Source of the DNA: an uncultured virus (IMG/VR IMGVR_UViG_3300033571_014589)
Lineage: Duplodnaviria > Heunggongvirae > Uroviricota > Caudoviricetes
Strand: one strand, 5' to 3'
Length of the DNA stretch: 64,000 nucleotides
IMG/VR virus record: IMGVR_UViG_3300033571_014589
Location: 1-64,000 of that record
Below, in pieces: positions 1 to 64,000 of this stretch. The stretch's first letter is position 1. Every line of letters starts with the position of its first letter. The position numbers and the translations under genes were made by a program. The notes beneath the pieces are model-generated. The model had not been told where the DNA came from and searched no databases. It saw only the letters and a list, made by a program, of their open reading frames with translations.

Positions 1-1
1 C

Positions 2-1576
2 GTAAGAAGAGTTTTCTCTAAGTTGTTGGCTAACGACATCGTTTCTGTACAAGCAATGAACTTACCTATCGGTAAATTGTTCTACTTCGTACCTAAAATT
101 CAGGGTTATACTACAGGTCAAGACCCAACTGCTGGTGGAAACCATTATGCACCTTTCGGAGCCCCTAATGGTCCTGCATCACCTGATACAGGTTACGCAT
201 CAACAGATAAAAACTTGTATGACAGATTCTATGAAGGTAATGAAGCGACTTTGGACCCTCCTGGATTGTTTGATTACTCAAAAGGTGCATTCAGTTCTGT
301 TACCGCAAGTGTAACAACAGTTGCATGGTCTTCAGGTTCTTTAGTGGCGTCAGGTTATGGTGCTGGTGAGTACAGAAAAGTATTGTTGGCAATGTCAGGT
401 TTCGCATCTGGCGGAGCTGGTAAACTTATCGGTCCTGACGGTCAAGTAATGGATAACGAATCTTTCTTGGGAGACTTAACTGTTAAGGCGGTAACAACTG
501 CAGGTGGAGCTTTCTCAGGATTAGGTGGAAATGCGTTGTTATTTAGAGTTGTTACTCAGAAATACGGTAAAGGTATCGTTCAATACGGAACATCATCTAC
601 ATTAGCGTTCCCAACTGGAGGTGGAAACGGCGGTGAGTATGATAACCTTTGTGACGCAAATGGTATTATCTATTTGGAAGTTGATGCACAAGTTCCATGT
701 TCTATAGGAGCTGGTTCATTGGATGGTTATTCTGGATTAACTACTACTATTGCAGGTGATTCCGGTATTAATACTGAATTTGTATGTACATACAGAGCGT
801 ATAAAGAAATGGAATTCGAAGACCAAATTGGCGAAGTTTCTTTCGACTTGGAATCAGTAACTGTTTCTGTAACTGAAAGAAAACTAAGAGCACAATGGTC
901 TCCTGAATTGGCTCAGGACGTTGCAGCGTTCCATAACATTGACGCAGAAGCTGAATTGACAGCGTTGTTATCAGAACAGGTAGCAGCTGAAATCGACAGA
1001 GAAATCTTGAGAGACTTGAGAAAAGCGGCAGCTTGGACATTGAGATGGGATTACAACGGTTGGAAAAGAGGCACTGCATCAAATCCATTAACACAATACA
1101 CTCAGAAAGATTGGAACCAAACATTGATTACCGCAATCAACCAAATTTCTGCTCAAATCCACAAATCAACACTTCGTGGTGGTGCTAACTGGATTGTTGT
1201 ATCTTCTGAAATCAGTGCAATCTTTGATGACTTGGAATACTTCCACGTATCAAACGCATCTCCTGAACAGGACCAATACAACATGGGTATCGAAAGAGTT
1301 GGTACATTGGCAGGTAGATATCAAGTGTATAGAGACCCTTACTTCCCACCAAACACAGTATTGATGGGTCACAAAGGTAGTTCTCTATTGGACACTGGAT
1401 ATGTATACGCTCCATATGTTCCTCTACAGTTGACTCCAACAATGTATAACCCATTCAATTTCACACCTATCAAGGGTATAATGACAAGATACGCTAAGAA
1501 GGTAGTAAACAACCGTTTCTACGGTAAAATTACAGTTGATGGTGTTAGAACATTTGATTTGAGAGAATTGAGATAA
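2..1576 (+). CDS. gp23: Major capsid protein, T4 gp23-like (5' truncated by window edge)
   Basis: Frame open from position 2 (VRRVFSKLLANDIVSVQAM); gp23 motifs RKLRAQWSPELAQD, DAEAELTALLSEQVAAEIDREI, YAPYVPL, FTPIKGIMTRY; G/S/T-rich insertion at about aa 30-260. Confidence 0.95.
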   Translation, partial: VRRVFSKLLANDIVSVQAMNLPIGKLFYFVPKIQGYTTGQDPTAGGNHYAPFGAPNGPASPDTGYASTDKNLYDRFYEGNEATLDPPGLFDYSKGAFSSVTASVTTVAWSSGSLVASGYGAGEYRKVLLAMSGFASGGAGKLIGPDGQVMDNESFLGDLTVKAVTTAGGAFSGLGGNALLFRVVTQKYGKGIVQYGTSSTLAFPTGGGNGGEYDNLCDANGIIYLEVDAQVPCSIGAGSLDGYSGLTTTIAGDSGINTEFVCTYRAYKEMEFEDQIGEVSFDLESVTVSVTERKLRAQWSPELAQDVAAFHNIDAEAELTALLSEQVAAEIDREILRDLRKAAAWTLRWDYNGWKRGTASNPLTQYTQKDWNQTLITAINQISAQIHKSTLRGGANWIVVSSEISAIFDDLEYFHVSNASPEQDQYNMGIERVGTLAGRYQVYRDPYFPPNTVLMGHKGSSLLDTGYVYAPYVPLQLTPTMYNPFNFTPIKGIMTRYAKKVVNNRFYGKITVDGVRTFDLRELR

Positions 1577-1594
1577 TCTAACTCAACCTAATAT

Positions 1595-1624
1595 AAAAAG
1601 GGACGATTTATTCGTCCCTTTTTT
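1595..1624. terminator. Bidirectional intrinsic terminator between capsid gene and convergent endonuclease
   Basis: AAAAAGGGACGA-TTTAT-TCGTCCCTTTTT hairpin with A/T tracts on both sides. Confidence 0.85.
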
Positions 1625-3239
1625 ATTTTAAAACCATTTCATATTTTAAATTCCCTGTATCCCATATTTTATCATAACCCAATTCAATCATGATTTGATT
1701 TTCGGTTTTATTTGAATCGTGTCCCATTTTAACTAAAACATCTTTTCTAAAATTAAATCGATAATATCTATGTATATAGTTTTTTGTGTAATAATAATTT
1801 GGTTTTGTTATACCAATAAAATTAAAACCCACTTTACCATAAAAACAATACTCATCAGACGGGGACCAATTTCTGTCGGCATATGTAATAATTCTATTGG
1901 GTTTATGTTCTTTAATAAAATGGTTCAATAATTTGGTGAACCCTCCAATAACATTTAAACTACAATATCTGTATATTTCATAATCCTTTAGTTTTTCATT
2001 TTTATTACCTAATGGTCTTCTCAAATTACCAAAAGTTAACAATGATACTATTTTATCATTGTACTTTAACGCATAAAAAATAGAAGACTTGTCATTCCCT
2101 TGTAGATGATTATCGTCTAAAAATTTTTTCTTTTCAATTTTACTTATTTGTTCAATTGTACATTTCCTTGCGTATATTTTTTCATTTTTTATATTAGTTA
2201 AGTTTTTGAGTCGCTCTTTTATTATTTCTTTTTTGGATTCCCATTCATCGGAAAATATGTGAATAAGTCTAATTTTGTTATCTAAACATTTTATTGTTTT
2301 ATCTATATGATATTTCTTAGTTTTTCCTTGTTTTTCAGAATGCCAATAAAGACCATTAAATTCTATTCCTATATTAAAATCAGGTAAAAAAATGTCTAAT
2401 TCAGTACCATTTAAAATTTTTTTAGTATTTGTTTCATATTTAATACCCAACGTATCTAAAAAAGAACATATTTCAATTTCAGATTTACTTCTATACGTTA
2501 TATTGTTATTCGAATTAATTAAATTTTGATTAAAGATATTGTTTAATTTTGTGGAAATTATATTATCTCCGTACAAAAGTTTGTATTTATCAACTGTTAT
2601 ATCGTGTAATTTTAAATAAGTATTCGATAAAATTTTTAATTTTTCATCACATATATTACAAATTATATAGTTTTCTTTATCATTAAATAATTCATTACGT
2701 TCCTCAAATTGTTTAAAAGTGTTAAAGTAATTAATATATTGTGGGTACTGTTCAATAAAATCGGATACTGATACATGTTCCTTTTCAATATGTTTTGTAA
2801 ACGACCCACTCTTATTTTTTAAATCAGTTGTTTCCCAATTACATATCGGACAAATTAATTGAGGTAATTCAATAACTTCTATTTTATTAAAGAATTCATT
2901 ATGAAAATGAACTCCATGTTCTTTAAAAAACATTCTACGTTTAAAAGAGGACGGGATGTCAACGTCAGGATAACATTCTTTAATGTGGGTAGTTATTGAA
3001 CCACTTTTATTTTCATAATCGTTGAACTTTTTAGAACACTTTTTACATTCTAAAATGTGTGGTGTTATTATAATATTTTTATTGTTCGTGTATTTTACTT
3101 TACCACCGACTTTTTTGATAGGTATATTATTATTTTTTAGTATGGTTTTTAATTTTAATTTACCTATTTTATATTCTTTACATATCTTATCAAGAGATGA
3201 ATCTGCTTCTAAATATTTTTTAATTATTTCATGTTCCAT
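1623..3239 (-). CDS. Hef-like homing endonuclease: Zn-finger repeats + DUF559/Vsr-like nuclease + Mom/GNAT-like C-terminal domain
   Basis: CKKC, CPIC..H..H and CNIC fingers; SKSEIEI..ELDIFLP..IGIEFNGLYWHS..IRLIHIFSDEW; C-terminal ARKC..FLDDNHLQG..TFG..IITYADRNWS..GF..IWDTG. Confidence 0.75.
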   Translation of the reverse strand: MEHEIIKKYLEADSSLDKICKEYKIGKLKLKTILKNNNIPIKKVGGKVKYTNNKNIIITPHILECKKCSKKFNDYENKSGSITTHIKECYPDVDIPSSFKRRMFFKEHGVHFHNEFFNKIEVIELPQLICPICNWETTDLKNKSGSFTKHIEKEHVSVSDFIEQYPQYINYFNTFKQFEERNELFNDKENYIICNICDEKLKILSNTYLKLHDITVDKYKLLYGDNIISTKLNNIFNQNLINSNNNITYRSKSEIEICSFLDTLGIKYETNTKKILNGTELDIFLPDFNIGIEFNGLYWHSEKQGKTKKYHIDKTIKCLDNKIRLIHIFSDEWESKKEIIKERLKNLTNIKNEKIYARKCTIEQISKIEKKKFLDDNHLQGNDKSSIFYALKYNDKIVSLLTFGNLRRPLGNKNEKLKDYEIYRYCSLNVIGGFTKLLNHFIKEHKPNRIITYADRNWSPSDEYCFYGKVGFNFIGITKPNYYYTKNYIHRYYRFNFRKDVLVKMGHDSNKTENQIMIELGYDKIWDTGNLKYEMVLK

Positions 3240-3246
3240 TATTATA

Positions 3247-3274
3247 AGTATACGTAATAACGGAATAAAGTCAA
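3247..3274 (-). promoter_or_regulatory. Putative sigma70-type promoter for the endonuclease gene
   Basis: TTGACT-16 nt-TATACT just upstream of ATG 3239. Confidence 0.5.
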
Positions 3275-3280
3275 ACAGTT

Positions 3281-3499
3281 TTAATTTTCGTTTACATCAT
3301 TTTGTGGTAGGTATAGTTTCCTAATTGATTTTGAAATAATTTCAGATTCATTTAATGTAAACACACCTTGTGTATAAGCGTATTTTATACCTTCTTTAAG
3401 AAAGAAAATTGCCTGTTCATGAGTTATAGATGAAATAAGTTTTTCAAACTCTTCATCATTATTAAATTTTAACGTACCAAAAATATTGTAATTATTCAT
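3281..3499 (-). CDS. Hypothetical protein
   Basis: 72-aa ATG ORF filling the gap between genes. Confidence 0.7.
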   Translation of the reverse strand: MNNYNIFGTLKFNNDEEFEKLISSITHEQAIFFLKEGIKYAYTQGVFTLNESEIISKSIRKLYLPQNDVNEN

Positions 3500-3536
3500 T
3501 TGTGTAGATATTTATATGGTATAAAATAAATAATTA

Positions 3537-4664
3537 ATGTCAAAAGATAAAGATTCTTTTCTTAAAATCATTAAGGAAACAACAAATACTGGTGGTTCAG
3601 GTTCATATAGACCACCAATTAGTCCAGGTTTAAAATTATGGGATAAATCATCATTAGGACCATTTACAGACCCTGTATCTAACTATGTTAGTTCAGAGCT
3701 TCAATATGATAGTTATGACGGTATAATAGATAGTAAAGACATTAAAACAAAGGAACATAAAGCAAGAAAAATTTCACAAGAATTGAAAAGAAAACAACAA
3801 AATCAAGACGATGATGGTTTAGGAGCTGGAAGACTTAGCGGAACAGGAATCGGTGGAGATATATCTGAACAATTAGAAAAAATTCAAAAGATATTAGCCG
3901 AAGATTTAGCCGTATGGTTTGGGACCAAGAAAAAACCTAAAGGTAGTAAACAACCAAAAGGTCCTTGGGTTAATATTTGTAGAAAAGATAAAAATGGTAA
4001 ACACCCTCCTTGTGGGAGGTCCGATACATCAAAAGACGCATATCCAAAATGTAGAGCAGCCGGTGTTGCAGGAAAAATGACAGATTCCCAAAAGAAATCT
4101 GCCTGTGCTCAAAAAAGAAGAGCCGAGAAAAAGGACACACAAACAGGTAAGGGTCAAAAACCTGTATATACATCATATAAACCAAAAAAAGAAAGTATAA
4201 TACCTAAAGAAGTATTATTAGAAAAGTTTAAAGTAGAACCTCACGAATATGAAAAATTATATGAAGATGATAATTTTTTATTGGTAATTCCATTAACTTT
4301 TGAAGCGTCTTGTAAGTATGGCGCAGGAACTAAATGGTGTACAACATCAAAAGATAAAGACGATATGTTTGAGAAACATTTTAAAATGGGTTCACTAGGT
4401 TATCTTATAGTTAAAAATAAAAACTTACAAGATAAATTGCAATCAACAAAATATGGTTTATTTGCTAATAGACCTAATAAGAACTTTTTGGGTGGGAATT
4501 ATCCTGCTCCACAAGGTATAATTGTTTATGACGATAAAAATAATATTATCGATAACAATAAGATAATTAATCTATTTGACCGTGTAGATTTGTATGATAC
4601 TTTAAGAAAGATTATTCGTCAATTTACTTTATATAGTGAAGACAAGTTTAAAAAAATTAACTAA
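3537..4664 (+). CDS. Multidomain putative head-associated protein (Cys/Lys-rich domain + C-terminal ASCKYGAGTKWCT domain)
   Basis: EDLAVWFG..GPWVNICR..HPPCGR..YPKCR basic domain; LLVIPLTFEASCKYGAGTKWCT (PcfJ-like, from memory); IKE/ISE/LAE/LLE sites at domain borders; TATTTAT upstream. Confidence 0.6.
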   Translation: MSKDKDSFLKIIKETTNTGGSGSYRPPISPGLKLWDKSSLGPFTDPVSNYVSSELQYDSYDGIIDSKDIKTKEHKARKISQELKRKQQNQDDDGLGAGRLSGTGIGGDISEQLEKIQKILAEDLAVWFGTKKKPKGSKQPKGPWVNICRKDKNGKHPPCGRSDTSKDAYPKCRAAGVAGKMTDSQKKSACAQKRRAEKKDTQTGKGQKPVYTSYKPKKESIIPKEVLLEKFKVEPHEYEKLYEDDNFLLVIPLTFEASCKYGAGTKWCTTSKDKDDMFEKHFKMGSLGYLIVKNKNLQDKLQSTKYGLFANRPNKNFLGGNYPAPQGIIVYDDKNNIIDNNKIINLFDRVDLYDTLRKIIRQFTLYSEDKFKKIN

Positions 4665-6587
4665 TTAACAATATGGTGGTGAACACCTTTTTTTACCATC
4701 CAATCCTTTAATTTTACCTTTACATACTTGTACGGCGAAACCATTTGCATATGCAGAGGGGTAAACGTCAAATTTTGCTTTTGCTGCCGACTTTCCTCTT
4801 GAACATAATTTTGTTCCTGTTTTCTTTTTTCCTTCACTTATTTGAGGTAAAACTTTATCCAATACAGTTTCAGGGTCTTTATATGTATTTAATTTCTTTT
4901 TCATTTCACCAATATCTTTGATTGCCGCCAAATAAGGAACCATAGAATCTTTAACTTTATCACTGAAAGGTAAAACTTTACTAAGTTCGTCCAATACAGA
5001 TTCTAAAGATAATGATGTTAAAATTGGCATCCCAAAAACATTAAAAATTTTAAACCCTGGAATTGCCATTTCACCAGCCGATTGTAACATATCAATAAAA
5101 TCAACCTTTAATTCATCTTCAACTTTATCAAATTCTTCCAATAAATTTTCAATTTCTTCACCACTTTCAAATTTCTTCTTTAAATCATAATATTTTTCCA
5201 TATCATCATTTAATTCAGAATAATTTAAAATTATTGATGCCGCACCGACAGGAACATTTAAACCAGGTATTGAACCTAAAGTTGCTCTTACTTTATCACC
5301 AACTATGTTTGAGAGAATACCTCTCCAATCAAAATCTTCATTTATATTTCTCATATCATCTTTATTTAATTTTATTTCTTTTTCTATTTGAATAGATTTA
5401 TTGTCGTACCAATTACTAAAAAATTCAGAAACGTTGTTGATTTCATCACTTCTGTTAACAGCCATTTGGATTGCGAATGGGGAACTAAATGTATCTCTTC
5501 GGGCTTTCTTAATAGGTCTTTTAATAATACTTTCTACCCATTTTTTTATATAAGGAACATACTTAGGACTTTCCATTAAAAAATATTTAAAAAGAGTATC
5601 AAAAAAAGTAATATTATAATCTAATACACCTGATTTTTGTAATATAAAAATCCATTCATTTTTTTCAGGGATTATCATCCATATTATTTCCGATGACTTA
5701 TCATAATATATTTTTCCTTCAGATGTATAAAATTTAATAAATTCAAGTATTAAATCTCCACTAATTTTTGGTAATTTATCTTCATTTATATTTCCCATAT
5801 CATCTTTATTTAATTTTATTTCTTTACCTAATTTAAGGATATTATTAACATTCACAATTTCGGGAAGAGTTGGCCAAACAATATCTTTAACCTCCTTTTG
5901 AAGGGTTTTTTCAACCCACTTTTTTACATACGGAACAAAATCAGGGTATTCCATCGAAACGTATCTGAAAATACTCTTAAAAACTCTTAAAGAACACCAT
6001 AGATTACCTGAATCATATAACGCAAATACCCATTGATTTTTTTCAGGGTTTATCATATATATTGTGTCGTTGCTATAGTTAGAATATAGTTTTGTATCAG
6101 ATGTAAAATCATCTAATAATTCGAATATAATTTCTTCATCGACTAATCGTGATTCTTCACTTTCATTAATATTTTCTTCTGAATTTAATTCGGTTCCTGA
6201 TTGAAGGATTCTTTCAACCGATAAATTGTTATCTTTAAGATTTTCATAAGTGTATTTAATCCCTTTTTGAAGGGTTCTTTCAACCGCATGGATGCCGCGT
6301 ATTCCGAGAGGTTCGGCGTAGTTAACCTCCTTTTGAAGGATTCTTTCAACCCACTTTTTGATATACGGGTTAAAATCAGGGTATTCCATCGATACGTATT
6401 TAAAAATTTTAACGAAAACTGAATAATAATACAATAAACGACCTGTTTTTGTTAATTCAAATATCCATTTTTTTGTTTTTGGGTTTATCATCCATATGGA
6501 TTCCGTTTCATCATCATAATATAACTTTCCATCAGATGTAAAATCATCTAATAATTCAAATATTAAATCTTCATTGATTTTTTCCAT
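4665..6587 (-). CDS. Repeat-domain polyprotein-like protein with basic Cys-containing C-terminal domain
   Basis: Three copies of IFELLDDFTS..IWMINP..WIF.L..G.L..F..IF.Y..ME.P...PY.KKWVE; INE linkers; C-terminal LCSRGKSAAKAKFDVYPSAYANGFAVQVCKG. Confidence 0.7.
   Translation of the reverse strand: MEKINEDLIFELLDDFTSDGKLYYDDETESIWMINPKTKKWIFELTKTGRLLYYYSVFVKIFKYVSMEYPDFNPYIKKWVERILQKEVNYAEPLGIRGIHAVERTLQKGIKYTYENLKDNNLSVERILQSGTELNSEENINESEESRLVDEEIIFELLDDFTSDTKLYSNYSNDTIYMINPEKNQWVFALYDSGNLWCSLRVFKSIFRYVSMEYPDFVPYVKKWVEKTLQKEVKDIVWPTLPEIVNVNNILKLGKEIKLNKDDMGNINEDKLPKISGDLILEFIKFYTSEGKIYYDKSSEIIWMIIPEKNEWIFILQKSGVLDYNITFFDTLFKYFLMESPKYVPYIKKWVESIIKRPIKKARRDTFSSPFAIQMAVNRSDEINNVSEFFSNWYDNKSIQIEKEIKLNKDDMRNINEDFDWRGILSNIVGDKVRATLGSIPGLNVPVGAASIILNYSELNDDMEKYYDLKKKFESGEEIENLLEEFDKVEDELKVDFIDMLQSAGEMAIPGFKIFNVFGMPILTSLSLESVLDELSKVLPFSDKVKDSMVPYLAAIKDIGEMKKKLNTYKDPETVLDKVLPQISEGKKKTGTKLCSRGKSAAKAKFDVYPSAYANGFAVQVCKGKIKGLDGKKRCSPPYC
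5334..5825. repeat. 48-nt direct repeat pair (5334-5381 and 5778-5825, 1 mismatch)
   Basis: atcttcatttatatttc[t/c]catatcatctttatttaattttatttcttt; encodes KEIKLNKDDM(G/R)NINED on the minus strand. Confidence 0.9.
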
Positions 6588-6595
6588 AATGAACT

Positions 6596-8095
6596 TTACT
6601 TATTATCGACAATTTGAAATTTTAGTTGTCTTTTATAAGTATCAACCTCATCAGAAGTTAATACTTTAATATCAACAAAATATTCATTAGGTACTTTATC
6701 TTTTGTATCAAACACAAAATAATATTCATTGGGTGTTTGATTGATTCTTGTCCAATCCTGAACTATAACTTCAGTAGGTCCTTCTGTTACATAAATTCTA
6801 TAATAACACTTAAACTGAGGTAGTATTACATTTGATGAATATGCTTGTTTTACGGTAACAACAACTTTTCTAATATCAGTGTTTAATATTTTTTCATCTT
6901 GTCTAATTCCACTAAAAGTAAACCCATATTCAACAGGGTCTTTAGCTAAAGTGCTTATTTGATAATATTCATTTGAAGGTCTTAGAATTAAATCATTTTC
7001 AATATTAGATATTGTGACACCGTTTATTGTAATTCCCTTCCAAGTGTCTGTAAATTGACAAGGTGTTGAATATCCTGTTATTGGTGGTATTGTTACCTCA
7101 TATACCCCTTGAGTTCTTAAAATGGTTGTTAATCCTGTAAACCCTGACATTAAATCTCCGTTTGAGTCAGAAATATCAACGGTAGGATTTGAATCAAAAT
7201 TTGTTGGGACACCTTGAATGTATGAGTACAAATAAAGCTTGTTTTCTTTATTTTCAAAAAACGCATTTCTATCGTCCAATATCAAATCATCATATGTTGT
7301 TTCAAGATATGGTTCATAAAATGTTTGTGTGTGTCTTGTAAAAAACCCAACGGAATAATTTTCGGTTAATCCTGAAAGATTTTCTAATGATGGAGAATAA
7401 GCGATTATCCAACCAGTAATACCCGTTGTTGCACCTGTAAGATAATTATTTATCTCATCTGTCATATCAAATTCGATATTTTCATTACCATATTCAAAAT
7501 GTTGCGTATCAACTAAAGTGAGGGCTGAATAATTTATTTGTGTCCCTACACCTGAGTTATTATTAATATAAATTCCTGGTGTCGACCAACCACTCAATGT
7601 AGTTGCTCTAAACCAATTCGAAGGTCTTGATGAATAACTTTGGTCAGAATCTCTATTTGGTTTATACGCTAAACTCGCATTACTTATACTAACATTATCC
7701 GTATCGTAATAATCGTATCCAACACCTTCATCCCAATTTTGTGTTGCTCCCGTTAATCCACTTTTAGGTATTCTATATAAATTTAAATCAAAAGAGGTTG
7801 CTCTTCTTCTACCTTCACTTGTTGTTGCATTCAATAAATCATAATTGAACATTATTGTATTGGTCATCTTTAACTTGTGACTTATTGGACTTCCTGTATA
7901 TACAATACCATTAGAAATCTTTTGTTGAAGTTGTGAAAGGTCAATATTGAAAATAAACCTCGAATACCCTGGAGGTGTTAATGTATTATCTACTCTACCG
8001 AAAAATAATTCAGTTACAGGATTTAATCCTGTGTTTCCCGAACTATTATAAATAATCGTGTTGTTTCTACTGAAATATGACTTATGAATTGACAT
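6596..8095 (-). CDS. Putative virion structural protein (DNRLRE-like beta domain + Ig-like C-terminus)
   Basis: NTGLNPVTELF, SRFIFNIDL, WDEGVGYDY, FFTRHTQTFYEPYLE motifs; S/T/G-rich; TATTTAT upstream. Confidence 0.55.
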   Translation of the reverse strand: MSIHKSYFSRNNTIIYNSSGNTGLNPVTELFFGRVDNTLTPPGYSRFIFNIDLSQLQQKISNGIVYTGSPISHKLKMTNTIMFNYDLLNATTSEGRRRATSFDLNLYRIPKSGLTGATQNWDEGVGYDYYDTDNVSISNASLAYKPNRDSDQSYSSRPSNWFRATTLSGWSTPGIYINNNSGVGTQINYSALTLVDTQHFEYGNENIEFDMTDEINNYLTGATTGITGWIIAYSPSLENLSGLTENYSVGFFTRHTQTFYEPYLETTYDDLILDDRNAFFENKENKLYLYSYIQGVPTNFDSNPTVDISDSNGDLMSGFTGLTTILRTQGVYEVTIPPITGYSTPCQFTDTWKGITINGVTISNIENDLILRPSNEYYQISTLAKDPVEYGFTFSGIRQDEKILNTDIRKVVVTVKQAYSSNVILPQFKCYYRIYVTEGPTEVIVQDWTRINQTPNEYYFVFDTKDKVPNEYFVDIKVLTSDEVDTYKRQLKFQIVDNK

Positions 8096-8107
8096 TATAT
8101 ATAAATA

Positions 8108-9637
8108 TCAATTAATCCTTAACTTTTCATTCAAAATGTTTTGATATCCATTAAAAATTTCAGTCAATATTTGTTGTGAAGTTGTTTGGTCTTTTGCAAC
8201 AGGGTTTGGAGGCATATTATGATATGGGTGAACGTGGTTTAATAAGTATTTAACAATCAATTCTAATAGATTTAAAAGTTTTTCACCTCTTACCATTGAG
8301 TTGGTATTTGGATATATATTATCCCAAATAAAGTCCTGTGGTAGAATATTGTCATTATATTCTTTAACGTCTTGGAAATTTATTGATAAAAGCCCGGGTA
8401 TTTCAGATTCGTGTGATAATAAGAATATAAAATCCGAAGCGGTCATACCTATCGCTGTTGAGGTATTATTTATGTTAGGTCTTAATGTTGTTATTTCACG
8501 AGCCTCTTTTAACGGACCTAAAGTATTTTTTTCTGAAACGAGCCCATAACCTCTGGTTGTATCAGTTTCATTTAAAAAAACATTTCGTATAAACTTATTT
8601 GCATTTAAGTTTTCAACCCCTATTGAATTAATTGATTTATCATAGAGTTGTTTACTAGGCTGAAATACGAATGGGAATTGTTTTAATGTACTACTTACAA
8701 TATTATCTTTCAATCCTATTTTACCGTTGTTAAGATTAATGATGAGTTCTTTAATCCCGTCCGTAATTGTTTTAAAACTTTCGTTTAAATAGTCTTTTCT
8801 AAAAATAGGGCCTATTTTTGAATCATCTGAAACTTCAAAATATTTAGATTCTGTAAATGCTGAGGTATTAATCGAATTAAATGGTGATATACTATAAAGT
8901 TCTATATACCCTGAAAAATTACCATCTTCAGTTCCTAAGCCACCATATACATTATATTCTATTAAATAATTTAAATTTTGATAAACACTTATAGTAGCGG
9001 TACTGGTTTCAACAGTAGAATCAGTTTTCCTATTTTCATAATGTTGAAGCATGGTAAAACTATTTCTTTTATTAAATGTTACCCCTTCATTAGTTCTAAA
9101 TTCTTTATTTACACGTGCAATGAATCCATTTTTTGGTAACATTACATCAGAATTATTTCTACCTAATAAAGATACTGTTGAAGGCACTGGATATAGTCCT
9201 TGATTGTTTGGTTTTGTTGGTATTGATGTTTGAGGGATAATTTTACCTTGAGTAGGTTTATTTCTTTCACCTAATGCTAATCCATTAACCATTGAGTTAA
9301 ATGTATCGTTGTCTAAATTATCGATGCTTGAGAAATTTCCTTGAATGTAAAATCTGTTATTTTCAGGATATTTTTTATCGTAGAAAATAATGTGAACAAA
9401 TTCTTTTTCTTTGGGAACTTGATATAAAAATATTGGAAGTAGAGGATAAACAAGAAATGGGTCTTTTAATGTCCATTTATCATTTATATTGTCTAATTCT
9501 CCTACAGGTAAAGCTCTGTTATATGATTGAACTTGCCAATCTTTTGGAACACATCTAATTCTACCTAAATTTAAGGGGTCATTTACATCAATAACTTCAC
9601 CATAATAAATCGTTCTATTAACATCAAGACCATTCAT
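8108..9637 (-). CDS. Baseplate central spike/hub protein, gp5/VgrG-like
   Basis: N-terminal OB-fold motif YGEVIDVNDPLNLGRIRC..P..KEFV; C-terminal RGEKL..L..HVHPYH (HxH spike tip). Confidence 0.7.
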   Translation of the reverse strand: MNGLDVNRTIYYGEVIDVNDPLNLGRIRCVPKDWQVQSYNRALPVGELDNINDKWTLKDPFLVYPLLPIFLYQVPKEKEFVHIIFYDKKYPENNRFYIQGNFSSIDNLDNDTFNSMVNGLALGERNKPTQGKIIPQTSIPTKPNNQGLYPVPSTVSLLGRNNSDVMLPKNGFIARVNKEFRTNEGVTFNKRNSFTMLQHYENRKTDSTVETSTATISVYQNLNYLIEYNVYGGLGTEDGNFSGYIELYSISPFNSINTSAFTESKYFEVSDDSKIGPIFRKDYLNESFKTITDGIKELIINLNNGKIGLKDNIVSSTLKQFPFVFQPSKQLYDKSINSIGVENLNANKFIRNVFLNETDTTRGYGLVSEKNTLGPLKEAREITTLRPNINNTSTAIGMTASDFIFLLSHESEIPGLLSINFQDVKEYNDNILPQDFIWDNIYPNTNSMVRGEKLLNLLELIVKYLLNHVHPYHNMPPNPVAKDQTTSQQILTEIFNGYQNILNEKLRIN

Positions 9638-9834
9638 TTTTTAATTCTTTTCTTATATTCTTCCAAAAGTTTATTATAGTCAGATTCTATATTATCTAAA
9701 TCGTAAGTTAAATCAATTATTAATTTTTTTGTTTCATCATGTTTTTCAGATAAAAAATCCAAAGAAGATAAAATTTCATTATTGGATTTATTATTTCTAT
9801 CTTTAACTATTTCTTCGATTATTTTCTTATTCAT
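9634..9834 (-). CDS. Small coiled-coil hypothetical protein
   Basis: 66-aa ORF with ATGA overlap with the next gene. Confidence 0.7.
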   Translation of the reverse strand: MNKKIIEEIVKDRNNKSNNEILSSLDFLSEKHDETKKLIIDLTYDLDNIESDYNKLLEEYKKRIKK

Positions 9835-9835
9835 A

Positions 9836-11809
9836 TTATTCTAAATTACCAAATAAGTTAATTATTGGTTTTGTACCTGTTGATAACGCTGCAACATCTA
9901 AAGAACTAATACCAACGCTCACTTTGCCGTTTTCTGCAACTTCATCAATGATAGTTTGATAAATACTTCTTTGTACAAGTATTCCTGTATTAGGAGAACC
10001 ATCAGGCATGTCACCAGTATCTACACCATTTTTTTCCAATTCTTCGATGTATCTTGTTAATAATGAAGTTGTTGACATGCCTGGTTTAACAGAAGATAAA
10101 GTATTCCATAGAGGGTTATTACCCCCTGTCGTTAACCTTAATAACCTTTGAGACAATGAAAGTAGTCTTTGAAGTTCGTCAATTACGTTTTGACATCTCC
10201 TGTAGTCTTCAATACCCTGTATAATACTTAAACCAATATTGATGCCATCTAATATTGCTTTTACGTTTTTCTTTTTTTTAATTAAAATCTCATTAAGTTG
10301 TTGATTTACTAAATCATTAACAATTCTCTTATAATTCTTTTTTATTTCTTTCACCAATTCTTCAACAAAAATTGTACTTATTTTTGATACAATATTCATT
10401 AAAAATTTCTTATATATTCTTACAAACCCATCAATCGAATCTGCCGATAATTCATTAGGTTTTAACGCCTTTTGCATTACAATAAATGGGAAGATATGTT
10501 TAGGCGATAAAATAGTATTAACAACCGAAAGAATAACTACCTTTAAAAATTCTTTATTAATTGTTACATCTAAACCCGTTTGTATTTTTGCTTTCCACTC
10601 AGGATTATTAGATAAACTATTAATCATGTTTTCAGCTAAGAAATCAGGGTCATTTGTGATTAAATTTTGGTCATTAAAAGGGTCTAATAAATTAAGAATT
10701 AATGAATTATTTACATTTAATTTAATATTGGCACAATCCGAAAACTCAATAACCCCTTCATTAAAATTTTTTACTTTTTGTTCGATTTCTAAATTGTCAA
10801 TATCATTAAGTAATATTAAATTTGTATCCGCTTGGTCTAATTGGTCTAATTTACCAACACCTGAAACATCAATTTCTTGTTTATTGTCAAAACACATACC
10901 CAAAAGTCTTTGGATTAGTATCTCCCATTTAAATTGTTCTCTAGATTGGTTATCCGCAAATTTCTTATTTATTGATATAACGCCTGTTAAAGCATTAAGA
11001 ACATTAGTATAAACTTCTTTTATATTAACAACATCGATGGTTAAATAGTAGTCACCTAAAAATTCAACAACCTTATTACCGTTAAAACGAGGTTGTAATT
11101 CTACTTTAAAGAAATCCCCATCAACATTATTGTTATCTTTGGTAACATATGTTATATTAAATAAGTTTTGATTTGTCTTGCCTCTGAAAAGAGTGTTATA
11201 TTCATCTAAATAACTAACACCTTTTTTTTGTATTCTATTGTGTAGTTCTCGATTAAAAGAATATGGTGTTACAAACGGATTAAAATCCAAATTTTCATAT
11301 AAATATTGTCCAGGTTTTTCAGTTGGACTATATTGTAACATATTACCGAATATGTCAATTGAGCTGACGGGTATATATAAAATTTCTGATTTAAATTCTT
11401 GTTCTTGTGAACATCCTAAAGAGGAAATAATCTCATCCTGTAATATATTTTGTATACGACCTCTAGTTGTACGTATAGTACGAATAAATAATTGTTTAAT
11501 TTCATTTAAAGTATTACTATCACCATTATTACTTATCGAATTAATTGCTAAATCAATTAAAGAATCTATCTGTGTTTTACCTTGATTTTGAAAGTTTTTT
11601 ACATTGTTCTTGGTCCCTGAAAGAAAAGATTCATATTTTGCCTTATATGACGCTTCTTTATTATCTAAATTATCAGAATATACTGAAACACCACTATTTA
11701 TTCTTTTGCGTAATTCTGATTGCTGAGCATTTATTTTATTTGCTGTTTTAAAGGCAGAATACTTCTTTTGAATATTTTGATATTGTTCACCTTGTGATTG
11801 TTCCGGCAT
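9836..11809 (-). CDS. Hypothetical protein (probably structural)
   Basis: 657-aa ORF in a co-oriented cluster with the spike gene. Confidence 0.6.
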   Translation of the reverse strand: MPEQSQGEQYQNIQKKYSAFKTANKINAQQSELRKRINSGVSVYSDNLDNKEASYKAKYESFLSGTKNNVKNFQNQGKTQIDSLIDLAINSISNNGDSNTLNEIKQLFIRTIRTTRGRIQNILQDEIISSLGCSQEQEFKSEILYIPVSSIDIFGNMLQYSPTEKPGQYLYENLDFNPFVTPYSFNRELHNRIQKKGVSYLDEYNTLFRGKTNQNLFNITYVTKDNNNVDGDFFKVELQPRFNGNKVVEFLGDYYLTIDVVNIKEVYTNVLNALTGVISINKKFADNQSREQFKWEILIQRLLGMCFDNKQEIDVSGVGKLDQLDQADTNLILLNDIDNLEIEQKVKNFNEGVIEFSDCANIKLNVNNSLILNLLDPFNDQNLITNDPDFLAENMINSLSNNPEWKAKIQTGLDVTINKEFLKVVILSVVNTILSPKHIFPFIVMQKALKPNELSADSIDGFVRIYKKFLMNIVSKISTIFVEELVKEIKKNYKRIVNDLVNQQLNEILIKKKKNVKAILDGINIGLSIIQGIEDYRRCQNVIDELQRLLSLSQRLLRLTTGGNNPLWNTLSSVKPGMSTTSLLTRYIEELEKNGVDTGDMPDGSPNTGILVQRSIYQTIIDEVAENGKVSVGISSLDVAALSTGTKPIINLFGNLE

Positions 11810-11818
11810 AGTAAATTA

Positions 11819-12196
11819 TTACTTATTTAATTTATACTGACCGTCACCACCAGTTTGTTCTATATCTTTTTTAAGTAGGTCTTGTATTAAGTTATCATCA
11901 ATATCAGAAAAAGAAAAATCTTCAGCAATTTTATTTTGTGATTTTTCCCAAATGTTGGACTGTAATTTAGATAATGTTAATTTCTTTTCTACAGTATCAT
12001 TTATAATTTTCTGTTGTTCTTTAATTATAGGTCCAATTATTGCCATGTCGGAAGAATCCTTCATCATTGACAACATTTTGTTTTGAATTCTTATTGCGGT
12101 TGCTCTTTGTTCAACAAGTTCATTATATATTTCTTGCATTAACGCTAAAACCGACTCTTTATTTAACGATATTTCTTTTTTCTTAGGTCTTGTCAT
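11819..12196 (-). CDS. Hypothetical helical protein
   Basis: 125-aa ORF; TATTTAT 4 nt upstream. Confidence 0.65.
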   Translation of the reverse strand: MTRPKKKEISLNKESVLALMQEIYNELVEQRATAIRIQNKMLSMMKDSSDMAIIGPIIKEQQKIINDTVEKKLTLSKLQSNIWEKSQNKIAEDFSFSDIDDNLIQDLLKKDIEQTGGDGQYKLNK

Positions 12197-12222
12197 ACCT
12201 ATAAATATTTGTTATTCGGTTT

Positions 12223-12978
12223 TTACCTATTATCTATCTTTTTAACAAATTCGAAATAAAGTTTTTTAAATTTTTTCATACTTACTCTTATTTCTTTTGT
12301 TGAAAGATTCGTCATCTCCCTCAAAGAGAGCAAAACTATATTCTTGTTAAATTTTTTATTGTCTGTACCAACAAAAATGTTTTCATAGTTTTCAAATAAA
12401 TCAATCAATGATTGACCTAACCTTTGTTCATTTTCATTCAAATTATGGGTAATGATAAAGGTTTTTAGATTATTTCTATAATCTGTAATTATTTTTTCAG
12501 AGTCAACAACCTCTCTATCAATATAGTAGACCATATCAGGTCTATTTTCTAAATCGCTTGAAATGTCTTCGTATGATATTTTTCTATTTGTATCTTTTTG
12601 GTCTTTAATTATTTGACCCATTAGATAATTTTTGCAAATTGTACCAAAATAAGAATAAGCCTTTTTATTTTTATCTGGTATAAATCTGTCTGATTTTGTA
12701 ATTAAGAATGAATGTGTGTCATTTAAAATCTCTTCGAAAGTCATGTCTTTACGAAATAACTTATACCTTCTAATAATTGAGGACACCATTTTTTCAATTG
12801 GTGCCCTCAAAAATTCATTGTAGATAAGATTTCTTTCTTCTATTGTATCCGCTTGTAAAAATAATATTACAGCGTTTTCTTCCCGTTCATCAAAATAATT
12901 TGATGTTGGTTTAGGCTTTCTACCTCTTTTGTTTTCGTTGGTATAATTTGTACCAGAATATGATTCTGCTGCTGGCAT
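12223..12978 (-). CDS. Phage RNA polymerase sigma-like factor (candidate late sigma)
   Basis: Region 2-like segment IEKMVSSIIRRY..FEEILND..F.PDKNKKAYSYFGTICKNYL; C-terminal HTH-like LREMTNLSTKEIR. Confidence 0.65.
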   Translation of the reverse strand: MPAAESYSGTNYTNENKRGRKPKPTSNYFDEREENAVILFLQADTIEERNLIYNEFLRAPIEKMVSSIIRRYKLFRKDMTFEEILNDTHSFLITKSDRFIPDKNKKAYSYFGTICKNYLMGQIIKDQKDTNRKISYEDISSDLENRPDMVYYIDREVVDSEKIITDYRNNLKTFIITHNLNENEQRLGQSLIDLFENYENIFVGTDNKKFNKNIVLLSLREMTNLSTKEIRVSMKKFKKLYFEFVKKIDNR

Positions 12979-13778
12979 TAACCATTGGTTTCTTCATATT
13001 TTATATTTCTATCACTTGTAAAGAAATATTCTTTTTTTGCCGAATCAATCCAAAACTTCGCCTCATTTTCGGTAATTTTGTTTTGCCCAAACTTGTAATT
13101 CCAAAATATTGAGGATTCTCTAAGATTAACATGTTTGTATCCGATTCTTGGAATAGTCATAATTCTTACAGAATTATATGTCATCCTCAACAAGAATTCA
13201 TAGACAAATGTGAGTTTCATTGATTTTTTAAATCCTCCAAAATCTTGAAATTTTGATTTTCTTAAAACCATACCACTAGATTGGAAATTTTGATATTCAT
13301 TTAATAATTCATTGGTTAAAATTCCAATTTCGGGATTAAACGATGCTGCAAAAGTTGCCTCATTTGTATATCCCGCAAATGAACCTTTTTCATCAACATC
13401 AACAACCAAGGGTAAAAAACCATCACATTCAGGGTGTGCGTTGATATAATTCCTAACATTTTTAAACCATATAGATGAATATTCATCGTCAAATTCAAAG
13501 ATTGAAATCCATTCTGAGGATGAGTTTTCAACACCTAAATTAATCTGTGACTGAAAATCAGTGTCACTTGATGTGTTTACAACTTTAATAACATTCAAGT
13601 CACCAAAATCAAATTCGTTTATAAATGTTGTTAATTTTTCATCATCAGTGTGAACTAATACTAATTCATCTACCTTTGATTGTTGTCTTTGTATAGATTC
13701 AATACTTTTTGTAAAGAATTCTGTAAAATCTCTTGAATGAGTTGATGATACAGGTAATATAACTGATATTGTTGACAT
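12978..13778 (-). CDS. Glycosyltransferase family 2-like (GT-A)
   Basis: ISVILPV..SIESI..Q; INLGV; EFDDEY DxD-like motif. Confidence 0.75.
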   Translation of the reverse strand: MSTISVILPVSSTHSRDFTEFFTKSIESIQRQQSKVDELVLVHTDDEKLTTFINEFDFGDLNVIKVVNTSSDTDFQSQINLGVENSSSEWISIFEFDDEYSSIWFKNVRNYINAHPECDGFLPLVVDVDEKGSFAGYTNEATFAASFNPEIGILTNELLNEYQNFQSSGMVLRKSKFQDFGGFKKSMKLTFVYEFLLRMTYNSVRIMTIPRIGYKHVNLRESSIFWNYKFGQNKITENEAKFWIDSAKKEYFFTSDRNIKYEETNG

Positions 13779-13783
13779 AATTA

Positions 13784-14842
13784 TTAATTTTCTTCGTTAA
13801 TTTTATTTAATTGAGTTTCAAATATTTCCAATCTTTTACTGTTAAAATCACTAAATAAGTTGACAGTTTTATTTTCAAAAGATTCAAAATCTGAATATTT
13901 TTCAGCGGTACTTAACCCTGATTCATATAGTTTTTCAGCAATGTTGTCTTCAAGCCAATTTTGAATAAATTCGGCCAAAATATCGACAATAGCATTAGTG
14001 TTATTTGTCCATATTCCATTATCTTCGTTCATCCATTCTGGTTTAATATTTGGTATTTTACCAATGACAGGTGTATTTGTCCTCATAGATTCCAATGGGA
14101 ATGTACCAAATCCTGAAATATCATCAACCCATACAGAAACAAATGAATCTTTTAGTAATTCTGAAAATTCAAGTTGACTAACACCCCTCATATCTCTAAA
14201 AGTAATCCATCTAAATTGAGGATATTTTAGATAAAAAGTTTTAATGATTTTCATTGTGTCCCGTTGGTCTCTAGTATGTACGGACACTATCGGTTTTGCA
14301 GGTATTGTTTTTTTCTGAAATGACTCAGGTATTACAGGTGAAACAACGTCAAAAGAAATATTTTTCATTACTTCTGATATGTATTTCACTTGTTCTTCAG
14401 AAGTTGTGATACATTTTAAGAAACCATATTGTGACCAGCTTGCACCAGGTGGTAGAGTTTCCATCATATAATCATATGATTGACACAATACAATTTTTCC
14501 ACAAGCATATTTTCCTAATTGCTCAATAACGTGACCATACAACTCAGGAACTACCAATATATCTTCAGGTGAAATTTCCAAATTCTGACCTTCAATTGCC
14601 TTATGTGGAATTTCCATGTATTTATCATCCAACCAAGAACCAACTCCTTTATAGTCGTTTTGTTCGTGAATTACTATTACATTTAAACCTCTTTTAAATA
14701 ACACATATGACATCTCATAGATATACCTAATAGATGCTTTCGCATTACCTTTTGTATCCTGTACAAGAAAATAAATTCTATTTTTGTTTTCTTTAAGGAT
14801 GTTAATTGAATTTTGTAGTTTTTCTTTAAAATCAGTATTCAT
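13784..14842 (-). CDS. Glycosyltransferase GT-B (GT4-like)
   Basis: DILVVPE; SGFGTFPLESMRTNTPVIG (E-x7-E-like region). Confidence 0.7.
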   Translation of the reverse strand: MNTDFKEKLQNSINILKENKNRIYFLVQDTKGNAKASIRYIYEMSYVLFKRGLNVIVIHEQNDYKGVGSWLDDKYMEIPHKAIEGQNLEISPEDILVVPELYGHVIEQLGKYACGKIVLCQSYDYMMETLPPGASWSQYGFLKCITTSEEQVKYISEVMKNISFDVVSPVIPESFQKKTIPAKPIVSVHTRDQRDTMKIIKTFYLKYPQFRWITFRDMRGVSQLEFSELLKDSFVSVWVDDISGFGTFPLESMRTNTPVIGKIPNIKPEWMNEDNGIWTNNTNAIVDILAEFIQNWLEDNIAEKLYESGLSTAEKYSDFESFENKTVNLFSDFNSKRLEIFETQLNKINEEN

Positions 14843-14843
14843 A

Positions 14844-15113
14844 TTAAAATTTTGTAATTATTTTATTTGCAAATAATGTATTGAACGCAAATTTAAAGGG
14901 TAAACTCATGTCTTTAACAGAATGAGCTCCCAAGGTAGTATCAACGACCTCATTTTCACTCATAATAACATCTATCATTGTTTTTACCAATTCAAATTTA
15001 ACAATACTCATGTTTTGTTCTGAATCTCCACTAACTGTTCCAGGTAGAGAGATTATTTCTTGAACCTTATCAATATCGATAAAGTAATTTTCGTCAAATA
15101 TTTCAATCATCAT
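14844..15113 (-). CDS. Hypothetical protein
   Basis: Likely start ATG 15113 or 15110 (MMIEIFDENYF) rather than the track's upstream start. Confidence 0.65.
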   Translation of the reverse strand: MMIEIFDENYFIDIDKVQEIISLPGTVSGDSEQNMSIVKFELVKTMIDVIMSENEVVDTTLGAHSVKDMSLPFKFAFNTLFANKIITKF

Positions 15114-15123
15114 ATTATTATAA

Positions 15124-15720
15124 TCATAACGATTTATATACCGAAGTAAAATCTTCAATACTTTTTATTGTGAAATCAGCATCAATATTTTCATTATAAC
15201 AAGTTTCAACCTTTATTGAAGTTTTCTTTTCTGGTTTAGATAATAATAAATCAGGATTTGCGGTAACAATAACATCAAATTTACTCCACATCTTTTTAAA
15301 TGTTGTTTTATTGTAAAACAATATTTCATCTGTTTCCAAACCATATTTTGAAAGGAAAAATAAAGTTGCGGGTTTTTGTTTTGCAACTCCTTTAGAGATA
15401 ACACTAATCGTATCTTTCTTTTTTAGAACATTTTTTTGTATTTCACTAAACACATTAAATGTATTTGCAGATACCGCCGGTGCATGTCCGTTTATACTCA
15501 TTGGAAAATCTATGTACATAAAATTTACATAGTCGCCTTCAGTTGGAAACTTAAAAAAGTCAACAAAATAATGTGATGTAATAGGTTCAATAATTTCATA
15601 ATTAAACTTTTCTTCACCTTCTTCATAGACATAATCTTCAATAAAGAATTTTTCATAAACCGCCTTAGTTTTATCCAAGGTGGCTCTTAAAACTTCATCA
15701 ACATCAAAAGCGAACTTCAT
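15124..15720 (-). CDS. HAD-fold 5'(3')-deoxyribonucleotidase-like protein
   Basis: N-terminal FAFDVDEVLR (DxDxxL); motif IV appears degenerate. Confidence 0.55.
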   Translation of the reverse strand: MKFAFDVDEVLRATLDKTKAVYEKFFIEDYVYEEGEEKFNYEIIEPITSHYFVDFFKFPTEGDYVNFMYIDFPMSINGHAPAVSANTFNVFSEIQKNVLKKKDTISVISKGVAKQKPATLFFLSKYGLETDEILFYNKTTFKKMWSKFDVIVTANPDLLLSKPEKKTSIKVETCYNENIDADFTIKSIEDFTSVYKSL

Positions 15721-16450
15721 CTTCGTATTTCTTTAATATTTTAGTAATTAATGGATTTCTAACAATATCCTGTTCACCAAATTCAAATACACCGATGTCT
15801 TCCATATCTCTGAATTTGGATATTGCATCCCATAATCCTGAGTGTGTTTTGTCTTTGTATCTATCAGTTTGTTCTAAATCCCCTGATATGAAAAATTTAC
15901 TATTAAAACCAATTCTTGTCAATAGAAGTTTCATTTGTTTAGGGGTACTATTTTGAGCTTCTTCAAATATTAAAATGGTGTTATCAATATTCCATCCTCT
16001 AATGTATGCTAACGCTTGAACTTCAATTAAATCGTTTTCAATTAATTTCTCACGATTTTCTTTTCCGATTAGTTTATTCAGAAGATAATAAGATGGACTG
16101 ATATATGGGTCCAATTTTTCTTCTAACGCTCCCGGTAAAGAACCCAATTTTTCTTCAGCTTCAACTGCCGGTCTTACAATCATAATTTTTTCATATGAAT
16201 TAGATGGGTCTTGTAATAAATCAACAGCGGCTTTCATTGCGATATATGACTTACCAACACCCGCAGGACCTGAACAAATGGTTATCTGATTTGATTTTAA
16301 TATATCGTAATATACTCTTTGGTTTTCGGTAAGGAATTTTTCCTTAGTTTGTTTTTTAATAAACTGTGAAATAATTTCTTTTTTTGATTTATATGTAAGT
16401 TGGCCGTCAATAGGTAATACAGTCTTTTTTCTCGTTTGCTTTTTTTCCAT
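15704..16450 (-). CDS. phoH: PhoH-like ATPase
   Basis: GPAGVGKS, RPAVEAEEKLGSLPG, LAYIRG, EEAQN, LLTRIG, GDLEQTD, DIVRNPL; likely start ATG 16450. Confidence 0.93.
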   Translation of the reverse strand: MEKKQTRKKTVLPIDGQLTYKSKKEIISQFIKKQTKEKFLTENQRVYYDILKSNQITICSGPAGVGKSYIAMKAAVDLLQDPSNSYEKIMIVRPAVEAEEKLGSLPGALEEKLDPYISPSYYLLNKLIGKENREKLIENDLIEVQALAYIRGWNIDNTILIFEEAQNSTPKQMKLLLTRIGFNSKFFISGDLEQTDRYKDKTHSGLWDAISKFRDMEDIGVFEFGEQDIVRNPLITKILKKYEDEVRF

Positions 16451-16505
16451 ATATTTTTTATAAAAATAATAATTTTTAACTTTAAGTAAAATAATCACTT
16501 ATTTT

Positions 16506-18062
16506 TTAGTTTTTAAAAAAATCATACCAATAATTATATGTCTTTAAATCATTAGGTGTCCCCCAACATATGTAATTTTCGACTTCAAAAACTTTAACTT
16601 TTAATCCTGTCTCAACACATCTATTTATAACATCGTCAACATAAAATTCATTATTAGTCTTTTTATTATCGGACTTATTTAGTAATAATCCATCTAAAAA
16701 ATATTTACTTTTTCTAAAAAACATGGTTCCAACAATTGCATGTGTTTTTAATGGATTATCGTATATAAATTTTTTACACGATACTGATTTTATAAAATTA
16801 TCAGAATCAACTTCTAACCAAGCATAATCATTTGGGTTTTGTTTACTTGATTGATTATTTCTGAATGACCAAACAATAACATCTATATTTATATCGTCTA
16901 ATAATGTTTGTAATTTTTTAGAATCGTAATAAATTCCATTGTCACTTGCGGATATTAAAATAGGTAAATCCGGATTTAAATTATTTTCATTAATACCTAT
17001 TTCACAAGTAATTGCTTGACCTTCGGTTACCCCTGATATTGTTGTTATTTTAACATTATCAAAATAGTTTGGTATTATTTTATCAATTTTATACTTATCA
17101 AAATGTTCTTTTTGACATATAAAAATTTTATTATTTGTTTTTGGTAAACATTTTACAGCTTCAACCACCATAAAAGAATCATTTACTGATAATAGTGGTT
17201 TAGGCGTTTCATAACCATTTATAAAAAATCTACTACCTAAACCCGCCATCGGTAAAATTAGTGTGGTATTTATTGGACAAATTGATGGTTCAAAAATCTG
17301 TTTTACTTTTTTAAAATAGTTTGACCATCCCTTGTAAATTTCTAAATCATATGGTGTTCCCCATTGTAGCATCTTTTCAATTTCAAAAACGCCAACATTA
17401 AGACCGTCTCGTATCATTAAATTATAAACTAAACTAACATAATATTCACCATTTATATTTATGTTAGAATCAATTAATTCTTGGAAATACTTTTTTACGA
17501 GTTTACCTGACTTAAAATAATATGTACCATTTGATGCGAATTCATTCATTCTATTATTAGTAAATGGTTGCTTTTCTCTAATTTCTGTAACTAAATTATT
17601 TTCCACATTACAAAATGCATAATTATCAGAACCTAACATATGAGGGTGAAATCCAATATAACAAGGTATTAAACCATCATAAATTTTTGTTTCACTTATA
17701 AATTTTTTAAAATCCCAAACAGTTCCATAATCACAATAACTTAGAATTATTTCTTTATTTTCATCAATTTCATCAAATATTTTAGACACACTAAAAACGG
17801 GACCTTTTTTTAAATTATCAGGTATTTCTATAATTTTTGAAGTCGGACATATTCTCTTTAAAATTTGAGACATGTCTGTTGTCTCTAAATGAGTTTTATT
17901 ACAAATAAAAATTACATCTGTAATTCCTGGGAATAAGTTTAAAACATGTTCAATAATTGGTTTACCATCGACCTCAATCAGAGGTTTCGGTTCACTATAT
18001 CCACCATCTAAGAATCTTTTACCAATACCTGACATAGGTATTATTAATTGTATGTTTTTCAT
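16506..18062 (-). CDS. Tandem (two-domain) sugar-phosphate nucleotidyltransferase
   Basis: Two copies of IPM(S/A)G.G.RF...GY..PKPL and two WGTP.DL motifs. Confidence 0.85.
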   Translation of the reverse strand: MKNIQLIIPMSGIGKRFLDGGYSEPKPLIEVDGKPIIEHVLNLFPGITDVIFICNKTHLETTDMSQILKRICPTSKIIEIPDNLKKGPVFSVSKIFDEIDENKEIILSYCDYGTVWDFKKFISETKIYDGLIPCYIGFHPHMLGSDNYAFCNVENNLVTEIREKQPFTNNRMNEFASNGTYYFKSGKLVKKYFQELIDSNININGEYYVSLVYNLMIRDGLNVGVFEIEKMLQWGTPYDLEIYKGWSNYFKKVKQIFEPSICPINTTLILPMAGLGSRFFINGYETPKPLLSVNDSFMVVEAVKCLPKTNNKIFICQKEHFDKYKIDKIIPNYFDNVKITTISGVTEGQAITCEIGINENNLNPDLPILISASDNGIYYDSKKLQTLLDDINIDVIVWSFRNNQSSKQNPNDYAWLEVDSDNFIKSVSCKKFIYDNPLKTHAIVGTMFFRKSKYFLDGLLLNKSDNKKTNNEFYVDDVINRCVETGLKVKVFEVENYICWGTPNDLKTYNYWYDFFKN

Positions 18063-18523
18063 TAATCTTTATTTTTTTCTATTTCAAATATAAAATCTGT
18101 ACAGACACCATAAACATTATTTAATAAATCGGTGTTTATATCGGATAAATTAATCATTGGTATGATATCGTTTTTTGTTAGATTTGATTTTAAGTTATGA
18201 ACCCATAAATGATGAGTACTTGTCAATGTAAAATCGTCACCATTATGACAAAAAAATTTGAAATTACTGTTTATTTTATTCAGATTATTAGCAGATTCTT
18301 TGTTTTTACAATGAAACCAAATATATTCCGCTCGTTTTAACATCCAACTAAGTTCAATTTTATATTGTGGAAAATCATGACCTAGCCAAAATTCACCATT
18401 AATAAATCTAATATCGGCTTCAACTTCATACCCTAATTGAATTGCACAATCAATGTAACTAGGTCTATTTTCTTTTTCAGGTATTGGTCCGTTTACATTA
18501 CCTCTATGGGATATTATTTTCAT
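18062..18523 (-). CDS. GDPD/PLC-like phosphodiesterase (short form)
   Basis: IISHRGN, EN.P.YI..AI..GYEVEADI, LGHD, WFHCKN, GVCTD. Confidence 0.75.
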   Translation of the reverse strand: MKIISHRGNVNGPIPEKENRPSYIDCAIQLGYEVEADIRFINGEFWLGHDFPQYKIELSWMLKRAEYIWFHCKNKESANNLNKINSNFKFFCHNGDDFTLTSTHHLWVHNLKSNLTKNDIIPMINLSDINTDLLNNVYGVCTDFIFEIEKNKD

Positions 18524-18819
18524 ATTTCCTCGATTCTAATTGTTTTATCATCAATAAATAAGTCATAATAGGGTTTATCAACCCTCAATTCATGAAATTT
18601 AACACCCCATTCATTTAATTGTTTATAGGTTAAATCATACCAATCAATTTGTTTTCTACTACCTCTTGCGGTCCAATAAACTATTGTATGTCCTTCATCA
18701 TATAATTGATTTATTTTTTCTATATTCTTATATATCGGTGAGGCGTTTTCATATTTTCGGTCTTTAGATGTTTCACAAATAGTTTCATCTATATCAACGT
18801 AGATTACCTTTAAATTCAT
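18520..18819 (-). CDS. Minimal HAD phosphatase (capsule-biosynthesis type)
   Basis: YVDIDETIC, YWTARG, KPYYDLFIDDK. Confidence 0.8.
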   Translation of the reverse strand: MNLKVIYVDIDETICETSKDRKYENASPIYKNIEKINQLYDEGHTIVYWTARGSRKQIDWYDLTYKQLNEWGVKFHELRVDKPYYDLFIDDKTIRIEEI

Positions 18820-19535
18820 ATTATTTTTATGTTTTCATTTATATCACCAAATAAGTTATTGAACTCTACATAATACCTATCAATTTCTTCTCGATGATTT
18901 TTTTGATTAATACCCATATAATTTAAATAATCTGTTTCATAATTAATACCACCATCTATTGTACAATTTTTGAGATGTCCTATATTATTATTTGTAAATC
19001 TTGATATTGTGTGTATTTTAAATTTTAAATTTGGATATTTTTCTTTTATAATATCTTGTAACTCATATGGTATTGAATTATAACGTACTAGAATAAAGTC
19101 AATAAAATTATCACCATTTAGATAATTTCTGAAACTATTAATTCTTGTATTATATCTTTGTATGAAATTATTAAAATTATTTTCAACAAAATGAAAAGGA
19201 TTGGACCACCGTTCATTTAAATATAAATTACCGTGATATGGGGATTCATGGTTAAATACAAAATTATAATACGTATTATAAATCCATACTTCATCATCTT
19301 TTTGATTGGGAATATGTATCCCCATTTTAGGAGCTGAACGTAATTCCAAATAATTAGGATTACAAAAATATTCAAAATCATCTTTAATACATTCACAAAG
19401 ACCAATGTAATTCGATATCATCATGTCAAATGGACAAGTATTATACCCATCAGATTTATTTTTTCTTAAACCCAATAATAATCCTTCCTGAGCCGCAGAA
19501 CAATTCCAACCTAAACTTATTCCAACTTTATTCAT
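18816..19535 (-). CDS. DUF1796-like (putative papain-like) protein
   Basis: GISLGWNC, PFD, F.H, RY..RI..F motifs. Confidence 0.5.
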   Translation of the reverse strand: MNKVGISLGWNCSAAQEGLLLGLRKNKSDGYNTCPFDMMISNYIGLCECIKDDFEYFCNPNYLELRSAPKMGIHIPNQKDDEVWIYNTYYNFVFNHESPYHGNLYLNERWSNPFHFVENNFNNFIQRYNTRINSFRNYLNGDNFIDFILVRYNSIPYELQDIIKEKYPNLKFKIHTISRFTNNNIGHLKNCTIDGGINYETDYLNYMGINQKNHREEIDRYYVEFNNLFGDINENIKII

Positions 19536-20203
19536 ATTAATGATTTCCTATATTTTTCTTTTTCATCGTTTAATAGACTTTTTATGTCTTTATCAGTGAG
19601 AAAATTTATTCCTGATGTGCTTAAATATATTTCTGCTGATTTTTCACAAATGTCTGATACTATTGAGCATTCTTCAATTGTTGAACCACAGGCAATAATA
19701 CCATGATTTTGTAATAAAATTAATTTTGGAAAAGTATTATTTTCATTAATGAATTGATTTACTTGTTTTTGAATTAATTGAGTTAATTCGTCACCGGGTT
19801 TTGCATAAGGTACAACACATGACTTTTCTCCATTAAAAATTACTTGGTCTGGAAATATACGTTTATTTGCAAATTCCAAAAAATTACTACTTGAAAGGAT
19901 TGAAAGTGTTTTAGTTGGATGAGTATGTGAAATAAAATTTATGTTTCTGTGTTTTAATAAAAAAATATGAAAACCTAACTCCATACTACCTCTTTTTTCT
20001 AAATTATCTATTTGATTTCCGTTGAAGTCGAATTTTACTAAATCATTTGAAGTTAAATTATAGAGACATTTGCCACTCGCTTTAATATAAAAGGTTTCTC
20101 CGTCTTTCCCTGAAATATTACCCTCCATACCAACACAATATTTACTTACCCGTTTAGATAGTTTAAGTAGTTTTATAATTATATTATCTTTAACTGTTTT
20201 CAT
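19532..20203 (-). CDS. Class II aldolase/epimerase family protein
   Basis: EGNIS, IKASG, SMELGFH, HTHP, LLQNHGII; likely start ATG 20203. Confidence 0.85.
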   Translation of the reverse strand: MKTVKDNIIIKLLKLSKRVSKYCVGMEGNISGKDGETFYIKASGKCLYNLTSNDLVKFDFNGNQIDNLEKRGSMELGFHIFLLKHRNINFISHTHPTKTLSILSSSNFLEFANKRIFPDQVIFNGEKSCVVPYAKPGDELTQLIQKQVNQFINENNTFPKLILLQNHGIIACGSTIEECSIVSDICEKSAEIYLSTSGINFLTDKDIKSLLNDEKEKYRKSLI

Positions 20204-20231
20204 TTTTATATGAAAAAATAAGAAAAAAAAA

Positions 20232-21686
20232 TTAATCAGTAAAGTTGATATGAAAAATAAAATAAAGTATATAATCATAAAAACTTTTTGTTTTATTATC
20301 CTTTAAAAAGTCGTTATTTTCAAAATTAAGGTCTGTGTATTCATCAAAAATAATACTTGTAAATTTATAATCTTTATTTATAGTATAATTTATGTTTGAT
20401 GTGTTAAAAACATCCATAACCGTTTTTAAGTTTTTACAATCTGACCTAATTAATAACTCTAAACTTAATGATTCTTGATTATATAAATCAGTAAAATCTA
20501 TTGTATTTTTACTAAAAAATCGTACTATGATGTCAGCATTTTCTTTTTGAGGCTTAATATAATCATTAAAATCTTTTTGTCTTTTTTTAATGTTTTCCAA
20601 TACTTTATTAGGACTATACCCTCTTTCTAAAACATCGCGCTTAATCTTCCACTTTTTTTTCAAATTTTCATCAGTATCCATAAAAATTTTCAAGTCGTAA
20701 AGATTGGTATTACCATACAAACTATGTAACCCACATACAATTAGATTATCTGACGGGTTAATTAATTTCTTTTCGGTAAACTTACCACTGTGGTGGTCAT
20801 AATCTACTTGATATATATCATTACCTAATTTTAAATTGAAAATATCTTCTTCCATTTTAGTAATATAATTTGATTTTGGATTTAAATGAGTGGTTTGTTC
20901 CCAATTTTTATTATTCCTTTCCCATTTATGGTATCTATCACACTCCAAAGTAAAAGAATTATTATAACAATTTTTTAATAACCTACTTAATGTTGATTTT
21001 CCAGACCCCGAATCACCACAAATTGCAAAAATATTACACTTAGATAGTAGAAAATTATATTCTATATCCAATTTTTTAAATGATATGTTTGTTTTTTTTA
21101 AATACTCAAATAATGATGTTTCAGATACGGGTAAAAAGAAATTACCATAAAATTTATAAATATCAAAATATTTATCCATAATTTTTGACTTACCAAAGGC
21201 AAATGCGTCACAAAGATAACCATCATTGGAATTTGTAAGTCTGAATTTATCCATTTTAGCATCTGACGGTATATAAATTATATTGTCTTCGACTACAATA
21301 TCAAAAATATTTTTAGTTAATATGTTTAAATCTAATCTATATCTTATTACTAAATCATATTCAGATGATTCAGATTCTCTTATAGTTTTTATTTCATTAA
21401 GTTTGTATAACTTAGCCCAAAGATTAATAACGTTATTAATTTTATTATCACTAACATATGTTTGATTGTTTTCAACAATTGTTGTTATTGGATTAAGAAT
21501 GTCTACTATTTTTTTTATATCAGAATCTTCTATTTGATTTAAATATTTATCATCGGTATTTTCACTTTTTGTGATATGTAAATAAACATCAACAGTTTTA
21601 AATTTTTTTACAATTTCATTTACTATGAATTCAATACTTTTTTCGTAGTTCCTTAAATATCCAGCAATTAATAATGCAACTCTCAT
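20232..21686 (-). CDS. Fusion of N-terminal GT-like domain and phosphoribulokinase/uridine-kinase family domain
   Basis: MRVALLIAGYLR..YDLVIRYRLD..CDAFAFG; then ICGDSGSGKST, CDRYHKWER, YDHHSGKF, GLHSLY, WKIKRD..ERG, YIKPQK..AD (plant/cyanobacterial PRK-like). Confidence 0.75.
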   Translation of the reverse strand: MRVALLIAGYLRNYEKSIEFIVNEIVKKFKTVDVYLHITKSENTDDKYLNQIEDSDIKKIVDILNPITTIVENNQTYVSDNKINNVINLWAKLYKLNEIKTIRESESSEYDLVIRYRLDLNILTKNIFDIVVEDNIIYIPSDAKMDKFRLTNSNDGYLCDAFAFGKSKIMDKYFDIYKFYGNFFLPVSETSLFEYLKKTNISFKKLDIEYNFLLSKCNIFAICGDSGSGKSTLSRLLKNCYNNSFTLECDRYHKWERNNKNWEQTTHLNPKSNYITKMEEDIFNLKLGNDIYQVDYDHHSGKFTEKKLINPSDNLIVCGLHSLYGNTNLYDLKIFMDTDENLKKKWKIKRDVLERGYSPNKVLENIKKRQKDFNDYIKPQKENADIIVRFFSKNTIDFTDLYNQESLSLELLIRSDCKNLKTVMDVFNTSNINYTINKDYKFTSIIFDEYTDLNFENNDFLKDNKTKSFYDYILYFIFHINFTD

Positions 21687-21689
21687 AAA

Positions 21690-22577
21690 TTAAATTCCTT
21701 CGAATACATTTTGATTTTTACTTATCATATCATTTAATATATTTATAAGTTTTGAATTATTAAATATTTTATTGTAAAAATAATCATAATTGTTAATAAC
21801 ATCAAGAGTTTTAGTCGGTATTTCGTTGTAATCTGCCCAAATTATGAACTCGTTATATGGTATCTTTTCTTTTAACGGAACATCTTCGCTAACAATAATA
21901 ACTCCATTACTTAATGCTGGTAAAACCCGCAGTTCTTCAAAAGTATGATGATGGTCTGTCTGATGTATATTAACCATAATTTTTGTTTTACTATATAAAT
22001 CTAATAAACACTCATTTGAAAAACAATTAGTAATTGTTGTGTTATTAACACCTAACTCATTTATTTGTGATAAAATATTCTTACGCCTAATGTTAGAACT
22101 CGTATCAAATAATGTTATTACTTTAGATTTTTCACCATTAAATTTAGGGTCATATATTGTTGGTGATATATAAAGTACTTTTGATAGAAAGTTTTGAAAC
22201 TTACCACATGATTTTATATTTTCAATATTAGGTAAACTATATTCTATGATATAATCTAATGAATTAAGATAGTTAAATTTATCAATTCGTACTAAATAAT
22301 AACTATCTTTATTTTTTATGTTGCCGTAAATTTTATCGTTTACGGACCGACCACCTTCTTTTACGAGAGTATGTTCACATTGTATGTCAATTTTTAATGT
22401 TTTGTTATTATTTTTAAAATCAAAAAAGTAATCACCAAAAATAATATTAAAACTTTCATCACATTCTGATAACCAATTTTTTAATAATTTAACAATATAG
22501 TTATAATATTCCCTAGTATGAATAACTTGGTTATCGGTGTAGAGTAAAAAACTTTTATTAATTTTCTCAATTATCAT
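21690..22577 (-). CDS. Putative glycosyltransferase (GT-B C-terminal domain)
   Basis: SKTKIMVNIH..FEELRVLPAL..GVIIVSE. Confidence 0.55.
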   Translation of the reverse strand: MIIEKINKSFLLYTDNQVIHTREYYNYIVKLLKNWLSECDESFNIIFGDYFFDFKNNNKTLKIDIQCEHTLVKEGGRSVNDKIYGNIKNKDSYYLVRIDKFNYLNSLDYIIEYSLPNIENIKSCGKFQNFLSKVLYISPTIYDPKFNGEKSKVITLFDTSSNIRRKNILSQINELGVNNTTITNCFSNECLLDLYSKTKIMVNIHQTDHHHTFEELRVLPALSNGVIIVSEDVPLKEKIPYNEFIIWADYNEIPTKTLDVINNYDYFYNKIFNNSKLINILNDMISKNQNVFEGI

Positions 22578-23365
22578 CTATCTACAGTTCGTTCCGTTTT
22601 TTGCTGTGCTCTTTTAACAAAGAAAGTTTTAATATTATCATCAAAAGGATTTACTGAATGACAATCATATTTTGGGTCTGGATTAGGGTTATTATTCCAC
22701 ATATAACCTAAGTATCTTATATCGCCATCAATATCATAATTCTTATGGTCATTCAATTCCCATATAATTCTAGCTAAATATCTTTCCGCTGCGCAACTTT
22801 GAGTTCTATTTGTTATCACAATCTGTTTAAAATAATCATAAGTCCTTTCAACGTTTAATGATGATATTATAAAACTACAACACCAACAAAAAGTACATTT
22901 ATCTAAATTATCTAATAGCCCCAATTTTAATAAAATTTCATTGGATATGTCTTGTAACATGCCGTCTTGAAAGTATGAATTAATTGTACAAGCTTTAATG
23001 TTTTCATTATAGAGAGTGTTAAAATCCAATTTATTTTTTAAAATAAATGTATCTTGTGTTAATACAATGTAAGAATATTCATTTATTAATGAATTATCTA
23101 TTAAAAATTTCAAACCGATTTGATAAGCCCCAATTTCAAATTTACATTCTATATCATTTTCTAATAACACGACATTTTTATATTTTCTTAAATTTGCAAA
23201 TATATCCTCTTTATACGTTGAATTATTATCTACGAAAATAATAAGTGCGTCTTCGTAGAATTTTTGTATAGTCTGCACATAATATTCACTATATGAATCA
23301 TATCCTCTATAGTATTTATGAGCGATTATAAAAACTGGTTTGTTGATATTTTTAATTATTTCCAT
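22574..23365 (-). CDS. Putative GT-A-like glycosyltransferase
   Basis: IIFVDNNS, FEIGAY, LTQDT, AAERY. Confidence 0.5.
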   Translation of the reverse strand: MEIIKNINKPVFIIAHKYYRGYDSYSEYYVQTIQKFYEDALIIFVDNNSTYKEDIFANLRKYKNVVLLENDIECKFEIGAYQIGLKFLIDNSLINEYSYIVLTQDTFILKNKLDFNTLYNENIKACTINSYFQDGMLQDISNEILLKLGLLDNLDKCTFCWCCSFIISSLNVERTYDYFKQIVITNRTQSCAAERYLARIIWELNDHKNYDIDGDIRYLGYMWNNNPNPDPKYDCHSVNPFDDNIKTFFVKRAQQKTERTVDR

Positions 23366-24165
23366 TTACTTGAATTTTTTAAATTATATTTATTTACTAT
23401 TTTTTCGTATTCATATTTTATATCATCACACGAACCAATAGGTAACGTTTCAATGTTTAAATATTTTTGACTGTGTGTTATGTGAATGTACCTAAATGGT
23501 TCCAAACAAATAAAATAACCACATTTAAATTTATTTTTTGAAAAAAGTTTAAAGATATTAAAGTTAACTGCATATTTCTGTGTATCAGGGTGTTCGATTG
23601 TTCTATAATCTCTGAAACCAAATTTTTCCATAATATCGATTAACGTCTCTTTCTTCCAAATCGATGGATTAACATTATATGGGTATCCTTTATTTTCAGT
23701 ATCTATATTTGATGATTTTATGTAATATAAATCATTATCATTTATTTCGTGACTCTTAATACTATCAAAATCGTAGGCTAATTGAAAATCAACTCTGTCG
23801 TAATTATTTTCACGTAAAAAGTTAAACATACTTTTAATTTTTTCTTTATCAATATAAAATACAATATCATTATCATGTATGAAAATAAAATAATCATACG
23901 GAACGTCTTTAATTGTATTTAGTAATCTATATCCATACGGTAACGAATCATCGTAAAAAATAACTTTTTCAAAATTATTATAAATACCACTAAGGTCATC
24001 GTCATTTTTATTTATGATTAAAATCATCTCCCCACAATCTTTCAAATAATCAATTTGTATTTTTAATACTTCTAAGAAAGAAGAATGACTATAAATAACA
24101 ATCTTTAAATTATTATCAAGCGGTTTATCAGACAATTCAAATTTTTTTATATCAAATGTTATCAT
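23356..24165 (-). CDS. Putative glycosyltransferase (paralog of 25087-25851)
   Basis: FYDDSLPY, FIHDND, YNVNPSIWKKETLI. Confidence 0.55.
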   Translation of the reverse strand: MITFDIKKFELSDKPLDNNLKIVIYSHSSFLEVLKIQIDYLKDCGEMILIINKNDDDLSGIYNNFEKVIFYDDSLPYGYRLLNTIKDVPYDYFIFIHDNDIVFYIDKEKIKSMFNFLRENNYDRVDFQLAYDFDSIKSHEINDNDLYYIKSSNIDTENKGYPYNVNPSIWKKETLIDIMEKFGFRDYRTIEHPDTQKYAVNFNIFKLFSKNKFKCGYFICLEPFRYIHITHSQKYLNIETLPIGSCDDIKYEYEKIVNKYNLKNSSKWK

Positions 24166-25085
24166 TTTTGGTAAGTAGTGTTACGGATTTTATCAACCCA
24201 ATATTTTAGGGTAATTCGTTCATAGTTAAATTCTTTATTTTTAAAGTCATCAATTGTCTTGTTCAATAACTCTTGAGTAATTTCGCTCCAATCATTTACT
24301 ATTAGTACAGGTAAATCTTTATATAAAGTATCTAATTGGGACTTCTTTACAATCACAATTGTTCCTAACATTAATGCTTCCCATGTTCTGTGACAATCCA
24401 TACCGTGGCCCATTGGCGAAACTGTAAACGCATAATCCGCATTTTTTTTCCAAGTAGATTCTCTATCTACTAATGATGGTTCATAATAAATTAAATCTTT
24501 GGGTATTTTATTAATTGCGTCTTGCCTTGGGTTACCAAATTCTGAATAGGTAACAAAATGAAAATTAGAATAACATTTAGGTAGTCTTTGATAAAATTCT
24601 CCCGCATTTTTTCTAATGTTGGTTAACATATTTTCCTGTTCTTTTGGTGTCATTGCTTGATTGCTCCATCCGCAAAACTCACCAAACGTTAAAGAATGAA
24701 AATTTACACCAATTGGAATTAATGAAAATTTATTATGATAGTTTTCATTACAATTCACAGAATACCAATGAATTATTCTATCATCGTTAATTAGATTATT
24801 AAAAGTGTGTAAATCTATTAAATCGTCAGGCATTGTTTCATCCCCATCACCAGTAATTAAAATAAATTTATAATTCAAGTAAGGAAATACTTGATGTATA
24901 AATTGTCTAAAAAAAGCAAATTTAATATAAATACAATCACCATCTTTACCTTTTAGTAGTTTATTGAAGTCATGAGTAATTTTATATGGTTCTTTGTGAT
25001 ACGTTATTATATTATTTTCGTCTAAAGATAATAACATTCCGACACTGGATATGTATTCACATTCTTTTAATTGTTCTAAGCTCAT
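24162..25085 (-). CDS. Exostosin/GT47-like glycosyltransferase
   Basis: IPIG, FTVSPMGHGMDCHRTWEALMLGTIVIV, LPVLIVNDWSE. Confidence 0.7.
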   Translation of the reverse strand: MSLEQLKECEYISSVGMLLSLDENNIITYHKEPYKITHDFNKLLKGKDGDCIYIKFAFFRQFIHQVFPYLNYKFILITGDGDETMPDDLIDLHTFNNLINDDRIIHWYSVNCNENYHNKFSLIPIGVNFHSLTFGEFCGWSNQAMTPKEQENMLTNIRKNAGEFYQRLPKCYSNFHFVTYSEFGNPRQDAINKIPKDLIYYEPSLVDRESTWKKNADYAFTVSPMGHGMDCHRTWEALMLGTIVIVKKSQLDTLYKDLPVLIVNDWSEITQELLNKTIDDFKNKEFNYERITLKYWVDKIRNTTYQK

Positions 25086-25086
25086 A

Positions 25087-25851
25087 TTATTTGTACCATT
25101 TATTTGAATTTATTAAATTATATTTTTTTACTATTTTCATATATTCATTACTTATATCGGCATAGGATTGGTTATAAACAGTAACAAAATTTACGTTTAA
25201 AGGTAAAAGTTTACCATTATGACTAATGTGTAGAAATTTATATTGTTGAATACAGTTAAAATATCCGCATCGTAAAAAATCATTAGTATTAATTTTAAAA
25301 ATTTTATATTTTTTACAAAAAGACTGGACAGCATAATCTTCAATTGTTCTATAATTTCTATCTTTGAATTTGTCCATAATTTCAATCAAAGTTTCTTTTT
25401 TCCAAATCGATGGGTTCACATTATATATATAATCTTTTTCATTTGTTTCCCTAACTAATTTAATATTATCAGAATAGTTAATAATATCTTTATCTATAAT
25501 GTTATCGGTATATTTCAAATCGATTCTATCAAAATTTTTATCTATCATAAACTCTAATATTTGCTCTAAAAATTCTAAATTTACATCTAACAATATATCT
25601 ATATCGTGAGAAAATAAAAAATAGTCAAACTTATAAAGTTTTAAACATTCTAAAAGTCTTTCAGCATATGGTAAACCATCATCGTAAAAAATTATTTCAT
25701 CGTAAAATTTATATATGTCATTTAAATTTTGATTGTTATTATTAATGAATAAAACTTTATTGACAAAATCTTTTTCTTTAATAAAATCTGTTTGTATTTT
25801 TAATATATCATGGTATGATGAATGTGTGTAAATAATGATAGGTACTTTCAT
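25087..25851 (-). CDS. Putative glycosyltransferase (paralog of 23356-24165)
   Basis: FYDDGLPY, FSHDID, YNVNPSIWKKETLI. Confidence 0.55.
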   Translation of the reverse strand: MKVPIIIYTHSSYHDILKIQTDFIKEKDFVNKVLFINNNNQNLNDIYKFYDEIIFYDDGLPYAERLLECLKLYKFDYFLFSHDIDILLDVNLEFLEQILEFMIDKNFDRIDLKYTDNIIDKDIINYSDNIKLVRETNEKDYIYNVNPSIWKKETLIEIMDKFKDRNYRTIEDYAVQSFCKKYKIFKINTNDFLRCGYFNCIQQYKFLHISHNGKLLPLNVNFVTVYNQSYADISNEYMKIVKKYNLINSNKWYK

Positions 25852-27062
25852 AAGGGTTTAATTTTTTTTTCAAATTTTTTTATGTTTAAAATCCAAGGGG
25901 AATTTAAACCATTGTCTAATTTTTTACAATGTTTAGCATTTTCCGTTTTAACTTCAAATTTAGATTCTTTATTCCATCCTGATACAAAATCACTGGAATA
26001 TATTATTTTTAATTGATTATTGTTAATTTCAATAATTTCACCGATAACATCCCCGCATTTTACTCTCATATTAGATTTAAATTTAGTTTTTTCGTAGTGT
26101 TTGGTTTCTTCAAAGAAAGTTGTGATAACATTACTAAAACAGTATGTAAATCTTTTATTTATTTTTAAAAATTCTGGAGAATTAATAGAAATTAAATTAG
26201 TTTCTTTTTTACTAAAAAGAACATTACATAATCCTCCACCAATTGCACCTATAACATTTTCGGCTTTTGAAAACATAAGTATTTTTTCTTTAGTTGTTAA
26301 AAGTTCTGTAAATACTTCAGTATACCCTTTATTTTCTAAAAAGGAAACTAATTCGTCCTCATTTATTAGCTTTCTTCTATCAGTATAATTAGTACCTATA
26401 TTTAAATAGTTACCATGTTTATGGCTCCTTCTAGAAACATATATGTTTTTAGGTCTATCAATATTATCATCAACAACACTTTCTACTATTCTACTATAAA
26501 AATGATATATTTCTTTTCTTGGGGGTAAATTAGAATCAATACCATGTGTGTAAGAATCAGAGATATATATTTCAGAGTATTGAGTGTTTGGTTTAATTAA
26601 AACAATATCTTCTTTTGTTATTCCTAATATTTCTAAAAATTCACAAACAAAAGGATAAAAATGATTTTTATCCTTATTTGGATAATTCATTAATAACTTC
26701 AGGTTAGGTATGTTATTTTTTAATTGAAAAAATGAAATTAAATATGGTAGTGTATCATAAATGAAATGGAAGTAATTATCAGTATTATATACAAAAAAAA
26801 ATACAGGATTTGTATATACTTCATCCTGTTTAATAATTTCCGTATTTATTTTGAAATAATCATTTATTTTTTGTAAAGACATTATTTTTTCGTTTATGGG
26901 ATTAATGTGACCATTACTCTCCGAATAGAATCTAATATTTGGATAAAATAAATTATATCCAGCGGATGTCAAATTTTCAAATCTAAAGATTGAAATCTCT
27001 CTATTATTTTCATCCTTTTCAAAAATAGTTTTATATTTAGTAAACGTATCGTATTTTTTCAT
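25848..27062 (-). CDS. GT61/DUF563-like glycosyltransferase
   Basis: NYFHFIYDTLP, IYVSRR, RKLINEDEL, FSKAENVIGAIGGGLCNVLF. Confidence 0.75.
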   Translation of the reverse strand: MKKYDTFTKYKTIFEKDENNREISIFRFENLTSAGYNLFYPNIRFYSESNGHINPINEKIMSLQKINDYFKINTEIIKQDEVYTNPVFFFVYNTDNYFHFIYDTLPYLISFFQLKNNIPNLKLLMNYPNKDKNHFYPFVCEFLEILGITKEDIVLIKPNTQYSEIYISDSYTHGIDSNLPPRKEIYHFYSRIVESVVDDNIDRPKNIYVSRRSHKHGNYLNIGTNYTDRRKLINEDELVSFLENKGYTEVFTELLTTKEKILMFSKAENVIGAIGGGLCNVLFSKKETNLISINSPEFLKINKRFTYCFSNVITTFFEETKHYEKTKFKSNMRVKCGDVIGEIIEINNNQLKIIYSSDFVSGWNKESKFEVKTENAKHCKKLDNGLNSPWILNIKKFEKKIKPL

Positions 27063-27799
27063 AAATTTAATTTATTTTTTTCAAAAAAAGATTCGTATGG
27101 ATAGCAATTAACATCTTCAATTATTTGTTCCATATAGTTATCAAATATACCTCTATAATTACTATTATTATCTAATACATATTTTTGATTATATATAAAA
27201 TCTCTATTAAATAATGAATATTTTCCAATACCTGATTTAATATGGTCATGTCTTAAATCTGAAATTATATTAGTTATTCCTTCCAAATATAAATCATTAA
27301 TTTTATATCCTTTTTTTAAACATCTAAATATAATATCACCATCTTCTTCACCAAAACCTAAAAGTCTTTCATCAAAATAACCGATTGAATCTAAAAAACT
27401 TTTGGATATTAAAAAATGAGAAAATGAATTATTAATTCTTGTTATACCTGAAAAATTAACATTTTCAATGTAGTTTGAAATTTTCAAAAAAAAGTCATTA
27501 GAGTTAATATCTAAATCATCATTTAACATTAGTATATTATTTTCATTTGAATGGACTGCGATTGTATTCCACATTTTTGACAACCCTCTTGTTTCTGTGA
27601 AAAAAATAGGATAAATATTAAGATTGGTCATACATAAATTAAGTATTTTTAATCTATACTCTTCAGAAAAATTACCTGATTCTTCACCGTTTATACATAG
27701 AAATATCCTATTACTATTAAATTTTCTAATTTTTCTTACTAAATTTTCTAAAAGACTAAACCTTTTAGAAAAAGTTGTTATACCTATAGCATATTTCAT
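27059..27799 (-). CDS. GT2-like glycosyltransferase with GT7-C-type motif
   Basis: LMLNDD; IGYFDERLLGFGEEDGD. Confidence 0.75.
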   Translation of the reverse strand: MKYAIGITTFSKRFSLLENLVRKIRKFNSNRIFLCINGEESGNFSEEYRLKILNLCMTNLNIYPIFFTETRGLSKMWNTIAVHSNENNILMLNDDLDINSNDFFLKISNYIENVNFSGITRINNSFSHFLISKSFLDSIGYFDERLLGFGEEDGDIIFRCLKKGYKINDLYLEGITNIISDLRHDHIKSGIGKYSLFNRDFIYNQKYVLDNNSNYRGIFDNYMEQIIEDVNCYPYESFFEKNKLNL

Positions 27800-28623
27800 T
27801 ATAAATACTCCTCCCCAAATGTTACAAGATTTTTATTGTAGTGTTTTTTAATAAACTCAACATAACCCTTTTTTTCCGCTAAAGAATCAAAAAATGACAA
27901 ATCTATATTAATACCATTAATTAAGCTGTCATTCATTTTTTGAGGACTGAAATTTAGATTATTTACAACACTATCATATCTTTGATTTATTGTTTGTATA
28001 CTATGATTATAATTTACCAATTCATAGTGTTTATACCATAATTGTTTTAAAGCGTAAAATTTACGATTACAAGATTGTAAATGTATTATACCAATATCCT
28101 TGGTTTGTAGTTTTGGTAAATTTACGGTTGGGGTTCGCGGAGTGTGGTATTTCCAAGCTGAAATATCCATATTTGAAATTTTTGACGTAGGTAAAACAAA
28201 AGAACGATAATTATTTGTATATGCGTTATCGGTTCTATAATACTCTAAAGAGTTTACACAATTATACCAATAAAGCCAAACATCTGAAGACTGAAATAAG
28301 TTTAAATACATATTAAAGTCTTTGATAAAATTACTTGTCATCAATTCATCAGAGTCTAATGATACTATATAATCAACCTTATGTTTTTTTGATATATCTA
28401 TCATTCTTTGTCTTTGGAACCCTTCATTAAATTTATTTAATTTATCATTAATTATTATTATTTTTTCATTATCTAAATGATTCTTAATTACTTGAATTGT
28501 GGAATCCGTTGAATTATCATCATAAAATATGAAAAGGTCTATCGGGTAATTCTTCCAAATGGGTAAAACATTATCTAATAATATTTCTTCATTTTTTACC
28601 ATACAATTTATTGCGGTTTTCAT
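27799..28623 (-). CDS. GT2-like glycosyltransferase
   Basis: MVKNEE, YDDNSTDST, SLDSDE. Confidence 0.8.
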   Translation of the reverse strand: MKTAINCMVKNEEILLDNVLPIWKNYPIDLFIFYDDNSTDSTIQVIKNHLDNEKIIIINDKLNKFNEGFQRQRMIDISKKHKVDYIVSLDSDELMTSNFIKDFNMYLNLFQSSDVWLYWYNCVNSLEYYRTDNAYTNNYRSFVLPTSKISNMDISAWKYHTPRTPTVNLPKLQTKDIGIIHLQSCNRKFYALKQLWYKHYELVNYNHSIQTINQRYDSVVNNLNFSPQKMNDSLINGINIDLSFFDSLAEKKGYVEFIKKHYNKNLVTFGEEYL

Positions 28624-28626
28624 TTT

Positions 28627-29292
28627 TTATTCTATATTAAAATTTATTTTTTTCCTTTCATTGTAAAGGCTCATATCATAATTAACATTTTGATAATTTA
28701 TTTTGTGTATTTCATCATGGTTATCAAAACCCCAATCAGGATGTTCATGTTTTATAATAGTCATTGGAAAATACGTTTGTTTCCTTAAAATGTCACCAAC
28801 CACCATAAACTCATTATCACACCAAGTTGATTTATATTCAGGATAATATATATATCCGAATCTTTGATAATATTTTTTACCTAAAATACACAATGTATTT
28901 AATTCATTACCTTTAAACCCATCATTAAAAAATAAAATACCATCAGTATCAGGATAAGTTTTTTTCATTAAAGAATTAATTACTTTATCAAATCCCTTCA
29001 CTTGTGGTATCATGTCATCGGAAGCCAATAAAATTATATCCCATTCTTCATTAACATCAATATCCCTATTAATTGCATCAACTTTAGACGTACTTGTACC
29101 AACTGTAATTTTGGTGTTCTTAAAAGACCTTAAATAAGACAATGTTTCACTATTATTCATTGTTACATCATCTTCATCTATTGTTATTGAAAATTCAGTA
29201 TTATCTTCAATAATAAAATCTTGATACTTTTTAAAAGTAGATAAAAATTTTTCTTTCCTTCCTCTTGTTGGAAACTTAATTAGTAATTTCAT
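28627..29292 (-). CDS. GT2-like glycosyltransferase
   Basis: KFPTRGR, SKVDAIN, LASDDM, YKSTWCDNE. Confidence 0.7.
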   Translation of the reverse strand: MKLLIKFPTRGRKEKFLSTFKKYQDFIIEDNTEFSITIDEDDVTMNNSETLSYLRSFKNTKITVGTSTSKVDAINRDIDVNEEWDIILLASDDMIPQVKGFDKVINSLMKKTYPDTDGILFFNDGFKGNELNTLCILGKKYYQRFGYIYYPEYKSTWCDNEFMVVGDILRKQTYFPMTIIKHEHPDWGFDNHDEIHKINYQNVNYDMSLYNERKKINFNIE

Positions 29293-30916
29293 TTATTACT
29301 GATAAATAATTATTTATGATTTTATCGGTTACATCAACTGAATAAAATTTATTAATGTCTTCGGGTGAATCAACTAAAGTTTTATTTAAAATATTCCCAA
29401 CATTATCAACATCGTAAATCCAAGATTTTTTTCCACACATCCAACTTTCAATTGTTGTTCTACCTAACAATATTCCCGCAGTTTCTTTTGCTTCGGAGAT
29501 ATAATTTTCAGTGTTCCAAGTAGGTGGAAATAATTTAACATGTGAATTACTTTTTAATTTATCAAGATAATTAGATTTGTTTTCACCAACTAACCAAAGT
29601 TCCATAGCATTTTCACGAGAATAATTAACCAAATCCATTATTGTTTGTTCTCTTAAATAATCTATTGTACCAACAAAAAGAATGTAATTTTTGCTTGGTT
29701 TACCCATTGGTTTAAATCTAGTTTCATCAACAGGATTGTATATTACTTCAACATTTTCTGGTTCTATATTATATGATGAACAAATAAATTCTTTAATTTC
29801 GGGTCTAATTGCTATATATTTTCTAATTGTTTCGTGTACTACGGGTTTCTCCAAATCAATAACTTCAGAATGAATTGTTGCAATTTTATCTTCTTTAGGA
29901 TATAATTGTAGAATCAAATTTGTAACAGGTTCGTGTTGAACATGTATAATATCAAAATTTGGTTCGGAAATTTTGTATAACATTCCCTCTTTGGATTGTT
30001 CGGTTCCGTTTGGTGTTTGCATAGTCCATTTACCATCACCTCTTTTATATCCAGGAGGTTCTTGGAAGGAAAATACTTTTATCCCTTTCTTTTTTACCAT
30101 ATCAGTTAATGGACCTCCAATTTCTGATAGAACATTTACATTATGACCCAATTTAACCAAATTTTTCGCCAGTTCGTATATATAAACTTCTGAACCTGTA
30201 AAGGTTTTAAAGTTTAAACAAGATAACAATATGTTTAATTTATCTTCTTTGGTTTTTTTAATTTTAATAGGTAAGTTTTCTTTATTCTTTTCTGAAAACG
30301 AAATTCTATTTTTATCCCATTCTTCATTAACCATTCCTATTGATTTATGTGTAATTCTAACATCGTATATAACACCAATTTTAACATCCGCCAAATAGTT
30401 TCTAAAACAAAAATCAACATCATAAAAATGAAACCCATTAACTTCTAAATTAAAAGTTTCTTTAATTCTTGTCTTACTTAATGCGATAAAAAGACCGTCA
30501 ACCAAAACGGTTTGTTGGATATCTTTACCTAAACTATTTGAATATTTTGATTCCCACTTTTTTCCTTCATGTTCGTGGTTAACAATTCCGAACATTTTTC
30601 TTCTGTCTTCCCACCACATTCCTGATTTTGGGAGATATGTTGAACCTGCAACACCCAAAATTCCATAATCACTTTTTTTGAAATGGTCCAATATTTTATT
30701 ACCCCAACCATTTTTCTCAAAATAAATATCATCGTGACATAACACGACAATATCATTTTCAGATTCATTTAAAATTTGGTTATAAACTTCAGTTAGAGAA
30801 TACTCTCCATTATTAACCTTTTCAATAATCTGAACTTTTGGATGTCCACAAGATTTTTTTAAATATTCTTGTAGAAGTGGATTATGAAATCTTGTACTAT
30901 ATCCTATTGTAATCAT
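29276..30916 (-). CDS. Bifunctional glycosyltransferase (GT-A N-terminal + GT-B C-terminal)
   Basis: VLCHDDI, GVAGS, VDGLF, FHFYDVDF; then TGSEVYIYELAKNL..GHNV, VIYNPVD..RF, GRTTIESW. Confidence 0.8.
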   Translation of the reverse strand: MITIGYSTRFHNPLLQEYLKKSCGHPKVQIIEKVNNGEYSLTEVYNQILNESENDIVVLCHDDIYFEKNGWGNKILDHFKKSDYGILGVAGSTYLPKSGMWWEDRRKMFGIVNHEHEGKKWESKYSNSLGKDIQQTVLVDGLFIALSKTRIKETFNLEVNGFHFYDVDFCFRNYLADVKIGVIYDVRITHKSIGMVNEEWDKNRISFSEKNKENLPIKIKKTKEDKLNILLSCLNFKTFTGSEVYIYELAKNLVKLGHNVNVLSEIGGPLTDMVKKKGIKVFSFQEPPGYKRGDGKWTMQTPNGTEQSKEGMLYKISEPNFDIIHVQHEPVTNLILQLYPKEDKIATIHSEVIDLEKPVVHETIRKYIAIRPEIKEFICSSYNIEPENVEVIYNPVDETRFKPMGKPSKNYILFVGTIDYLREQTIMDLVNYSRENAMELWLVGENKSNYLDKLKSNSHVKLFPPTWNTENYISEAKETAGILLGRTTIESWMCGKKSWIYDVDNVGNILNKTLVDSPEDINKFYSVDVTDKIINNYLSVINEITN

Positions 30917-31512
30917 TATATTCCTGTTGAACCGAAACCTTTATCTTTTCTATCTCTTTCTTCAATTTCCACAACTTCATGTAGATTAACCATTTTTCCA
31001 TTATAAACAGGACAAAGAACCCCTTGTGCAATTTTCATACCTTTTTTAATGGTATATGGTTTATTGTTTGTGTTAAACACAATAACCATAATCTCACCTG
31101 TATAACCCTCATCAACGGTTCCCGGTGTATTTAAAACCGTTAATCCTTCCTTCAATGCCAGACCACTTTTTGGTCTTACTTGCATTTCACTTCCTTTTGG
31201 AAGTTCAAATTTCAATCCTGTTTTAACTAACGCTCTCCCAAATTCAGGTATGATAACTTCCTCGATTGAATGAAAGTCAAACCCTGAATCTGTTTCATAA
31301 TTATATTTCGGAGTAACAGCATCAGGATGAATTTTAATATATTTTAATTCATGTTTATATCTGAAAAGTTCATCCGTTTGTTTATTCAAAAGTTCCTCAT
31401 CAATACCCATTTGTTTCATCATTTCTTTCATTGATGAAAAATCAATATCATCAGTTTTTAAGTTTTTTAACTGTTTACTCATTTTCATTATATTTTTTAT
31501 ATCATTGAACAT
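30916..31512 (-). CDS. dut: Trimeric dUTPase with ~50-aa N-terminal extension
   Basis: SGFDF, RPKSGLA, NTPGTVDEGYTGEI, KIAQ, R.DKGFGSTG. Confidence 0.93.
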   Translation of the reverse strand: MFNDIKNIMKMSKQLKNLKTDDIDFSSMKEMMKQMGIDEELLNKQTDELFRYKHELKYIKIHPDAVTPKYNYETDSGFDFHSIEEVIIPEFGRALVKTGLKFELPKGSEMQVRPKSGLALKEGLTVLNTPGTVDEGYTGEIMVIVFNTNNKPYTIKKGMKIAQGVLCPVYNGKMVNLHEVVEIEERDRKDKGFGSTGI

Positions 31513-32212
31513 ATTCTAAAGTATCAAATTTGTTTATTAAATCTACCAAAACCCTAACATCTTGTTGACAGTATTCAGATATCTTATCCAAAATTCCCGC
31601 TTCCCAATAAGAAGAATGTACAATATTACCTGTTACTTCTCCTCCTTTTGAACTTTCACATCCCATTGCAACAGATATAAGTTCAAGTTGTGCGATAGAA
31701 AATTGGTTAATACCATTCCAAAATTCTTTTGTATCCAAAGCTTTAACCTCCCAAGGTTTTGTTTCAGAAGTTGGTAATATTCTTGCTGGTTGAAATCCGT
31801 TGATTACCATTCTTTTAAATAACATTGGAATGTCAAATCCTTTAATATTGTGTCCACACAATACGAAATCTAATTTTTGTATCTTATTTAGAAGTTTGAT
31901 AACATTTCTCAACAATTCCTTTTCATCGTCCATTGCATATGTTTGAGTTTGCATTTCACCTTTTTGATTAATAAAAGCAAAACTAGCCACAACAATTTTT
32001 GCAAATTCAGGAATCAATCCTGACCTTGAGATATAAACCTCTTCGGGTGTTTTTGACGAATCTTCAGGAAATCTTTTATGAAACCAATCTTGGTATTTCA
32101 TAAAAACATTATACATTTCTGGTTTATTTTTTTCAAGTTCAGATAATGTTGGAAATTCTCCAACGGTTTCTAAATCAAAAAATAGGAGTTTGGTTTTTGG
32201 ATATGGTAGCAT
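31502..32212 (-). CDS. Stand-alone DnaQ/PolB-type 3'-5' exonuclease
   Basis: FFDLETV (ExoI), GHNIKGFD (ExoII), YCQQDV (ExoIII). Confidence 0.85.
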   Translation of the reverse strand: MLPYPKTKLLFFDLETVGEFPTLSELEKNKPEMYNVFMKYQDWFHKRFPEDSSKTPEEVYISRSGLIPEFAKIVVASFAFINQKGEMQTQTYAMDDEKELLRNVIKLLNKIQKLDFVLCGHNIKGFDIPMLFKRMVINGFQPARILPTSETKPWEVKALDTKEFWNGINQFSIAQLELISVAMGCESSKGGEVTGNIVHSSYWEAGILDKISEYCQQDVRVLVDLINKFDTLEYVQ

Positions 32213-33459
32213 TATTTTAGTGTTTTATATAATTCAGCTCTATGTTTTGTTACAATATTTAAATCGTATTTGTCTTTTACAGTTTCGTATAATCTTTGAC
32301 CTAAGTCGTATGCCATATTTGGGTTTTGAATAAGTTTCTTCATTGCCTTTGCCCAATCAGAATGATTCCTTTTCTCATCAACCAAAATAGCATTACCATT
32401 AATAAAATTACCATTTTCTAAGCAATGTTTCAAGTCCAAAGTATAAGGACCCAAATTCGATGCAATAATTGCCTTTTTATAAAACCCCGCTTCAATCACT
32501 TTCAGTTGTGATTTTACTCTGTTAAAAATGTGGTTTACAATAGGAGCCAATGAAACATCAAACTTTGCATAGTTTTTAGCATATCCATTAATTGGTTCGG
32601 TCCATACCCTATTATAGAATTCTTCACCGTTCCAAGATTCCTGTCTATACTTCAATAAATAATTTTTATATTCAGGTGAAGTGAATTCATAATTTTTGGT
32701 AAAAATTTCTTCGTATCTCGCCCAAACCGTTTCTTCGGGTCTAATAGGTCTTTGTTTTTCTTCACCTGTTTGTGCATTAATTTCAGTCATTGTTCCTCTA
32801 ACATCAAAACCACATAAGAAAAATTGCGACTTATTTCTTAAATCATTACCAAGTACATCTGTACATCCTTTTAAAAGGTTTAAGTCATGCAAATGTGATG
32901 AACCACCAAGCCAACCAAATCTCATTTTATCAGATGGTTCGGTTTTTGCATTAAATTGTGGTTCTTTCGGGTTAATTGCGTTAGGTAATACAAAAACATT
33001 TTTATTGTATTTTTTAATTTCATCAGCAAAAATCGGTGTTGTGGTTGTTACATATTTTGCAACTTTAAGATTTGCGATAATTTTTTCGTGGATTTTATGT
33101 TGAACAACCAAATGGTGAACAGGGTGTTCTTTGGTTGGCAACCAATAATCATCCAAATCCATAACCGTTATAATTCCTAAACTATTTAAAATCTGAATCA
33201 TTGTATTTGATTTTTCATAATCAGGATTCAAACTTCTATGGAAGCAGACCATATCATATTTTGTCCAAAATGATATGTCATCCATATTTGGATTATAATC
33301 AATATCTACATGGAAATCATCAGGATATTGATTTTGTAGCATTATGTGGGGGTCTAAAGAACGAAATTTTCCTTAACCTACCCCTGTACGGTCAGATGCG
33401 AGAACAAGTATTCGAATCTTTTGACGACCATTCAGGGGCGAATCATTTTTTTGTGTCAT
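32212..33459 (-). CDS. GT-B (GT4-like) glycosyltransferase with in-frame TAA at codon 29 (recoding candidate or pseudogene)
   Basis: ATG 33459: MTQKNDSPLNGRQKIRILVLASDRTGVG*GKFRSLDPHI continues in frame into the 376-aa ORF (MDLDDYW, VLPNAI, FGWLGGSSH, FNRVKSQLKVIEAG). Confidence 0.75.
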
Positions 33460-33514
33460 TTTTATTAAAAAAATATAATTTATGAAATTTGATTTTAAAT
33501 CAAATTACCGTAAA

Positions 33515-33543
33515 AATATAATATCTAAGATTATTTAAGTCAA
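33515..33543 (-). promoter_or_regulatory. Putative sigma70-type promoter of the glycosylation operon
   Basis: TTGACT-17 nt-TATATT. Confidence 0.55.
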
Positions 33544-33577
33544 TCTGTTTTTTCTATTATTAATATATTTATCTAAA

Positions 33578-34060
33578 ATGAAAGAACTAATCAGAAAAAT
33601 ATTAAAAGAAGAAACCGAAGAAGTTCTTGAACTTCCATCAATCAAATATTTTCTTAATGATTGGAAATGGGTTATTAAATTTGTTAAAAGTGAAGGAAAT
33701 CCATTATTTTCAATTCAAGAAAGTCTTATTTTAAGACACAATAGTCTAAAAACTCTTGGAAGATTATATTCAGTTGAAGGTAATTTGGACTTATATGGAT
33801 GTAAAAACCTAACATCTCTTGGAAAACTATCACATGTTGGGGAATGGTTGGATTTAAGAGGAACAAATATAACATCTCTTGGAAATTTAACACATGTCGG
33901 TGGAGGTTTGGATTTATATGAATGTAAAAGCTTAACATCTCTTGGAAGACTACAACATGTTGGTGGTCTTTTGGATTTAAGAGATACACCAATGGCTAAT
34001 GAATATTCCGAAGAAGAAATACGAAAAATGGTTAATGTTGAAGGAAATATTTATCTATAA
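33578..34060 (+). CDS. Leucine-rich-repeat-like protein with MKELIRKILKEE leader
   Basis: 4-5 repeats of L..VGG.LDL..(C)..LTSLG; aacatctcttggaa repeated at DNA level; TATTTAT upstream. Confidence 0.75.
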   Translation: MKELIRKILKEETEEVLELPSIKYFLNDWKWVIKFVKSEGNPLFSIQESLILRHNSLKTLGRLYSVEGNLDLYGCKNLTSLGKLSHVGEWLDLRGTNITSLGNLTHVGGGLDLYECKSLTSLGRLQHVGGLLDLRDTPMANEYSEEEIRKMVNVEGNIYL

Positions 34061-34068
34061 TGAAAGAA

Positions 34069-34653
34069 CTATTGTACTTTCTTTATTTTTGTCACCTTAC
34101 CTTCGAAAATATGCTTTCCTACCTTTAATTGAAGGGTTTCGTTAGATTTTGATTCACCCTCAACAACTAATCCTGCTTTAGATAGTTCTTCTTTAATTGT
34201 ATCTCTAACAGTGTCTCTAATAAGATTTCTTATTGAATTTAAGTCTATACTTTCAGTTATATTCTTTTGTGTTTGAGTATTAGGTTGTTTCTTTTCAACC
34301 CCCATTAATTTCTGAGCCCCCTCAATAACTTCTTCTGATAGAAAACTAGTATTTAAACCTGGTACTGTTGGTTTTTCAATAGGGTTTTCAATCATTAATT
34401 TTTTTATTTCATCAGGTAATTTTGAATTTAAAATTCTATCTTGTGTAATTGGAACATTTTCATTTCTTACAACCGTTGAAGATTGTTCACCCAAAAATTC
34501 TTGGGGTATGTTATATGTTGCGGGTAAAGGATTATATGATTCTACTTGTGGTACGGTATTAGTCATAGGTAAAGAATTCGCAGACCTAGGTAGTTCATTA
34601 TGTTTATCCATTATTTTTTTCGAAATTGCTAATTTTGACATTAAATCATCCAT
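34069..34653 (-). CDS. Hypothetical protein
   Basis: 194-aa ORF; ILNSKLPDEIKKLMIENPI; ITES/IKEE sites. Confidence 0.65.
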   Translation of the reverse strand: MDDLMSKLAISKKIMDKHNELPRSANSLPMTNTVPQVESYNPLPATYNIPQEFLGEQSSTVVRNENVPITQDRILNSKLPDEIKKLMIENPIEKPTVPGLNTSFLSEEVIEGAQKLMGVEKKQPNTQTQKNITESIDLNSIRNLIRDTVRDTIKEELSKAGLVVEGESKSNETLQLKVGKHIFEGKVTKIKKVQ

Positions 34654-34665
34654 ATTATTAATTAT

Positions 34666-35046
34666 TTATAATTTTGCATTTATGTAAACAACAGACATTA
34701 ATTTATCTCCTGTTGTATTATAATTTGACGGTAATTCATTAAATTTTTCACCTGTTCTCTGAAACGTAAAAGTTTTATCTATTCTAAATAATCTCCAACC
34801 CGGTAAAACTTTTTTACCGATTGCAACACTATGTGACGCTCCTTCAGGTTCATATGCCCTTAAAACTAAATTTCCTTTTAATGAACGTCCCAAACAAACA
34901 GGATAAACAGTTCTATATCCTTTACCACCTGGTTCGTCACCATCGTATGTTATAATAATAACATCACGATTTTTGATTGCCCTTTGCAAATCATTAAATG
35001 ATACGGCTTCAGTAATAAAACTTTTTATAGTTTCAAGTAACTTCAT
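34666..35046 (-). CDS. Stand-alone WYL-domain protein
   Basis: ITY..G...R.VYPVCLG....NLVLRAY..GWRLFRIDK. Confidence 0.75.
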   Translation of the reverse strand: MKLLETIKSFITEAVSFNDLQRAIKNRDVIIITYDGDEPGGKGYRTVYPVCLGRSLKGNLVLRAYEPEGASHSVAIGKKVLPGWRLFRIDKTFTFQRTGEKFNELPSNYNTTGDKLMSVVYINAKL

Positions 35047-35348
35047 TATCCAGGAATTTGATATGGGTTTTTTCTGTTGTATTTATTTATTTTGATGTTT
35101 TCTTTTCTGTCTATAATGTCATCTTTTGTTCCTGCATTTTCATTACCTACATCAAGAAAAATACCAGTTCCTCTACCTAAAGAATCACCATCGGCAATAG
35201 CATCTTTATTTGTGGTTCCATAAAGATTATCGACATTATAATCGTTTCTTGCAAATAATTTTTGTCTTTGTTGTTCGGCATAAAAACTCATTTGGTTTTT
35301 ATCTGCTTCTGGTTGAGAAAAATCTAATTTATCATTTTGTGTACTCAT
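35046..35348 (-). CDS. Hypothetical protein
   Basis: 100-aa ORF overlapping its neighbours. Confidence 0.65.
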   Translation of the reverse strand: MSTQNDKLDFSQPEADKNQMSFYAEQQRQKLFARNDYNVDNLYGTTNKDAIADGDSLGRGTGIFLDVGNENAGTKDDIIDRKENIKINKYNRKNPYQIPG

Positions 35349-35812
35349 AGTATTAATTTTTTAAACCAATTATTTATTTGTTCGATTTCTTCAGAAATAC
35401 CTGAAATTCTTTGACTTATTTTCTTATGTGAATGTGATGGTCTAAAATCAGTTCTTAAATCATCATTCTTAGTATGTGTTGATATAAATTGATTATCCAT
35501 AGCAGCATCGCTTTTTATTTGTTTTGGTAATCTTTTTCCTTCTCTTGAACTTTTAAGTTGATGTTCAACCCATCCTTTGAATGTTCCACCACCTAAGATA
35601 TGATATTCAGGACTTGATGTATTTCCGTTACTATCGAACCAGTTTTTTATTCTTTTTAATTGTTGATATGTTGCATAACCTGTTTCGGACAACTCTTTAG
35701 CTCTTTTAACATTCTCGACACTTTGGTTGGAGTATTTAGAAATTGAATTTCTTAAAATTTCCAAAATGTGTGGAGGAATATGATAATGGTGTCCGTATAG
35801 GTCCTTATTCAC
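35345..35812 (-). CDS. Hypothetical protein
   Basis: 155-aa ORF; TYQQLKRIKNWFD..LGG...KGWV. Confidence 0.65.
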   Translation of the reverse strand: MNKDLYGHHYHIPPHILEILRNSISKYSNQSVENVKRAKELSETGYATYQQLKRIKNWFDSNGNTSSPEYHILGGGTFKGWVEHQLKSSREGKRLPKQIKSDAAMDNQFISTHTKNDDLRTDFRPSHSHKKISQRISGISEEIEQINNWFKKLIL

Positions 35813-36509
35813 TTTTCAACATTTTTATTAATTCGTTTATGGTTATGCTTTCAGTTTCCGCTTGTTTTTTCAAAAACTTAATATTCTTTTTTAAAATTTT
35901 AGATACAGATGTTTCTTTTTTTGTAATATCCCCATCTTTCTTTGATTTTTTAACCAATATATCTTCAGTTACCTCATTTTCTTTTTCAAACAGTCTTTGC
36001 ATTTTTTTCTTACCTGGAATTTTTCCCATTTCTTTGGCTCTTTCCTCGGCATTAGATTCAATTTCTTTTTTTTCTGATTTAGATTTAGTATCTTCAATAC
36101 CTAATAATTCAGATAAATAATCGACAGTTTCATCATAGGTCATAAAATCTGTTTCTTCTTCCCTACCAAAAACTTTACTCATATCTTCTTCATAAAAATG
36201 TCTTCTATACCCCATTCTAAAAATATCATAAACATTTCTTGCCATTGATATGGTTTGGTCTGTGGTTTTCTTTGGTGTAACATGTGGGTCTAATATCGGA
36301 ATTTTTGAACTTAAAAAAGTTCCGTCTCTATCAACCAATTCATCTATTTCACCTTCAGATTTTTCAGATTTTCTTTTTATAACATCCAAATAACTTTTAT
36401 GGTTTCTACACGGCATGTATCTATCATTATACATTTTATGTGTTCCAATACAACCAAGTTCTTTGGCTTTTTGGACTGCTTCTTCCTTAGTTTTATATTC
36501 GTGTATCAT
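35805..36509 (-). CDS. Hypothetical charged protein
   Basis: 234-aa ORF; N-terminal A..KA.ELGC.G.H....YMPC..H motif; TATTTAT upstream. Confidence 0.65.
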   Translation of the reverse strand: MIHEYKTKEEAVQKAKELGCIGTHKMYNDRYMPCRNHKSYLDVIKRKSEKSEGEIDELVDRDGTFLSSKIPILDPHVTPKKTTDQTISMARNVYDIFRMGYRRHFYEEDMSKVFGREEETDFMTYDETVDYLSELLGIEDTKSKSEKKEIESNAEERAKEMGKIPGKKKMQRLFEKENEVTEDILVKKSKKDGDITKKETSVSKILKKNIKFLKKQAETESITINELIKMLKSE

Positions 36510-36560
36510 TTATAGAATTTATTTTATTATAAATACAATAATGTTTGTATTTATTTATGA

Positions 36561-39101
36561 ATGGCAACACAGAATATCAATAACTTTTATTTTAGAAGAT
36601 TCGATGCATTTACAGACGACAGTGAATATACTGATTTCTTTCTAGTTGCAGACGAAAAACAATACGATGAAGAAGTAATTTTTTCTAATCAATTAATTGC
36701 ATATGAAAACGGACAAAGATTACCAATCAACATAGAATTGTTCAATACTGGTTCATCACAAAATATTTTATTATCATATGGTGAATATAATACAGGAAAC
36801 ACATTAGTTTCTTTAAACAATTACAATGATAATACATTAAATGATACTTGTTATAGTGCATTTACAGGTATTTGTGATGTAGGTTTAACAGCTATTGATA
36901 ATGGACTTGTTACGGATATGACAGGAAATACTTTGTATTATTCTATGGGTATCCGAGATGATTACAAGTTTGACCCATTACATTACGATAGAAGATTTAA
37001 AATGAGACCTGTAACAGGATACACACAAAGTCCTAATACAAGATTTTCAGGTATTTCGTCCCAAATATTGTATAATATTGTGACAAAAACAGGCTCAACA
37101 ATTGGTCAATATTATGACTTATATGGTGGATACCTACAAGGGTTTTATCAATTATATGGGTATGATTATAAGGTTTTACCTGAAAGAACAAATAAGGGTT
37201 GGACGGTTGAAATGTTACTAAAACCTAGAGTAACCGATGAATTTACACCTGGTGAAAATCAAACTTATTTAAATAACATATATCCTGATAACGCTGGTAC
37301 TTTCTTTTTCATGGGTACAAGAGCGGAAAATAAATTTTGGCATTACGCTTCAGGTACAAATTCAGGGAATACAGGATATACAAGAGTAACAGAAAGTTTA
37401 TCAAACGGATGTATCGAAACTTGTTCTTGTAGTAATACAGCGGTAACAAATTCAAATTGTTATACAACATATCCACTTTCGGCAATTACAATACAAAAAA
37501 ATTGTTCAACGGACACCGTAATACAAACAGAAAAAAATACACAATTAGACACATATTCAAATGCACTTTCATTTAGATTAGAAGGTGACCCAACCAATCC
37601 AAAATTATGTGTAAAATACCTTTTATGGACGGGTAATTGCGAAACAACAGGAAGTTGTACAAATACCGGAGTAACTTATGAAACAGGTTATACAATTACT
37701 GAAATTTGTTCAACTGACGGAATTTATGATGTTTGTAGAACAGGAAATACTGGTATTGACAATTGGGTAATGATTAATGTCGTATTCAGTAGATATCAAA
37801 CATTAGAAGATTGTGATTTAATTAATTTAGGTGGTTTAGGTGGGATGAGAGAATTAGTTTACACGGCATCCGCAGTTGATAATACGGTGTCGTTAATTAA
37901 ACCCCCTAGTACACATCCTGATAACACATACCCCGAAAAAGTTGAAATAATTAGTTTGCAACAAAAGTGGTTAGAAGAAAGAAACTATAGATTGGGTGAT
38001 TTAATTTTTTATGTAAACGGAAAACGTTTTATGAAAATTGAAAACTTTGAAGAAATTATTCCAAGAGAATTGGATGAAGTTAAAGAAAAACAAGTAGGAG
38101 TTCCGTTTAATATTTCTTGGGGTGGTGGTAGTTTCGGTCTAAGAGAATCATTAACATTTAGTGGTTGTTCAGGAGCAACAGGACCATATATTCAAGACCC
38201 TGAAGTAATGTCTGAAAATACTTTAAGTGGTACTAGTCTATCAGGTCTATCAACTCCAATATTAATAGAACAAAATTTTGGTGGTACATTTATGGGTGCA
38301 ATATCAGAATTTAGAATGTATATTGAACCTTTAGTTTCATCACAAATACAACATAACTACAGAATACTAAAAGATAAATACCAATTCTTTGATGTTGATT
38401 GTCCAACTTGTCCGACACCAACTCCGACACCAACACCTTCTGTTACCCCTAATCTATCACCAACTCCGACACCATCGGTTACTCCAACGGCAACAATTAC
38501 ACCGACACCAACACCGACACCAAGCGAATTGCCGAAGTTGGCTTATCTATTCATAGAACCACAAACAGGTTCAACATTAATTGGTCAATACTTATACGAC
38601 TTGGATAATACAAGATTGTTCTTTGGATTTACAAACGCATCAATGCCTGATACAACAGATGCGACACAATTCAATGTGGATATGAACCAATATGTTTCTT
38701 ATTCTGGTTGGTCAAATGGAGTATTCCCCGCAGTTCAAAGTGAAACTGTACCACAAACATCAGGAGGTGTTGATAGTTTTGGAAACGCAATACAAGCATA
38801 CAACTTCAAAACACACGAAGTTTCTGCTCATACGATTAATAGTCCTGCGTGGTTTACTTGGATTATTGCAACAGGTTTCACAAACGGATTACAACAATTG
38901 CAGATTGATTATAATGTCAATGGAAATCCGAATGTATTTACAACAGTATTTACCGAATCAACAATTAGAAGTCAAACATTTACTTATACAGGTTCAACAA
39001 TACCTCCTGGAACATATAGAGTTTACACCACATTTAGTGACTTTGCATTCTATATCACAGATAATGATAATATATACTTTAAAGGTAATGTTTGTGGGTA
39101 A
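36561..39101 (+). CDS. Virion surface protein, LamG/concanavalin-like, with Pro-Thr linker
   Basis: GWTVEMLLK, LIFYVNG, FMGAISEFRMY..PL...QI..NY (LamG-like); Cys-rich insert; PT repeats; many [ST]Gx[ST]. Confidence 0.6.
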   Translation: MATQNINNFYFRRFDAFTDDSEYTDFFLVADEKQYDEEVIFSNQLIAYENGQRLPINIELFNTGSSQNILLSYGEYNTGNTLVSLNNYNDNTLNDTCYSAFTGICDVGLTAIDNGLVTDMTGNTLYYSMGIRDDYKFDPLHYDRRFKMRPVTGYTQSPNTRFSGISSQILYNIVTKTGSTIGQYYDLYGGYLQGFYQLYGYDYKVLPERTNKGWTVEMLLKPRVTDEFTPGENQTYLNNIYPDNAGTFFFMGTRAENKFWHYASGTNSGNTGYTRVTESLSNGCIETCSCSNTAVTNSNCYTTYPLSAITIQKNCSTDTVIQTEKNTQLDTYSNALSFRLEGDPTNPKLCVKYLLWTGNCETTGSCTNTGVTYETGYTITEICSTDGIYDVCRTGNTGIDNWVMINVVFSRYQTLEDCDLINLGGLGGMRELVYTASAVDNTVSLIKPPSTHPDNTYPEKVEIISLQQKWLEERNYRLGDLIFYVNGKRFMKIENFEEIIPRELDEVKEKQVGVPFNISWGGGSFGLRESLTFSGCSGATGPYIQDPEVMSENTLSGTSLSGLSTPILIEQNFGGTFMGAISEFRMYIEPLVSSQIQHNYRILKDKYQFFDVDCPTCPTPTPTPTPSVTPNLSPTPTPSVTPTATITPTPTPTPSELPKLAYLFIEPQTGSTLIGQYLYDLDNTRLFFGFTNASMPDTTDATQFNVDMNQYVSYSGWSNGVFPAVQSETVPQTSGGVDSFGNAIQAYNFKTHEVSAHTINSPAWFTWIIATGFTNGLQQLQIDYNVNGNPNVFTTVFTESTIRSQTFTYTGSTIPPGTYRVYTTFSDFAFYITDNDNIYFKGNVCG
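38400..38530 (+). repeat. Pro-Thr low-complexity repeat linker
   Basis: CPTCPTPTPTPTPSVTPNLSPTPTPSVTPTATITPTPTPTPS. Confidence 0.9.
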
Positions 39102-39131
39102 AATAAATAAATTAAATAGTATTTATATATA

Positions 39132-39512
39132 ATGGAATTTTTTATAAAAAAAGGCGCAACACTCCCAATTCTTAAAATGCAAATTGTTAAGGATGGTAGG
39201 AACGATTTCCGTAATTTCATGGAAGATTTGGAAAATGCAATTATTACATTTTCAATGAGGAATGAAGGTGATGGTACATTAAAAATAGCTTCAAAACCAG
39301 CATATATTGTTCAAAAATTAATGGATAATCCTGATGCTCCTGTTGAATATTATATATATTATCAGTTTACCTCTAGTGATACAAAGAAATCAGGAAGGTT
39401 TTTAGGTGAATTTAGTGTAACCACTGCACAAGGGGAACTCATTGTTCCAATTAGAGAAAATCTTTATATTAATGTAACCGATTCATTTATTAAAACACAA
39501 TATTGTTGTTGA
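39132..39512 (+). CDS. BppU-N/Ig-like virion protein
   Basis: FFIKKGATLP.L...; YQF...DT..SG.F.GEF.V......P. Confidence 0.5.
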   Translation: MEFFIKKGATLPILKMQIVKDGRNDFRNFMEDLENAIITFSMRNEGDGTLKIASKPAYIVQKLMDNPDAPVEYYIYYQFTSSDTKKSGRFLGEFSVTTAQGELIVPIRENLYINVTDSFIKTQYCC

Positions 39513-39537
39513 TTTTATAATGTCTTAATATTATCAT
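39509..39537 (+). promoter_or_regulatory. Putative sigma70-type promoter of the DNA polymerase gene
   Basis: TTGATT-17 nt-TATCAT. Confidence 0.45.
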
Positions 39538-39605
39538 TTTCTTGAAATGAGGAAGGTAAATGTTATAATTCATGACAGCTAATACACCACTCGGAAAGGA
39601 AAAAT

Positions 39606-42335
39606 ATGATTACACAAGAAGACATTAAAAAATTTTTAGAGGGGTCAGACCCTGAAGAATTCATTACATCAATTGAATTCGATTATCAAACAGATTACAT
39701 TTACAAAATTAAAGAAGTACCAGGAAAAGGTAAAATCCTTCAGAAGGATAGTTTTATTGCTTTTGCTTGGGTCGGAGATTTAAGAGGTTTGAACTTTTAT
39801 AAAGGTTCAAAAGAACTACAAAAAAGTTCCATGTCGAAATATGGAATTGTAATTGAACAATTAAAAACAATGGGGGATGAAAGATTGGAAAAAGGTTTAA
39901 CCTATATGGTTAAGTCTTTAAAGGGTTATAGACCGTTGATTCAATTTTTTAGAGATGGAGGTTTGGACCCTTGGGGTGAAAATTTAAGGGATAAAATAAT
40001 GATATTACCTCCCGTTGAACAATATTTGGTTCAAAAAGAAAAAAGATTATTTAAAGGATTTGCCGATTATGATGAAGTTACTCGATTAGTATTTGACTTG
40101 GAAACAACTTCTCTTGAACCTAAAGATGGTAGAATTTTCATGATTGGTTTAAAAACAAACAAGGGTTATCATAAGGTAATTGAATGTTTGGAAGAAGAAC
40201 AAGAAAAGGATGCCATCATTGAGTTTTTTAATATTATAAATCAAATAAAACCATCTATCATTGGGGGACATAATTCATTTAACTTCGACTGGCATTGGAT
40301 ATTTGAAAGATGTAAGATTTTGGGTTTGGACATTAAAAAAATATGTCATTCGATGAACCCTGAAAGAACAATTACACAATCAAAACAACTTCTGAAGTTA
40401 GCAAATGAGGTTGAAGATTATATGCAAACTTCAATATGGGGTTATAATATTATTGACATCTTACATTCAGTAAGAAGGGCTCAAGCAATTAATTCAAACA
40501 TTAAAGCTGCGGGTTTGAAATATATTACTAAATACTTAAACGCCGAGGCACAAGACCGTGTATATATTGAACATACTGAAATCGGTTCACTATATAAAAA
40601 GAAAGAAGAATATTGGTTAAATATTACAAACGGAAAATATCGAAAAGTTGGATTAGACTCAAAAATTGATAGTGTATGTGAAAGAAGAAACGACATATAC
40701 ATTAAAACAACAGGTGATAATATTGTTGAAAGATATCTTGATGATGACTTGGAGGAAACTCTATTAGTGGATAAGGAATTTAATCAAGCTTCATTCTTAC
40801 TTGCATCAATGATTCCAACAACGTATGAAAGGGTTTCCACAATGGGAACAGCGACATTATGGCGAATGTTGATGGTTGCCTGGTCATATAAATATGGTTT
40901 AGCAATTCCGCAAAAACAAACTAAAACCGAATTTGTTGGAGGTCTTTCAAGACTGTTAAAAGTTGGATATTCAAAAAACGTTTTGAAGTTAGACTTTAGT
41001 TCACTTTATCCATCAATTCAATTGGTTCATGATGTGTTCCCAAAATGTGACGTAACAGGAGCGATGAAGGCAATGTTGACTTATTTTAGGGATACTAGGA
41101 TTAAGTATAAAAATTTGGCTTCAGAATATAAGACAAAAGATAAAGTTTTGTCACAAACTTACGACAGAAAACAATTACCTATTAAAATTTTTATTAACTC
41201 ACTATTCGGAGCGTTATCCGCCCCTCAAGTATTTCATTGGGGGGATATGTACATGGGTGAACAAATTACGACTACGGGAAGGCAATACCTTAGACAGATG
41301 TTGTATTTCTTTATGAAAAGAGGTTATACCCCATTGGTTTGTGATACGGACGGTATGAACTTTTCACTACCCGAAAATGGTGTTGATGATAGAAGATATG
41401 TTGGTAAAGGAAACAATTGGTTGGTGGAAAAAGGTAAAATTTATGAAGGGTACGAAGCCGATGTTGCAGAGTATAATGATATGTTTATGAAAGGAGCAAT
41501 GGGTCTTGATTGTGATGGAACTTGGAAGTCTTGTATCAACATTGCCAGAAAAAATTACGCAACAATGGAAAATAACGGTAAAATCAAATTAACAGGAAAC
41601 ACAATCAAATCAAAAAAACTACCGTTATATATTGAAGAATTTTTGGATAAGGGTGTTAAAATGTTACTTGATGGGGACGGTAGTGGGTTTGTAGAATATT
41701 ATTATGAATATCTACAAAAAATCACAGATATGAAAATTCCTCTTAAATCAATTGCATCAAGGGCTAAAGTTAAAATGTCTTTAGCCGATTATAAAGTAAG
41801 ATGTACTCAAAAGACAAAAGCCGGTAGTCTGATGTCGAAAATGGCACACTTAGAATTAGCTATTAGAGACGGATTAAACGTTAATTTGGGTGACGTAATT
41901 TATTATGTAAACAACGGTACAAGAGCATCACATGGGGATGTTCAAAAGAAAAACGATTCAGTTGTGATTAATTGTTATAGATTAGACAATGAAGAACTTG
42001 AAAAAAATCCTGATATGCTTGGGGAATATAATGTTCCGAGGGCGGTAACAACATTTAATAAAAGAATTGCTCCATTAATGGTTGTTTTTAAAGATGACGT
42101 TAGGGATTCATTATTGATTGATAATCCTGAAAAACGTGAATTTTTTACTAAAGAACAGTGTGAATTGATAAATGGTTATCCTTTGGAGGATGGTGACCAA
42201 GATGAAATCTCTGATTTGTTGAGTTTATCTGAAAGTGAAAATATATATTGGGAAAAGAGAAGTTTGAACCCTAATTATATCTATGAATTGGCCGAAGAAG
42301 GATGGGAACAACATGTCGATTTAAATAAGAATTAA
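39606..42335 (+). CDS. polB: Family B DNA polymerase
   Basis: VFDLETT, GHNSFNFD, LDFSSLYPS, KIFINSLFG, CDTDG, KNYA. Confidence 0.95.
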   Translation: MITQEDIKKFLEGSDPEEFITSIEFDYQTDYIYKIKEVPGKGKILQKDSFIAFAWVGDLRGLNFYKGSKELQKSSMSKYGIVIEQLKTMGDERLEKGLTYMVKSLKGYRPLIQFFRDGGLDPWGENLRDKIMILPPVEQYLVQKEKRLFKGFADYDEVTRLVFDLETTSLEPKDGRIFMIGLKTNKGYHKVIECLEEEQEKDAIIEFFNIINQIKPSIIGGHNSFNFDWHWIFERCKILGLDIKKICHSMNPERTITQSKQLLKLANEVEDYMQTSIWGYNIIDILHSVRRAQAINSNIKAAGLKYITKYLNAEAQDRVYIEHTEIGSLYKKKEEYWLNITNGKYRKVGLDSKIDSVCERRNDIYIKTTGDNIVERYLDDDLEETLLVDKEFNQASFLLASMIPTTYERVSTMGTATLWRMLMVAWSYKYGLAIPQKQTKTEFVGGLSRLLKVGYSKNVLKLDFSSLYPSIQLVHDVFPKCDVTGAMKAMLTYFRDTRIKYKNLASEYKTKDKVLSQTYDRKQLPIKIFINSLFGALSAPQVFHWGDMYMGEQITTTGRQYLRQMLYFFMKRGYTPLVCDTDGMNFSLPENGVDDRRYVGKGNNWLVEKGKIYEGYEADVAEYNDMFMKGAMGLDCDGTWKSCINIARKNYATMENNGKIKLTGNTIKSKKLPLYIEEFLDKGVKMLLDGDGSGFVEYYYEYLQKITDMKIPLKSIASRAKVKMSLADYKVRCTQKTKAGSLMSKMAHLELAIRDGLNVNLGDVIYYVNNGTRASHGDVQKKNDSVVINCYRLDNEELEKNPDMLGEYNVPRAVTTFNKRIAPLMVVFKDDVRDSLLIDNPEKREFFTKEQCELINGYPLEDGDQDEISDLLSLSESENIYWEKRSLNPNYIYELAEEGWEQHVDLNKN

Positions 42336-42345
42336 AATACTTTTT

Positions 42346-42681
42346 TTATTGATATTTAATTCCATCACTAGATAAAATAAACCAATAACCTCCAATGAAA
42401 TAAAATTCGACACTTGAACCTGAATTTAATTCAATGTCATCATATTTGTCATCGAATTTATTTCTATCAGGTTTTATAATTGTTTTTGTTAAAGATTTAA
42501 TATAAACGTGGTCGGTTGTTGAACTATCCAAAGTGATTTCACAATCGTCCACGTTTTTAACAATTATTATGTGTTCACCTTTTGTTACATAGGTTTTTTC
42601 CGACAAAATTATGCCTTCAGAGGATTCGACCTCAATTCCATTTATAATTCTTTTTGAGGGTATATTCTTTAATATTGGCAT
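42346..42681 (-). CDS. Small beta-rich hypothetical (virion-fibre-like) protein
   Basis: C-terminal I.L..G.SVEF....G.WFILS motif. Confidence 0.55.
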   Translation of the reverse strand: MPILKNIPSKRIINGIEVESSEGIILSEKTYVTKGEHIIIVKNVDDCEITLDSSTTDHVYIKSLTKTIIKPDRNKFDDKYDDIELNSGSSVEFYFIGGYWFILSSDGIKYQ

Positions 42682-43808
42682 TAAATTACGTAGAAATTTC
42701 CAGGGAAAGCTCTAAACTTCAATTGTTTGTTAAGGTTTTCAGCTATTAAAGCTTCTCTTTCCATAACCTTGTCAGGTCTTAATCTCGTTAATTGACCTTC
42801 AGCGCCAATTAGTTCTTCAAGTAGTTTCGCTCTTTCATCTTTCGCCTCAGTAGCCAAAGAAGTATAATCAAGAGTTAATTCTGAATCGGGTGTTTTTAAG
42901 TTTCCACTATACTTTCCCCAAACACGAGAAAGAGTTTCTTTACAATATGCGGTGAACCATCTTCTAACCCATTGTTGTGCAGGAACATTTAATTCAGACC
43001 AAGAAAGTTCTTCTAATGGCACATCTGAAGGTAATTTAACGATGTCAGGGTTTTTTGCTAAACAATCATTTCTATCGCCATCTGTGGTGTCATAATACCA
43101 ATACCAACATCTGTATCTGTTAAATGAAATATTTGAGAAGTCGAATCTACCACCAGGTACGTTATAAAGATGTACAATTTTCTTTCCATCAGGTGCTGCG
43201 GTGATTCTATATGTTAAATCACCAATGATAATTCTTTGTTTGATATTTCTATCTGCCATTCTTAAAAGAACGTCAAATGCTGGCATCATAAAATAACTAC
43301 CACCCACACCAAATTGTGCATATCCTGCGGGTCCACCAAGACCAGTACCTCCGAAACCATATAATCCACCCATGAACGGGTCAAAGAAAGTATCATTTAA
43401 TTCCGCTCTTTGAAACCAAAGAAGTTCGTTAATTTCTCTCCCTGCAGGAATTTCATATAGTTGTTGATTTGGAACCAAATCAAAATAATCTTTTTTCAAG
43501 ACCCAAGGACCACCAGCTTGTAAACCAACAATTTTTGAATACGCATAAGTATATTGGGTTTCCCAATCTAAACTACGAGTAATAAGTGCGTTTGCAACTG
43601 AACGTTCATCCAAATTAAGACCGTTTAATGAAGTCCATTGTGAATCTATCAACCAATTAAGAACATATTGGGTATAATCACCAATAGCAAGTTCCATTAA
43701 CGAATCCATTTGTTCGTCTTCCAATTCAACACCTCTAACGGGTGCTCCAAGAAGATTTCTTATTCTTCTATAAAGTCTGCTTCTTTCGGGTTCTTGTATA
43801 ATAGCCAT
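42681..43808 (-). CDS. Neck/head-tail adaptor protein, gp13-like
   Basis: LGAP...VEL..EQ; WVRRW..A..KE.L..V.GKY; likely start ATG 43808 after TATTTAT. Confidence 0.7.
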   Translation of the reverse strand: MAIIQEPERSRLYRRIRNLLGAPVRGVELEDEQMDSLMELAIGDYTQYVLNWLIDSQWTSLNGLNLDERSVANALITRSLDWETQYTYAYSKIVGLQAGGPWVLKKDYFDLVPNQQLYEIPAGREINELLWFQRAELNDTFFDPFMGGLYGFGGTGLGGPAGYAQFGVGGSYFMMPAFDVLLRMADRNIKQRIIIGDLTYRITAAPDGKKIVHLYNVPGGRFDFSNISFNRYRCWYWYYDTTDGDRNDCLAKNPDIVKLPSDVPLEELSWSELNVPAQQWVRRWFTAYCKETLSRVWGKYSGNLKTPDSELTLDYTSLATEAKDERAKLLEELIGAEGQLTRLRPDKVMEREALIAENLNKQLKFRAFPGNFYVI

Positions 43809-43829
43809 TAACAATAAATATCATAGATA

Positions 43830-45383
43830 TTAAATTTGGCTACTTTTTTCGAACACGTAATTTCCGTCAATTATTTTTGTTGAATTGTTTTTGAAAACAA
43901 TAGTTGTATCGCCATTATTGAACGCAATATAATCTGTTGTATATTTTTTAGGATTACTAACACCATATATAACAACTTCGTTATATGAAAACTTCCTGAT
44001 AGATGAAAAAGGTTTTATTTGTATGGTCTTTTCAACACCATTTTCAATAACAATTGCATCAACCCCTGAAATCATATCTTGTTCACTACCCAAACCACCA
44101 ATTTTTTTTACTTCATCGGTGTTAAATATTTTTTTAAGTTGAATTATTGTGTTATCTTCTCTAATATCACCCAACCTATTTGTTTGTTTTAGTTTTTCAA
44201 AAATTTCTTGAAAGGTTTTTGAAGTTTCAAGATTGAATATTCTATTTTTTAATAACTCCAAATAGTTACAAAATCTTTCAACTTCTTTTATTTGTTGTTG
44301 CTTATCTGATGGTGAAAATGAAATTTTTTCCTTATTTACGGATTTTAAATAAACATTTAAGTCGTTCATTAATATACAGAACGCACTATAGTTTGTGTTA
44401 AGTTTATTTATAACTGACCGTCCTTTTGATTCAAAATCATATATACCTGACATTGAATTGGTTTCATATTCTCCCTTTTCTTTCCAATATTCAGGAAAAA
44501 CATCTTTCAAAATACTGTTTATGGTATGCATAAACTTATATTTTACTTCAGGGTTAGTTGAAAACAATTTATTTATTTCTTTTGTTTGTGTTGAGTTACA
44601 TCCCATACTTTCTCTTGATTCACTTATAATTTGTTTGTAAGACTTTGATTCTTTTATTTCTTTTTCGGTTTTTGACAAATATAACGAATTTACGAATTCC
44701 CAGTTTATTGCGGAAAAGAAATTTTTAACATATTCATCTCTTTTGTTTTGGTATTTTAAATAATATGCATGTTCCCACAAATCTAAACCTAAAATAGGAA
44801 AACCACCGTCTTCAACAATGTTCATTAAAGGATTATCCTGATTTGGTGTTATAACAATTTTTAATTTACCACTTTTTGATATTATTAACCAACACCAACC
44901 TGAACCAAAATTTGATGATGCTTTTTCTATAAAACTTTTCTTAAATTCGTTATAAGAACCAAAATCTTTTTTTATTCTTTCCAAGACCTCACCCTTAATG
45001 GTTTGTTTTGTTGGTGATAACATTTTCCAAAAAAGAGCGTGATTAAACGCACCACCAGCATTATTCCTAACAATTTTATTAAATCTTGAAATACTTCTTA
45101 TGATTTCTTCAAGGTCCATATCAGACCTTTTAATATTTTCAATTGCTTTGTTTAACTTTTCAACGTATCCCTTATAATGTCTATTATAGTGAATATTCAT
45201 TGTCTTAGGGTCAACAAATCTTAATAATGATGAATATGAATATGGTAACTTTTCGATACCAATTTTTTTCATTTCATTTAGAATTTCTTTTTGTTGGGTG
45301 TGTAATTCCTCTGAAAGATTTTCTTTACCTTCCAAAATTGTTTGAATTTCTTCAATTTCCAAATCTAACTTTTTAAGTTCCAT
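43830..45383 (-). CDS. sodA: Fe/Mn superoxide dismutase (Mn-type signatures) fused to a C-terminal PD-(D/E)xK-like domain
   Basis: LPYSY..L, HYNRHY.GY, NNAGG.FNH..FW, FGSGW.W, NQD.P, DLWEHAYY; C-terminal DMISGVD..TIQIKP; likely start ATG 45383 after TATTTAT. Confidence 0.85.
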   Translation of the reverse strand: MELKKLDLEIEEIQTILEGKENLSEELHTQQKEILNEMKKIGIEKLPYSYSSLLRFVDPKTMNIHYNRHYKGYVEKLNKAIENIKRSDMDLEEIIRSISRFNKIVRNNAGGAFNHALFWKMLSPTKQTIKGEVLERIKKDFGSYNEFKKSFIEKASSNFGSGWCWLIISKSGKLKIVITPNQDNPLMNIVEDGGFPILGLDLWEHAYYLKYQNKRDEYVKNFFSAINWEFVNSLYLSKTEKEIKESKSYKQIISESRESMGCNSTQTKEINKLFSTNPEVKYKFMHTINSILKDVFPEYWKEKGEYETNSMSGIYDFESKGRSVINKLNTNYSAFCILMNDLNVYLKSVNKEKISFSPSDKQQQIKEVERFCNYLELLKNRIFNLETSKTFQEIFEKLKQTNRLGDIREDNTIIQLKKIFNTDEVKKIGGLGSEQDMISGVDAIVIENGVEKTIQIKPFSSIRKFSYNEVVIYGVSNPKKYTTDYIAFNNGDTTIVFKNNSTKIIDGNYVFEKSSQI

Positions 45384-45411
45384 TACTATAAATAATTGAA
45401 TTATTGAAAAG

Positions 45412-48315
45412 TTATCTTTTTTGATTAATTCTATCCATAATTTCTCCAACAATTTCAGCTCTATCTAAGTTATCACCCATAACAGTTGCAATGTTTTGTT
45501 TTTTGGTATTAACAATATCATATATTATCCCTTCAATCGCGTTCTCGAAAATTGGATAGTATACGGATACTGAATTTTTTTGACCATAACGATAAGCTCT
45601 ATCTTCCGCCTGAGCCATATCACCAGGAACAAAAGAAAGGTCATTCATTATTACCGCTTCCCCAGCAGTTAATGTTATTCCAACTCCTGCGGCTTTCATA
45701 TTACCAATAAAGATTTTTATCTTATCATCTGTTTGAAACCTATCTACCGCTTCTTGTCTTTGTTTTGGTGAACAAGAACCATTCAAATAAACAGAATTTT
45801 TTGAATAATGATTATGAAGAGATTCTAATGTTTCTGTAAAATTGGTGAAAACAATAACTTTTTTATCCTGTTCGATAATATTATCAATTAATTCTATCGT
45901 TGAATTGATTTTTTCTTTTGCAATTACTTGTCTTACTTTTGTAAGTTTTGTGAACTGAACGGTTAGTGATGAACTTTCATCGGGGTTTTTATCATACCAA
46001 TCATAATATTCTCCCATTAAACTTTCATATTCTTTAGATTTTAATCTTAGGTAAACTGGTGTTATTATTTTTTCAGGAAGGTCCAAGATATCCGTTTTTA
46101 ATCTTCGTAATACTTGTCTTGACGTTCTATCTCTTAATTCCTCAAGGTTAGATGCTCCAGTGACATTCCATATTTTTCTATTACCAACTTTAAACTGATA
46201 ACCATCACAATACCTTTTTACATATGCCATCCAATTTGATGCTACGGGTGATTCCACCAAATTTAAAAGATTATAATAGTTAATTGGTCTTGATGTCATT
46301 GGAGTTCCTGTTAATAACCAAAGTCTATCAACATCTTTCACAAAACTATTAATTAATTTGGTTCTCTTTGCCAAACTATTCTGTACATAGTGAGCCTCAT
46401 CAATAATTATTAAATCAAAATTACTTTTTAATATTAAGGATTCTTGATTTTTTTCCGTACTGTGGAAGTTTTTAACTATGTCGTAATTCATAATTACAAA
46501 ATCCGCATCTTCATATTTTTTACCTTCACAAATATATACTGACCTATCACTATAGTTTTGAATTTCCCTTTGCCAATTAATCTTTAAAGATGCGGGACAT
46601 ATAATTAAAATTTTCTTTGCTCCTGTTTCTAATGCCGCAACAATTGTTGAAGTTGTATTATGAGTTACAATACAATGTTCTGTAACGTATAACTTATCAG
46701 GAGAGTCAACTGAAATACAAACCGCATCCCCTCTACCTTCGAGTTGTATATCTTTAATATACCTTCCAACTTTGTATTTATTAGGGGAGTTATATAATTT
46801 ACACTTTCGTTCAAGTTTGAATGGGTTCATACCACTAGGTAATTTTATATTAACCCTATAGGATTTTTTACCCTTTTTTTTAACTCCATTATGAGTATAA
46901 TTTGTTATTCTATCTTTTTTTCTAGCAATCCCCCCTAAACTATGAACAATTTCAATTACGTCATCACATAGTTTTTCAGATGTTGTGCTAAATTCAGTTC
47001 CTCTGAACTCACCATTTTTACTAACATAACAAGTCCCATCAGTATCCATTAAACCTTTTAAAAGTTCTAATCTATCATTAATTGAAGAATATTTATACGC
47101 ATCAGGAATAAATTTATTATATGAACCACAACCCATTAAATTTAATTTTTTCAAAATTTGTATTACTGGATTAGTAAGTCCTGCTTCTTTTATAATTTTA
47201 TACCCATATTTTGAATTTACTTTTTCAATTATCCGTGAATTTTCAGGTAAAACTTGTTTTATATAATTAATAATTTCATAATCTTTAGTTGTAAAAGAAA
47301 TACTTTTTTGAGTTATACCACCATCTCCTAAGATTAACCCCAACAAGTAAGGATTTAACTCTAATTCACGTGACACAAACTCAATCGGTTTAACCATTGG
47401 TATTTGCCATTTGTTATTACCACCTTTATTTTTAAAATAAGTTTTAAATTTATATTTTCTATTATTGTTATTTTTTTCACCTAATACTTCTAAGGCTAAC
47501 TCTTTATCTAGCATATCGCCTACGGATAATACAATCTCTTTTTTTCTACGAGAGTTATTAGTGTTAATCCCAAAACTGTTTGACATGACCGAAAATAAAT
47601 GTTCTTTACAGACTAAAATAGAAACCCCATCATTGAATGATACTCTGTATAAATCTTTAACCCCTTGTGGGTAAACACCTAAAACTTTACACTTTTTACC
47701 ATTACTACCAATAACTTCATCACCAATTTTTAAATCACCAATTTTTTTTCTACCGTATGGGGTAAATACCATATTTTCAACAAACTCGGCTTTTCCAGCA
47801 CCCATATCGTCTGCCAAAATAAATCTTTTGGTTCTTACTAAACGATTAACCGCTTCTATTTGATGTTTTAATGGAGGTCTATGGGAATACTTTGAAAAAT
47901 CAATTTCTTTGTAATACTCTTCAGGGTTTTTAATAATCGCAACTTTTGGAATCCAAATATCCGTCAAAGGTTCACTTTCAAAAAATTTACCCCATATATG
48001 ATAAGATTTTTCTTTTTCAACCAATAATTTTTCAACCCAAATTTTGTTAGGAGGATTGGTATATAATTTTTCATTTGCAATTTTTTCTGAAAAATATGAA
48101 TCCAATTCAACCCACTTCTTTGCAATTTTTGGTGTTATATTATGAAAGTTTATTATATACTCTGATTGACTTCTTGTTATTTCTTTACTCTTATTAGGTC
48201 CGAAAAGTGATTTTAATCTTAATATATAGTTATTTGCACCATTATAACTCTCTAAAATTTTAAGAGCTTTTTTTTCAAAAACATTTATAGACGACGATTC
48301 GATGTTGTCTGACAT
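45412..48315 (-). CDS. SNF2-family (SF2) helicase containing an intein
   Basis: LADDMGAGK|T, ICPASL..NW, IIDEAH, LTGTP, GVGITLT, QAEDRAYRYGQ. Confidence 0.92.
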   Translation of the reverse strand: MSDNIESSSINVFEKKALKILESYNGANNYILRLKSLFGPNKSKEITRSQSEYIINFHNITPKIAKKWVELDSYFSEKIANEKLYTNPPNKIWVEKLLVEKEKSYHIWGKFFESEPLTDIWIPKVAIIKNPEEYYKEIDFSKYSHRPPLKHQIEAVNRLVRTKRFILADDMGAGKAEFVENMVFTPYGRKKIGDLKIGDEVIGSNGKKCKVLGVYPQGVKDLYRVSFNDGVSILVCKEHLFSVMSNSFGINTNNSRRKKEIVLSVGDMLDKELALEVLGEKNNNNRKYKFKTYFKNKGGNNKWQIPMVKPIEFVSRELELNPYLLGLILGDGGITQKSISFTTKDYEIINYIKQVLPENSRIIEKVNSKYGYKIIKEAGLTNPVIQILKKLNLMGCGSYNKFIPDAYKYSSINDRLELLKGLMDTDGTCYVSKNGEFRGTEFSTTSEKLCDDVIEIVHSLGGIARKKDRITNYTHNGVKKKGKKSYRVNIKLPSGMNPFKLERKCKLYNSPNKYKVGRYIKDIQLEGRGDAVCISVDSPDKLYVTEHCIVTHNTTSTIVAALETGAKKILIICPASLKINWQREIQNYSDRSVYICEGKKYEDADFVIMNYDIVKNFHSTEKNQESLILKSNFDLIIIDEAHYVQNSLAKRTKLINSFVKDVDRLWLLTGTPMTSRPINYYNLLNLVESPVASNWMAYVKRYCDGYQFKVGNRKIWNVTGASNLEELRDRTSRQVLRRLKTDILDLPEKIITPVYLRLKSKEYESLMGEYYDWYDKNPDESSSLTVQFTKLTKVRQVIAKEKINSTIELIDNIIEQDKKVIVFTNFTETLESLHNHYSKNSVYLNGSCSPKQRQEAVDRFQTDDKIKIFIGNMKAAGVGITLTAGEAVIMNDLSFVPGDMAQAEDRAYRYGQKNSVSVYYPIFENAIEGIIYDIVNTKKQNIATVMGDNLDRAEIVGEIMDRINQKR
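46657..47790 (-). mobile_element. Intein (378 aa) with LAGLIDADG homing endonuclease; Ala1, class 3-like
   Basis: Starts AEFVENMVFTP after Walker A GK; ends VCISV..LYVTEHCIVTHN/T; LLGLILGDG and LLKGLMDTDG motifs. Confidence 0.9.
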
Positions 48316-48358
48316 AAATCAATATTAAAAATAATAAATAATAAAGTATTTATCAATA

Positions 48359-48871
48359 ATGGCAAATAAAGTTCCAATTACAAGAATATCAAAATTTTTT
48401 GGTGAAAAAGATTTTCAACTCAATTTATCAATGGGTGAAGAATGGTTATTGGGTGATATGAATTTTACAGTTGTTTTATATCGTGTTGATAGGTCTAAAA
48501 CAAATCAGGATGATGTTTATGGGGAAGCACTCACAAACTCAATAAGTTTTTTACCCCCTGTTGAGGTTAAAGGTTATCTTAAAATAGAAGCCCCCACACA
48601 ACCTGAATTTGGTTCTTCAAGATTAACACAAACCGAACCAGGGAATATGACATTTAGTGTTTATCTACATCATTTAGAGGAGTTAGGTATTCAAATACAA
48701 TATGGTGATTATATCGGGTATGCGGAAACAGAAAGTAGAATGAGGTATTATACTGTTGCGGATGATTCAAGGATTATTTCAGATAATAAACACACTTATG
48801 GTGGTTACAAACCTTTTTATAGAACATTTATTTGTACACCTGTTAGTGAAGATGAATTTAAAGGTATATAA
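48359..48871 (+). CDS. Head closure/neck protein, gp14-like
   Basis: DDVYGEA...F.PPVE; position before the tail terminator and sheath genes. Confidence 0.6.
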   Translation: MANKVPITRISKFFGEKDFQLNLSMGEEWLLGDMNFTVVLYRVDRSKTNQDDVYGEALTNSISFLPPVEVKGYLKIEAPTQPEFGSSRLTQTEPGNMTFSVYLHHLEELGIQIQYGDYIGYAETESRMRYYTVADDSRIISDNKHTYGGYKPFYRTFICTPVSEDEFKGI

Positions 48872-49911
48872 TGGCACTTCCGAAAAAAATAGTTAAAAAT
48901 ATTTCTTTAACACCAAAAAAAATATTGGGTGAAAGAAGAGAAGAATTATTAGAAATGATTCAAAAAGATGGTACTTTTCTACCGAAAGGAATTTATCATG
49001 CCGATTTGGATAGGGGAATGTTGGATTTTGTTAAAAATGATTTAGGGATATCGGTTGACGGAAAAAAAATAAATACAGTTGATGTTATCATCACAACACA
49101 AAATTGGGCTCAATTTACACAAACTTGGAATTTTCAAGATTTGGATACCAATATTTCACCCCCATTTATTGCAACCGTAAGAAAACCTGAAACACCATAT
49201 GGTACAAATCAAGGAACTACCTTTAAAATACCCGGTAGACCAACTTTTCAATATGCGTTGGTTCCAACGTTTGACGGTGTAAGAAATGGTTATGATGTTT
49301 ATAAAATACCTCAACCGACACCTGTTGATATTACTTATGAAATTAAAATTTTCACAAACAGGATGAGAGAACTAAACAAGTTCAATAAAAAAGTATTGGA
49401 AGCGTTTGGCTCAAAACAATTCTATAAAAATATTAATGGTAGGTATATTCCAATTTTATTGGATACAATAACAGATGCATCAGTTAATGACTTAAATAAA
49501 AGAAGATATTATATACAATCATATTCAATGAAAATGTTAGGTGTTTTATTAGATGAAGAACAATTTGAAAGAACTCCCGCAGTTTCAAGAGTCCTTCAAA
49601 TTATGGACGTTGGTGTAAAAACCAAACAAAGAAAAGCTGAAGCACCAAACCCTAATGAAAATACTGTTGATGGTCTTTATCAATTTATTAGCGGTAACAC
49701 ACAATTAACCGATACTTTGTATTATAATTTTGATTATTATTTCATTAAATCAGATAATGTTAATTCATATAATGTCTATATTAATAACAATTTTATAGGA
49801 CAAGATGTAAGTTATTTTCAAGTAAATACAAATGATGTGTTAAGGGTTGAAATATCATTTGATGATGTGACAAAAAATGGTTCTATTTTATTTGAGAAAA
49901 AACTAGTCTAA
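48871..49911 (+). CDS. Tail terminator/sheath stabiliser, gp15-like
   Basis: P.PVDITYEIKIFT..M.ELN motif; synteny. Confidence 0.6.
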   Translation: MALPKKIVKNISLTPKKILGERREELLEMIQKDGTFLPKGIYHADLDRGMLDFVKNDLGISVDGKKINTVDVIITTQNWAQFTQTWNFQDLDTNISPPFIATVRKPETPYGTNQGTTFKIPGRPTFQYALVPTFDGVRNGYDVYKIPQPTPVDITYEIKIFTNRMRELNKFNKKVLEAFGSKQFYKNINGRYIPILLDTITDASVNDLNKRRYYIQSYSMKMLGVLLDEEQFERTPAVSRVLQIMDVGVKTKQRKAEAPNPNENTVDGLYQFISGNTQLTDTLYYNFDYYFIKSDNVNSYNVYINNNFIGQDVSYFQVNTNDVLRVEISFDDVTKNGSILFEKKLV

Positions 49912-50073
49912 AGGTTCTCCGTATATGTCTTTTTTTTCCTGACAATTATTTTTAATTAAACTCTCCAAAAACCCATAAATTTTATAACCTTTTTTGTTAC
50001 AATATTCTTTTAAGAGTTTATGTGACTCTACGGATATTTTGATGTTTTTTATTTTCTTGGGTGTTTTTTCCAT
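49903..50073 (-). CDS. Small putative ribbon-helix-helix DNA-binding protein (56 aa; not in ORF track)
   Basis: MEKTPKKIKNIKISVESHKLLKEYCNKKGYKIYGFLESLIKNNCQEKKDIYGEPLD*; beta-strand-helix-G-helix pattern. Confidence 0.6.
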   Translation of the reverse strand: MEKTPKKIKNIKISVESHKLLKEYCNKKGYKIYGFLESLIKNNCQEKKDIYGEPLD

Positions 50074-50192
50074 AAAGGTAGAAAAAAGGCAGAATTTAAT
50101 CTTACTGAATTATAAATATAATGAATAATACAAGTTTTTTGCTAAAGTTAACAATATTTATGTAAAAATAAATTTTACAAAAACAAAAAATA

Positions 50193-53100
50193 ATGGCAAC
50201 AAGCAATAAAGTTTTCGTTTCACCTGGAGTATATACTTCAGAACGTGATTTATCTTTTGTGGCACAAAGTGTGGGTGTTACAACATTAGGTATCGTAGGA
50301 GAAACTTTGAAAGGTCCAGCATTTGAACCAATCTTTATCACAAGTTTCGATGAATTTCAAGCGGTTTTCGGAGGTACACTTCCTGAAAAATTCGTAAACA
50401 CACAAATCCCTAAATATGAAGCGGCATACATTGCAAAATCATATTTACAACAATCAAATCAACTTTTTGTTACAAGAGTTTTAGGTTTGTCAGGTTATGA
50501 CGCAGGACCTTCTTGGTCAATCACGTCTGTGGCAAACGTAAATGGTTCTACAGTAATTCAAAACGCAACACCTTCAAGTGTTGTCGTTACATTCACAGGT
50601 AGTACAGGTTCAACTTCAGTATCTTTTGGTTCATTTGCGTCAACTGTATTTGCAAATGATGTAAATACAACACAATCATTAACTGATGGAACCACAACAA
50701 CTATTAAAAATCAGTTGGATAGTTTTGTAAATTCAGTAATGAATACAAACTCAACAAGTGCAACAACAGCGTATGTATTTGGAACATTAGGTGACACTGT
50801 TTATAATACCTTGACAGGTGCTGGTTATACAGGTCTTACAAATGTTTATAACGTACCATCTTTAAAAAATTCATTAACATCATATTCAAGTAGGGATAAC
50901 GATGCTTGGTATTACTCACAATTTAATATTAGTTCAGGTAATAACTATAGTGGTTATTCATTTAGTGTTGCGGTAACATCACTATCAGGAACCGCATTTG
51001 GAACCGCAGGACAATTTTCAGGTTCTGTAACAATTTCCGCATCAACATTACTTGGAACTGCTTATACCGATTGGAATAATGTTGTGTTAGCAACTCTTCG
51101 TTCAAGAGGTATCGCACCATATGATAATTCAACAAATCCTGATTATCAGGTAACAGGAACTACAGATGTTATTATTGATTTAAGTGGAGTATATTCAGGT
51201 ACAAGTAAAACACCTTTTGGTTCATTTGCAATTTCGGGTGTAACATACGAAGGTAATACATTTAATTTCAAAACATCCCTTGATTCAACAGACCCAAATT
51301 ATATTTCAAAAGTATTTGGTTTATCTAATTTCGGAAAAGATAGAAATGATGTTCCATTGTTTGTTGAAGAAAGTTTCAGCAATATGTTGACCTATGGTTA
51401 TCAAATGGGTTACGTTAAGTCTATTGGTAGTACATTAAAAGGATTACCATCAGCACAAGACGATAACGGAACAAACACATCAATAGGTTGGTATTTGGAA
51501 CAATATCAAACACCTGAAACACCTTACTTAGTTTCTGAATTAAGAGGTAACACAGTTTATGATTTGTTTAAATTTATATCAATTTCTGATGGTAACGCAG
51601 CAAATGCTGAAATTAAAATTTCAATATTAAACATTTCATTTACAAATGGAACATTTGATGTTGGTGTTCGTGATTTTAATGATACAGACCAAAATCCTGT
51701 ATTCATTGAAAAGTTCACAAATTGTTCAATGAACCCAAGTAATAATAACTTTATCGGTGTGAAGATTGGAACAAGTGATGGTGAATACGTACAACGTTCA
51801 AAATTCATAATGGTTGAATTAAACCCTGAAGCTCCGATAGATGCACTTCCTTGTGGTTTTAGAGGTTATCCTTTAAGAACATATAACGGTGTTACATCAG
51901 CATTTCCAATCTACAAAACACAATATGAAACAGCAGGTGATAATACTTTTTATCCTCCTTTTGGTTCACAACAGGTAAGTTCAGGTGATAAAGTTAACAG
52001 AACTTATTTGGGTATTTCAAATACTGTTGGTATTGACCAAGAATATTTCAACTATAAAGGAAAACAAAACCCTACAAATATTGCAACGGCAACAAGTTCA
52101 AATCCTTGGAATTTTATATCAAAAGGATATCACTTAGATTCAGGAGCAACAGTTGTAACAATTCCTTCAACTTATTCTACTTCAGGTACATCAGCATTTG
52201 AAGTTGGTGATGCGTCCTTTAGTTCAGAACCAACAGATTCAACAAGTCCATACTACAGATTAAACGCAAGGAAATTCACTTTGGTTCCTGCGGGTGGTTT
52301 TGATGGCTGGGATATTTACAGAGAATACAGAACAAATGGTGATAATTTCATCATTGGAGGTTCAGGATTCTTGAAAGGTTTTGCACCAACATCACAATTC
52401 CCTACCGCAACTGGTTGGGGAGCGTTTAAGAAGATTACTGTTGACGGTAATTCAAATGATTGGGCTAACACCGATTATTATGCATACTTAAAAGGTCAGA
52501 AGACTTTCGCAAATCCTGAAGCGGTTAACATTAATATTTTTGTTACTCCGGGTATTGATTTTGTTAATAACTCAAACCTTGTTGAAGACGCAATTGATAT
52601 GATTGAAAATGATAGAGCGGATTCACTTTATATTACAACTTGTCCTGATTATAATATGTTTGTATCAAATACAACATCATCAGAAAACTTGATTTACCCT
52701 CAAGAAGCGGTTGATAATTTGGAAACAACAGGAATCGACTCTAACTACACCGCAACTTATTATCCTTGGGTATTGACAAGAGACACTGTAAATAATACAC
52801 AGATTTATCTTCCTCCAACCGCTGAAGTTTGTAGAAACTTGGCGTTGACCGATAACATCGCGTTCCCTTGGTTCGCATCTGCGGGTTACACAAGAGGTAT
52901 TGTAAATGCGGTTAAAGCAAGAAAGAAACTAACACAAGAAGACAGAGATACCCTTTATCAAGGTCATATTAATCCAATTGCGACATTCTCTGATGTTGGA
53001 ACAGTAATTTGGGGTAATAAAACAACACAAATTGCTGAATCCGCTCTTGACAGAATCAACGTAAGAAGATTGTTATTACAAGCTCGTAAGTTGATTTCAG

Positions 53101-53360
53101 CAGTCGCAGTTAGATTGTTGTTTGAACAAAATGACGACAAGGTAAGACAAGACTTCTTGGATTCTGTGAACCCAATCTTGGATTCAATTAGAAGAGACAG
53201 AGGTTTAATTGACTTCAGAGTTGTAGTAACAAATACACCTGAAGATTTAGATAGAAACCAAATGACTGGTAAGATTTATCTAAAACCAACCAAAGCTCTT
53301 GAATTCATTGATATTGAGTTCTTAATTACACCATCAGGTGCATCATTTGAGAATATCTAA
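50193..53360 (+). CDS. gp18: Contractile tail sheath protein, gp18-like
   Basis: FVSPGVYTSERD, GETLKGPAFEP, YYPWV, PWFASAG..RG, INPI, WGNKT, RINVRRLL, LFEQND. Confidence 0.95.
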   Translation: MATSNKVFVSPGVYTSERDLSFVAQSVGVTTLGIVGETLKGPAFEPIFITSFDEFQAVFGGTLPEKFVNTQIPKYEAAYIAKSYLQQSNQLFVTRVLGLSGYDAGPSWSITSVANVNGSTVIQNATPSSVVVTFTGSTGSTSVSFGSFASTVFANDVNTTQSLTDGTTTTIKNQLDSFVNSVMNTNSTSATTAYVFGTLGDTVYNTLTGAGYTGLTNVYNVPSLKNSLTSYSSRDNDAWYYSQFNISSGNNYSGYSFSVAVTSLSGTAFGTAGQFSGSVTISASTLLGTAYTDWNNVVLATLRSRGIAPYDNSTNPDYQVTGTTDVIIDLSGVYSGTSKTPFGSFAISGVTYEGNTFNFKTSLDSTDPNYISKVFGLSNFGKDRNDVPLFVEESFSNMLTYGYQMGYVKSIGSTLKGLPSAQDDNGTNTSIGWYLEQYQTPETPYLVSELRGNTVYDLFKFISISDGNAANAEIKISILNISFTNGTFDVGVRDFNDTDQNPVFIEKFTNCSMNPSNNNFIGVKIGTSDGEYVQRSKFIMVELNPEAPIDALPCGFRGYPLRTYNGVTSAFPIYKTQYETAGDNTFYPPFGSQQVSSGDKVNRTYLGISNTVGIDQEYFNYKGKQNPTNIATATSSNPWNFISKGYHLDSGATVVTIPSTYSTSGTSAFEVGDASFSSEPTDSTSPYYRLNARKFTLVPAGGFDGWDIYREYRTNGDNFIIGGSGFLKGFAPTSQFPTATGWGAFKKITVDGNSNDWANTDYYAYLKGQKTFANPEAVNINIFVTPGIDFVNNSNLVEDAIDMIENDRADSLYITTCPDYNMFVSNTTSSENLIYPQEAVDNLETTGIDSNYTATYYPWVLTRDTVNNTQIYLPPTAEVCRNLALTDNIAFPWFASAGYTRGIVNAVKARKKLTQEDRDTLYQGHINPIATFSDVGTVIWGNKTTQIAESALDRINVRRLLLQARKLISAVAVRLLFEQNDDKVRQDFLDSVNPILDSIRRDRGLIDFRVVVTNTPEDLDRNQMTGKIYLKPTKALEFIDIEFLITPSGASFENI

Positions 53361-53370
53361 TAAACATTAT

Positions 53371-53402
53371 TATGGGGTGGGGAAAAAATAACCCACCCCA
53401 TA
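53371..53402 (+). terminator. Hairpin after the sheath gene (terminator or mRNA stabiliser)
   Basis: TATGGGGTGGG-10 nt-CCCACCCCATA. Confidence 0.75.
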
Positions 53403-53424
53403 TATTTATAATTAAAATACAACT

Positions 53425-53568
53425 ATGAAATTCACAAAAAAAGTATTGTTTGAAAATATGGAAGTTAAGACCAATGGTTTAAAAACTTATTCTGAAAAAC
53501 CTCAGTCTATAATTGTTAGTGAATCACAATTAGAAAGAGTAATTCAAAAAATTTTAAATAAAAAATGA
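53425..53568 (+). CDS. Small protein (47 aa; not in ORF track) with IIVSESQLERVI motif
   Basis: MKFTKKVLFENMEVKTNGLKTYSEKPQSIIVSESQLERVIQKILNKK*; ATGA overlap with the next gene; TATTTAT upstream. Confidence 0.65.
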   Translation: MKFTKKVLFENMEVKTNGLKTYSEKPQSIIVSESQLERVIQKILNKK

Positions 53569-54416
53569 ATTATAAAAAACTAATTAGACGTACCCTACAT
53601 AAATTGTCTGAAGGATTTGACCCTAGTGGTCTTCCTGACCATAAATACTATGCTTTTGATTGGGATGATAACGTAATGAACATGCCAACAAAAATCATAG
53701 TATTAGATGAAGATGGTAATGAAGTTGGTATTTCTACTGATGATTTTACCGAACATAGACATCAGATAGGTAAAGAACCTTTTGTATATAATGGTAAAAC
53801 TATTATATCATACGCCGAAAGACCATTTAGAAATTTCAGAGATGAAGGAGAAGCTCAATTCTTGGAAGATATCATGTCAGCAGGATTCGGACCTTCTTGG
53901 AACGACTTTGTTGAATGTATAAATGGGGGTTCAATTTTTGCAATTATTACAGCACGTGGACACAACCCTGAAATCCTTAAAGAAGCGGTATATAAACTCA
54001 TTAAAAACAATATTGGTGGGTTAGATGAGGAAAAGGTTGTTGAGTCGTTAAAAATGTATCATGAGTTAACTGATAAAGAAATTAAAGATGATGATACAAT
54101 GATTAGAGAATATTTGGACATGTGTAGGTTTCATCCTGTTTCATTTGGTACAGGTGCGGAAGCAAATCCTGAAGAAGGAAAAGTTAATGCATTAAGAGAA
54201 TTTATAGGTTATGTAAAACAAGTTTCAAGAGAAATTGGTGGAAGAACCTTATTTAAAAATGACGTTACAAATAATTTTATCATCCCTAAAATTGGTTTTT
54301 CAGATGATGATGAAAAAAATATTGAAAAAATTAAAGATTTCTTAAATAAAGAATTTGGCCTAGAAGCTCCAGTACAGACATATTTAACTAAATCAAATAT
54401 TAAAAGAAAATATTAA
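53565..54416 (+). CDS. HAD-superfamily phosphatase
   Basis: AFDWDDN, IITARGH, K, GFSDDD.KN. Confidence 0.75.
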   Translation: MNYKKLIRRTLHKLSEGFDPSGLPDHKYYAFDWDDNVMNMPTKIIVLDEDGNEVGISTDDFTEHRHQIGKEPFVYNGKTIISYAERPFRNFRDEGEAQFLEDIMSAGFGPSWNDFVECINGGSIFAIITARGHNPEILKEAVYKLIKNNIGGLDEEKVVESLKMYHELTDKEIKDDDTMIREYLDMCRFHPVSFGTGAEANPEEGKVNALREFIGYVKQVSREIGGRTLFKNDVTNNFIIPKIGFSDDDEKNIEKIKDFLNKEFGLEAPVQTYLTKSNIKRKY

Positions 54417-54521
54417 TAATAATTAAAACCAGATTACCTAGGCAATTATATATGAAAAAAACTAAATAGTAAATATTTATATAGAAAATAAACTAAAGAA
54501 AACAAAATAATGAAATAAAAT

Positions 54522-55010
54522 ATGGCAGACTTATTAATGAAAATGCCCGACCCATACGAACCGAAACAGAAACATAGGTTTATAATGACATTTCCATCCT
54601 CTTTGGGTATTAATTCTTGGTATGTAGAATCAACAAAGAGACCAAAAGTAACAATTAACAAAGCTGATATACCATTTTTGAATACAAAAACTTATGTTGC
54701 AACAAATTTTGAATGGGACACAATTGGAGTTACATTTAGGGACCCAATTGGACCATCAGCGGCACAGGCGTTAATGGAGTGGGTCAGATTACATGCTGAA
54801 TCAGTTACAGGGAGAATGGGTTACTCATCAGGGTATAAAAAGGACATTACACTTGAAATGCTTGACCCAACAGGAGTTGCGGTGGAAAAATGGATATTAC
54901 AAGGTTGTTTCCTAACTGATGTAGATTTCAAAGAATTATCATATGGTGAAGGTGGAATACAAACAATTTCTTGTACGTTGCGTCCAGACCGTTGTATATT
55001 GGTTTATTGA
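54522..55010 (+). CDS. gp19: Tail tube protein, gp19-like
   Basis: YEPKQKHRF, W.TI.VTFRDPI, YKKDI.LEMLDPTG..VEKW.L.G.F. Confidence 0.88.
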   Translation: MADLLMKMPDPYEPKQKHRFIMTFPSSLGINSWYVESTKRPKVTINKADIPFLNTKTYVATNFEWDTIGVTFRDPIGPSAAQALMEWVRLHAESVTGRMGYSSGYKKDITLEMLDPTGVAVEKWILQGCFLTDVDFKELSYGEGGIQTISCTLRPDRCILVY

Positions 55011-55040
55011 AAATTTAAGTACCCTTTACAACCGAATTTT

Positions 55041-55077
55041 AAATCCATATATTTATTTATATGGATTTTATTTTTTT
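55041..55077 (+). terminator. Intrinsic terminator after the tube gene
   Basis: AAATCCATATA-tttatt-TATATGGATTT followed by a T-tract. Confidence 0.65.
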
Positions 55078-55101
55078 CCATAAAAGTAACTAAATAATAT
55101 T

Positions 55102-55863
55102 ATGAACAACGAAATACAATACGGTCAAGTTAATTTTAATTTACCACATGATGTAGTACCATTACCATCTCAAGGTATATTTTACAAAAATAAAAAGAAA
55201 TCGATTAAAGTAGGTTATTTAACCGCTCAAGATGAAAATTTATTGATGTCAAATAATTTACAAGGAGCTGAATTAATGACACAATTAATTAGAACAAAGA
55301 TTTATGAACCTGAAATTAAGATTGAAGATTTATTACCAGGTGATATTGAAGCGGTTTTAATATTTCTAAGAAACACTGCTTTTGGTACAAATTATAATAT
55401 TTCGGCATTGGACCCACAAACGGGAAAAAGATTTGATGCGGGTGTTGATTTAGGTGAAATGAACATTAAGAATGTTAGTGAAAAACCTGATGAAAATGGA
55501 TTTTTTACAGTTAAATTACCAACATCAAAAGATATACTTCAGGTTAAATTATTAACATACGGGGAAGATACCGCAATTGAAAATGAAATGAAGATGTATC
55601 CAAACAGTATGGTTAAACCAATTATTACAAGAAAATTGGAACAACAAATTGTATCAGTTAATGGGTCAAGTGATAGAGGTTCAATATCTTTATATGTAAC
55701 AAATATGCCAATTGCTGATTCAAAATATGTAAGAAAATTTTTAAATGAGGTTGAACCACGTTTGGACTTAAACAAAAAAATTCAAACCCCGTCAGGAGAA
55801 CTAATTGATATTAATATCAATTTTGGGGTTGAGTTTTTTCGGCCTTTCTTCTCAGTACAGTAA
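55102..55863 (+). CDS. Tail/baseplate hub assembly chaperone, gp26-like
   Basis: V.LPSQG.FY, YLTAQDE.LL, L..GD..A.LIFLR..AFG..Y, C-terminal FGVEFF. Confidence 0.75.
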   Translation: MNNEIQYGQVNFNLPHDVVPLPSQGIFYKNKKKSIKVGYLTAQDENLLMSNNLQGAELMTQLIRTKIYEPEIKIEDLLPGDIEAVLIFLRNTAFGTNYNISALDPQTGKRFDAGVDLGEMNIKNVSEKPDENGFFTVKLPTSKDILQVKLLTYGEDTAIENEMKMYPNSMVKPIITRKLEQQIVSVNGSSDRGSISLYVTNMPIADSKYVRKFLNEVEPRLDLNKKIQTPSGELIDININFGVEFFRPFFSVQ

Positions 55864-56008
55864 AGTCCTATTGGATGAAATTTATTTTTTGATTAAGGAC
55901 GGATTTACATATTCCGACATCATGGTCATGCCAACGTATCAAAGAAAATACTTTTTAGGTAAAATTATGCAACGTATCGATTCAATTGACGATGATAATA
56001 AAAAATAA
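55838..56008 (+). CDS. gp51-like chaperone extension, probably expressed by +1 frameshift from the upstream gene
   Basis: FGLSSQYSKVLLDEIYFL..GFTYSDIMVMPTYQRKYFL; no convincing start of its own; overlaps the upstream gene at TTT TTT CGG. Confidence 0.65.
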   Translation, partial: FGLSSQYSKVLLDEIYFLIKDGFTYSDIMVMPTYQRKYFLGKIMQRIDSIDDDNKK

Positions 56009-56027
56009 ATAATAGGTATTTATTTAT

Positions 56028-57656
56028 ATGTTAGATTTAAATAATATAGACAATGCACAACAGTTAGAAGGCATTTACTCTAAGATAAATAGAAGTGTAT
56101 TATCTGTTAGGGATACTCTGACCGAAACAGATAATATATTAAAAGTATTATTAGGTTCCGCAGGACAAGTAGTTGATAAAGTATCTGTTTTTGATTCTAA
56201 AGTAATTTCAACATCTAGAAGTTTGGGACAAGGTGTTTCCTATGCTAAGGATTTAGAACAAAATTTTGCAAATGTTGCGGAAAGAATAATTAAAATCGGT
56301 GGAAATGCGGACGATGTTGTTGACATATTTAAAACAATGTCAACCGAAATGGGTAGAACGGTTTCATTCACTGAAGAGGCTCTATTCAATATGGCTTTGT
56401 TAAAACAAGTTGGTGTAAGTGATGATTCAATAAAAAGTTTTAATAAATTGTATGATACAATTGGTGGAACTTTTGATGAAGCCGCGACACAACAAATGAT
56501 GTTAGTCAATCAAGCTAAAAGCTATGGATTAAATGTTGGACAATTTATGACTGCGGTATCAGGTCAATTAACAAAAATTAACCAATATGGGTTTCCAAAT
56601 GGTGTTAAAGATTTGGGTGAAATGGTAAGTCGTTCCAAGTTATTAGGAATGAATATGGAAACGGCAATGGGTTTTGCAGATAAGATAATGGACAGTCCTG
56701 AAACGGCAATGGATATTGCCGCACAATTACAAACACTTGGAGGTTCATTTTCATCACTTGCCGACCCTATGGAATTATTATATCTAGCTCAGAATGATTT
56801 AGCGGGGTTAAATGATAAGATAATTAATGCCACTCGTGGATTGGCAACATTTAATAAAGAAACAGGTCAATTTGAAATCAGTGTTAGTGAACGTATGAGA
56901 ATTAAACAAGTTGCAACACAATTTGGTACGGACGCTAATACAATTATTGAAACCTCTTTGAAATTGGCTAAACAAGAACAAATTTTACAAAATCTTAATT
57001 TACAACCAAATTTTAAAGGATTAAGCGAAGAAGATAAAGTTTTAATATCATCATATTCACAATTATCTAAGGAGGGTGGAGTTAAGTTAGAAGGTAAGAC
57101 TATTAGTGAATTTAATAGTGGTCAAATAAATGATTTAATTAATCGATTAAGAGGAACCGAGAAAGAACAATTGTTAACTGATAAAAACGCAATGGATGAA
57201 AATGCTAAACGTATATATGAAAATTCATCAGCGTTAGAAAGAACAACAATACAACAAAATTTATTTAGTAATGCATTATCTTTAGCTGCCTTGCAGTCAG
57301 GTAACTTTCGAGAAAGTTTAAATAGTCTTTCTAATGTATTTGCATCAATTATTGGGGCTGGAGGTAATTTGAAAAGTACTTTTGGAGATAAAGCTATGAG
57401 TATGTTAGATGAAGGCGCCACAAAATTTAAATTAGCTGCAGATGGATTAGGAGAATTAATAAATCAGACTAAAAATCAATCTTCTAATACTCCTAAAGAA
57501 ACAAAAGTAGATTTAATAACTACCACTCCGATAAAAATAACATTAGAAAACACATTAAATTTAGAAAAAGTTATTAAAGATTCTATTAGAAGTGTTATAA
57601 TTGAAACGTTAAAAACTAAAAATGTTGAAATTGTGGAAAATGGTTATTCACGATAA
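56028..57656 (+). CDS. Tape-measure-like protein
   Basis: Helical, A/Q/L-rich; directly after the chaperone pair; TATTTAT upstream. Confidence 0.65.
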   Translation: MLDLNNIDNAQQLEGIYSKINRSVLSVRDTLTETDNILKVLLGSAGQVVDKVSVFDSKVISTSRSLGQGVSYAKDLEQNFANVAERIIKIGGNADDVVDIFKTMSTEMGRTVSFTEEALFNMALLKQVGVSDDSIKSFNKLYDTIGGTFDEAATQQMMLVNQAKSYGLNVGQFMTAVSGQLTKINQYGFPNGVKDLGEMVSRSKLLGMNMETAMGFADKIMDSPETAMDIAAQLQTLGGSFSSLADPMELLYLAQNDLAGLNDKIINATRGLATFNKETGQFEISVSERMRIKQVATQFGTDANTIIETSLKLAKQEQILQNLNLQPNFKGLSEEDKVLISSYSQLSKEGGVKLEGKTISEFNSGQINDLINRLRGTEKEQLLTDKNAMDENAKRIYENSSALERTTIQQNLFSNALSLAALQSGNFRESLNSLSNVFASIIGAGGNLKSTFGDKAMSMLDEGATKFKLAADGLGELINQTKNQSSNTPKETKVDLITTTPIKITLENTLNLEKVIKDSIRSVIIETLKTKNVEIVENGYSR

Positions 57657-57706
57657 ATAATATTAAAAAAAATCATTTTAATCTATTTATAATAAAATAG
57701 AAAAAA

Positions 57707-60700
57707 ATGGCATCAGGTCCTTTATCATTTTCCACAACCGAAAGTCTTAGAAAAAAACTATTATCTAAGAATTTGGAACCATATTTTGTAAATGGTTCAA
57801 CATCACCAAAATCAAACGCACAAGATGTTGGAACCAAAGAAACCGAATGGATTGAACTTCCATTGGTAAATCAACAAGATTTAGATAAATCTGGTGAAAT
57901 TCCGCAAATTAAACTTAACGTATTAAATCAATATGGACCTGATAATGGAAGAGGTCCAAGTGCGGTATTTAAAAATCAAGGAACAAAATCAAATCAAGGT
58001 GAATTTATTTATCAAACAGATAATACCAATAAGTTTAAAGAATCAGAACAAGAACAAAAAGAACTTTTGGTTTTAAATAGGTTCGCACCTCAAAATGGAT
58101 GGTCGGATGCTGCATCAGAGTTAGAATCAAAAATTATTCAACCACAAATAAGAGATGAATATGTATCCGATAGTTTAAAGCCGAACTTATATAGACCATC
58201 AAAATATACATCAGCACAAATATATCTACAAGATAATCCTACTGGTTCAGATGGAACATTAAGTCAAGACTCAATTTTGGCTCAATTGGGGGCGAAAAAA
58301 TTAAAACAATTGTTCTTAGATTCGGTTGCGTTTGAGATAAGACAACAAACAACGGGAAGAGCAAACGCAATTATTGCCGCACAAGACCCATATCTTGCAT
58401 CCAAAATAATAACAGGTAGAGCACCACTAATTGAACCAAATTGGAGTGTAACAGTTCCTGATTCTGCTTTAGGTAAAACTGTTAATTTTGCAGCGAGAGT
58501 CACAGGTGCGTATTCACCATTTTCATATATACCAGGTGATTATTTTTCCTTTGTTCAACCAACAAGTTTATTGAATCAAACAATTAATAGAGTTGCCGGA
58601 TTTTTTGGTTCACCAAATATTCTTCCAACAAGAAAGACCGCATCGGATATTTTCTTAGCATACACGGGACAAGGAACAAGAAAACTTTTATTTGGTAGTT
58701 TGGGTTTAAATAAATTTGCACCTGACTATCGTGCCAATTTCATTAACCAACTTGGTCTATCAGCACCGAAAGGAAATTATTATGTTGGAAGTAGAACTTC
58801 AGAACCATTGGATATCGTATCACCATCAGGTCAAATTCCTGTTAATGAATATGGTAAAGAAGTTGAAACAAATGTATATGGTCCTAGTGTTTTAGGAAAA
58901 CTATATGAAAATGATTTGGAGTTTAAATTTGGATTAAATCAAACTTCAACAATAGATGGCGGCGGGTTACAAGGTGGTTTTACTTGGGTTTCACCAAAGT
59001 ATAAAGGGAATGCTGGTTTTAATGTTGGTAAAGGTGGGGACCCAAAAGGACAAGACCCAAACTATCAACCAATTGCCGCACAATACACAAACTCTGAATC
59101 AACTCAATATAGTTTTAAACAAGGTTCAATACTTGACGATACTCAAAGATTAATTAATTCACAACCAAATGGGGGTAAAAGATTACAACACGTAGGTAAC
59201 GCAATTGACCAAGTGTCAAAAGTGTTTAATGATGGTTATAAGGAAATAACAAAAGGTTCAAGGGTTATAAAATATGTTGACCAAAACGGAACTTTTGTTG
59301 GAACAGAATATGGGAGAGTATTTGCAAAAGACATACCATATTATGAAAATACAAAACTTCAGAAAACAGAAGGAAATATAAGAAAAAATGCGAACTCAAT
59401 TTTAGATAAAACATACAATTTAAATATTTTTCCAACAACAGGTCCTGATTCAACAACAATTTCAGATGGACGAGTTAAAAAATATATGTTGTCTATTGAA
59501 AATCTTGCTTGGAGAACTTCAAGAAGACCTGGTTTAACATATGCTGATTTGCCTGAAAGTGAAAAAGGACCAAATGGTGGAAGGGTTATGTGGTTTCCAC
59601 CATATGATTTATCTTTTTCTGATGACTCAACAGTTGATTGGAATTCAAATACATTCTTAGGAAGACCTGAAGCTATATATACATACAAAGGAACAAGTAG
59701 AGGAGGTTCATTAAATTTTAAAATTGTCGTGGACCACCCTTCAATAATGAATCTAATTGTAAACAATGTATTATCAAACACGAATTCAAGTCAAGTTGCA
59801 GACCAAGTATTGGATTCATTTTTTGCTGGTTTAACTAAGTTTGATATATATGAATTGGCGAAAAAATATCAGAATTTTTCACCAACAGAATTACAAAAAA
59901 TACAAGATACAATTAACCAATCTTCAAATCCTGAAAAAATAAAAGATAGTTTAACTGCTAATCTTAATAAAGGTGGAACAGGCGCTGGAGGGTCAATGAC
60001 ATCAAATGCGTCTATAGGTCTTCAAGATTATAAACCACAATTGTCGGCGTACATTAATAGTGAATTCTTTTTCAACTATAATCAATCGGGTGGTAATTCA
60101 TATTCAGATGCGTTAAATCAATATGAAAGTGATAATAATTTTAAGATAATTAATAATGTCCAAAGTACCGAAATAAAAAATTCATATTCAAGATTGGAAA
60201 ATCTAAGTAATCAAATAAAGAGTACGTTAGATACAAACCCTAATGTTACAATAAAAATTTTATTAAAATCTAATAGTTCTTATAATGAAGCAACGACAGT
60301 CAAGAAAGATAGACTAACTTGTATCGAAGAGAGTATTATTAAAATTGTTGGGAAAAACACTAGACTAACTTTTGAAAACAAACAAGGTAATGATAGTGAT
60401 AAACTACCAACTATTAATTATCCATGTAATAGTGCAACAACTAATAATTATGCTGTTGGACCTGTCGGATGTAGAAGAGTAATAATTGATAATATAATTG
60501 AAACCCCATTACCAAATCAAAATAATCCTAATGGTAGTACAACCCAAAGTCCTTCAACTGTTGTTGGAAATATTGCGTCACAATTCAGATTAAATAATTC
60601 ATTAAATAACATTGCAACAAATGATTCCAGTAATTTAACAGAATCCGTTTCAAAAGCGGTATTAAGAAAGTTATTAAATGAATCAAATTATTTTCAATTT

Positions 60701-62365
60701 ATTAAAGAAAATAACCCATATATTTATGACTCATTAAAGGAAAAACTTAAATTTTTTCATCCGTCGTTCCATTCTATTACACCTGAAGGGCTGAACTCAA
60801 GATTAACATTTTTAATGCAATGTACAAGACCTGGCGATACAATACCAACAAAACAGGCTGATGGTACATTTTTAGATAAAGATGCTAGAAACACATCCTT
60901 TGGGGCTCCACCAATATGTGTAATTAGAATTGGTGATTTCTATCATACTAAAGCGGTAATAAATAATGTTAAATTTAGTTATGAAGACAAGACCCTTGAT
61001 TTGAATCCTGAAGGTATCGGGGTTCAGCCAATGATAGTCGGTGTTTCAATAAGCTTTAATTTTATCGGAGGTCAGAGTCTTAAAGGACCAATCGATGAAT
61101 TACAAAACGCACTTTCTTTTAATTTCTTTGCAAATACTGAAATGTATGATGAAAGGGCGACTGTATTGACAGAATCTGCATATGATAAACAATTTATTGA
61201 AAACACACAACCTGAAGGAACAACAATTCAAAATACAAATACTGATTTATCAAATGAAGCTGGTGAATTTATTGGTAGGCTAAATGGTGATTTAAGTCCA
61301 AGTGGTTTAACAGGAAATAATGATTATAAAAATGTTATAGATAGTTTAATTGGTAGTTATGAACAATTATATAATGGAATCTATGATAAATTAGAACAGA
61401 TAAATACTGATTATAATTGGTCTGTTCTTCAGATATATACCTCTGAAAGAATATATAAAGAAGGGGTGTTAAAAACACCTACAGTAAAATCTAAAAATAT
61501 TTTTGGTTTATCAAAAAATTATAAACAAAAAATAAATGACATCTTTACAGAATTATATTTAGATATACAAGAAGAAAATCTTAGTATCTTTAATAAATTA
61601 CCTGAAAATATAACAAAGATTAAAACTTTAAAAAAACAATTAACAAATTTAGTTTTAGAAAAACAAAAAACATTTTTTGATGGGTTAGAAACAATAACAA
61701 AACAATTGTCACAATCTCAAATAGAATATGTAAGATTAATTGATAAATTAAATTTTTTATCTAATAATGCCGATGGAGTTATGGATAAAAAAGGTAACAT
61801 TAATTTATATAACACATTGTCTTCAGCAACGATTAACAATTTACTTATTAATTCCGATTCAATAACTGATGCTTCTTCAGTCATGATAAATCAATTAATA
61901 TCGAATCAAATTATTGAAGACCTAATTGATTATAACATTCTTGGACTTTCAGGTGTAAACACATTTGATAAATTTTCAAATTCATTATCAGATAAAAGAT
62001 TCTACACAATATTTGGATATGACTTATTGAATAATTATAACGAATTGGAAACAAAAATAATTGGAGAATTAACTCAAAGTCCGTGGAGAAAAAATATATC
62101 GGATAATTTGAATACTTATTATGGTAAAAAAAATACGGGTTACATTAATGAGCAAGGGATTAAAAAATTCAAGGATTTCAAAAAAACTAATCCTAAATTT
62201 TCATCATTATTACCGAGTAACTGGAATGAAATAGTAAAAACTAATAGACCAAATAGTTTGCAATTACAAACACCAATCAACTCTACAATCAAAACCCAAT
62301 TTGAAGAATTATATTCAGGAGTAAATTCTCAAGGAGATAAATTTAATGGTAAATTTACATTTTAA
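57707..62365 (+). CDS. Large baseplate/tube-initiator-like protein
   Basis: Split tube-fold-like motifs WFPPYDLSFSD..FLGRPEAIYTY..R.G.L.F and PPICVIRIGDFY.TK.VI..V.FSY. Confidence 0.55.
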   Translation: MASGPLSFSTTESLRKKLLSKNLEPYFVNGSTSPKSNAQDVGTKETEWIELPLVNQQDLDKSGEIPQIKLNVLNQYGPDNGRGPSAVFKNQGTKSNQGEFIYQTDNTNKFKESEQEQKELLVLNRFAPQNGWSDAASELESKIIQPQIRDEYVSDSLKPNLYRPSKYTSAQIYLQDNPTGSDGTLSQDSILAQLGAKKLKQLFLDSVAFEIRQQTTGRANAIIAAQDPYLASKIITGRAPLIEPNWSVTVPDSALGKTVNFAARVTGAYSPFSYIPGDYFSFVQPTSLLNQTINRVAGFFGSPNILPTRKTASDIFLAYTGQGTRKLLFGSLGLNKFAPDYRANFINQLGLSAPKGNYYVGSRTSEPLDIVSPSGQIPVNEYGKEVETNVYGPSVLGKLYENDLEFKFGLNQTSTIDGGGLQGGFTWVSPKYKGNAGFNVGKGGDPKGQDPNYQPIAAQYTNSESTQYSFKQGSILDDTQRLINSQPNGGKRLQHVGNAIDQVSKVFNDGYKEITKGSRVIKYVDQNGTFVGTEYGRVFAKDIPYYENTKLQKTEGNIRKNANSILDKTYNLNIFPTTGPDSTTISDGRVKKYMLSIENLAWRTSRRPGLTYADLPESEKGPNGGRVMWFPPYDLSFSDDSTVDWNSNTFLGRPEAIYTYKGTSRGGSLNFKIVVDHPSIMNLIVNNVLSNTNSSQVADQVLDSFFAGLTKFDIYELAKKYQNFSPTELQKIQDTINQSSNPEKIKDSLTANLNKGGTGAGGSMTSNASIGLQDYKPQLSAYINSEFFFNYNQSGGNSYSDALNQYESDNNFKIINNVQSTEIKNSYSRLENLSNQIKSTLDTNPNVTIKILLKSNSSYNEATTVKKDRLTCIEESIIKIVGKNTRLTFENKQGNDSDKLPTINYPCNSATTNNYAVGPVGCRRVIIDNIIETPLPNQNNPNGSTTQSPSTVVGNIASQFRLNNSLNNIATNDSSNLTESVSKAVLRKLLNESNYFQFIKENNPYIYDSLKEKLKFFHPSFHSITPEGLNSRLTFLMQCTRPGDTIPTKQADGTFLDKDARNTSFGAPPICVIRIGDFYHTKAVINNVKFSYEDKTLDLNPEGIGVQPMIVGVSISFNFIGGQSLKGPIDELQNALSFNFFANTEMYDERATVLTESAYDKQFIENTQPEGTTIQNTNTDLSNEAGEFIGRLNGDLSPSGLTGNNDYKNVIDSLIGSYEQLYNGIYDKLEQINTDYNWSVLQIYTSERIYKEGVLKTPTVKSKNIFGLSKNYKQKINDIFTELYLDIQEENLSIFNKLPENITKIKTLKKQLTNLVLEKQKTFFDGLETITKQLSQSQIEYVRLIDKLNFLSNNADGVMDKKGNINLYNTLSSATINNLLINSDSITDASSVMINQLISNQIIEDLIDYNILGLSGVNTFDKFSNSLSDKRFYTIFGYDLLNNYNELETKIIGELTQSPWRKNISDNLNTYYGKKNTGYINEQGIKKFKDFKKTNPKFSSLLPSNWNEIVKTNRPNSLQLQTPINSTIKTQFEELYSGVNSQGDKFNGKFTF

Positions 62366-62682
62366 TGGAATATTTTAACAGATACAATCAATTTTTAATA
62401 GACGGAGAACAGACAGTTGTTCCATATGTTACTTTACCACGAAAGTCTACAGATATTAAATATATCTACAGAGCGGGTACAAGTAGATTAGATAAAATAA
62501 GTCAACAATATTATAACTCACCATATTTTGGTTGGTTAATTATGGTTGCAAATCCTGAATTTGGAGGATTAGAATGGAATATACCTGATAATTCCGTAAT
62601 TGTAATACCTTACCCTTTAAATGCATCAATTCAGGATTATAATAATGCAATAAAAACTAGATTCTATTATTATGGCAGATAA
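62365..62682 (+). CDS. LysM-like baseplate wedge protein, gp53-like
   Basis: RLDKISQQYY..PY.GWLI..ANP....E..IP....I.IP. Confidence 0.7.
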   Translation: MEYFNRYNQFLIDGEQTVVPYVTLPRKSTDIKYIYRAGTSRLDKISQQYYNSPYFGWLIMVANPEFGGLEWNIPDNSVIVIPYPLNASIQDYNNAIKTRFYYYGR

Positions 62683-64000
62683 CTTTGGTGGAGGTGAAAA
62701 TATATTTTATATTGATGATGCAAACATCGTTTTAATTGACCCAAATGCAATTATTGATTCAGATGGTCGAAAAAAAGATAGAGTAATAAAACAAGAAAAT
62801 CTTGTTATGTATGCAAACTTGGAAGTCGAATCGGTTCCAAGAACAAAATTATCAGTAGGTCAAAGTGTTGATAGTGGTATAAGTAATTATACGATTGCGT
62901 CAATTAATTTTCTGAAACCACAAGGTAAAAACGTTTTTGATACAAGTTACACAGACCAACTAACCGCAGGAAGAAATTTACAAGGTACTGTAAACCAACT
63001 ATCGTTTGATAAAAATGATAATCCGCAACAATTAAATTATGTTGATACACAGTTATTAGGTATAAAATCAATAAATGTTGATATTAAAAACAATGGAGTT
63101 CCAACCGTAAGTATGACATTAGTTGACATACAAGGAAGGGCATTGTTTGAAACAGGTGGAAACTCCCCCTATTCTGTATTTTTATATTATCCATATCCAT
63201 TATTTAGGCTAACCCTAAAGGGCTATTATGGTAAGGCAATTCAATATGAATTAATGTTAAGAAGTTTTAACGCTTCATTTGAACAATCAACAGGTAACTA
63301 TAACATTGATTTACAATTCATTGCAAGAACTAGCGCGATTTTAGATGATATAAGACTTGGTTATTTATTTGCGTTACCAAATATGTACCCAAGATATGAA
63401 GTACCTGTAATAAATAGTGATACAACATCACAACAGGCAACCGCAAGTCAACAACAAATTGGTGTAAATGTCGCACAACAATCAACAATTGTTAGAACAT
63501 CAAGAGGGTATAACAAAATAAAAGAAGTATTTGAAGAATATAAAAAGGACGGATTAATAGATAGTTCAGTTCCTATTATGACTTTAAATGAAATGCAGAT
63601 TAATTTATCAAAATACACACAATTTTTAAATGATGAGTTTGAAAAATTACCATTTGAAGATTTAGTCGCTCTTCAAAAGTATAAGGAAACTGTTGATACG
63701 TTTTCAACGGAGATTGAAAAATGGAGAACCACATATACCGACAATGGTAACATTTTGGTTTTGACAGATAAAACTAAGATGTATCAACTTAAAAATTTAA
63801 CGATAAATGACGAAAGTAGTAATACTACAAAATCAAATACCGCAAATGCGGAATTAGAAAAAATATTAAATAATAATAAAGGTATTTTAGAAACCATTCC
63901 AAGATGGAGTAAAGAAATTGCAATACCTGATAATTTTTTTAAGATAACTAATTTTCAGAAAAAATTTACAGAAGGTGAGATAGATTACATACAAACTTTT
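62672..64000 (+). CDS. Large baseplate hub-like protein (3' truncated; not in ORF track)
   Basis: ATG 62672 MADNFGGGENIFYIDD..; LGIKSINV..P.V.M.LVDIQGRALFE..SPY..F..PYPLF.L.LKGYYGKA; frame runs to the window end. Confidence 0.65.
   Translation, partial: MADNFGGGENIFYIDDANIVLIDPNAIIDSDGRKKDRVIKQENLVMYANLEVESVPRTKLSVGQSVDSGISNYTIASINFLKPQGKNVFDTSYTDQLTAGRNLQGTVNQLSFDKNDNPQQLNYVDTQLLGIKSINVDIKNNGVPTVSMTLVDIQGRALFETGGNSPYSVFLYYPYPLFRLTLKGYYGKAIQYELMLRSFNASFEQSTGNYNIDLQFIARTSAILDDIRLGYLFALPNMYPRYEVPVINSDTTSQQATASQQQIGVNVAQQSTIVRTSRGYNKIKEVFEEYKKDGLIDSSVPIMTLNEMQINLSKYTQFLNDEFEKLPFEDLVALQKYKETVDTFSTEIEKWRTTYTDNGNILVLTDKTKMYQLKNLTINDESSNTTKSNTANAELEKILNNNKGILETIPRWSKEIAIPDNFFKITNFQKKFTEGEIDYIQTF

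Follow-up and report, generated by a model that had tools for sequence, protein, structure and literature searches.

A probable stop-hop in a phage glycosyltransferase gene, within a mobile cassette linked to a homing endonuclease

The window analyzed here is a 64,000-nucleotide stretch of DNA, with a GC content of 29%, from an uncultured virus of the Caudoviricetes (IMG/VR record IMGVR_UViG_3300033571_014589, positions 1 to 64,000). Its minus strand carries an ORF of 376 amino acids (33342-32212) that is predicted to encode a GT-B glycosyltransferase (GT). Upstream, the ATG at 33459 opens 28 codons ending GGT-TAA-GGA, and its frame runs on into the 376-aa ORF. Specifically, the order is ATG, MTQKNDSPLNGRQKIRILVLASDRTGV, GGT, TAA, GGA, and then AAA TTT CGT (Table 1). 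When the sequence was re-read, the first-pass annotation of this window proved correct both in its coordinates and in its reading of this ATG and of GGT-TAA-GGA. Only one such site exists in the 71.5-kb record if the search requires 20 or more codons of ATG-bearing frame upstream, a stop whose two neighboring codons share their first two bases, and then 100 or more open codons. No tRNA genes are found in the window.

Table 1. Features at and upstream of the interrupted glycosyltransferase gene
Feature	Position	Strand	Remark
Conserved upstream gene, ending KVGKHIFEGKVTKIKKVQ	34069..34653	-	Immediately precedes the GT gene in unrecoded relatives
160-aa repeat-containing ORF	33578..34060	+	In the slot of the relatives' homing endonuclease gene; no family match
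Possible endonuclease-gene remnant, ~22 nt	33531..33553	-	Like the KNKIDLI-coding stretch of L007 (weak)
Start codon and 13-codon N-terminal extension MTQKNDSPLNGRQ	33421..33459	-	Start codon 33459-33457
Long coding hairpin	33374..33445	-	Core arms 33439-33425 / 33394-33380; CCCC 33438-33435, GGGG 33384-33381
Take-off codon GGT	33376..33378	-	Gly28, the family's invariant Gly17
In-frame TAA stop	33373..33375	-	Probably in the A site at take-off
Landing codon GGA	33370..33372	-	Probably re-paired by peptidyl-tRNA-Gly, not freshly decoded
Resume codon AAA and remaining GT-B (GT4-like) glycosyltransferase to its stop	32212..33369	-	AAA at 33369-33367

Judged by its predicted fold, the glycosyltransferase encoded by the host gene is of the GT-B type and GT4-like. 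The AF2 model of a close homolog, P0004 (pLDDT 86, pTM 0.84), shows two Rossmann-like domains with an N-terminal beta-1, a Gly-rich loop, and an alpha-1; beta-1 comprises residues 4-9, and helix alpha-1 begins at residue 16. Foldseek matches the model to GlgM, MshA, PglA, BshA, and PimA (E values of 1.7e-12 to about 1e-9, TM about 0.6). At the sequence level, Pfam Glyco_trans_1_4 scores 22.2 bits, under its cut-off of 27, and a PDB sequence search returned no match for the glycosyltransferase. According to the model, beginning at the annotated Met would cost the enzyme beta-1, the Gly loop, and most of alpha-1. The pre-stop peptide had been proposed to supply the beta-1/Gly-loop portion missing from the annotated ORF, and the model agrees.

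Homologs define the register of the site. Among the 118 listed, all 113 having an N-terminus carry SDxxGVGKFRS with a single Gly and no extra residue, the remaining five being N-terminally truncated calls. Because these homologs all have one Gly, and because G17 and K18 are invariant in the family, the window bears an exact 6-nt insert, TAA plus GGA. The first-pass annotation, which proposed a structure-assisted Gly-stop-Gly hop, had named this check beforehand, and the homologs listed read TGVGKFR, as hopping predicts. Unrecoded homologs also lack the N-terminal extension; their start, MSKIK, aligns at the Q13-K14 position. A site-anchored scan found an N-terminal extension in 28/28 GT cassettes.

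Recoding recurs among related loci in viral and metagenome collections. Specifically, 56 of 146 unique loci are recoded, and all 56 have a stop between matched codons (TGA in 47, TAA in 7, TAG in 2). The types are GGC TGA GGT (n = 35), GGT TGA GGT (n = 6), GGT TAA GGA and GGC TGA GGC (n = 3 each), GGT TAA GGT and GGT TAA GGC (n = 2 each), GGC TGA GGA and GGT TGA GGA (n = 1 each), and, with 5-nt gaps, GGT-TA-GGT, GGT-TA-GGC, and AGC-TG-AGC (n = 1 each). In 51 of the 56 cassettes, the tRNA at take-off can also read the landing codon (GGY to GGY or AGC to AGC). The other five, the window included, land from GGY on GGA with two of three bases matched; the GGT to GGA pair of the window leaves a third-base mismatch for a tRNA-Gly with a GCC anticodon, so the caveat originally attached to GGU and GGA is real. 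In the 5-nt-gap cassettes, only a +5/+2 move restores the frame, and the 0 and +1 frames run into stops. The gene bodies behind these gaps are intact (392 and 423 aa). The TAG type occurs on three contigs. The AGC type occurs on one contig and has Ser at both take-off and landing; unrecoded GVSKFRS relatives exist (L063).

Searches that placed no constraint on the hop site found 43 of the 56 cassettes. The DNA scans that yielded cassettes were anchored on the extension motif or the hop-site motif, and the first DNA pattern, CCCNTGAATGGTCGT, was unspecific, hitting at least 112 stretches; among those listed, 10 loci were GT cassettes. In the phage collection, a nucleotide search produced no match, and a protein search produced only relatives of at most 35% identity. 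No cultured phage with the cassette was found.

Upstream of the take-off codon lies a long, GC-rich coding hairpin. As first described, its core arms are 15 nt long with 14 positions paired, and a single nucleotide separates the stem from GGT. An apical helix and an outer helix (33445-33441 with 33378-33374) extend the core, the outer helix taking in the take-off codon itself. Minus-strand positions 33370-33462 fold at -27 kcal/mol (z = -3.31), with 1 of 200 shuffles as stable. A hairpin of about 65 nt ending at the take-off codon has z below -2 in 42/42 unique cassettes, and the mean folding energy is -30.3 kcal/mol in these 42 versus -13.3 in 82 unrecoded genes. A GGG codon is present in 56/56 recoded and 5/90 unrecoded genes. 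Because the register of the 5' arm varies between subgroups, RNAalifold, run on a sequence-based MAFFT alignment, recovers nothing beyond a CCCC:GGGG helix of 4 pairs; in its place, each sequence was folded separately, arms were swapped, and pairs were counted. Native arm pairs average -30.35 and chimeras -25.15; none of 2000 permutations reaches the native value. In the pair counts, 87.0% of cells are paired versus 83.2% when shuffled (0/500), and 44 cells are double changes versus 17.1 when shuffled (0/500). Moreover, one cassette subgroup has a wholly different 5' arm (AACCYCGGUUGGAUC) and retains the pairing. Rfam contains no family at threshold, the best being RsaF at 18.8 bits versus 60. 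Across 56 unique cassettes, the stop, the duplicated codon, and the hairpin are all conserved and show covariation, which bears out the core of the original proposal.

Codon-level comparison indicates that coding on both sides of the stop is under purifying selection. Over the 16 codons preceding take-off, pN/pS is 0.25, and over the 30 that follow landing it is 0.23, compared with 0.87-1.88 in out-of-frame controls. Downstream bodies are intact at 42/42 cassette loci with enough sequence, and no alternative start is conserved across the cassette loci. A recent pseudogene, which the first-pass annotation had allowed for, is at odds with the conserved cassettes and with this two-sided selection.

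The cassette (extension, hairpin, and stop/duplicated-codon insert) moves independently of the gene body. Specifically, cassettes 99-100% alike sit on bodies 78-82% alike, identity between loci falls away 5' of the region just past the hop site, and recoding is scattered, with 7 recoded rows requiring 7 changes on the body tree. Of the recoded loci, 45/47 have an upstream endonuclease match, versus 1/87 of the unrecoded loci. This endonuclease contains NUMOD3 (32.3 bits versus a cut-off of 20.4), matches phrog_3339 "homing endonuclease" (2.8e-11), and resembles REase_MTES_1575 at 19-23 bits, under the cut-off. Its relatives in cultured phages are annotated "VSR endonuclease," with matches in 15 records that cover the nuclease domain only. 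NUMOD3 together with a nuclease domain, and sporadic occurrence between conserved genes, point to a free-standing homing endonuclease. The linkage, the scatter on the tree, and the mosaic loci are the marks of an endonuclease-linked mobile bypass module. Extension, hairpin, and insert make up a single mobile cassette, one that accompanies a NUMOD3/Vsr-like homing endonuclease located just upstream of the GT gene.

The endonuclease shows a series of decay: the gene is full length at 36 loci, reduced to a 3' remnant at 9, and absent from 2. All 11 loci at which it is lost or shortened retain the cassette. A search of the whole 71.5-kb record (about 23% complete) gave no endonuclease match; the gene is gone from the window, with the hop module alone left. 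The possible remnant in the window gives local alignment z scores of about 4.5-4.7 with L007 and L056, versus -0.7 to 1.7 with the four nearest cassettes. The first-pass annotation had suggested that the interruption throttles the GT and, by polarity, an operon of ~20 kb. Nothing was found in support of that suggestion, and the data point instead to an endonuclease-borne cassette.

We conclude that the interrupted glycosyltransferase gene is probably expressed by a programmed translational hop, that is, a short bypass of the +5/+6 stop-hop kind. Translation from the ATG would read 28 codons through the hairpin and reach GGT with TAA in the A site. Peptidyl-tRNA-Gly would then quit GGT, the mRNA would shift by 6 nt, and the tRNA would re-pair on GGA. 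Decoding would restart at AAA, yielding a predicted GT-B enzyme of 413 aa with the family-normal SDRTGVGKFRS loop. Family register, two-sided selection, and the way the 5-nt gaps set the frame argue that the product would lack gap residues, with the two ORF parts making one protein. The notion is that slow decoding of the stop drives the hop: a slow-to-decode A-site codon, which bypassing calls for, is present in every cassette, as a stop follows the take-off codon in 56/56. The CCCC/GGGG base of the hairpin would re-zip behind the ribosome and draw the mRNA 5'-ward. Since the basal GGGG falls inside the ribosome when the take-off codon occupies the P site, this motor role is borrowed by analogy from work on gene 60. 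The extension may act as a nascent-peptide signal. We speculate that GGGG could also serve as a Shine-Dalgarno-like (SD-like) element, a role made doubtful because an SD core precedes only 8 of the 41 ORFs in the window (background 9%). As for purpose, the insert may disrupt the endonuclease target within a highly conserved coding stretch while hopping preserves the enzyme, by analogy with T4 MobA and gene 60.

Among other explanations, the one that fares best, itself unlikely, is a codon skip or a +2/+3 shift without re-pairing. A new Gly-tRNA would read the next GGN to give GVGGKFRS, with one extra Gly. The frame is the same as for hopping in every cassette, 5-nt gaps included, and sequence cannot tell the two products apart. 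Skipping, however, leaves unexplained why the post-gap codon matches the take-off codon, AGC/AGC included, and the extra residue it would add occurs here in 0/113 family members listed.

Slightly less likely again is that the gene is simply broken by a selfish element whose homing outpaces removal, leaving a 28-aa peptide and perhaps a truncated protein from a downstream Met. The cassette is indeed mobile and endonuclease-linked, recent capture could make bodies look intact, and in the window an in-frame Met follows the stop by 11 codons. That Met would forfeit beta-1 and most of alpha-1 in the model, and 23/56 cassettes have no in-frame ATG within 13 codons after landing, the next being at least 28 codons off or absent within 100. 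Furthermore, the cassettes are diverged (pS = 0.52) and yet keep their GT-like pre-stop peptide and their matched codons, and they persist where a full endonuclease is lacking. Bodies are intact at all 42 recoded loci with enough downstream sequence. These features favor an active hop over a broken gene.

Readthrough of the stop by a near-cognate or suppressor tRNA, which would give GVGxGKFRS, is more improbable than either. It had been offered at first pass as an alternative to the hop, and the stop is in frame in the 6-nt-gap cassettes (53 unique). Plain readthrough is excluded, however, because the three 5-nt-gap cassettes of like architecture put it out of frame. In addition, all three stops are used at one site, readthrough has no need for a duplicated codon, and two extra residues are never seen here among the 113 homologs listed. 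Separately, genetic code 25 (TGA = Gly) was considered and rejected because the window uses TAA as the stop here and table 11 gives open GT and endonuclease ORFs. Finally, an assembly or sequencing artifact, or a private recent mutation, has only the prior expectation for an in-frame stop in its favor and can be set aside as vanishingly improbable: the sequence across the stop is exact, with no insertions or deletions listed, in Logan contigs from three studies (run X1, which may be the source sample, 563 nt; run X2, 338 nt; run X3, 1750 nt, reaching 33410), the identical 120 nt recur in another IMG/VR contig (L008; 190,552 nt), and 56 unique related cassettes exist. None of the sequencing runs listed with the stop stretch is an RNA run.

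The programmed hop proposed here has a parallel in the T4 gene 60/MobA cassette, whose MobA elements are described as occurring exclusively in Topo2L (Manning & Atkins 2022, bioRxiv 10.1101/2022.08.31.505936). The shared features are a Gly take-off codon followed by a stop, a matched landing codon, take-off/landing covariation, an N-terminal extension as a possible nascent-peptide signal, and an upstream stem-loop. Likewise, in both systems an invariant motif hosts a mobile cassette made of a bypass module and a free-standing homing endonuclease, the bypass outlasts the decaying endonuclease, and some cassettes involve Vsr-type endonucleases. Gene 60 differs in its gap of 50 nt with a take-off stem-loop and mini-SD, whereas the gap here is 5 or 6 nt and contains neither. 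Here all of the structure precedes the take-off codon, and its conservation is strong, whereas the 5' stem-loop of gene 60 was found not conserved. The gene here is not split into two tailed ORFs, and the target is a GT-B glycosyltransferase rather than a topoisomerase, so there is no Toprim insertion in Topo2L (gene 39/60). MobA is an HNH enzyme, whereas the endonuclease here is NUMOD3/Vsr-like. The glycosyltransferase cassette is a minimal analog of T4 gene 60/MobA, neither homologous to it nor a member of that group.

Other systems share parts of the arrangement. Synthetic stop-hops of +5 and +6 were built in E. coli (Weiss et al. 1987, via Atkins et al. 2016, PMC5009743). Their arrangement is exactly that of the cassettes here; they were engineered and unassisted, whereas the site here is natural and conserved, with a dedicated hairpin. 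The engineered stop-hops reportedly had low efficiency. Of natural in-frame stop hopping, the same review remarks: "no occurences are known" (Atkins et al. 2016, PMC5009743). In the terminase gene of Streptomyces phage phiHau3, 10-nt inserts are bypassed at rare UUA codons, and E. coli yielded a junction peptide in support (Antonov et al. 2023, PMC10732093). Like our case, phiHau3 has a short, naturally occurring gap within the coding sequence of a phage gene, for which a landing codon and a stem-loop on the 5' side have been proposed. It differs in its rare sense codon instead of a stop, its 10-nt gap, the few genes known, and its proposed role as a regulatory sensor of host tRNA state; it is not known to have a homing-endonuclease link. 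The "byp" elements of Magnusiomyces mitochondria are likewise mobile coding inserts neutralized by bypassing, with take-off and landing codons matched or wobble-matched as here; they differ in being mitochondrial and tens of nucleotides long, and they are not known to have an endonuclease partner. These elements span 27-55 nt. In prfB (RF2), as may be the case here, a stop in the A site accompanies a G-rich SD-like element placed a few nucleotides before the P-site codon; there the ribosome slips +1 to an overlapping codon instead of hopping. Our literature searches, which included phage bypassing since 2019, returned no natural stop-hop and no bypassing in a phage glycosyltransferase.

Programmed bypassing has so far been known almost wholly from T4 gene 60 and its homologs, plus yeast mitochondria. 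We lean toward the view that the cassette is the first natural, evolutionarily maintained stop-hop, a portable module of hairpin motor, stop, and duplicated codon borne by a Vsr-type homing endonuclease so as to occupy an invariant catalytic-loop motif harmlessly. If so, the solution of pairing an endonuclease with a bypass insert at an invariant Gly would have an independent origin here. With a gap of 5-6 nt and a defined, covarying hairpin, the roles of the stop, the landing codon, and mRNA refolding are therefore testable with small constructs. If the hairpin alone drives the 5-6-nt mRNA pull, the site would offer a minimal system for studying ribosome take-off and landing. A similar trick may hide in other "interrupted" genes that adjoin homing endonucleases. 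There is also a warning for annotation, as the 376-aa call omits beta-1 and the Gly loop. Gene callers cut such genes back to a downstream Met.

In the window, the minus-strand gene for the GT-B glycosyltransferase (GT) reads ATG ACA CAA ... ACA GGG GTA GGT TAA GGA AAA TTT CGT, and the frame across the TAA is continuous with the 376-aa annotated ORF. The first-pass annotation had described this Gly-TAA-Gly interruption and a 15-nt stem behind it, and both are borne out (see table). The genome has a GC content of 29%. When all 71.5 kb of the record were scanned for a stop placed between codons sharing their first two bases, with an ATG-bearing frame on one side and a long open frame on the other, the hop site was the single hit. 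An assembly error is ruled out as the origin of the stop: Logan contigs from three sequencing runs (X1–X3) belonging to three studies cover the TAA with 0 differences and 0 indels, X1 being a possible source sample of the window sequence. X1 also contains another strain, which shows 13 differences from the window and retains the hop site, and a 190,552-nt IMG/VR contig (L008) matches the window identically over 120 nt.

Coordinates of features in the window and of the contigs covering the stop
Feature	Position (strand)	Detail
GT start codon	33459 (-)	ATG
Annotated GT ORF	33342-32212 (-)	376 aa
Stem arms	33439-33425 / 33394-33380 (-)	14/15 positions paired
Folded region	33462-33370 (-)	-27 kcal/mol, z -3.31; 1/200 shuffles equally stable
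Take-off codon	33378-33376 (-)	GGT
Stop	33375-33373 (-)	TAA
Landing codon	33372-33370 (-)	GGA
Logan contig, X1	spans 33373-33375	563 nt
Logan contig, X2	spans 33373-33375	338 nt
Logan contig, X3	spans 33373-33375	1750 nt, reaching 33410
Co-directional array	33459 to ~12223 (-)	GT first
Second endonuclease-like gene	1623-3239 (-)	538 aa
ORF beyond the GT start	33578-34060 (+)	
Deeply covered stretch	33578-33625	first ~45 nt of that ORF

The read-through protein has approximately 8000 relatives (at least 7993 of the 8000 scored reach E <= 1e-5), usually of 402–404 aa. Of 118 homologues listed besides the window's own, 113 bear the N terminus, and every one of them has SDxxG-VG-KFRS with just one Gly, the register expected of a hop; the other five are truncated calls. 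Measured against this register, the window carries an exact 6-nt insert between G17 and K18, made up of the stop and an additional Gly codon. Neither residue varies across an alignment of 41 sequences, nor do S11, D12, G15, V16, F19, R20, and S21. The window's N terminus is 11 residues longer than the family's. In the AlphaFold model of a close homologue (P0004, pLDDT 86), beta-1 comprises residues 4–9 and alpha-1 begins at residue 16, and by Foldseek the fold belongs with GT4-type GT-B enzymes (GlgM, MshA, PglA, BshA, PimA). Judged by this model, a start at the annotated Met would cost the protein beta-1, the loop, and most of alpha-1. Five database homologues (P0028, P0030, P0033, P0034, and P0036) are called at 346–360 aa with starts at internal Met residues; these may be further recoded genes shortened by gene callers.

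The interruption recurs as a cassette consisting of an N-terminal extension, a coding hairpin, and the stop/duplicated-codon insert. A protein-based scan of IMG/VR revealed the same architecture, with GGC TGA GGT, in two diverged loci (L007 and L056). Three motif scans followed different anchors: the extension motif plus GGGGT in viral contigs (23 stretches, 17 GT cassettes, 6 unrelated), the extension motif only in metagenome contigs (48, 40, and 8, respectively), and the hop-site motif only in viral contigs (41, 28, and 13). After duplicate removal, 146 unique loci remained, 56 with the cassette (recoded) and 90 without it (unrecoded). The conservation in relatives that the first-pass annotation had asked about holds: a stop occupies the hop site in all 56 cassettes (TGA 47, TAA 7, TAG 2), with take-off codons GGC (39), GGT (16), and AGC (1) and landing codons GGT (44), GGC (6), GGA (5), and AGC (1). 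Searches lacking any hop-site constraint supplied 43 of the 56, and the pattern is identical in 43/43. Reciprocally, all 40 extension-anchored GT matches in the metagenome scan contain the stop, and all 28 site-anchored GT matches contain the extension.

Both sides of the stop are under selection as protein. In the recoded cassettes, the 16 codons up to and including take-off have a pN/pS of 0.25 and the 30 that follow landing have 0.23; out-of-frame controls give 0.87–1.88, and six extension codons give 0.70. The GT body is at least 370 aa in 42/42 recoded loci for which 1180 nt or more of downstream sequence exists. In-frame ATG positions in the 56 cassettes reveal no conserved alternative start downstream of landing: the first lies 9 codons off in 24 cassettes, 13 codons off in 9, and at least 28 codons away, or nowhere within 100, in the other 23.

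The first-pass annotation had offered a 6-nt hop or, alternatively, readthrough. The hop is the favored reading, and plain readthrough is rejected by three types of cassette with a 5-nt gap: GGT-TA-GGT (L278/L158 and L297), GGT-TA-GGC (L296), and AGC-TG-AGC (L284, a single contig). Here the last base of the stop is also the landing codon's first. Translation in either the 0 or the +1 frame ends at a stop, and the KFRS frame is regained by a 5-nt move only. Bodies are intact (392 and 423 aa) where sequence is available. L284 has Ser codons at both take-off and landing, and GVSKFRS occurs in unrecoded relatives (L063). This double change is the signature that one tRNA pairing at both sites would leave.

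The hairpin is long, irregular, and single, its base formed by AACCCC paired with GGGGUU and abutting the take-off codon. For the 87 nt ending at that codon, 42 unique recoded cassettes average -30.3 kcal/mol (mean z -4.7; z < -2 in 42/42), and the same region in 82 unrecoded genes averages -13.3 kcal/mol (mean z -0.93). Covariation of the stem, which the first-pass annotation had proposed to check, emerges from three tests. First, chimeras joining the 5' half of one cassette to the 3' half of another are approximately 5 kcal/mol less stable (native -30.35, chimeras -25.15), with 0/2000 permutations as good as the native mean. Second, in a MAFFT alignment scored against the majority structure, 87.0% of cells are paired versus 83.2% in shuffles (0/500), double-change cells number 44 versus 17.1 (0/500), and slid registers pair 31–51% of cells; deriving the structure from one of the aligned sequences biases these counts somewhat in its favor. 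Third, L342, L362, and L373 possess an entirely different 5' arm, encoding the peptide QPRLDHRE, that still pairs with its own 3' arm. The Gly codon supplying the GGGG is GGG in 56/56 recoded versus 5/90 unrecoded genes.

In a tree of GT bodies (100 rows, quick IQ-TREE search), the 7 recoded rows require 7 changes, which is not an improvement over shuffled labels; the sister of each one is an unrecoded gene. Between such sisters, nucleotide identity is high in the body and collapses 5' of the region that immediately follows the hop site; in an ungapped comparison, cassettes 99–100% alike are joined to bodies only 78–82% alike. An ORF of approximately 300 aa lies upstream of recoded GTs and is absent from their unrecoded sisters: among loci offering 1100 nt or more of upstream sequence, tblastn matches it in 45/47 recoded versus 1/87 unrecoded. 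It contains NUMOD3 above the Pfam cut-off, a below-threshold PD-(D/E)xK-type nuclease match, and a PHROG match to "homing endonuclease," and cultured-phage relatives of its nuclease domain are annotated "VSR endonuclease." By these comparisons, the hop cassette is mobile and accompanied by a homing endonuclease. The ORF is full length in 36 loci, reduced to its last 35–85 codons in 9, and lacking in 2, the window and L282. An opposite-strand 160-aa ORF (33578-34060) occupies the slot in the window, where there is a weak suggestion that 22 nt of the endonuclease gene survive. The sole unrecoded locus with the endonuclease upstream, L006 (744–1508), reads GVGRYRS (CGG TAT) instead of GVGKFRS, which may be an alternative, hop-free alteration of the target site.

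We note further variants. One cassette, L320, unites the hop with GRYRS. In TAA/TAG-type cassettes (L149, L158, L296, L344, L351, and L352), the endonuclease ORF, ending in FAPEWS or FAPERS, runs into the GT extension in another frame and therefore overlaps the hairpin's 5' arm. The window's second, free-standing homing-endonuclease-like gene (matching phrog_3339 at 5e-96 and an HNH endonuclease PHROG as well) resembles the cassette endonuclease only in a short part of the nuclease core and in an N-terminal helix-turn-helix-like segment.

The anatomy, conservation, codon matching, and endonuclease linkage of the cassette are established at the sequence level. The notion is that, with GGY in the P site and the stop in the A site, the peptidyl-tRNA would unpair; the hairpin's upper part could already have reformed behind the ribosome, and zipping of its last base pairs would draw the mRNA 5–6 nt, so that the tRNA re-pairs with the next matching codon. 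This hairpin-pull scheme follows the model that Atkins et al. 2016 (PMC5009743) and Wills et al. 2024 describe for the 5' stem-loop of gene 60. A probable role of the insert is to shield the DNA of the cassette from the cassette's endonuclease, by analogy with the self-protection reported for MobA/gene 60, in which endonuclease loss with bypass kept is also described (Manning & Atkins 2022, 10.1101/2022.08.31.505936). The cassette would work like gene 60/MobA but lies outside that family, differing in host gene, gap length, signal layout, and endonuclease. Its arrangement is also that of the synthetic "stop-hops" built by Weiss et al. in 1987, of which no natural occurrence was known according to the 2016 review (Atkins et al., PMC5009743). 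The nearest natural short case found in print is a proposed 10-nt UUA bypass in phage phiHau3 (Antonov et al. 2023, PMC10732093).

The window comes from a contractile-tailed phage and covers only part of its genome (estimated CheckV completeness, approximately 23%); it encodes a tail sheath, a family-B polymerase, and a primase-helicase. The array headed by the GT encodes sugar-handling functions (GT2-type, GT61, a fused GT2-like/GT4 protein, nucleotidyltransferase, a uridine-kinase-family protein, class II aldolase) together with dUTPase, a PolB-type 3'-5' exonuclease, and PhoH. Finally, the deeply covered stretch beyond the GT start reaches summed contig depths of ~150–390 (two fullest bins) in three of four metagenome runs and 44–52 in X3, with flanks at roughly 0–20. 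Many short contigs have loose ends at both of its sides, and it looks like a widely shared short module that starts many genes or elements.
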